Part shown: positions 1-4,588 of the stretch, one piece after another
Position numbering within the stretch: position 1 is the first letter of the stretch
How the letters are laid out: every line of letters begins with the position of its first letter
Source: a virus
Taxonomy: Duplodnaviria; Heunggongvirae; Uroviricota; Caudoviricetes
DNA: 4,588 nt
IMG/VR virus record: IMGVR_UViG_2671180903_000007
Direction: 5' to 3' (one strand)
Position numbers and translations under genes: made by a program
The notes under the pieces: generated by a model
Databases searched by the model: none
What the model saw: only the letters and a program-made list of their open reading frames with translations
Told to the model about the DNA's origin: nothing

Positions 1-2
1 CG

Positions 3-767
3 GTGGTACTGGCAACCCGTAAATACGTGGATGATGAAGTCCTGGAATTAAAGCTGTATGTGGATGACCAGATGAGAAACCACATTGCCGCACAGGATCC
101 TCATACCCAGTATGCGCAGAAACATAATCCGACATTTACCGGAGAACCAAAAGCGCCGACGCCTGCCGCAGGAAATAACACCACGCGGATTGCGACCACT
201 GAGTTTGTTCAGGCCGCTATTACCGCTCTGATTAACGGTGCGCCAGCCACACTGGACACACTGAAAGAAATTGCCGCGGCCATTAACAATGACCCGAAAT
301 TCAGCACCACCATTAACAATGCGCTGTCAGGTAAGCAGCCACTGGATGAGACGCTGACTCATTTGAGCGGAAAGGATGTTGCTGGTCTTCTCGCATACCT
401 TGGTTTGGGAGAAGCGGCAAAACGGAATGTAGGTAACGGGCAAAACCAAATTCCGGATATGGCGGCATTTGCCAGTTCACTTTCATCAACGGGTTTTCAA
501 AAACTCCCTTCAGGTCTGATTATTCAGTGGGGTATTGTCAGTGGAGCATCAAACTATACGGTGACTTACCCGGTAACATTCCCAAATCGTTCACTTGCGC
601 TGTTGGCTGTGCCACATACAACGTCGGTGGCTGGTATATCTGCAATGGGCATAGCGAACTGTTCTGATATCAGCAAATCACAGTTCTATATAATTGTTGG
701 CGGTATATCTCAGGGAGAAATTGTCAAACATGAAAGGTCCTGTTTTTGGGTAGCAATCGGTGTATAG
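3..767 (+). CDS. Phage tail fibre protein, 5'-partial: constant region fused in frame to variable C-terminal cassette Sv1
   Basis: ORF is open from the window edge, so the gene continues upstream. It contains the tail-fibre-type motif TTEFVQAAITALINGAPATLDTLKEIAAAINND. The segment from codons LGLGEAAKRNVG (nt ~399 onward) to the stop at 765-767 is duplicated as a mirror copy on the minus strand at 2860-3222. This is the pattern expected for a constant region joined to an invertible variable tip, as in Mu S or P1 gene 19. Confidence 0.85.
   Translation: MVLATRKYVDDEVLELKLYVDDQMRNHIAAQDPHTQYAQKHNPTFTGEPKAPTPAAGNNTTRIATTEFVQAAITALINGAPATLDTLKEIAAAINNDPKFSTTINNALSGKQPLDETLTHLSGKDVAGLLAYLGLGEAAKRNVGNGQNQIPDMAAFASSLSSTGFQKLPSGLIIQWGIVSGASNYTVTYPVTFPNRSLALLAVPHTTSVAGISAMGIANCSDISKSQFYIIVGGISQGEIVKHERSCFWVAIGV
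388..413 (+). other. Crossover site L for a Gin/Hin/Cin/Pin-type invertase (26 bp, imperfect dyad)
   Basis: TTCTCGCATACC-TT-GGTTTGGGAGAA fits the recalled half-site pattern of gix/hix sites (TTnnnnnAAACC / GGTTTnnnAnAA around a central dinucleotide). Identity with the other two copies begins exactly at the central TT (400-401). The site lies inside the tail fibre reading frame. The consensus is from memory, not from a search. Confidence 0.6.
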
Positions 768-775
768 GTATATCT

Positions 776-1171
776 ATGATTTATTTCTCAAAATCGACTA
801 ATGGTTTTTTCTTTGATGGTATAAACAGCGACATGCCTGCTGACATTGTTGAGATAAGTACAGACTTATACAATGAATTAATTGCCGGACAGCAGGAAGG
901 GGGTAAATTAATCACGTCAGATGAAAATGGTTTACCGGTACTGAAATCTCCGGCGATTGATTATGTCGCACGTGCTGAAAATCAGCGAATGCAGTTACTT
1001 GCTCATGCCGATAATGTCACAGCTGACTGGCGGGTGGAATTAATGCTTGGTGATATCAGCAGTACAGATAAAGAAAAACTATCTGCCTGGATGGATTACA
1101 AAAAAGAAGTAAAAGCCGTCGACACTTCGACGGCTCCTGAGATTAGCTGGCCTGAGTTACCGGAGGCGTAG
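776..1171 (+). CDS. Tail fibre assembly protein (Tfa chaperone, type 1), cognate to Sv1
   Basis: C-terminus VDTSTAPEISWPELPEA matches the conserved Tfa C-terminal motif (P2 G / Mu U / lambda Tfa family). It lies immediately downstream of Sv1 on the same strand. Start is placed at ATG 776, preceded by AGGT 6 nt upstream; the ORF track start at 746 is a TTG inside the fibre gene. Confidence 0.8.
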   Translation: MIYFSKSTNGFFFDGINSDMPADIVEISTDLYNELIAGQQEGGKLITSDENGLPVLKSPAIDYVARAENQRMQLLAHADNVTADWRVELMLGDISSTDKEKLSAWMDYKKEVKAVDTSTAPEISWPELPEA

Positions 1172-1586
1172 GCCATTCAATATCTGGCGCACCGGAAGTA
1201 TCGACCAGCTCCAGTGTGTCCAGATAATCCAGCCACAAATTATATTGCGCCAGTTCCTCACCTTTCAGACGACCAATAGCCGCTTTACCGGGCCATTGCT
1301 TACTGTTCATGTATTCGTTAGCCTGGTTAATTAGTAGCTGTCTTTCTGATTCAGTAATTTCAATAAGCTCTTCATGCGTGGGTGGAGGAATATCTGCCCA
1401 CGCAGGCAGCCCATCATCTCCGGCAATACGGATTTTTCCTTGTGGCGGTTCAGCCATAAACTCACTGATAATATTTTGATTCACCTCCTTTGCATCTGAT
1501 AAATCCCATCCCTCTGATTTATATTTATCAATCATATCCACAGGGAAAAAAGCATTATGCCTTGCGCTATAAACATATTCGTTCAT
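1143..1586 (-). CDS. Tail fibre assembly protein (Tfa chaperone, type 2), cognate to Sv3
   Basis: C-terminus LVDTSGAPDIEWPTPPVTQAS is the same Tfa motif. It is convergent with the type-1 Tfa gene and overlaps it by 29 bp at the 3' ends. Start is placed at ATG 1586; an alternative GTG at 1595 would give a protein beginning MIY, like type 1. Confidence 0.8.
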   Translation of the reverse strand: MNEYVYSARHNAFFPVDMIDKYKSEGWDLSDAKEVNQNIISEFMAEPPQGKIRIAGDDGLPAWADIPPPTHEELIEITESERQLLINQANEYMNSKQWPGKAAIGRLKGEELAQYNLWLDYLDTLELVDTSGAPDIEWPTPPVTQAS

Positions 1587-1634
1587 ATAAATCACCCTGA
1601 ATAAAATTACTCACCAACAGCCCACCAACTGTAA

Positions 1635-1660
1635 TTCATCGATACATTGGTTTGGGAGAA
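1635..1660 (+). other. Crossover site M (third copy, direct orientation relative to L; outer half-site atypical)
   Basis: 1647-1680 is identical to 400-433 (34 bp, starting at the central TT). The outer half TTCATCGATACA (1635-1646) is not a dedicated half-site; all but its last base belongs to the inverted-repeat arm, being the Sv3 C-terminal codons read on the opposite strand. Confidence 0.4.
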
Positions 1661-2020
1661 GCGGCAAAACGGAATGTAGGAACAGGGGAAAATCAGATAC
1701 CGGATATGGCTTCTTTTGCCAGTGGTGATGGATGGATGAAATTACCCAACGGTAAAATCCTGCAATATGGTCGAGGTGCGGTTACGCCGACATTATCGAC
1801 GCAAACAATGAGAATTACATTCAGCATCCCTTTTCCTAAAAAAGTGGACTGCGCCATGCTTACCCATTCTGGTGATGGTGGTGCGCCTTTAGGCGCTGGA
1901 CGGGGATTCGTGATGACTGCAGAAGGTCCAACACTAACCGGTTTTAATTCCGCTTACAGAACTGCATCAACCAGTTCCACAGTATCGATGAATTACAGTT
2001 GGTGGGCTGTTGGTGAGTAA
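1652..2020 (+). CDS. Silent alternative tail-fibre C-terminal cassette Sv3 (no start of its own)
   Basis: Begins with the same GEAAKRNVG crossover-encoded peptide as Sv1 and then diverges (GTGENQIPDMASFAS vs GNGQNQIPDMAAFAS) into an unrelated ~110-aa tip. It is in the same frame relative to the crossover centre as Sv1. The M in the ORF track is a TTG codon inside the crossover sequence. It is followed on the same strand by Tfa type 2. Confidence 0.6.
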   Translation: MGEAAKRNVGTGENQIPDMASFASGDGWMKLPNGKILQYGRGAVTPTLSTQTMRITFSIPFPKKVDCAMLTHSGDGGAPLGAGRGFVMTAEGPTLTGFNSAYRTASTSSTVSMNYSWWAVGE

Positions 2021-2040
2021 TTTTATTCAGGGTGATTTAT

Positions 2041-2484
2041 ATGAACGAATATGTTTATAGCGCAAGGCATAATGCTTTTTTCCCTGTGGATATGATTGAT
2101 AAATATAAATCAGAGGGATGGGATTTATCAGATGCAAAGGAGGTGAATCAAAATATTATCAGTGAGTTTATGGCTGAACCGCCACAAGGAAAAATCCGTA
2201 TTGCCGGAGATGATGGGCTGCCTGCGTGGGCAGATATTCCTCCACCCACGCATGAAGAGCTTATTGAAATTACTGAATCAGAAAGACAGCTACTAATTAA
2301 CCAGGCTAACGAATACATGAACAGTAAGCAATGGCCCGGTAAAGCGGCTATTGGTCGTCTGAAAGGTGAGGAACTGGCGCAATATAATTTGTGGCTGGAT
2401 TATCTGGACACACTGGAGCTGGTCGATACTTCCGGTGCGCCAGATATTGAATGGCCTACGCCTCCGGTAACTCAGGCCAGCTAA
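2041..2484 (+). CDS. Tail fibre assembly protein type 2, second copy (identical to 1143-1586)
   Basis: Identical 150-aa translation in the ORF track. ATG 2041 is preceded by AGGGTGA; an alternative GTG lies at 2032. It sits directly downstream of Sv3 on the same strand. Confidence 0.8.
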   Translation: MNEYVYSARHNAFFPVDMIDKYKSEGWDLSDAKEVNQNIISEFMAEPPQGKIRIAGDDGLPAWADIPPPTHEELIEITESERQLLINQANEYMNSKQWPGKAAIGRLKGEELAQYNLWLDYLDTLELVDTSGAPDIEWPTPPVTQAS

Positions 2485-2851
2485 TCTCAGGAGCCGTCGA
2501 AGTGTCGACGGCTTTTACTTCTTTTTTGTAATCCATCCAGGCAGATAGTTTTTCTTTATCTGTACTGCTGATATCACCAAGCATTAATTCCACCCGCCAG
2601 TCAGCTGTGACATTATCGGCATGAGCAAGTAACTGCATTCGCTGATTTTCAGCACGTGCGACATAATCAATCGCCGGAGATTTCAGTACCGGTAAACCAT
2701 TTTCATCTGACGTGATTAATTTACCCCCTTCCTGCTGTCCGGCAATTAATTCATTGTATAAGTCTGTACTTATCTCAACAATGTCAGCAGGCATGTCGCT
2801 GTTTATACCATCAAAGAAAAAACCATTAGTCGATTTTGAGAAATAAATCAT
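2456..2851 (-). CDS. Tail fibre assembly protein type 1, second copy (identical to 776-1171)
   Basis: Identical 141-aa translation in the ORF track. Mirror of 776-1171 under p to 3627-p. Confidence 0.8.
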   Translation of the reverse strand: MIYFSKSTNGFFFDGINSDMPADIVEISTDLYNELIAGQQEGGKLITSDENGLPVLKSPAIDYVARAENQRMQLLAHADNVTADWRVELMLGDISSTDKEKLSAWMDYKKEVKAVDTSTAPEISWPELPEA

Positions 2852-2859
2852 AGATATAC

Positions 2860-3222
2860 CTATACACCGATTGCTACCCAAAAACAGGACCTTTCATGTT
2901 TGACAATTTCTCCCTGAGATATACCGCCAACAATTATATAGAACTGTGATTTGCTGATATCAGAACAGTTCGCTATGCCCATTGCAGATATACCAGCCAC
3001 CGACGTTGTATGTGGCACAGCCAACAGCGCAAGTGAACGATTTGGGAATGTTACCGGGTAAGTCACCGTATAGTTTGATGCTCCACTGACAATACCCCAC
3101 TGAATAATCAGACCTGAAGGGAGTTTTTGAAAACCCGTTGATGAAAGTGAACTGGCAAATGCCGCCATATCCGGAATTTGGTTTTGCCCGTTACCTACAT
3201 TCCGTTTTGCCGCTTCTCCCAA
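2860..3222 (-). CDS. Silent inverted copy of the Sv1 tail-fibre C-terminal cassette
   Basis: 120-aa translation identical to the C-terminal 120 aa of the 3-767 ORF. No constant region is upstream of it on the minus strand; the apparent start is TTG inside the crossover sequence. Confidence 0.6.
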   Translation of the reverse strand: MGEAAKRNVGNGQNQIPDMAAFASSLSSTGFQKLPSGLIIQWGIVSGASNYTVTYPVTFPNRSLALLAVPHTTSVAGISAMGIANCSDISKSQFYIIVGGISQGEIVKHERSCFWVAIGV

Positions 3223-3239
3223 ACCAACGTTTTATGGAA
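3214..3239 (-). other. Crossover site R (inverted relative to L)
   Basis: Plus strand reads TTCTCCCAAACC-AA-CGTTTTATGGAA. Read on the minus strand it is TTCCATAAAACG-TT-GGTTTGGGAGAA, with the same centre and inner half as L and an outer half that differs from L. Inverted-repeat identity ends exactly at the central dinucleotide (3226-3227). Confidence 0.6.
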
Positions 3240-3328
3240 TCGGTTAAATATGATGTTGAAAGAAGGGAATGTCCTAGTATTGATTGTTAGATAAAAATGG
3301 AAAGTGCTGATTGTAACGGTATATTTTA

Positions 3329-3364
3329 AGATGGTAACACCAAATGGTGCTACCATCTTTATTA
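3329..3364. terminator. Candidate intrinsic terminator hairpin
   Basis: AGATGGTAACACC-AAAT-GGTGCTACCATCT forms a 13-bp stem with one mismatch and a 4-nt loop, followed on the plus strand by TTTATTAG. It lies just below the stop of the minus-strand 105-aa ORF (3366-3368) and downstream of the fibre cassette on the plus strand, so it could act in either direction. Confidence 0.4.
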
Positions 3365-3365
3365 G

Positions 3366-3683
3366 TTATCTGTTCCTTCTGAGGATTCCGCTACTCCCTT
3401 GTGTTGTAGGGTTTAATTTTTTCCAATAATGATAACCTTGTGATGTAATCCTTAGAGAGGCAGTATCTACACTCCATCCATCATTACTTTCAGGAGAACC
3501 ATCGAAGATTACCTTTCCTGTAAGATACCCATCGTCATGCAGAAAGGCGATATATCCATAAACTTCTTTTAAATCACCAATTTCATTGACTAGGCGTTCC
3601 CACGCTTGAACAGTGATTCTCTCTGGATAGGCTTCGACAAAATATTTCAGTGTGGTAGTTTTTTTATTGATATCGATGTTCAT
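3366..3683 (-). CDS. Hypothetical protein, 105 aa, solitary gene in an AT-rich island (possible moron)
   Basis: ATG at 3683-3681 with AGGA about 8 nt upstream on the minus strand. Hand-counted GC is about 32-38% here versus about 60% in a hand-counted stretch of the invertase gene. I cannot assign it to a family by eye. Confidence 0.65.
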   Translation of the reverse strand: MNIDINKKTTTLKYFVEAYPERITVQAWERLVNEIGDLKEVYGYIAFLHDDGYLTGKVIFDGSPESNDGWSVDTASLRITSQGYHYWKKLNPTTQGSSGILRRNR

Positions 3684-3881
3684 CAGATTTTCCTTTTATT
3701 GAGGTCAACCTATCTTACCATACTTAATTGTTTCACATGGGAATGCTAAGTGGGCTATGTATCCACTATCAGTAAATATTCTTATCCAGCAAGATTACTG
3801 TAACTGAGAGCCCCATAGCCTTGTCCGCTTGTACATATATAGATAATTCTGTGTCATTATTCTGTTTTTATAGGGATTTTT
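3684..3881. promoter_or_regulatory. Divergent AT-rich intergenic region, presumed to hold promoters for the 105-aa ORF and the invertase
   Basis: 198-bp non-coding gap between divergently oriented start codons. A possible -10 GATAAT at 3842-3847 and -35-like TTGTCC at 3821-3826 have suboptimal spacing. An AGGGA ribosome-binding site lies 9 nt before ATG 3882. Promoter positions are not established. Confidence 0.3.
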
Positions 3882-4475
3882 ATGCGTATAGGTTATGTTC
3901 GTGTATCAACAAATGACCAGAACACGGAATTGCAGCGTAACGCGCTCGAGTGCGCAGGATGTGAGCTGATTTTTGAGGATAAAATCAGCGGCACGAAGTC
4001 CGACCGACCGGGACTGAAAAAACTGCTCAGAACATTATCAGCAGGTGACACTCTGGTAGTCTGGAAGCTGGACCGGCTGGGGCGTAGTATGCGGCATCTG
4101 GTCATTCTGGTTGAGGAGCTGCGCGAACGCGGCGTTAATTTTCGCAGCCTGACAGATGCTATTGATACCAGCACGCCGATGGGGCGTTTTTTCTTTCATG
4201 TGATGGGTGCTCTGGCTGAAATGGAGCGAGAACTCATTGTCGAGCGGACACGCGCCGGACTGGAAGCGGCCAGAGCCAAAGGGCGTATTGGTGGCAGACG
4301 TCCGAAGCTCACCGCGAGTGAGTGGGAACAGGCAGGACGGTTGCTGGCTGCGGGTGAATCACGTCAACGCGTGGCGCTGATTTTTGATATTGGCCTGTCC
4401 ACGCTCTATAAAAAATTCCCCTCATCAGCGGCAAAGAATAAATTGTGTCATCCCTTAGCCAACCGGGACAAATAG
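3882..4475 (+). CDS. Serine DNA invertase, Gin/Pin/Cin/Hin family (small serine recombinase)
   Basis: N-terminus MRIGYVRVSTNDQNTELQRNAL with the catalytic Ser at codon 9 (3906-3908). Central motifs DTLVVWKLDRLGRS and MGRFFFHVMGALAEMERELI, and a C-terminal helix-turn-helix region (GLSTLYKK), are near-identical to Gin of Mu and Pin of e14 as I recall them. Confidence 0.95.
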   Translation: MRIGYVRVSTNDQNTELQRNALECAGCELIFEDKISGTKSDRPGLKKLLRTLSAGDTLVVWKLDRLGRSMRHLVILVEELRERGVNFRSLTDAIDTSTPMGRFFFHVMGALAEMERELIVERTRAGLEAARAKGRIGGRRPKLTASEWEQAGRLLAAGESRQRVALIFDIGLSTLYKKFPSSAAKNKLCHPLANRDK

Positions 4476-4534
4476 CCTGACATCTCCGGCACAACTGAAA
4501 ATATCACTCACCCATTAACCACGGAGTTAAACGG

Positions 4535-4588
4535 ATGAGTGACTATCATCACGGCGTGCAGGTGCTGGAGATTAACGACGGCACCCGC
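4535..4588 (+). CDS. Tail sheath protein (P2 FI-like), 3'-partial, first 18 codons
   Basis: MSDYHHGVQVLEINDGTR closely matches my recollection of the N-terminus of the P2 FI major tail sheath protein. GGAG lies 9 nt upstream of ATG 4535. The ORF runs off the window end. Confidence 0.6.
   Translation, partial: MSDYHHGVQVLEINDGTR

Follow-up and report, generated by a model that had tools for sequence, protein, structure and literature searches.

The closest described counterparts of the locus analyzed here are the G segment of phage Mu, switched by Gin, and its P2-like versions in the Escherichia coli strains PK5074 and 5444. In these systems a Gin-like serine invertase acts on 26-bp sites in inverted orientation, and a constant N-terminal part of the tail fiber is fused alternately to one of two variable C-termini, each with its own tail-fiber assembly protein (Tfa). 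The Min system of p15B and the R64 shufflon have more than two crossover sites, in both orientations and with several isomers, and are conserved designs with distinct cassettes between the sites; the R64 shufflon recombinase (Rci) is of the tyrosine type. The related Cin invertase of phage P1 reportedly recombines at quasi-sites at low frequency (work attributed to Iida and Hiestand-Nauer, 1986 and 1987), the events at cixQ in the same work being, it is said, cis inversions or deletions in which the central dinucleotides match or are converted.

The window, i.e., the whole 4,588-nt stretch of viral DNA analyzed, shares the Mu-like features. Its sequence is that of an ordinary invertible tail-fiber segment of the Gin/Pin type, with two cassettes, in a P2-like E. 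coli prophage. The window itself runs from the 3′ end of H into the first part of FI, and the P2-like order V-W-J-I-H, tail-fiber assembly genes, FI-FII-E-E′-T is seen in two related loci (L001 and L002) that match it at 99.4 to 100%. The constant-part gene corresponds in relatives to a 397-aa "phage tail protein" downstream of gpI, and the profile Gp53-like_C is found in both variable parts (Sv1 and Sv3) and Caudo_TAP in both chaperones. The genes and segments of the window are as follows.

1-399, plus strand: 3′ end of the tail-fiber (gpH-like) constant part; ORF 3-767, in the frame of position 3, open at the window start.
400-767, plus strand: Sv1 copy A, variable tail-fiber C-terminus (Gp53-like_C, E = 2e-14), identical to Sv1-on PK5074.
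776-1171, plus strand: Tfa1 copy A, tail-fiber assembly chaperone partnering Sv1 (Caudo_TAP, E = 1.8e-24; RefSeq WP_001624293 in relatives).
1143-1586, minus strand: Tfa2 copy A, inverted, chaperone partnering Sv3 (Caudo_TAP, E = 1.8e-30); mirrors 2041-2484.
1607-1645, minus strand: truncated Sv3 3′ end (12 codons plus stop), at the end of the left arm; exact reverse complement of 1982-2020.
1646-1981: unique core, 336 bp; center and right half of site M, then the 5′ 110 codons of Sv3.
1652-2020, plus strand: Sv3, alternative variable C-terminus (Gp53-like_C, E = 2.2e-13).
2041-2484, plus strand: Tfa2 copy B (ORF list and Caudo_TAP profile match).
2456-2851, minus strand: Tfa1 copy B; mirrors 776-1171.
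2860-3227, minus strand: Sv1 copy B, silent, inverted; mirrors 400-767.
3366-3683, minus strand: orf105, conserved hypothetical, between site R and the invertase, outside the foldback.
3882-4475, plus strand: serine DNA invertase of the Gin/Cin/Pin/Hin type, 197 aa (Resolvase, E = 2.9e-52; HTH_7, E = 1.1e-12).
4535-4588, plus strand: start of the tail sheath gene (FI), matching the annotated sheath CDS in L001 and L002.

Sv1 copy A continues the reading frame of the constant part and is therefore the expressed form. Sv3 lacks the link to the constant part and is therefore silent in the window; the two come into frame only after removal of 400-1646. Both constant-variable fusions are open (254 and 256 aa counted from the window start). 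The invertase is intact as judged by the presence of both domains, the nucleophile Ser9 (within MRIGYVRVSTNDQ) and a strong similarity to Mu Gin (PDB 3UJ3; E = 8.5e-94, aligned over residues 1 to 184), and it also matches phrog_125, "DNA invertase." The enhancer of this invertase family usually lies within the 5′ portion of the invertase gene, and a putative Fis-bound recombinational enhancer in cis is plausible from the N-terminal similarity to Gin. The intervening orf105 is present in all P2-like relatives and had no matches in Pfam, PHROG or PADLOC. Among near-identical prophages, some are Sv3-on (H1-H3, L001, L013-L015) and others Sv1-on (H5-H7, L002-L004), with breakpoints at the site centers; the occurrence of both orientations indicates that the switch is active.

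What sets the window apart is a foldback that adds 1,247 bp to the canonical 3,341-bp segment, the addition comprising mirrored Sv1, Tfa1 and Tfa2 plus the Sv3 3′ end. The initial annotation had described identical 1,246-bp arms around a 336-bp core at 1646-1981, and direct string comparison bears this out to the base: 400-1645 is the exact reverse complement of 1982-3227 (1,246 nt, zero mismatches), identity ending at 399/3228 on the outer side and at 1646/1981 on the inner side. A repeat search returned arms of 397-1650 and 1977-3230 that included three mismatched end positions, and the exact limits were therefore taken from the string comparison. The alignment on which the annotation had staked its description was run and the arms are exactly identical; each contains, as had been proposed, Sv1, Tfa1, Tfa2 and the end of Sv3 (its final 12 codons and the stop codon). 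An inverted repeat that is perfect over 1,246 nt cannot have arisen by chance. Its outer ends, 400 and 3227, fall in the central dinucleotides of two crossover sites, and the window contains a single new junction, at a third, hybrid site (M), where the sequence GATACATTGGTTTGGG would mark foldback-bearing molecules. The recombination-related elements are listed below.

388-413: crossover site L, TTCTCGCATACC-TT-GGTTTGGGAGAA, center 400-401; best 26-mer in the half-site scan; the left arm begins at 400.
1635-1660: predicted hybrid site M, TTCATCGATACA-TT-GGTTTGGGAGAA, same orientation as L.
1646: A1646, a single base found in neither parent (T in the Q parent, C in the site-L parent).
1967-1992: quasi-site Q, inside Sv3; reverse complement TTCATCGATACT-GT-GGAACTGGTTGA.
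3214-3239: crossover site R, TTCTCCCAAACC-AA-CGTTTTATGGAA, center 3226-3227; second-best 26-mer; the right arm stops at 3227.

Sites L and R are each 26 bp long, with two imperfect 12-bp inverted half-sites around a 2-bp center; they are opposed at the segment ends with matching centers, R being inverted relative to L and M. Their half-site scan scores were 34.4 and 30.3, compared with 5.3 for the next best 26-mer, and both fit the site pattern tabulated for EC958 prophages (PMC4134206). Site M combines a left half from the Sv3 3′ end (Q) with a center and right half as in a genuine site, the right half GGTTTGGGAGAA being common to L, R and M. Its left half ends in ACA, unlike natural half-sites at this locus and in EC958, whose last three bases are ACC or ACG. 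When the two are aligned in the register that the junction imposes, Q is identical to L at 13 of 26 bases (top 0.4% of 6,632 26-mers; binomial tail, 0.005), including TAC..T.GG around the center, and BLAST places M on L and the left half of L on Q. The central dinucleotides differ, GT in Q versus TT in L. In the half-site scan Q ranked 14 of 3,316; that it comes only 14th as a pseudo-site counts against a quasi-site origin.

Both parental sequences can be identified. If 400-1646 is deleted and the rest inverted between the site centers, the resulting 3,341 bp show 0 differences from E. coli PK5074 (NZ_CP072802), and the same canonical form in the other orientation shows 7 differences from strain 5444 (NZ_CP103515); the two parents are therefore two natural states of one known prophage. 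Window positions 1-1645 are identical to the Sv1-on PK5074 genome (constant part, L, Sv1, Tfa1, inverted Tfa2 and the first 39 nt of inverted Sv3), and 1647-4588 to the PK5074 genome in the Sv3-on state, this copy starting precisely with the two crossover bases of L. The structure described earlier, with a truncated copy in the Sv1-on state meeting a complete Sv3-on copy head to head, thus agrees base for base with PK5074.

Neither the foldback nor junction M turned up in searches of 5,426 complete E. coli genomes, 50,697 phage records, 72,556 plasmids, IMG/VR, the GTDB representative genomes and the JGI metagenomes. No E. coli, phage or plasmid record covered 80% or more of the window at a single location. 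The reciprocal junction was likewise found in none of the collections searched, so that nothing there shows that Q was ever used. The comparison with related P2-like prophages that had been suggested was made, and a single canonical segment was found in 24/24 related loci, each cassette being carried once and in either orientation. Most likely, the duplication is private to the window, i.e., a one-off recombination accident or an assembly artifact and no new kind of switch.

On its right side the junction starts at the TT center, the crossover point of L, and on its left side it lies in register on the L look-alike in Sv3; this placement points to aberrant invertase recombination. The reading we favor, at about even confidence, is that M may be the product of the prophage's own serine invertase acting on a genuine site and quasi-site Q. 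Strand exchange between L or R and Q in the Sv3 3′ end would create M, and the duplication would require two segment copies in opposite orientation, on sister chromosomes or replicating phage genomes. The exchange between Q and L could take place directly between two copies or, alternatively, a cis inversion at Q could be followed by a homologous crossover between copies within the 336-bp core. Wild-type invertases of this family are held to intramolecular inversion by the Fis/enhancer invertasome (PMC3798978). A one-step exchange between two copies is disfavored because of this restriction, and the second route, which needs two events, is more compatible with invertase control. Two observations sit poorly with an exchange between Q and L. 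A mismatched central dinucleotide normally blocks ligation by serine recombinases, which counts against recombination of Q (GT) with L (TT). A1646, moreover, is unexplained because conservative exchange predicts GATACT-(G/T)T-GG and the observed junction is GATACA-TT-GG; the Q-parent base (T) is present at the equivalent of 1646 in 12/12 relatives checked. The sequence comparisons show the anatomy of the window, both parental sequences, where the junction lies and the absence of the structure from everything else searched; which enzyme acted, in what sequence the events took place and whether the window represents a fixed genotype or a rare molecule that was assembled are all matters that we infer.

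A technical origin is a real possibility, if short of an even one. In a mixed-orientation culture, a chimeric molecule or read formed in vitro, or the merging or patching of an alternative-orientation contig, would have given a duplication present in no cell. Forde et al. (2014) reported spurious alternative-orientation contigs at prophage tail-fiber segments in long-read assemblies and warned that integrating such contigs leads to artifactual duplications in phage regions (PMC4134206), a precedent at the same kind of locus. The perfect identity of the arms, the identity of the remainder to a known genome, the presence of the foldback in zero other sequences searched and the position of the sole aberrant base exactly at the junction are all consistent with an artifact; a false join would be unsupported by polishing reads, so that a raw-read error would survive at the junction base. 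Alignments of opposite-orientation reads would also break at the site center, and a split-alignment tool could thus set the breakpoint there. A chimera from random ligation or shearing, however, would need one break no more than about 1 nt from the crossover point (~1e-3) and the other on a 13/26 look-alike of L (~4e-3). Graph and overlap assemblers are unable to invent the junction without reads containing it, and it would be beyond a de Bruijn or overlap assembler working from the four natural junctions alone because such reads would be needed. Draft short-read contigs of relatives, for their part, break at window-equivalent position 1682, the inner edge of a 34-nt shared repeat, and so stop 35 nt off the site center. 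The microhomology between the two parents at the junction is ATAC on the left and TGG on the right; four bases (ATAC) are too short for PCR-type template switching, which would give C at 1646, not A.

The same microhomology is compatible with a replication-based rearrangement, which we consider improbable: a break at L (for example, from aborted invertase cleavage) or a stalled fork would be repaired, with no exchange of strands at Q, either by fold-back priming or by synthesis primed through microhomology on the oppositely oriented copy. Error-prone joining typically leaves an untemplated or miscopied base at the junction, which A1646 resembles, and the right breakpoint keeps the two bases that would make up the 3′ overhang of an invertase-cleaved right half, given the cleavage pattern of serine recombinases. 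However, GATACT-TT-GG would be expected from fold-back priming at an AA-3′ end and GATACC-TT-GG from a switch mediated by ATAC, and the window shows neither. A single-parent version would demand a second junction that is by chance a perfect invertase product, and break repair leaves the 26-bp-wide likeness of Q to L unexplained.

The three-site arrangement would have consequences for switching if M is usable. With L and M in one orientation and R in the other, four inversion isomers are predicted by computation, three expressing Sv1 and one Sv3. As the initial annotation foresaw, on the computed rearrangement L × R inversion reverses the core alone, so that Sv1 stays joined to the constant part. 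Beyond that annotation, the Sv3-on state is reachable via predicted site M in two inversions, and deletion between any two sites in direct orientation would bring back the canonical 3,341-bp segment. It is doubtful that the foldback is a real, heritable genotype in which the invertase, acting at a quasi-site, made a third usable site and a duplicated cassette pair in one step. If true, the window would be an intermediate caught in the act, a two-site Gin-type switch growing into a multi-cassette Min-type system, biased 3:1 to one receptor specificity and self-healing by site-specific deletion. That the third site and mirrored cassettes are already the selected design of an evolved multi-site system, the Min- or shufflon-like arrangement entertained earlier, is highly improbable and effectively excluded: three sites with identical centers and right halves in both orientations do formally give four isomers, but the arms have zero divergence, the left half of M ends unlike natural half-sites, the arrangement is in none of the collections searched nor in the 24 single-copy relatives, and no cassette is gained with the extra DNA, so that only Sv1 and Sv3 are expressible in all four isomers.

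Set against the known systems, the window differs from the Mu G segment and its P2-like versions in its 1,247 extra bp and hybrid third site, and in that its L × R inversion leaves the expressed fiber unchanged. Like Min and the R64 shufflon, it has more than two sites in both orientations and several isomers, M being a predicted site; unlike theirs, its third site flanks a duplicate and adds zero protein variants. Its link to the e14 P segment, switched by Pin, is the Sv3-Tfa2 cassette, which, with an identical 122-aa Sv3, is shared with an e14-like locus (L005) that adjoins icd and encodes a 184-aa invertase; e14 has another prophage backbone and another partner cassette (TfaE and Collar), and the duplication is absent from it. 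The EC958 artifacts of Forde et al. (2014) arose at the same type of locus, from a both-orientation population and with the same risk of being built into the chromosome (PMC4134206), but those were separate spurious contigs and not an internal foldback, and a merge artifact does not predict a junction at the crossover point and a site look-alike. With P1 Cin and cixQ, the proposed event would share an invertase of the same family, recombination between a genuine site and a sequence with limited similarity to it, and a hybrid site with halves from both partners in which homology is densest near the crossover point; it differs in being a duplication that needs two copies, in its GT versus TT centers and in a center-adjacent base found in neither partner.

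Direct sequence comparison bore out the foldback described in the initial annotation, i.e., a 2.8-kb structure with identical 1,246-bp arms around a 336-bp core. The reverse complement of 1982-3227 equals 400-1645 exactly over 1,246 nt, with identity lost at 399/3228 and 1646/1981, leaving a unique core of 336 bp at 1646-1981 (a repeat scan of the window reported the arms as 397-1650 and 1977-3230). A perfect foldback of 1,246 nt cannot be due to chance. The outer ends of the arms are exactly the central dinucleotides of two genuine crossover sites, L and R. The gene order, from ORF calls and domain scans of the window, and the positions of the sites are as follows.

To 399: 3' end of the tail-fibre gene (constant part)
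388-413: crossover site L, 26 bp, TTCTCGCATACC-TT-GGTTTGGGAGAA
400-767: Sv1, variable tail-fibre C-terminus (Gp53-like_C)
776-1171: Tfa1, chaperone of Sv1 (Caudo_TAP)
1143-1586, inverted: Tfa2, chaperone of Sv3
1607-1645, inverted: 3' end of Sv3, 39 nt
1635-1660: hybrid site M, 26 bp, TTCATCGATACA-TT-GGTTTGGGAGAA
Within 1600-1700: foldback-specific junction sequence, GATACATTGGTTTGGG
1652-2020: Sv3, alternative tail-fibre C-terminus (Gp53-like_C)
1967-1992, reverse complement: quasi-site Q, inside Sv3, TTCATCGATACT-GT-GGAACTGGTTGA
2041-2484: Tfa2
2456-2851, inverted: Tfa1
2860-3227, inverted: Sv1
3214-3239: crossover site R, 26 bp, TTCTCCCAAACC-AA-CGTTTTATGGAA
3366-3683, minus strand: orf105, hypothetical protein of 105 aa
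3882-4475: serine invertase of 197 aa (Resolvase and HTH_7)
4535 onwards: start of the tail sheath gene

The flanking order in the closest genomes, V-W-J-I-H ... FI-FII-E-E'-T, is that of a P2-like prophage. The invertase matched Mu Gin (PDB 3UJ3) over residues 1-184 (E = 8.5e-94), with Ser9 present. Sites L and R scored 34.4 and 30.3 with the half-site pattern, the next best score being 5.3, and have the form tabulated for the invertible prophage tail-fibre segments of E. coli EC958 (PMC4134206). The product of orf105, a gene that separates site R from the invertase gene in each P2-like relative read, was without match in Pfam, PHROG and PADLOC. It lies in a low-GC stretch (3230-3880; ~36% GC versus ~50% in the flanks), at the kind of position used by P2-like phages for accessory cargo genes. 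An inverted repeat (3328-3359; 15 nt with a 2-nt loop, AAGATGGTAACACCA / TGGTGCTACCATCTT) is situated directly downstream of orf105; a scan of 3200-3950 for promoters and terminators returned none exceeding the shuffled background, and no terminator was called at the repeat.

None of 5,426 complete E. coli genomes had 80% or more of the window in one place, and the best matches (99.4%) spanned 3,341 bp, i.e., 4,588 minus 1,247. Removal of 400-1646 from the window leaves 3,341 bp in the Sv3-on orientation (constant part fused to Sv3), with 7 differences from E. coli strain 5444; inversion of its segment between the site centres makes this sequence identical, base for base, to the PK5074 prophage. 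These comparisons resolve the window into Sv1-on sequence to 1645, a single base, A1646, and an Sv3-on remainder of PK5074 type that begins at the TT centre of site L and runs to the window end. The match of both parts to the PK5074-type prophage upholds the original reading of an Sv1-on and an Sv3-on copy joined head to head.

The comparison with P2-like prophages suggested in the initial annotation identified the canonical two-cassette segment as the norm: in none of the 24 related loci read does a cassette occur more than once, the orientation differs among them, and the canonical segment clearly inverts in nature. Two matches with spans of 3.7-3.9 kb (H15 and H22), considered as multi-site forms, proved to be of the usual two-cassette type, with another partner cassette. 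Draft contigs of some relatives end at the segment (L020 and L021, at locus position 6041; L022, inside Tfa2), which is the usual short-read mark of a mixed-orientation population. The end of L020 corresponds to window position 1682, the inner edge of a 34-nt repeat common to the 5' ends of Sv1 and Sv3.

A junction probe gave no match spanning the junction in the complete E. coli genomes, its alignments beginning at 1635 since the normal site L is matched by M, and the junction pattern was not found in IMG/VR, the GTDB representative genomes or the JGI metagenomes. The whole-window search of phage and plasmid collections returned no foldback record and only canonical spans of ~3.0-3.3 kb. Among the matches listed, exact-protein look-ups of the stand-alone Sv3 and Sv1 gave canonical loci only. 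The reciprocal junction, which would combine the left half of L with the right half of Q, was not found in the E. coli genomes.

Of the two arm-core boundaries initially singled out as junctions, 1645/1646 is new while 1981/1982 is ordinary contiguous Sv3, so the window contains one new junction. Its left parent is Q and its right parent is L, the window carrying the hybrid M, and comparison of the three sequences places the right-hand breakpoint where the invertase crosses over. In the junction register, Q is identical to L at 13/26 positions, including TAC..T.GG around the centre. Of the 6,632 26-mers on the two strands of the canonical sequence, it is among the top 0.4% (binomial tail, 0.005), and it ranks 14 of 3,316 in the half-site scan.

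Base 1646 is A in the window, where the parents have T (Q) and C (L). A polymorphism was rejected, because at the position corresponding to 1981 the Q-parent base is found in 12/12 relatives checked, as it is in the window itself. A conservative Q x L exchange or a shifted cleavage register would predict T or C rather than A, and likewise an ATAC microhomology switch or fold-back priming from an AA-3' overhang. P-nucleotide addition (hairpin opening) or dA-tail ligation would give the observed A but is unsupported in this system, and dA-tail ligation leaves the breakpoint positions unexplained.

The most likely origin is an aberrant strand exchange between a genuine site and Q, since the join, with one side at the crossover point and the other in a site look-alike, is sequence directed and points to the prophage's own invertase. 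Quasi-site reactions were reportedly documented for the related Cin enzyme by Iida and Hiestand-Nauer in 1986 and 1987 (both cited in PMC4134206). The duplication would require two segment copies in opposite orientation, as could be supplied by an actively switching prophage after replication. Because the Fis/enhancer invertasome confines wild-type invertases to intramolecular inversion (PMC3798978), a two-step route is more plausible than direct exchange between copies: a cis inversion, Q x L or Q x R (~330 bp apart), would generate M, and a homologous crossover in the core would then join this product with a canonical sister copy. Several points speak against an invertase reaction: the centres are mismatched (GT versus TT), A1646 is left unexplained, Q ranks only modestly, and neither M nor the reciprocal junction was found elsewhere.

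Sequence alone cannot separate this reaction from a technical artefact, in which a false or single-read-supported join would have arisen from mixed-orientation segments. Forde et al. reported that mixed-orientation tail-fibre segments lead to spurious alternative contigs in long-read assemblies, and warned that integrating them makes artefactual duplications (PMC4134206). Consistent with an artefact are the perfect arms, a foldback found nowhere else in the collections searched and a single aberrant base at the very point that polishing reads could not correct. Graph or overlap assembly nevertheless needs junction-containing reads to make a junction, and random chimeras seldom break at a crossover point plus a site look-alike. 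Relatives' short-read contigs stop 35 nt from the site centre, where the 34-nt repeat has its inner edge; as these ends lie at the 1682-equivalent, naive concatenation of such contigs was rejected as the cause. A reasonable intermediate view is that the recombinant molecule was real but rare and was caught by the assembly. A break-induced or template-switch join at the ATAC/TGG microhomology may also account for the structure, although it does not predict A1646 either. The evolved Min- or shufflon-like system also proposed initially was not borne out and is effectively excluded by the lack of any new cassette, the zero divergence between arms and an arrangement without conservation.

Inversion and deletion products were enumerated from the sequence, in which L and M share an orientation opposite to that of R, predicting four inversion isomers of the 4,588-bp form. 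As originally anticipated, L x R inversion would flip the core only and leave Sv1 expressed; M x R inversion would likewise keep Sv1 expressed, and fusion of Sv3 to the constant part would need two inversions (L x R followed by L x M, or M x R followed by L x R). Deletion between any directly oriented sites is predicted to remove exactly 1,247 bp and regain the canonical segment, one such product being the PK5074 sequence. According to the enumeration, the duplication adds no protein variants.

The same cassettes were observed in other prophages. The Mu-like prophage L018 carries the complete Sv1-Tfa1-Tfa2-Sv3 module, and Sv3-Tfa2 is accompanied by a different chaperone cassette (200-aa Tfa, labelled tfaE in L023) in L005, an e14-like locus adjoining icd, and in L006, L009, L023 and L024. 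With L016, L018 and L022, these loci share cassettes across backbones, and the cassettes appear to have been exchanged among invertible segments of unrelated phages. In Sv3-on complete genomes, RefSeq calls the tail-fibre gene a pseudogene "missing C-terminus" (L001, 2574-3773; L023, 74-1495; L024, 74-1273), plus a separate gp53-like CDS. The canonical Sv3-on form derived from the window, which differs from L001 at 7 positions, keeps Sv3 in frame with the constant part; the L001 call, at least, therefore appears to be an artefact of annotating an invertible segment. The L012 prophage, truncated within the tail-fibre constant part at ~5839 (window equivalent, ~110) with a portal gene ~0.5 kb on, looks rearranged or decayed.

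If real, the foldback would represent natural off-target (quasi-site) DNA-invertase activity giving a duplication and a new site, informing the origin of multi-cassette host-range switches and the in vivo fidelity of invertases. If an artefact, it would caution that phase-variable prophage segments can leave perfectly palindromic duplicated insertions in otherwise base-perfect assemblies, which then propagate in annotation as additional tail-fibre and chaperone genes. The foldback is a private structural oddity, an invertase accident or artefact, and no new kind of element. The locus lacks the defining features of multiple-inversion systems. Either way, the underlying switch is an already described, ordinary P2-like, Gin-type system, and by each defining feature tested, i.e., enzyme architecture, 26-bp sites, both orientations found in nature and alternative C-termini that are in frame and have separate chaperones, it belongs to the Gin/Cin/Pin/Hin invertase family.

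Follow-up and report, generated by a model that had tools for sequence, protein, structure and literature searches.

A tail-fibre switch with a third crossover site

The window, by which we mean the whole 4,588-nt stretch of DNA analysed here, very probably represents the host-range switch in the tail fibre of a P2-like E. coli prophage, driven by a Gin/Pin-family invertase, in which a third crossover site, M, marks the junction of a partial duplication. It begins midway through a tail-fibre gene and ends just after the start of a tail sheath gene, of which it includes the first codons. A normal locus of this kind has two sites and two tips, and the segment order found here is Sc-L-[Sv1 U1 U3' truncated-Sv3']-M-[Sv3 U3 U1' Sv1']-R (Table 1). 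The in-frame exchange of tips is that of an ordinary Gin/Pin-type DNA-inversion switch, and the third site is its single oddity. In keeping with a switch of the Gin/Cin/Pin/Hin/Min type, the crossover lies in the tail-fibre gene, the C-termini alternate in frame and each comes with its cognate chaperone gene.

In closely related E. coli chromosomes, the same stretch is part of a P2-like prophage with the gene order baseplate J and I, tail fibre, two chaperones, invertase, sheath and tube. Since the sheath gene starts at position 4536, the switch has the tail-fibre genes on one side and this gene on the other. The constant part of the tail-fibre gene, Sc, is 100% identical to that of loci L004-L011, in which full-length genes of 397 or 399 amino acids are called that combine the Phage_tail_fib and Gp53-like_C domains.

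Table 1. Features of the window, in order of their first position
Feature	Position	Strand	Basis
Sc, constant part of P2 H-like tail-fibre gene; 5' end outside the window	3..399	+	open frame
Site L, 26 bp, TTCTCGCATACC TT GGTTTGGGAGAA, core TT 400-401	388..413	+	common to ten loci with identical invertase
34-bp block: core 2 bp, inner half-site 12 bp, 20 bp cassette homology (AAKRNVG)	400..433	+	three exact copies
Perfect inverted repeat, 1246 nt, left arm	400..1645	.	self-comparison
Sv1 tip cassette, now fused to Sc, Gp53-like_C	402..767	+	open frame, Pfam
Tip start, diverged but homologous, 33/43 identical to 1681-1723	434..476	+	alignment
U1, tail-fibre assembly chaperone of Sv1	776..1171	+	Pfam Caudo_TAP, E 1.8e-24
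U3 copy, chaperone of Sv3, inverted	1143..1586	-	identical to 2041-2484; Caudo_TAP, E 1.8e-30
Sv3 remnant, truncated 3' end: stop and last 12 codons	1607..1645	-	reverse complement of 1982-2020
Site M, hybrid 26-mer, TTCATCGATACA TT GGTTTGGGAGAA, core 1647-1648	1635..1660	+	direct orientation relative to L
Sv3 tip cassette, silent here	1649..2020	+	open frame, Pfam
Parent pseudo-site Q, Sv3 3' end, TTCATCGATACT GT GGAACTGGTTGA	1967..1992	-	left half alone half-site-like
Perfect inverted repeat, 1246 nt, right arm	1982..3227	.	self-comparison
U3 chaperone gene	2041..2484	+	open frame, Pfam
U1 copy	2456..2851	-	perfect inverted repeat of 776-1171
Sv1 copy, silent	2860..3225	-	perfect inverted repeat of 402-767
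Site R, minus-strand reading TTCCATAAAACG TT GGTTTGGGAGAA, core 3226-3227	3214..3239	-	inverted relative to L and M
Gin/Pin-family serine DNA invertase, 197 aa, Ser9 present	3882..4475	+	Resolvase and HTH_7
Candidate Fis-dependent enhancer region, two G-N13-C 15-mers (3903-3917, 3952-3966)	3903..3966	+	inferred from hin/gin enhancer positions
Tail sheath gene start, P2 FI-like	4536..4588	+	annotation "phage tail sheath protein" in L001, L002

The invertase and a candidate enhancer

The invertase matches the Pfam domains PF00239 (E 2.9e-52) and PF02796 (E 1.1e-12), and 143 of 184 aligned residues (78%) are identical to Gin of phage Mu (PDB 3UJ3, E 8.5e-94). It has the resolvase domain, the C-terminal HTH and the catalytic Ser9 of a small serine recombinase; this serine, located within the motif RVSTNDQ, corresponds to the catalytic residue of Gin (PMC3575834). 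By analogy to its family, the enzyme would bind 26-bp sites in which two imperfect half-sites of 12 bp flank a TT core, cut both strands at this core with a 2-nt stagger and then rotate one half of the synapse. Such a rotation would flip the DNA between two inverted sites.

Switches of this kind usually have a Fis-dependent recombinational enhancer within the 5' portion of the invertase gene, and its location in hin and gin was reportedly determined in 1985 by Kahmann and by Johnson and Simon (both cited in PMC3798978). By the enhancer positions in these two genes, the two 15-mers listed in Table 1 are candidate Fis sites. Synonymous diversity of the invertase gene is 0.18-0.26 over codons 1-20, 0.20-0.36 up to codon 115 and 0.36-0.52 beyond, with no sharp dip.

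Crossover sites and the point of exchange

Recombination at 26-bp sites has been stated for hix (PMC3798978), and the sites of the window resemble the 26-bp crossover sites tabulated for the prophages of E. coli EC958 (PMC4134206). Each is built of two imperfect half-sites of 12 bp, inverted to one another, that flank a non-palindromic core of 2 bp. L and R lie in opposite orientation, with R 643 bp upstream of the invertase start, and the same layout of inverted sites beside the invertase is present in L001-L012. The sequences of L and R are identical across ten loci that encode a sequence-identical invertase, and all ten are two-site loci. A TT core is present in 126 of 128 sites from IMG/VR loci with related invertases (n = 79), which together contain 30 distinct half-sites. 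Where both ends were retrieved, these loci mostly have two sites, and a genuine three-site module was found in none of the 79.

A block of 34 bp (TTGGTTTGGGAGAAGCGGCAAAACGGAATGTAGG) occurs exactly three times in the window, at 400-433 (+), 1647-1680 (+) and 3194-3227 (–). Three copies of a 34-mer in 4.6 kb are not due to chance; they reflect repeat homology. The first-pass annotation of this DNA, which described a crossover sequence at 388-480 inside the tail-fibre reading frame, had regarded this block as the crossover sequence. That it is common to all three copies and encodes GLGEAAKRNVG (C|TT GGT TTG GGA GAA GCG GCA AAA CGG AAT GTA GG) is confirmed; taken in the tail-fibre frame, which is that of base 3, the block gives (L)GLGEAAKRNV followed by the first two bases of a codon for G. 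Its role is a different matter, because in related prophages with the same or a closely related invertase other cassette families diverge directly past the inner half-site of 12 bp (GGTTTGGGAGAA). What functions as the unit of crossover is thus the 26-bp site at 388-413, and positions 414-433 represent homology between cassettes of one family. Of the proposed range, the start at 388 stands as the first base of this site, but homology already stops at 476.

Among the ten loci with identical and the 79 loci with related invertases, at least six unrelated cassette starts follow the site (GCGGCAAAACGG.., GGCTCTGCATTACC.., GGTGCTCCAGC.., ACGATAAATC.., TTATCTCTGG.. and GCCAGATAT..). In the isomer-like pair L018/L025, a variant of the inner half-site (..GAG) moves together with its cassette. 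Since cassettes are unrelated after the common 14 bp (core plus inner half) and the L018/L025 variant travels with its cassette, exchange takes place in or just to the right of the core. This fits the central TT dinucleotide that had been proposed as exchange point, and neither a frame shift nor any sign of exchange elsewhere was found. The system-wide boundary of the mosaic is accordingly 413/414, directly after the E of GLGE, and not, as had been suggested, past another ~45 diverged bp. The outer half-sites indeed differ between L, M and R, but the asymmetry of the sites does not follow from them: in the Hin/Gin family, the non-palindromic core dinucleotide (TT/AA) sets the orientation of a site, not the outer half-sites.

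Tip cassettes and their reading frame

L is located within the tail-fibre gene, and the TT core fills positions 2 and 3 of a Leu codon, followed by the inner half-site GGT TTG GGA GAA, which encodes GLGE. Any cassette that carries the inner half-site in this register joins the constant part in frame and brings its own chaperone gene behind it. The earlier claim that the frame is kept holds for all three cassettes, whose lengths of 369, 375 and 369 nt are divisible by three. Translated from the base before the core, each has one terminal stop, and Sc (3-399) joined to any of them at the core gives one open frame to the natural stop.

Past the 34-bp block, the two tips were expected to be homologous but diverged, which is the case for 33 of 43 positions (434-476 vs 1681-1723, GNGQNQIPDMAAFAS vs GTGENQIPDMASFAS). 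In the following 84 nt, identity of Sv1 and Sv3 drops to 26/84 in an ungapped comparison. The tips were then said to become unrelated. DNA similarity is lost, yet both proteins match the whole Pfam domain Gp53-like_C (E 2e-14 and 2.3e-13) and share 51% identity over their first 69 residues (BLASTP). Judged by these matches, the tips are homologous members of one Pfam family. Single-sequence AlphaFold2 models of the two reached a mean pLDDT of 36 and 45 and are unusable.

Sv1, U1 and U3 are present twice each, whereas Sv3 is present once in full and once as a 39-nt remnant, beyond which the Sv3 of the parent locus continues for another 335 nt. The complete Sv3 at 1649-2020 is silent because of an in-frame stop at 1598-1600, located 15 codons upstream of the ATT codon of M (1646-1648). 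According to their gene tables, the relatives ST2747 and 723_010814 have a longer segment in which another tip-plus-chaperone pair replaces Sv1/U1, with no extra cassette.

Both orientations occur in related prophages

Orientation states were taken from explicit loci. Among near-identical prophages, Sc is joined to Sv3 in L001, L003, L005, L007 and L009 and to Sv1 in L002, L006, L008 and L012. Full-length in-frame fusions of 399 and 397 amino acids are called in L007 and L008, respectively. Inversion thus happens in nature in this prophage lineage; the observation applies to the lineage, not to the source strain of the window. PGAP breaks the Sc-Sv3 isomer into a pseudogene and a separate protein. 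Counts of the isomers by 161-nt Sc-Sv1 and Sc-Sv3 junction queries were dropped because they did not tell the two states apart, with 65% of the query length in common and 77% likeness in the remainder.

Site M and the duplication

Base for base, the window is the same as the two-site locus found in strain PK5074 (NZ_CP072802.1) except for 1247 additional bases, by which it also exceeds its other relatives in length. Its four unique parts, 1-399 (Sc), 402-1645, 1649-1981 and 3228-4588, are 100% identical to this locus. Starting in Sc, the window follows PK5074 up to 335 nt before R; then comes a single A at position 1646, and after it the whole segment in flipped orientation together with the right flank. 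The two arms of the resulting perfect inverted repeat are separated by 336 nt (1646-1981).

The outer half of M is the antisense strand of Sv3 codons near the stop, and between 1645 and 1647, right beside the core, Sv3 antisense gives way to the sequence of a site (...CATCGATACATTGGTTTGG...). On this sequence comparison, M is the junction of a 1247-bp partial duplication, at which the antisense 3' end of Sv3 meets the core of a genuine site. The candidate parents all differ from the A at 1646, Sv3 having T, L having C and R having G, and none of 20 Sv3 alleles provides an A at this position. The junction (AATTCATCGATACNTTGGTTTGGGAGAAGC) had no match in a one-genome-per-species collection, in IMG/VR or in metagenome contigs. 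It is also absent from 5426 complete E. coli genomes, in which a 161-nt query was covered to at most 64%. Contigs encoding the identical invertase contained two-site loci only, with no third site.

The Sv3 sequence that contributed the outer half of M is the pseudo-site Q. The pattern TTCNNNNAWAC, which represents the invariant half-site columns, is lenient; its 7 matches, compared with 1.29 expected, comprise six half-sites and Q. By a hand count, the outer half of Q agrees with the inner half at 7/12 positions, equal to the working R site. On a weight matrix of the family, built from 30 independent half-sites, Q ranks 155th of 6660 12-mers of the parent locus (top 2.3%). We therefore downgraded the pseudo-site argument and regard the resemblance of Q to a half-site as weak. 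M has the form expected of a quasi-site product, a hybrid site with its switch point at the core dinucleotide. A quasi-site itself should resemble a genuine site and share its central dinucleotide, and here Q falls short, both by its rank and by a GT core compared with TT at genuine sites.

Isomers expected from three sites

We simulated recombination at the site cores. Four inversion isomers can be reached, of which three express Sv1 and one expresses Sv3, and all fusions are in frame. Sc carries Sv1 in the state of the window, after LxR and after MxR, and it carries Sv3 after LxR followed by LxM. L and M are direct repeats, so that LxM in the state of the window would be a deletion; the simulated product is a canonical locus of 3341 bp with 7 mismatches to strain 5444. 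Expression of Sv3 is reached solely by LxR then LxM, or by this deletion. The first-pass annotation had supposed that any exchange joins Sc to a new tip. Instead, there are two distinct tips, Sv1 being present twice, and both LxR and MxR leave Sc fused to Sv1.

A single MxR inversion separates the window from a plain tandem duplication of 400-1646, and we expect that the two 1246-nt arms, if they recombined by homology, would yield what LxR yields. A multiple-inversion module combines three or more functional sites with at least three different gene ends; here, three sites serve two tips. If M is real, the phage population would be biased to one tip, with Sv1 in 3/4 of the isomers.

Origin of site M

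Our preferred explanation, held tentatively and at somewhat less than an even chance, is that M is real and was made by the invertase. The enzyme may have cut a genuine site together with the weak pseudo-site Q in Sv3, either between sister copies in opposite orientation states or by a QxR inversion followed by homologous exchange. Cutting at a genuine site predicts a switch at the core edge, which is where it is found (1645-1647). The case for Q as the partner chosen by the enzyme is weak. Taken one step further, M could be a newborn crossover site, at which recombination between a pseudo-site and a genuine site produced the partial duplication and with it a three-site, four-isomer module; this fuller reading strikes us as doubtful. 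If true, the window would have caught in nature the way in which multi-site modules such as p15B Min and the three-repeat module of EPEC arise from simple switches, and it would be a rare natural case of quasi-site use with a mismatched core by a Gin-family enzyme.

It may equally be that the third copy arose during assembly, a prospect we also hold at a little under one half: from a culture with both orientations of a normal two-site segment, the assembler or a merge of alternative contigs would have made a chimeric partial duplication, and the real locus would be the canonical one of 3341 bp. A strain with the canonical locus matches all parts of the window at 100% identity, the junction was seen in none of the collections searched, and the stray A1646 lies exactly at the join. 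Forde et al. cautioned that, in invertible tail-fibre regions, contigs with the alternative allele lead to artefactual duplications (PMC4134206). Strain MLI108K2 has blended Sv1/Sv3 sequence beside the sites and frameshifted genes at the same locus, and the IMG/VR contigs L027, L045, L049 and L068 contain perfect inverted duplications around such segments. In these artefact-like contigs, however, the joins are at complete genuine sites with genuine flanks, whereas the window joins the interior of Sv3 to a core, a combination present in neither orientation isomer. Its parts are free of consensus noise, all being identical to PK5074, and short-read graphs presumably could not hold a perfect 1246-nt repeat twice per contig. 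By our own estimate, a random chimeric join would fall within 1 nt of a crossover core in about 1 of 1000 cases. A real duplication made without the invertase seems rather improbable to us. It would be a RecA-independent tandem duplication of 400-1646 at microhomology, followed by MxR inversion, and the window is indeed exactly one such inversion from a plain 1247-bp tandem duplication. The two ends share microhomology (ATAC..TGG; ATACTGTGG vs ATACCTTGG, 7/9 bases), and the weak likeness of Q to a site, with its mismatched core, also suits this route. On the other hand, it makes the position of the junction at a crossover core a coincidence and still requires a base change from C or T to A at 1646. 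We consider it very improbable that the locus is, as the first-pass annotation had it, a purpose-built three-cassette shufflon with a different tip at each site. Three in-frame copies of the site are present, and a P2-like prophage of EPEC E2348/69 has three-repeat modules with three alternative C-termini (PMC4272514). Yet the window has two distinct tips, with perfect duplicates of Sv1 and of both chaperone genes, and M lies in direct orientation to L; the two-site layout of all ten loci with the identical invertase and the lack of a genuine three-site module among the 79 related loci argue in the same direction.

Comparison with known systems

The locus is similar to the G segment of phage Mu with Gin and gix in its constant tail-fibre part, its in-frame site and its two mirror-image pairs of tip and chaperone. 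Also as in Mu, the invertase gene, whose product is closely related to Gin, adjoins the right site, and the inverted repeats reach past the 26-bp site; those of Mu are 34 bp long. It differs from Mu in the P2-like host phage, the position between tail-fibre genes and sheath gene, the length of the segment (1.6 kb here, 3 kb in Mu), the Gp53-like_C tips and the addition of a third, hybrid site with a 1.25-kb duplication. The C segment of P1 with Cin and cix belongs to the same family of switches. Cin reportedly recombines genuine sites with quasi-sites (Iida and Hiestand-Nauer 1986 and 1987, cited in PMC4134206), the kind of event that we favour for the origin of M, and the later paper, judging by its title, is said to address the role of the central dinucleotide in the choice of quasi-sites. 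In the window, the cores of Q and of the genuine sites do not agree (GT vs TT), and a base beside the core is novel.

More than two crossover sites, with several isomers from one constant gene part, are shared with Min of p15B and the R64 shufflon. In p15B, Min works on six sites with many different cassettes, and recombination in the R64 shufflon is carried out by Rci, a tyrosine recombinase. To our knowledge, neither of these is built from a perfect duplication.

The E. coli prophage segments of EC958, EPEC E2348/69 and e14 (with Pin) resemble the window in the in-frame switching of C-termini, and both orientations coexist in cultures. Phi1, Phi2 and Phi4 of EC958 have 26-bp sites, and the inner half of the GGTTT(A/G)GGAGAA type corresponds to that of Phi2 (PMC4134206). 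The module of EPEC E2348/69 has three repeats and four variants, the same number of isomers as simulated here (PMC4272514). Its three C-termini are all different, whereas the window has two, one of them duplicated, and a third site that is a duplication junction. In-frame tail-fibre crossover by invertases has "long been recognised", as stated with reference to Sandmeier 1994 (PMC4134206). The crossover within the tail-fibre gene is therefore a known mechanism, and the hybrid site a modest curiosity.

For annotation, the analysis is of use in defining the true site as 26 bp and in pointing out that cultures of mixed orientation corrupt assemblies at this locus. The hybrid site, if real, would illustrate how additional crossover sites and duplicate cassettes come about, from which host-range switches with many cassettes can be built. 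Prophage inversions can serve host defence as well, as reported for PinQ and e14 (PMC12529663), so that the state of the switch may matter beyond phage host range.

An AT-rich ORF between crossover site R and the invertase gene

A 105-aa ORF next to the invertase gene keeps its presence and position in all 10 related loci compared. Its GC content is 35-38% versus 52-59% for the flanking genes, and because of this low GC content the ORF looks like a moron-type insert by its composition. In P2, a lysogenic-conversion gene occupies the equivalent position. Searches of Pfam, PHROG, PADLOC and NCBIfam returned no match to the ORF, and the sole match in the PDB, 2pjd_A, was non-significant (E 0.42). 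The adjacent hairpin has a near-perfect 15-bp stem and a 2-nt loop; it was not called by a simple terminator scan.

The chaperone gene U1 contains, near its 3′ end, the GC-rich palindrome AGCCGTCGA-CACT-TCGACGGCT, a possible two-way terminator within the invertible segment.

Coordinates of features in the window and in related loci
Feature	Locus	Coordinates	Strand	Location
105-aa ORF	window	3366-3683	-	between site R and invertase gene, inside AT-rich stretch 3150-3900
Hairpin AAGATGGTAACACCA / TGGTGCTACCATCTT	window	3328-3359		directly downstream of 105-aa ORF, between ORF and site R
GC-rich palindrome	window	1114-1135 and 2492-2513		copy at 1114-1135 directly upstream of U1/U3 overlap
29-bp overlap of convergent U1 and U3	window	1143-1171
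Intact 399-aa tail-fibre gene	L001 (NZ_CP103515.1)	1074-2273
Inverted duplication	L027	1-7243		at invertible segment
Inverted duplication	L049	1-2964		at invertible segment
Inverted duplication	L045	1-52		at invertible segment
Inverted duplication	L068	around 38		at invertible segment

Variation, assembly and annotation of related loci

The inner half-sites are polymorphic among related prophages, with GGTTTAGGAGAA, GGTTTGAGAGAA, ..GAG and ..GAT represented (L018 and L025 are among these loci). In some prophages the inner halves differ between the two ends of the same locus, so natural loci do not need two perfectly identical inner halves.

Perfect inverted duplications occur at the invertible segment of four IMG/VR contigs whose invertases are related; the duplicated arms of L027 measure 1330-1371 nt and include the invertase gene. 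The duplications join at complete, genuine sites in the three contigs examined (L027, L045 and L068). All four could be either assembly artefacts or real amplifications.

In strain MLI108K2 (NZ_CP117001.1; loci L004 and L094), Sv1 and Sv3 sequence is blended beside the crossover sites, for example in GGAACGGGGAAAACCAAA; the chaperone genes are frameshifted and the prophage locus is 22 bp below normal length. The locus of its sister isolate, MLI108K1, is clean. The MLI108K2 locus looks like a consensus from a mixed-orientation culture.

Annotation of the tail-fibre gene varies with orientation (L001, L092 and L093). In Sc-Sv3 genomes, RefSeq breaks the intact gene in two: a “gp53-like domain-containing protein” is annotated separately from a pseudogene labelled “phage tail protein, incomplete, missing C-terminus”. 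In the Sc-Sv1 orientation, it is annotated as a single gene. Another gene caller recovered the full 399-aa ORF in the related locus L007.

Follow-up and report, generated by a model that had tools for sequence, protein, structure and literature searches.

A third crossover site at the joint of a 1,247-bp duplication in a Gin-type tail-fibre switch of a P2-like Escherichia coli prophage

What is a third crossover site doing in a phage tail-fibre switch: does it belong to a selected multiple-inversion system, or is it a by-product of the flipping enzyme or of sequence assembly? The question is posed by the stretch of DNA analysed here, 4,588 nt in length and called the window below, in which two crossover sites, L and M, are in direct orientation and a third, R, is inverted relative to both. 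Comparison of the sites, a search for their core and simulation of their inversions agree on this arrangement, which the initial annotation had proposed. The window contains, in order, a tail-fibre gene, the invertible region, a 105-aa open reading frame (ORF), a serine recombinase gene and the first codons of a tail sheath gene. Its tail-fibre gene amounts to the 3' two-thirds of a P2 gene-H-like gene, the window beginning 427 nt inside it; in the closely matching prophage of PK5074 (locus L002), the full gene is annotated as a "phage tail protein" and U1 as a tail fiber assembly protein. Two types of cassette are present (Sv1/U1 and Sv3/U2), not three, and the complete copy of Sv3 is silent in the present arrangement because it lacks the constant part. 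The features are collected in Table 1.

Table 1. Features of the window, with positions counted from its first nucleotide.
Feature	Position	Strand	Remarks
Constant part of the P2 gene-H-like tail-fibre gene	1..399	+	ORF 3-767; identical to PK5074 (locus L002)
Site L	388..413	+	TTCTCGCATACC TT GGTTTGGGAGAA; centre 400-401
Sv1 tip cassette, expressed copy, in frame with the constant part	400..767	+	ORF 3-767; Gp53-like_C domain, E = 2e-14
Left arm of the 1,246-nt perfect inverted duplication	400..1645	.	Partner arm 1982-3227
U1, tail-fibre assembly chaperone for Sv1	776..1171	+	Caudo_TAP, E = 1.8e-24
U2, tail-fibre assembly chaperone of the Sv3 cassette, left inverted copy	1143..1586	-	From the ORF list
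Orphan fragment: last 12 codons and stop codon of Sv3, severed at the joint	1607..1645	-	Exact reverse complement of 1982-2020
Site M	1635..1660	+	TTCATCGATACA TT GGTTTGGGAGAA; centre 1647-1648; orientation as L
Sv3 tip cassette, complete, without the constant part	1647..2020	+	ORF 1652-2020; Gp53-like_C, E = 2.2e-13
Q, intact copy of the site look-alike	1967..1992	-	TTCATCGATACT GT GGAACTGGTTGA; proposed break point of the ordinary locus in the making of M
U2, right copy	2041..2484	+	Caudo_TAP, E = 1.8e-30; identical to the left copy
U1, right inverted copy	2456..2851	-	Exact mirror of 776-1171
Sv1, right inverted silent copy	2860..3227	-	ORF 2860-3222; exact mirror of 400-767
Site R	3214..3239	-	Reverse complement TTCCATAAAACG TT GGTTTGGGAGAA; centre 3226-3227
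Gin-type serine DNA invertase	3882..4475	+	Resolvase and HTH_7 domains

The recombinase matches the Pfam families Resolvase (E = 2.9e-52) and HTH_7 (E = 1.1e-12), and its residues 1-184 match the structures of Mu Gin (3uj3, E = 8.5e-94; 4m6f, E = 2.2e-92). Together with the enzyme, the form of the sites, the inverted position of L and R around mirror-image tips and chaperones, and the occurrence of both orientations are those of switches of the Gin/Cin/Pin/Hin type; the window is a Gin-type tail-fibre host-range switch in what is, by the genes that adjoin the locus, a P2-like E. coli prophage. In switches of this type, the 5' part of the invertase gene contains a recombinational enhancer that depends on Fis. 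Over its first 249 nt, the invertase gene in the window aligns without gaps to Mu gin, in the region where the Mu enhancer lies.

Crossover sites were written as 26 bp in a 12-2-12 layout, that is, as imperfect inverted 12-bp half-sites around a 2-bp centre. A 34-nt core (TTGGTTTGGGAGAAGCGGCAAAACGGAATGTAGG) is present in three exact copies, at 400-433 and 1647-1680 on the plus strand and at 3194-3227 on the minus strand, where chance would give none (0/200 shuffles). The sites agree with the invertase crossover consensus in PMC4134206 (Table 3). No other site of the locus scores as high as L and R (21-30 bits), and these two also come first on a matrix trained solely on the EC958 sites. The left, outer half-site of M scores 3.1 bits, versus 12.7 for L and 7.8 for R, a value no lower than those of natural outer half-sites beside the same core in two other elements (3.0 bits in locus L017 and -0.6 bits in locus L020).

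Comparison with other genomes accounts for M. Among 5,426 complete E. coli genomes, not one matches the window over 80% of its length, and the best matches span 3,341 bp, which is 4,588 less 1,247, the spacing from L to M. These matches represent an ordinary two-site locus, of which both orientations, each 3,341 bp long, are found in public genomes: Sv1 is on the constant part in state A (PK5074, NZ_CP072802; also L007 and L008), and Sv3 is on the constant part in state B (L001 from strain 5444, L004 and L010). Both fusions to the constant part are intact ORFs in these natural loci. The two-site switch of the P2-like prophage in PK5074 differs from the window in the duplication, outside of which the two are 100% identical: the window matches it without a difference over 1-1645 and 3228-4588, and, after in silico L-R inversion of PK5074 to state B, over 1647-4588. 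In terms of the PK5074 prophage, the window can be written exactly as state A[1-1645] + "A" + state B[400-3341]. An otherwise ordinary two-site switch with two cassettes only has thus gained a 1,247-bp duplication, and site M is its novel joint, not the third site of a designed three-site system, as which it had initially been read. The block from 400 to 1645 holds a crossover centre, the Sv1 tip, the chaperones U1 and U2 and the 39 nt with which Sv3 ends. Where the orphan fragment stops in the window, the ordinary state-A locus goes on with the remainder of Sv3, and no protein in the ORF list crosses the M joint.

The joint can be read to the base. The inverted repeat of 400-1645 with 3227-1982 extends over 1,246 nt with 0 mismatches and breaks at 1646-1647. 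Base 1646 is A, whereas the ordinary locus has T and the sites L and R have C and G, respectively, at the equivalent position; from this base, and from the end of arm identity at 1645, it follows that the sharp junction is real. The initial annotation had described it in just these terms, with an odd base that matches neither partner and shared crossover sequence from 1647 onward, and had remarked that it sits at a crossover centre; the genuine partner is indeed broken at its 2-bp centre, and all three centres lie where that annotation had placed them. The region from 1620 to 1680 reads ...TTCATCGATACATTGGTTTGGG..., with TTCATCGATACNNTGGTTTGGGAGAA as the string of the M joint and TTCTCGCATACCNNGGAACTGGTTGA as that of the reciprocal joint. 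M is a hybrid in which the left half is the 3' end of Sv3, on the other strand, followed by the untemplated A at 1646 and then by the centre and inner half-site of a genuine site. To an outer half-site, the last codons of Sv3 bear a weak resemblance. As a full 26-bp site, their intact copy, Q, ranks 17-29 among 6,632 strand-positions (top 0.3-0.4%), and its left half would rank within the top 1% among random 12-mers. Its score is about 0-3 bits, versus 21-30 bits for L and R, and it has GT in place of TT at the centre.

The M joint is absent from the 5,426 complete E. coli genomes, from the INPHARED phages, the GTDB representative genomes and IMG/VR, and from the JGI metagenomes; it is also absent from all 21 contigs that an exact-protein look-up found to carry the same Sv3 allele. 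A similar look-up with the 105-aa ORF gave no second instance of it either. The structure of the window is a singleton, a one-off.

The consequences of the additional site for the switch were derived by simulation of every inversion between oppositely oriented sites. Four arrangements result, which form a square: L x R leads from S0 (the window) to S1, L x M from S1 to S3, L x R from S3 to S2, and M x R from S2 back to S0. The constant part is joined to Sv1 in S0, S1 and S2 and to Sv3 in S3 only. As had been claimed at the outset, inversion by L x R and inversion by M x R each keep Sv1 on the constant part. It had also been claimed that Sv3 would be turned on only by a deletion between L and M or by an M x R inversion with L x R as the next step. 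Both of these routes hold, the deletion product being the exact ordinary state-B locus, but they are not the only ones: another pair of steps, first L x R and then L x M, also leads to S3, because L x R makes M inverted relative to L.

The form S2, a single M x R flip away from the window, reads state A[1-1645] + A + state A[400-end]; it is the ordinary locus duplicated perfectly in tandem. The 1,246-nt arms are inverted in S0 and S1 and are direct repeats in S2 and S3. Homologous recombination (RecA) inverts DNA between inverted repeats and deletes it between direct repeats. In S0 and S1, RecA would flip the 336-bp centre, with the same outcome as L x R, while in S2 and S3 it would delete the duplication and restore the ordinary switch. 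Given such a collapse of S2 and S3, the duplication variant would be expected to be short-lived once M is used, and a short life would fit its absence from other genomes.

We think that the duplication probably stems from a real and recent aberrant exchange that was initiated by the invertase. A single unequal exchange between two copies of the locus would have joined the centre of L to Q, and it probably began with the invertase cutting at L. Since the product is a duplication, two DNA copies would have taken part, which may have been sister chromosomes or replicating phage genomes; since base 1646 is untemplated, the event would not have been a clean conservative exchange. Two histories could have led to the window. 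If both copies were in state A (history a), the exchange would have given the tandem duplication S2, which a later M x R flip would have turned into the window form; under this history, M would be active. If a state-A copy met a state-B copy (history b), the window form S0 would have arisen directly.

An origin through the invertase is supported by the absence of any mismatch to PK5074 state A over 1-1645 or to in silico state B over 1647-4588, by the break of the genuine partner exactly at its 2-bp centre and in register with Q, and by the rank of Q and of its left half. It is further supported by the natural occurrence of both states of the 3,341-bp locus, by the products of an M x R flip (the perfect tandem duplication) and of an L x M deletion (the exact ordinary state B), by the kinship of the enzyme to Gin and the fit of the sites to the consensus, by a window sequence that is clean, in contrast to the consensus artefact described below, and by the quasi-site recombination documented for Cin. 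A random chimera would hit the crossover centre with a probability of roughly 1 in 3,000, which points to the invertase, or to a break that the invertase had made. Against this origin stand the absence of the joint from every collection searched, the A at 1646, where T would be expected from Q and C from L, and the low score and GT centre of Q, while the perfect identity of the arms is equally predicted by an artefact. In addition, Gin-type invertases strongly disfavour intermolecular and direct-repeat reactions and carry out inversion in cis within a Fis/enhancer invertasome (PMC3798978). An exchange between two copies would be unusual for a Gin-type enzyme because the invertasome normally limits it to inversion in cis. 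Two other ways to account for the joint were considered. A synonymous variant of Sv3 (ACT for ACA at 1979-1981) has no support as the source of base 1646, since L001, L002, L003 and the intact copy in the window all have ACA, and a shifted register of cleavage at Q was rejected because it predicts a joint one base shorter than that observed.

The alternative that deserves most attention is an artefact of assembly or finishing, in which a culture contained both orientations of the switch, the two states were merged into one record and the duplication exists in no cell. Taken literally, the window consists of the two states of a single prophage, A and B, joined end to end; it is a singleton, and a stray base lies at the join. 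Spurious alternative-orientation contigs of such prophage switches can enter chromosomes as artefactual duplications (PMC4134206), and a public assembly of the same prophage, that of E. coli MLI108K2, is garbled by mixed orientations. Moreover, since the base next to the invertible segment differs with the state (C or G), a de Bruijn unitig of this segment would be expected to start precisely at the crossover centre. An artefact is therefore a serious rival, although we regard it as unlikely. The only sequence that the two partners share at the break is ATAC..TGG, far below the length of a k-mer or an overlap, and no graph walk or read overlap would link position 1645, inside the segment, to a site. 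The left break is in register with a look-alike that ranks in the top 0.3-0.4%, which would not be so for a random chimera. Finally, the window is otherwise error-free and is 1,247 bp longer, whereas the consensus artefact in MLI108K2 is noisy and has kept the length of the locus.

The MLI108K2 locus (L005, NZ_CP117001.1) is a noisy mosaic with many indels in the part equivalent to 400-3227 of the window; at 3,319 bp, the length of the locus is nearly conserved. Along the segment, it starts out 100% identical to state A and ends at about 55%, and its agreement with state B goes up from about 60% to 100%; it looks like a consensus of long reads of mixed orientation. The sister isolate MLI108K1 has a clean state A. 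Fold-back or hairpin reads and palindromic graph walks (C-I-C' or F'-I-F) were considered as well and rejected as specific mechanisms, since the window has its left flank in forward orientation and a segment cut internally, a layout that they do not match. We also set aside as irrelevant a locus that looked rearranged, L023 (GCA_048142745.1, DBFYIB010000001.1), whose break is in the constant region and not at a crossover site. Its homology to the ordinary locus starts 110 nt into the constant region equivalent to that of the window, with a portal gene upstream, and the truncation or rearrangement in it has nothing to do with the crossover sites.

A duplication made independently of the invertase is a further alternative, and one that we hold to be quite improbable. 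Slippage or unequal exchange at the 4-nt microhomology ATAC (395-398 and 1642-1645) would have made the duplication, an ordinary inversion would have followed, and the coincidence with a crossover centre would be due to chance. Bacteria commonly form tandem duplications at microhomologies, S2 is simply such a duplication in tandem, and the motif ATAC NN TGG is present in both partners at the break; the one-base discrepancy (C expected, A seen) is no worse here than under an exchange begun by the invertase. Yet chance would have had to place the break within 2 nt of a crossover centre (roughly a few in 3,341) and to recreate a full 26-bp site in register, and the step from the tandem form to the form observed would still require M x R recombination by the invertase.

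That M was selected and kept to enlarge or tune the repertoire of a functional three-site multiple-inversion system, of the p15B Min type, is very improbable: an identical 34-bp core at three sites, a left half of M that is no worse than those of L017 and L020, and four reachable states would be in keeping with it, but there are only two different cassettes, no repertoire is gained because the extra copies are 100% identical over 1,246 nt, no relative has inherited the arrangement, homologous recombination should erase the tandem duplications present in two of the four states, and M truncates a copy of Sv3 to leave a 39-nt orphan fragment.

Returning to an exchange begun by the invertase, a more specific version can be put forward only tentatively, and we would not expect it to hold in all of its parts: that the duplication is real, that the invertase made it at a cryptic look-alike inside a cassette and that M is proficient in recombination. 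If so, the window would be a two-site Gin-type switch caught in the act of gaining a third site and a duplicated block of cassettes, raw material for the evolution of multi-site clusters such as p15B Min; in the meantime it would be a four-state switch with a 3:1 bias to one tail-fibre tip.

Among known systems, the G segment of Mu with its invertase Gin (and likewise the C segment of P1 with Cin and the P segment of e14 with Pin) resembles the window in its small serine invertase, that of the window being closely related to Gin, in its 26-bp 12-2-12 sites, in its mirror-image Sv/U and U'/Sv' cassettes after a constant tail-fibre part, and in an invertase gene that lies immediately beyond one of the sites. 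The window has a third, direct site, where Mu stops at two, and a 1.25-kb duplicated block; the window also differs in its host element, a P2-like prophage, and in the 105-aa ORF between R and the invertase gene. Prophage Phi2 of EC958 has a two-site tail-fibre switch with sites of the same type (TCCTCAATTACC TT GGTTTAGGAGAA), the inversion of which is seen in PacBio reads (PMC4134206); the third site again sets the window apart.

More than two crossover sites in one tail-fibre switch, some of them direct, are a feature that the window shares with the Min cluster of plasmid p15B. That cluster is said to have six sites and several different cassettes in a stable, inherited design, and its enzyme reportedly inverts without deleting. 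In the window, the third site brings no new cassette and is the joint of a one-off duplication. The window is not a Min-type multiple-inversion cluster in any meaningful sense, as it has no new cassette and is not inherited. For the Min cluster, we refer to Sandmeier et al. (1990) as cited in PMC5903667.

The joining of a genuine site to a weakly similar sequence, with a changed joint, has its closest counterpart in the quasi-site events of Cin. The Cin enzyme is said to recombine, on occasion, a genuine cix site with a quasi-site, with localized conversion, and mismatched centres reportedly leave sequence changes at the joint; these events are described as intramolecular inversions on plasmids. 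The window differs in being a duplication that involves two DNA copies and in having its odd base, 1646, just outside the 2-bp centre. The Cin events are the subject of Iida and Hiestand-Nauer (1986, 1987), references 50 and 51 of PMC4134206.

The window does not represent a new kind of system: it stems either from a rare side reaction of the flipping enzyme or from an error of assembly. If it is real, it would be a case from nature in which an invertase of the Gin family set off an illegitimate exchange, duplicative in outcome, at a quasi-site, and it would show how extra crossover sites and spare copies of cassettes can originate in phage host-range switches; the four states, the 3:1 bias in expression and the RecA-driven collapse are the predictions that follow from it. 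If it is an artefact, it would be a caution that invertible prophage segments recurrently yield wrong assemblies and annotation, as in MLI108K2 and in the RefSeq records of L001 and L003. In both cases, the underlying switch is textbook biology, and our understanding of it is unchanged.

In L001 and L003, the RefSeq annotation of locus positions 1074-2273 has a tail-fibre "pseudogene" ("missing C-terminus", 1074-1463) and a separate gp53-like ORF. The fusion of the constant part to Sv3 in state-B genomes is an unbroken ORF of 399 aa, and the pseudogene call is an annotation artefact of the less common orientation.

The 105-aa ORF lies at 3366-3683 of the window on the minus strand, between site R and the invertase gene, and has no match in Pfam, PHROGs, NCBIfam or PADLOC. 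Many prophages of this type carry it; it is missing from the O157-type locus L003, in which the invertase gene comes directly after R. The distance from the start of the invertase gene to R is 655 bp in the window versus 67 bp in Mu, a spacing that may matter for the distance from enhancer to site. A 15-nt inverted repeat with a 2-nt gap (AAGATGGTAACACCA / TGGTGCTACCATCTT) occupies 3328-3359, just past the stop codon of the 105-aa ORF on the side of R, and was not called in a terminator scan. Within the cassettes, the convergent chaperone genes U1 and U2 overlap by 29 nt (1143-1171), and a 22-nt palindrome (AGCCGTCGACACTTCGACGGCT), which may be a bidirectional terminator or a hairpin, is found directly upstream of this overlap at 1114-1135 and again at 2492-2513.

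A protein 100% identical to Sv3 is encoded in three different elements, L016, L017 and L020 (around 5001-5833 of each), where it is followed, in the position of U2, by a gene for a 147-aa assembly protein. L016 is an e14-like element beside icd, with a 184-aa invertase and an HNH gene; L017 is another P2-like tail module, and L020 has a different baseplate context. The outer half-sites of the three elements (ACTGATATTTTG, AAGACGAAAACG and ATATTTGAAAGG) differ and are more degenerate. The Sv3 cassette appears to have been swapped between inversion systems.

Follow-up and report, generated by a model that had tools for sequence, protein, structure and literature searches.

Among the DNA inversion systems described so far, the P segment of e14 (E. 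coli K-12) and the tail-fibre region of the P2-like Escherichia phage pro483 come closest to the locus analysed here. In e14, a fibre gene is followed by a cassette with two tail-fibre-assembly genes and then by the gene for the invertase PinE. The same order is found in the window (the whole stretch of DNA that was analysed, 4,588 nucleotides), whose invertase is 86.7% identical to PinE at the protein level; the crossover sequence TT GGTTTGGGAGAA is identical, and the predicted Fis cores lie in the same register. The two loci differ in that the window belongs to a P2-like prophage, where the invertase has the tail-fibre cassette on one side and the tail-sheath gene FI on the other, in that its invertase has a C-terminal tail 13 aa longer than that of PinE, and in that 655 bp separate the core of crossover site R from the ATG of the invertase gene, compared with 68 bp in e14. 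The invertase of pro483 is closer still, with a protein identity of 96.4%, a length of 197 aa in both cases, the same genomic position and the same crossover sites L and R; unlike the window, however, pro483 has no low-GC island between cassette and invertase (R core 67-68 bp from the ATG), carries other fibre-tip alleles, and lacks the extra partial copy that extends from L to site M.

The C segment of P1 encodes an invertase, Cin, with 79.2% protein identity; the enhancer at nt 19-90 of cin aligns without gaps onto positions 3900-3971 of the window, and the Fis cores are 97% identical, whereas cin lies on the opposite side of its cassette, with cixL at the cin 3' end, and the P1 half-sites are GGTTTAAGAGAA. 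Gin of Mu and Hin of Salmonella share with the window the fold, the catalytic Ser9 (Ser10 in Hin), the Fis-contact residues, the basic patch of helix B, and a pair of Fis cores spaced by 48 bp at the gene's 5' end; the protein identities are 78.8% (Gin) and 65.4% (Hin). Their core dinucleotides are different from the TT of the window (GA in gix), and Hin controls a promoter, not fibre tips. Inversions of tail fibres in P2-like prophages have been shown experimentally in E. coli (EPEC), including at a locus with three repeats (PMC4272514).

The invertase and its crossover sites

The window covers the tail-fibre region in a P2-like (Peduovirus) prophage of E. coli, with the following features.

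3-767, plus strand: 3' part of fibre gene H, ending as fibre tip A
388-413, plus strand: crossover site L, TTCTCGCATACC TT GGTTTGGGAGAA, core 400-401, inside tail-fibre gene H
776-1171, plus strand: tail-fibre-assembly gene tfaA
1143-1595, minus strand: tail-fibre-assembly gene tfaB
1635-1660, plus strand: site M, TTCATCGATACA TT GGTTTGGGAGAA, core 1647-1648, in direct orientation to L
1652-2020, plus strand: second fibre tip B
after tip B, up to 3222: second copies of tfaB (plus strand), tfaA (minus strand) and tip A (minus strand)
3214-3239, minus strand: crossover site R, TTCCATAAAACG TT GGTTTGGGAGAA, core 3226-3227, inverted relative to L and M
3882-4475, plus strand: invertase gene, ATG at 3882, stop at 4475, 197 aa, Resolvase catalytic domain and HTH_7 DNA-binding domain
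4293-4424, plus strand: HTH_7 DNA-binding domain (aa 138-181), including Q150, R153 and L154

Past position 3222 follow, in order, a low-GC stretch, the invertase gene and the start of the P2 tail-sheath gene FI.

The gene at 3882-4475 is an ordinary, intact Pin/Gin-type DNA invertase of this prophage, in agreement with the initial annotation, which had assigned it to the Gin/Pin/Cin/Hin family with an intact catalytic Ser9. Its product matched the Pfam families Resolvase (2.9e-52, aa 3-135) and HTH_7 (1.1e-12, aa 138-181), showing the N-terminal resolvase domain and C-terminal HTH domain, within about 180-200 aa, of the Hin/Gin/Cin/Pin subfamily, as well as PHROG 125, "DNA invertase" (1e-99). 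The closest solved structure is that of Mu Gin (3uj3/4m6f; E value, 8.5e-94), which is colinear with aa 1-184; in this alignment Ser9 stands opposite Gin residue 9, a serine in 4m6f and an engineered S9A substitution in 3uj3. The serine at this position of Gin forms the covalent link to DNA (PMC3575834). The active-site arginines R7, R42 and R65 (R8, R43 and R66 of Hin) are also intact, and the reading frame has the length of its pro483 homologue, with neither the frameshift nor the mutated catalytic serine that the initial annotation had named as possible evidence against an invertase. RefSeq entry WP_024247059.1 is an identical protein, annotated merely as "recombinase family protein." Past the HTH domain (4425-4472), the invertase ends in the tail SSAAKNKLCHPLANRDK, which is common to pro483 and missing in Pin, Cin and Hin. 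A consensus scan gave no convincing promoter directly upstream from the invertase gene, and the terminator-like matches that it gave within the gene are probably due to chance.

Sites L, M and R are all hix-like 12-2-12 sites. L and R are inverted relative to each other, are 26 bp long, and share an identical TT core and the inner half-site GGTTTGGGAGAA. Since core and inner half-site are the same as in both pix sites of e14 and in the sites of pro483, an enzyme acting on L and R is well founded. Action on M had been proposed as well, and this part of the proposal is not supported, M being a hybrid with sequence of fibre-tip gene B that was absent from all other sequences searched. Overall, the locus is an unremarkable member of a well-known invertase system.

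Site M and the inverted duplication

M joins the canonical inner half-site to a quasi-site taken from fibre-tip gene B, at the 3' end. Its outer half is the reverse complement of the last-44-nt region of this gene (TTCATCGATACT GT GGAACTGG...), and the quasi-site corresponds to the reverse complement of positions 1968-1993. The break in M lies within 1-2 nt of the crossover core, and the base at position 1646 (A) is explained by neither parent; a synonymous polymorphism was considered as its source and rejected, the required ACT codon occurring in no relative. The junction sequence, GATACATTGGTTTGG, was absent from 5426 complete E. coli genomes, from IMG/VR, and from the JGI metagenomes.

Positions 400-1645 and 1982-3227 form a 1246-bp inverted duplication, 100% complementary, with its arms 336 bp apart (1646-1981). 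Positions 1-1645 are 100% identical to genomes with the cassette in orientation 1, and positions 1647-4588 match genomes with orientation 2; the window thus reads as if the first part of an invertible cassette in orientation 1 had been continued by the last part of the same cassette in orientation 2. None of the 5426 complete E. coli genomes is colinear with positions 1-3300, and the related ones all lack exactly the 1247 bp between L and M. A multiple-inversion system would have at least three conserved sites bounding distinct tip modules; here, there are only two tip alleles, A and B, and the segment bounded by M repeats part of the cassette at 100% identity. Since M was found in none of the other sequences searched, it does not belong to a conserved system of three sites; together with the duplication, it arose either in a one-off rearrangement involving a quasi-site or as an assembly path.

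The assembly path is a serious contender, to which we give somewhat less than an even chance. It would mean that the three-site layout is unreal, the duplication having arisen as an assembly walk through co-existing isomers of a two-site cassette, with the enzyme acting on L and R only. The division of the window between matches to the two orientations, the absence of any colinear complete genome, with just the 1247 bp missing from relatives, and the failure to find the M junction in any collection searched are all consistent with such a walk, as is the occurrence of the exact invertase protein on many short contigs, which suggests that this region often breaks assemblies; one public genome, MLI108K2, has a garbled palindromic consensus at the cassette. 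The M junction, however, argues against this explanation. It is new sequence, having only 4 nt (ATAC) in common with the parental sequences, and must therefore exist in reads; moreover, its position within 1-2 nt of the crossover core of a canonical site points to a real quasi-site event in part of the population. M looks like the product of a recombinase event at a quasi-site, and recombination at quasi-sites was reportedly described for Cin by Iida and Hiestand-Nauer in 1986-87. We therefore lean, by a modest degree, toward a 1.25-kb inverted duplication that is real in one molecule rather than an assembly walk through co-existing isomers. The picture of three sites, L, M and R, rests on a junction seen nowhere else and is not to be treated as an evolved shufflon.

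The cassette of MLI108K2 (NZ_CP117001.1, locus L087, 1601-3631) has a consensus that is garbled and partly palindromic, with many indels and frameshifted genes, which looks like the result of polishing over mixed orientations. The cassette is clean in MLI108K1, of which MLI108K2 is apparently a sibling isolate, to judge from the strain name and the source record of the latter (same stool sample, Mali).

The predicted Fis-binding enhancer

GenBank annotates an enhancer of Cin-mediated inversion at nt 19-90 of cin in P1 and at nt 19-86 in P7. We made a codon alignment of the window gene with those of pro483, e14 (pin), P1 and P7 (cin), and Mu (gin) and with hin taken from a Salmonella genome; it was gap-free except for the single extra N-terminal codon of hin. 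Because it runs without gaps against the annotated cin gene of P1, the enhancer of the window is placed at 3900-3971, and the alignment with gin, hin, cin and pin that had been suggested as a means of locating it thus gave the equivalent of P1 cin nt 19-90.

3900-3971, strand not applicable: predicted recombinational enhancer, homologue of the annotated P1 cin enhancer (cin nt 19-90)
3904-3918, centre 3911: predicted Fis core I, TATCAACAAATGACC, with pyrimidine-purine (Y-R) steps at +/-3-4 and C at +7
3906-3908, plus strand: catalytic Ser9 codon TCA, within Fis core I; TCA in 28 of 28 representative genes
3952-3966, centre 3959: predicted Fis core II, GCGCAGGATGTGAGC, with G at -7, C at +7 and both Y-R steps

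The centres of the two predicted cores are 48 bp apart. An independent check of their placement comes from Hin, for which the AT-rich segments ATTTA and TAATG are stated to fall between the two Fis sites (PMC3798978); in the codon alignment, these segments of hin are the codons GAT TTA ... CGT AAT GCG, which do lie between the two cores. Regulatory Fis sites have G/C ends and Y-R steps at +/-3-4 (PMC4784862). Both cores have the steps, and core II has both G/C ends, while core I has T at -7, not the preferred G, and G at -8, as it does in hin, gin and cin; G at -8 has been reported to be unfavourable for Fis (PMC4784862). The centre of core II is G/C rich (GGATG), and G/C pairs at the centre of a Fis site reduce affinity (PMC3711457). 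Shifting core I to 3903-3917 would give it G at -7; this register was rejected, since it loses both Y-R steps, brings a T, disfavoured by Fis, to +4, and gives a spacing of 49 bp. Both cores fit the early Fis consensus KNNYRNNWNNYRNNM, which was itself derived from these enhancers. A literal sequence search of the literature for published hin or gin enhancer sequences gave nothing relevant.

To examine conservation, we assembled 82 invertase genes, consisting of the references and 75 genes from 79 IMG/VR loci, which gave 68 distinct sequences; clustering at 97% left 28 representative genes. Both cores were in register in all 68 distinct genes, and within the first 405 nt of the 28 representatives, the paired pattern was unique to the core positions; at the level of sequence, the gene thus has the two Fis sites, 48 bp apart at its 5' end, that characterize these enhancers. 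The single degenerate Fis motif is by itself uninformative for locating sites (41 matches in the window versus 41 expected), whereas the paired pattern occurs 3 times versus 0.27 expected per window. The other two paired matches come from a single tfaA sequence, which each arm of the inverted repeat contains (1041-1103 and 2524-2586), and are probably due to chance.

Both cores are under extra synonymous constraint. Codons 9-12 (TCA ACA AAT GAC), in core I, show zero synonymous variation and rank first among 130 blocks, codons 25-28, in core II, rank 5 to 8 of 130, and the paired core blocks rank first among 114 placements for low synonymous diversity. The low diversity at the cores persists with clustering at 97%, 90% and 85%. 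Identity to P1 and Mu is 93-97% in the cores but drops to 71-72% elsewhere in the gene. At synonymous sites, the intervening spacer varies as much as the remaining gene, which fits the modest effect of spacer sequence reported for Hin (PMC3798978).

Conservation of this kind might also have come about through translation initiation, mRNA structure or recent gene exchange, in an enzyme without a functional Fis enhancer. Core I (nt 23-37 of the gene) lies in the region whose sequence influences the initiation of translation, the Fis motif is a degenerate one, and related sequences are non-independent samples. Core II (nt 71-85), however, lies beyond the initiation zone yet ranks 5 to 8 of 130, the codons flanking core I vary freely on both sides, and the blocks coincide with an annotated enhancer. 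The protein itself argues in the same direction. In Hin, K47, R48 and K51, which form the basic patch of helix B, and Q151, R154 and L155, which contact Fis, are reported to be conserved only among Fis-dependent invertases; their equivalents are all present in the window (K46, K47 and R50; Q150, R153 and L154). H106 and M114 are wild type, and the M114V substitution makes Gin Fis independent (PMC3575834). The Fis-contact residues are thus kept, and residues whose mutation gives Fis independence are wild type. Overall, we consider an origin of the conserved blocks in constraints other than Fis binding to be quite improbable.

A Fis-binding enhancer is thus very probably present inside the gene at 3900-3971, judging by homology and conservation. 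From these features we infer that Fis would bind the predicted cores and that inversion would be Fis dependent. The initial annotation had correctly expected an enhancer inside the 5' coding region, at 3950-4080; since the annotated P1 enhancer and both cores map to 3900-3971, this interval was about 50-100 bp too far 3' and includes only core II. That the enhancer nevertheless lies at 3950-4080 (nt 69-199 of the gene) is very improbable: core II (3952-3966) and single degenerate Fis-like matches at 4036-4050, 4059-4073 and 4082-4096 do fall within or near it, but the annotated enhancers of P1 and P7 stop at nt 90 and 86, none of the 28 representative genes has another paired pattern with 48-bp spacing within its first 405 nt, and the synonymous diversity of codons 31-135 equals the gene average (0.44-0.60). 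With its centre at about 3935, the enhancer predicted at 3900-3971 is separated by 708 bp from the core of R (3226-3227) and by 3534 bp from that of L (400-401), much as had been anticipated (about 0.7 and 3.5 kb).

The low-GC island and inversion of the cassette

The distance between R and the predicted enhancer is due to an island with a GC content of 0.36-0.37, compared with 0.53 in the invertase gene.

3233-3905: low-GC island, about 0.67 kb, taking the place of a spacer that is usually about 55 bp long and of the first 24 or so nt of the invertase gene
3366-3683, minus strand: orphan ORF105, 105 aa, in the island

Of 70 related loci, 68 have the core of R 63-68 bp upstream from the ATG, which brings the proximal Fis core to about 97 bp from R, as in the arrangement in Salmonella (PMC3798978). 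The distance of 655 bp was found only in the window and in one IMG/VR contig (2 of 70 loci), and it puts the predicted enhancer 684-708 bp from R instead of the usual 100 bp or so. Positions 3231-4588 are present at an identity of at least 96% in 24 of the 5426 complete E. coli genomes, two of which match at 100%. On its right, the island reaches into the invertase gene up to about nt 24, at the 5' edge of Fis core I; the nearest relative without the island is 99.3% identical over nt 25-594 and matches at only 18 of 24 positions over nt 1-24, and an L2R change in the invertase is private to island carriers.

ORF105 has homologues in only 5 clusters, from E. coli and Citrobacter, and matched nothing in Pfam, PHROG, NCBIfam or PADLOC; its AlphaFold model is poor (pLDDT, 51.8), and it may be an accessory gene of the prophage. 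At 3328-3359, between site R and the ORF105 stop codon, there is a hairpin with a perfect 15-bp stem (AAGATGGTAACACCA / TGGTGCTACCATCTT), followed by TTTATTAGTT on the plus strand, which resembles a terminator but was not called by the consensus scan. No RNA family of Rfam matched in the window.

Enhancers of the Hin/Gin/Cin family act at a distance and in either orientation, and by analogy, the enhancer would be expected to function at 0.7 kb from R. The short native loop of Hin is thought to restrain extra rotations of the subunits, and it has been suggested that a longer loop permits them (PMC3798978). For this reason, recombination in the island lineage might be more processive and less faithful; M would then be a product of relaxed control, and since the right edge of the island abuts the invariant Fis core I, the enhancer might also serve as a homology anchor for module exchange. 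We regard this combination of ideas as speculative and improbable.

The orientation of the cassette is naturally polymorphic. A protein identical to the invertase of the window is encoded beside a cassette in orientation 1 in 5 genomes (strains 1613, PK5074 and MLI108K1 and two drafts) and beside a cassette in orientation 2 in 6 genomes (GZ04-0086, 5444, CREC8 and three others). That an identical protein adjoins both orientations in different E. coli genomes argues that inversion occurs, and this comparison of genomes points to inversion of the flanked segment in vivo. The invertase is very probably active; that it is an inactive remnant beside a frozen cassette, for which the private L2R change and the lack of a consensus promoter upstream from the gene might be cited, is hardly credible in view of the intact reading frame, the full set of catalytic residues, and the occurrence of the identical protein beside cassettes of both orientations.

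Taken together, these results make it highly probable that the locus encodes an active Pin-type invertase that flips a tail-fibre cassette via L and R, with a Fis-bound internal enhancer at 3900-3971. Dimers of the invertase would bind the 26-bp sites L and R, with their TT core and inner half-site GGTTTGGGAGAA, and would invert the cassette with the alternative fibre-tip and tail-fibre-assembly genes, thereby switching the C terminus of the tail-fibre protein H. Activation would need host Fis bound in cis to the enhancer in the invertase gene, as for Hin, Gin and Cin, through two Fis cores 48 bp apart, of which core I overlaps the Ser9 codon.

The practical value of these findings lies in correct annotation, in that the predicted enhancer of an invertase widespread in prophages can be given to the base pair, at 3900-3971, overlapping the codon for the catalytic serine. 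The variant with the island, which 24 of 5426 complete E. coli genomes carry, offers a natural test of the influence of enhancer distance on the control of inversion. More generally, the comparison provides clean evidence for dual-use coding DNA, since across the Pin, Cin, Gin and Hin lineages no part of the gene varies less at synonymous sites than the two predicted Fis cores.
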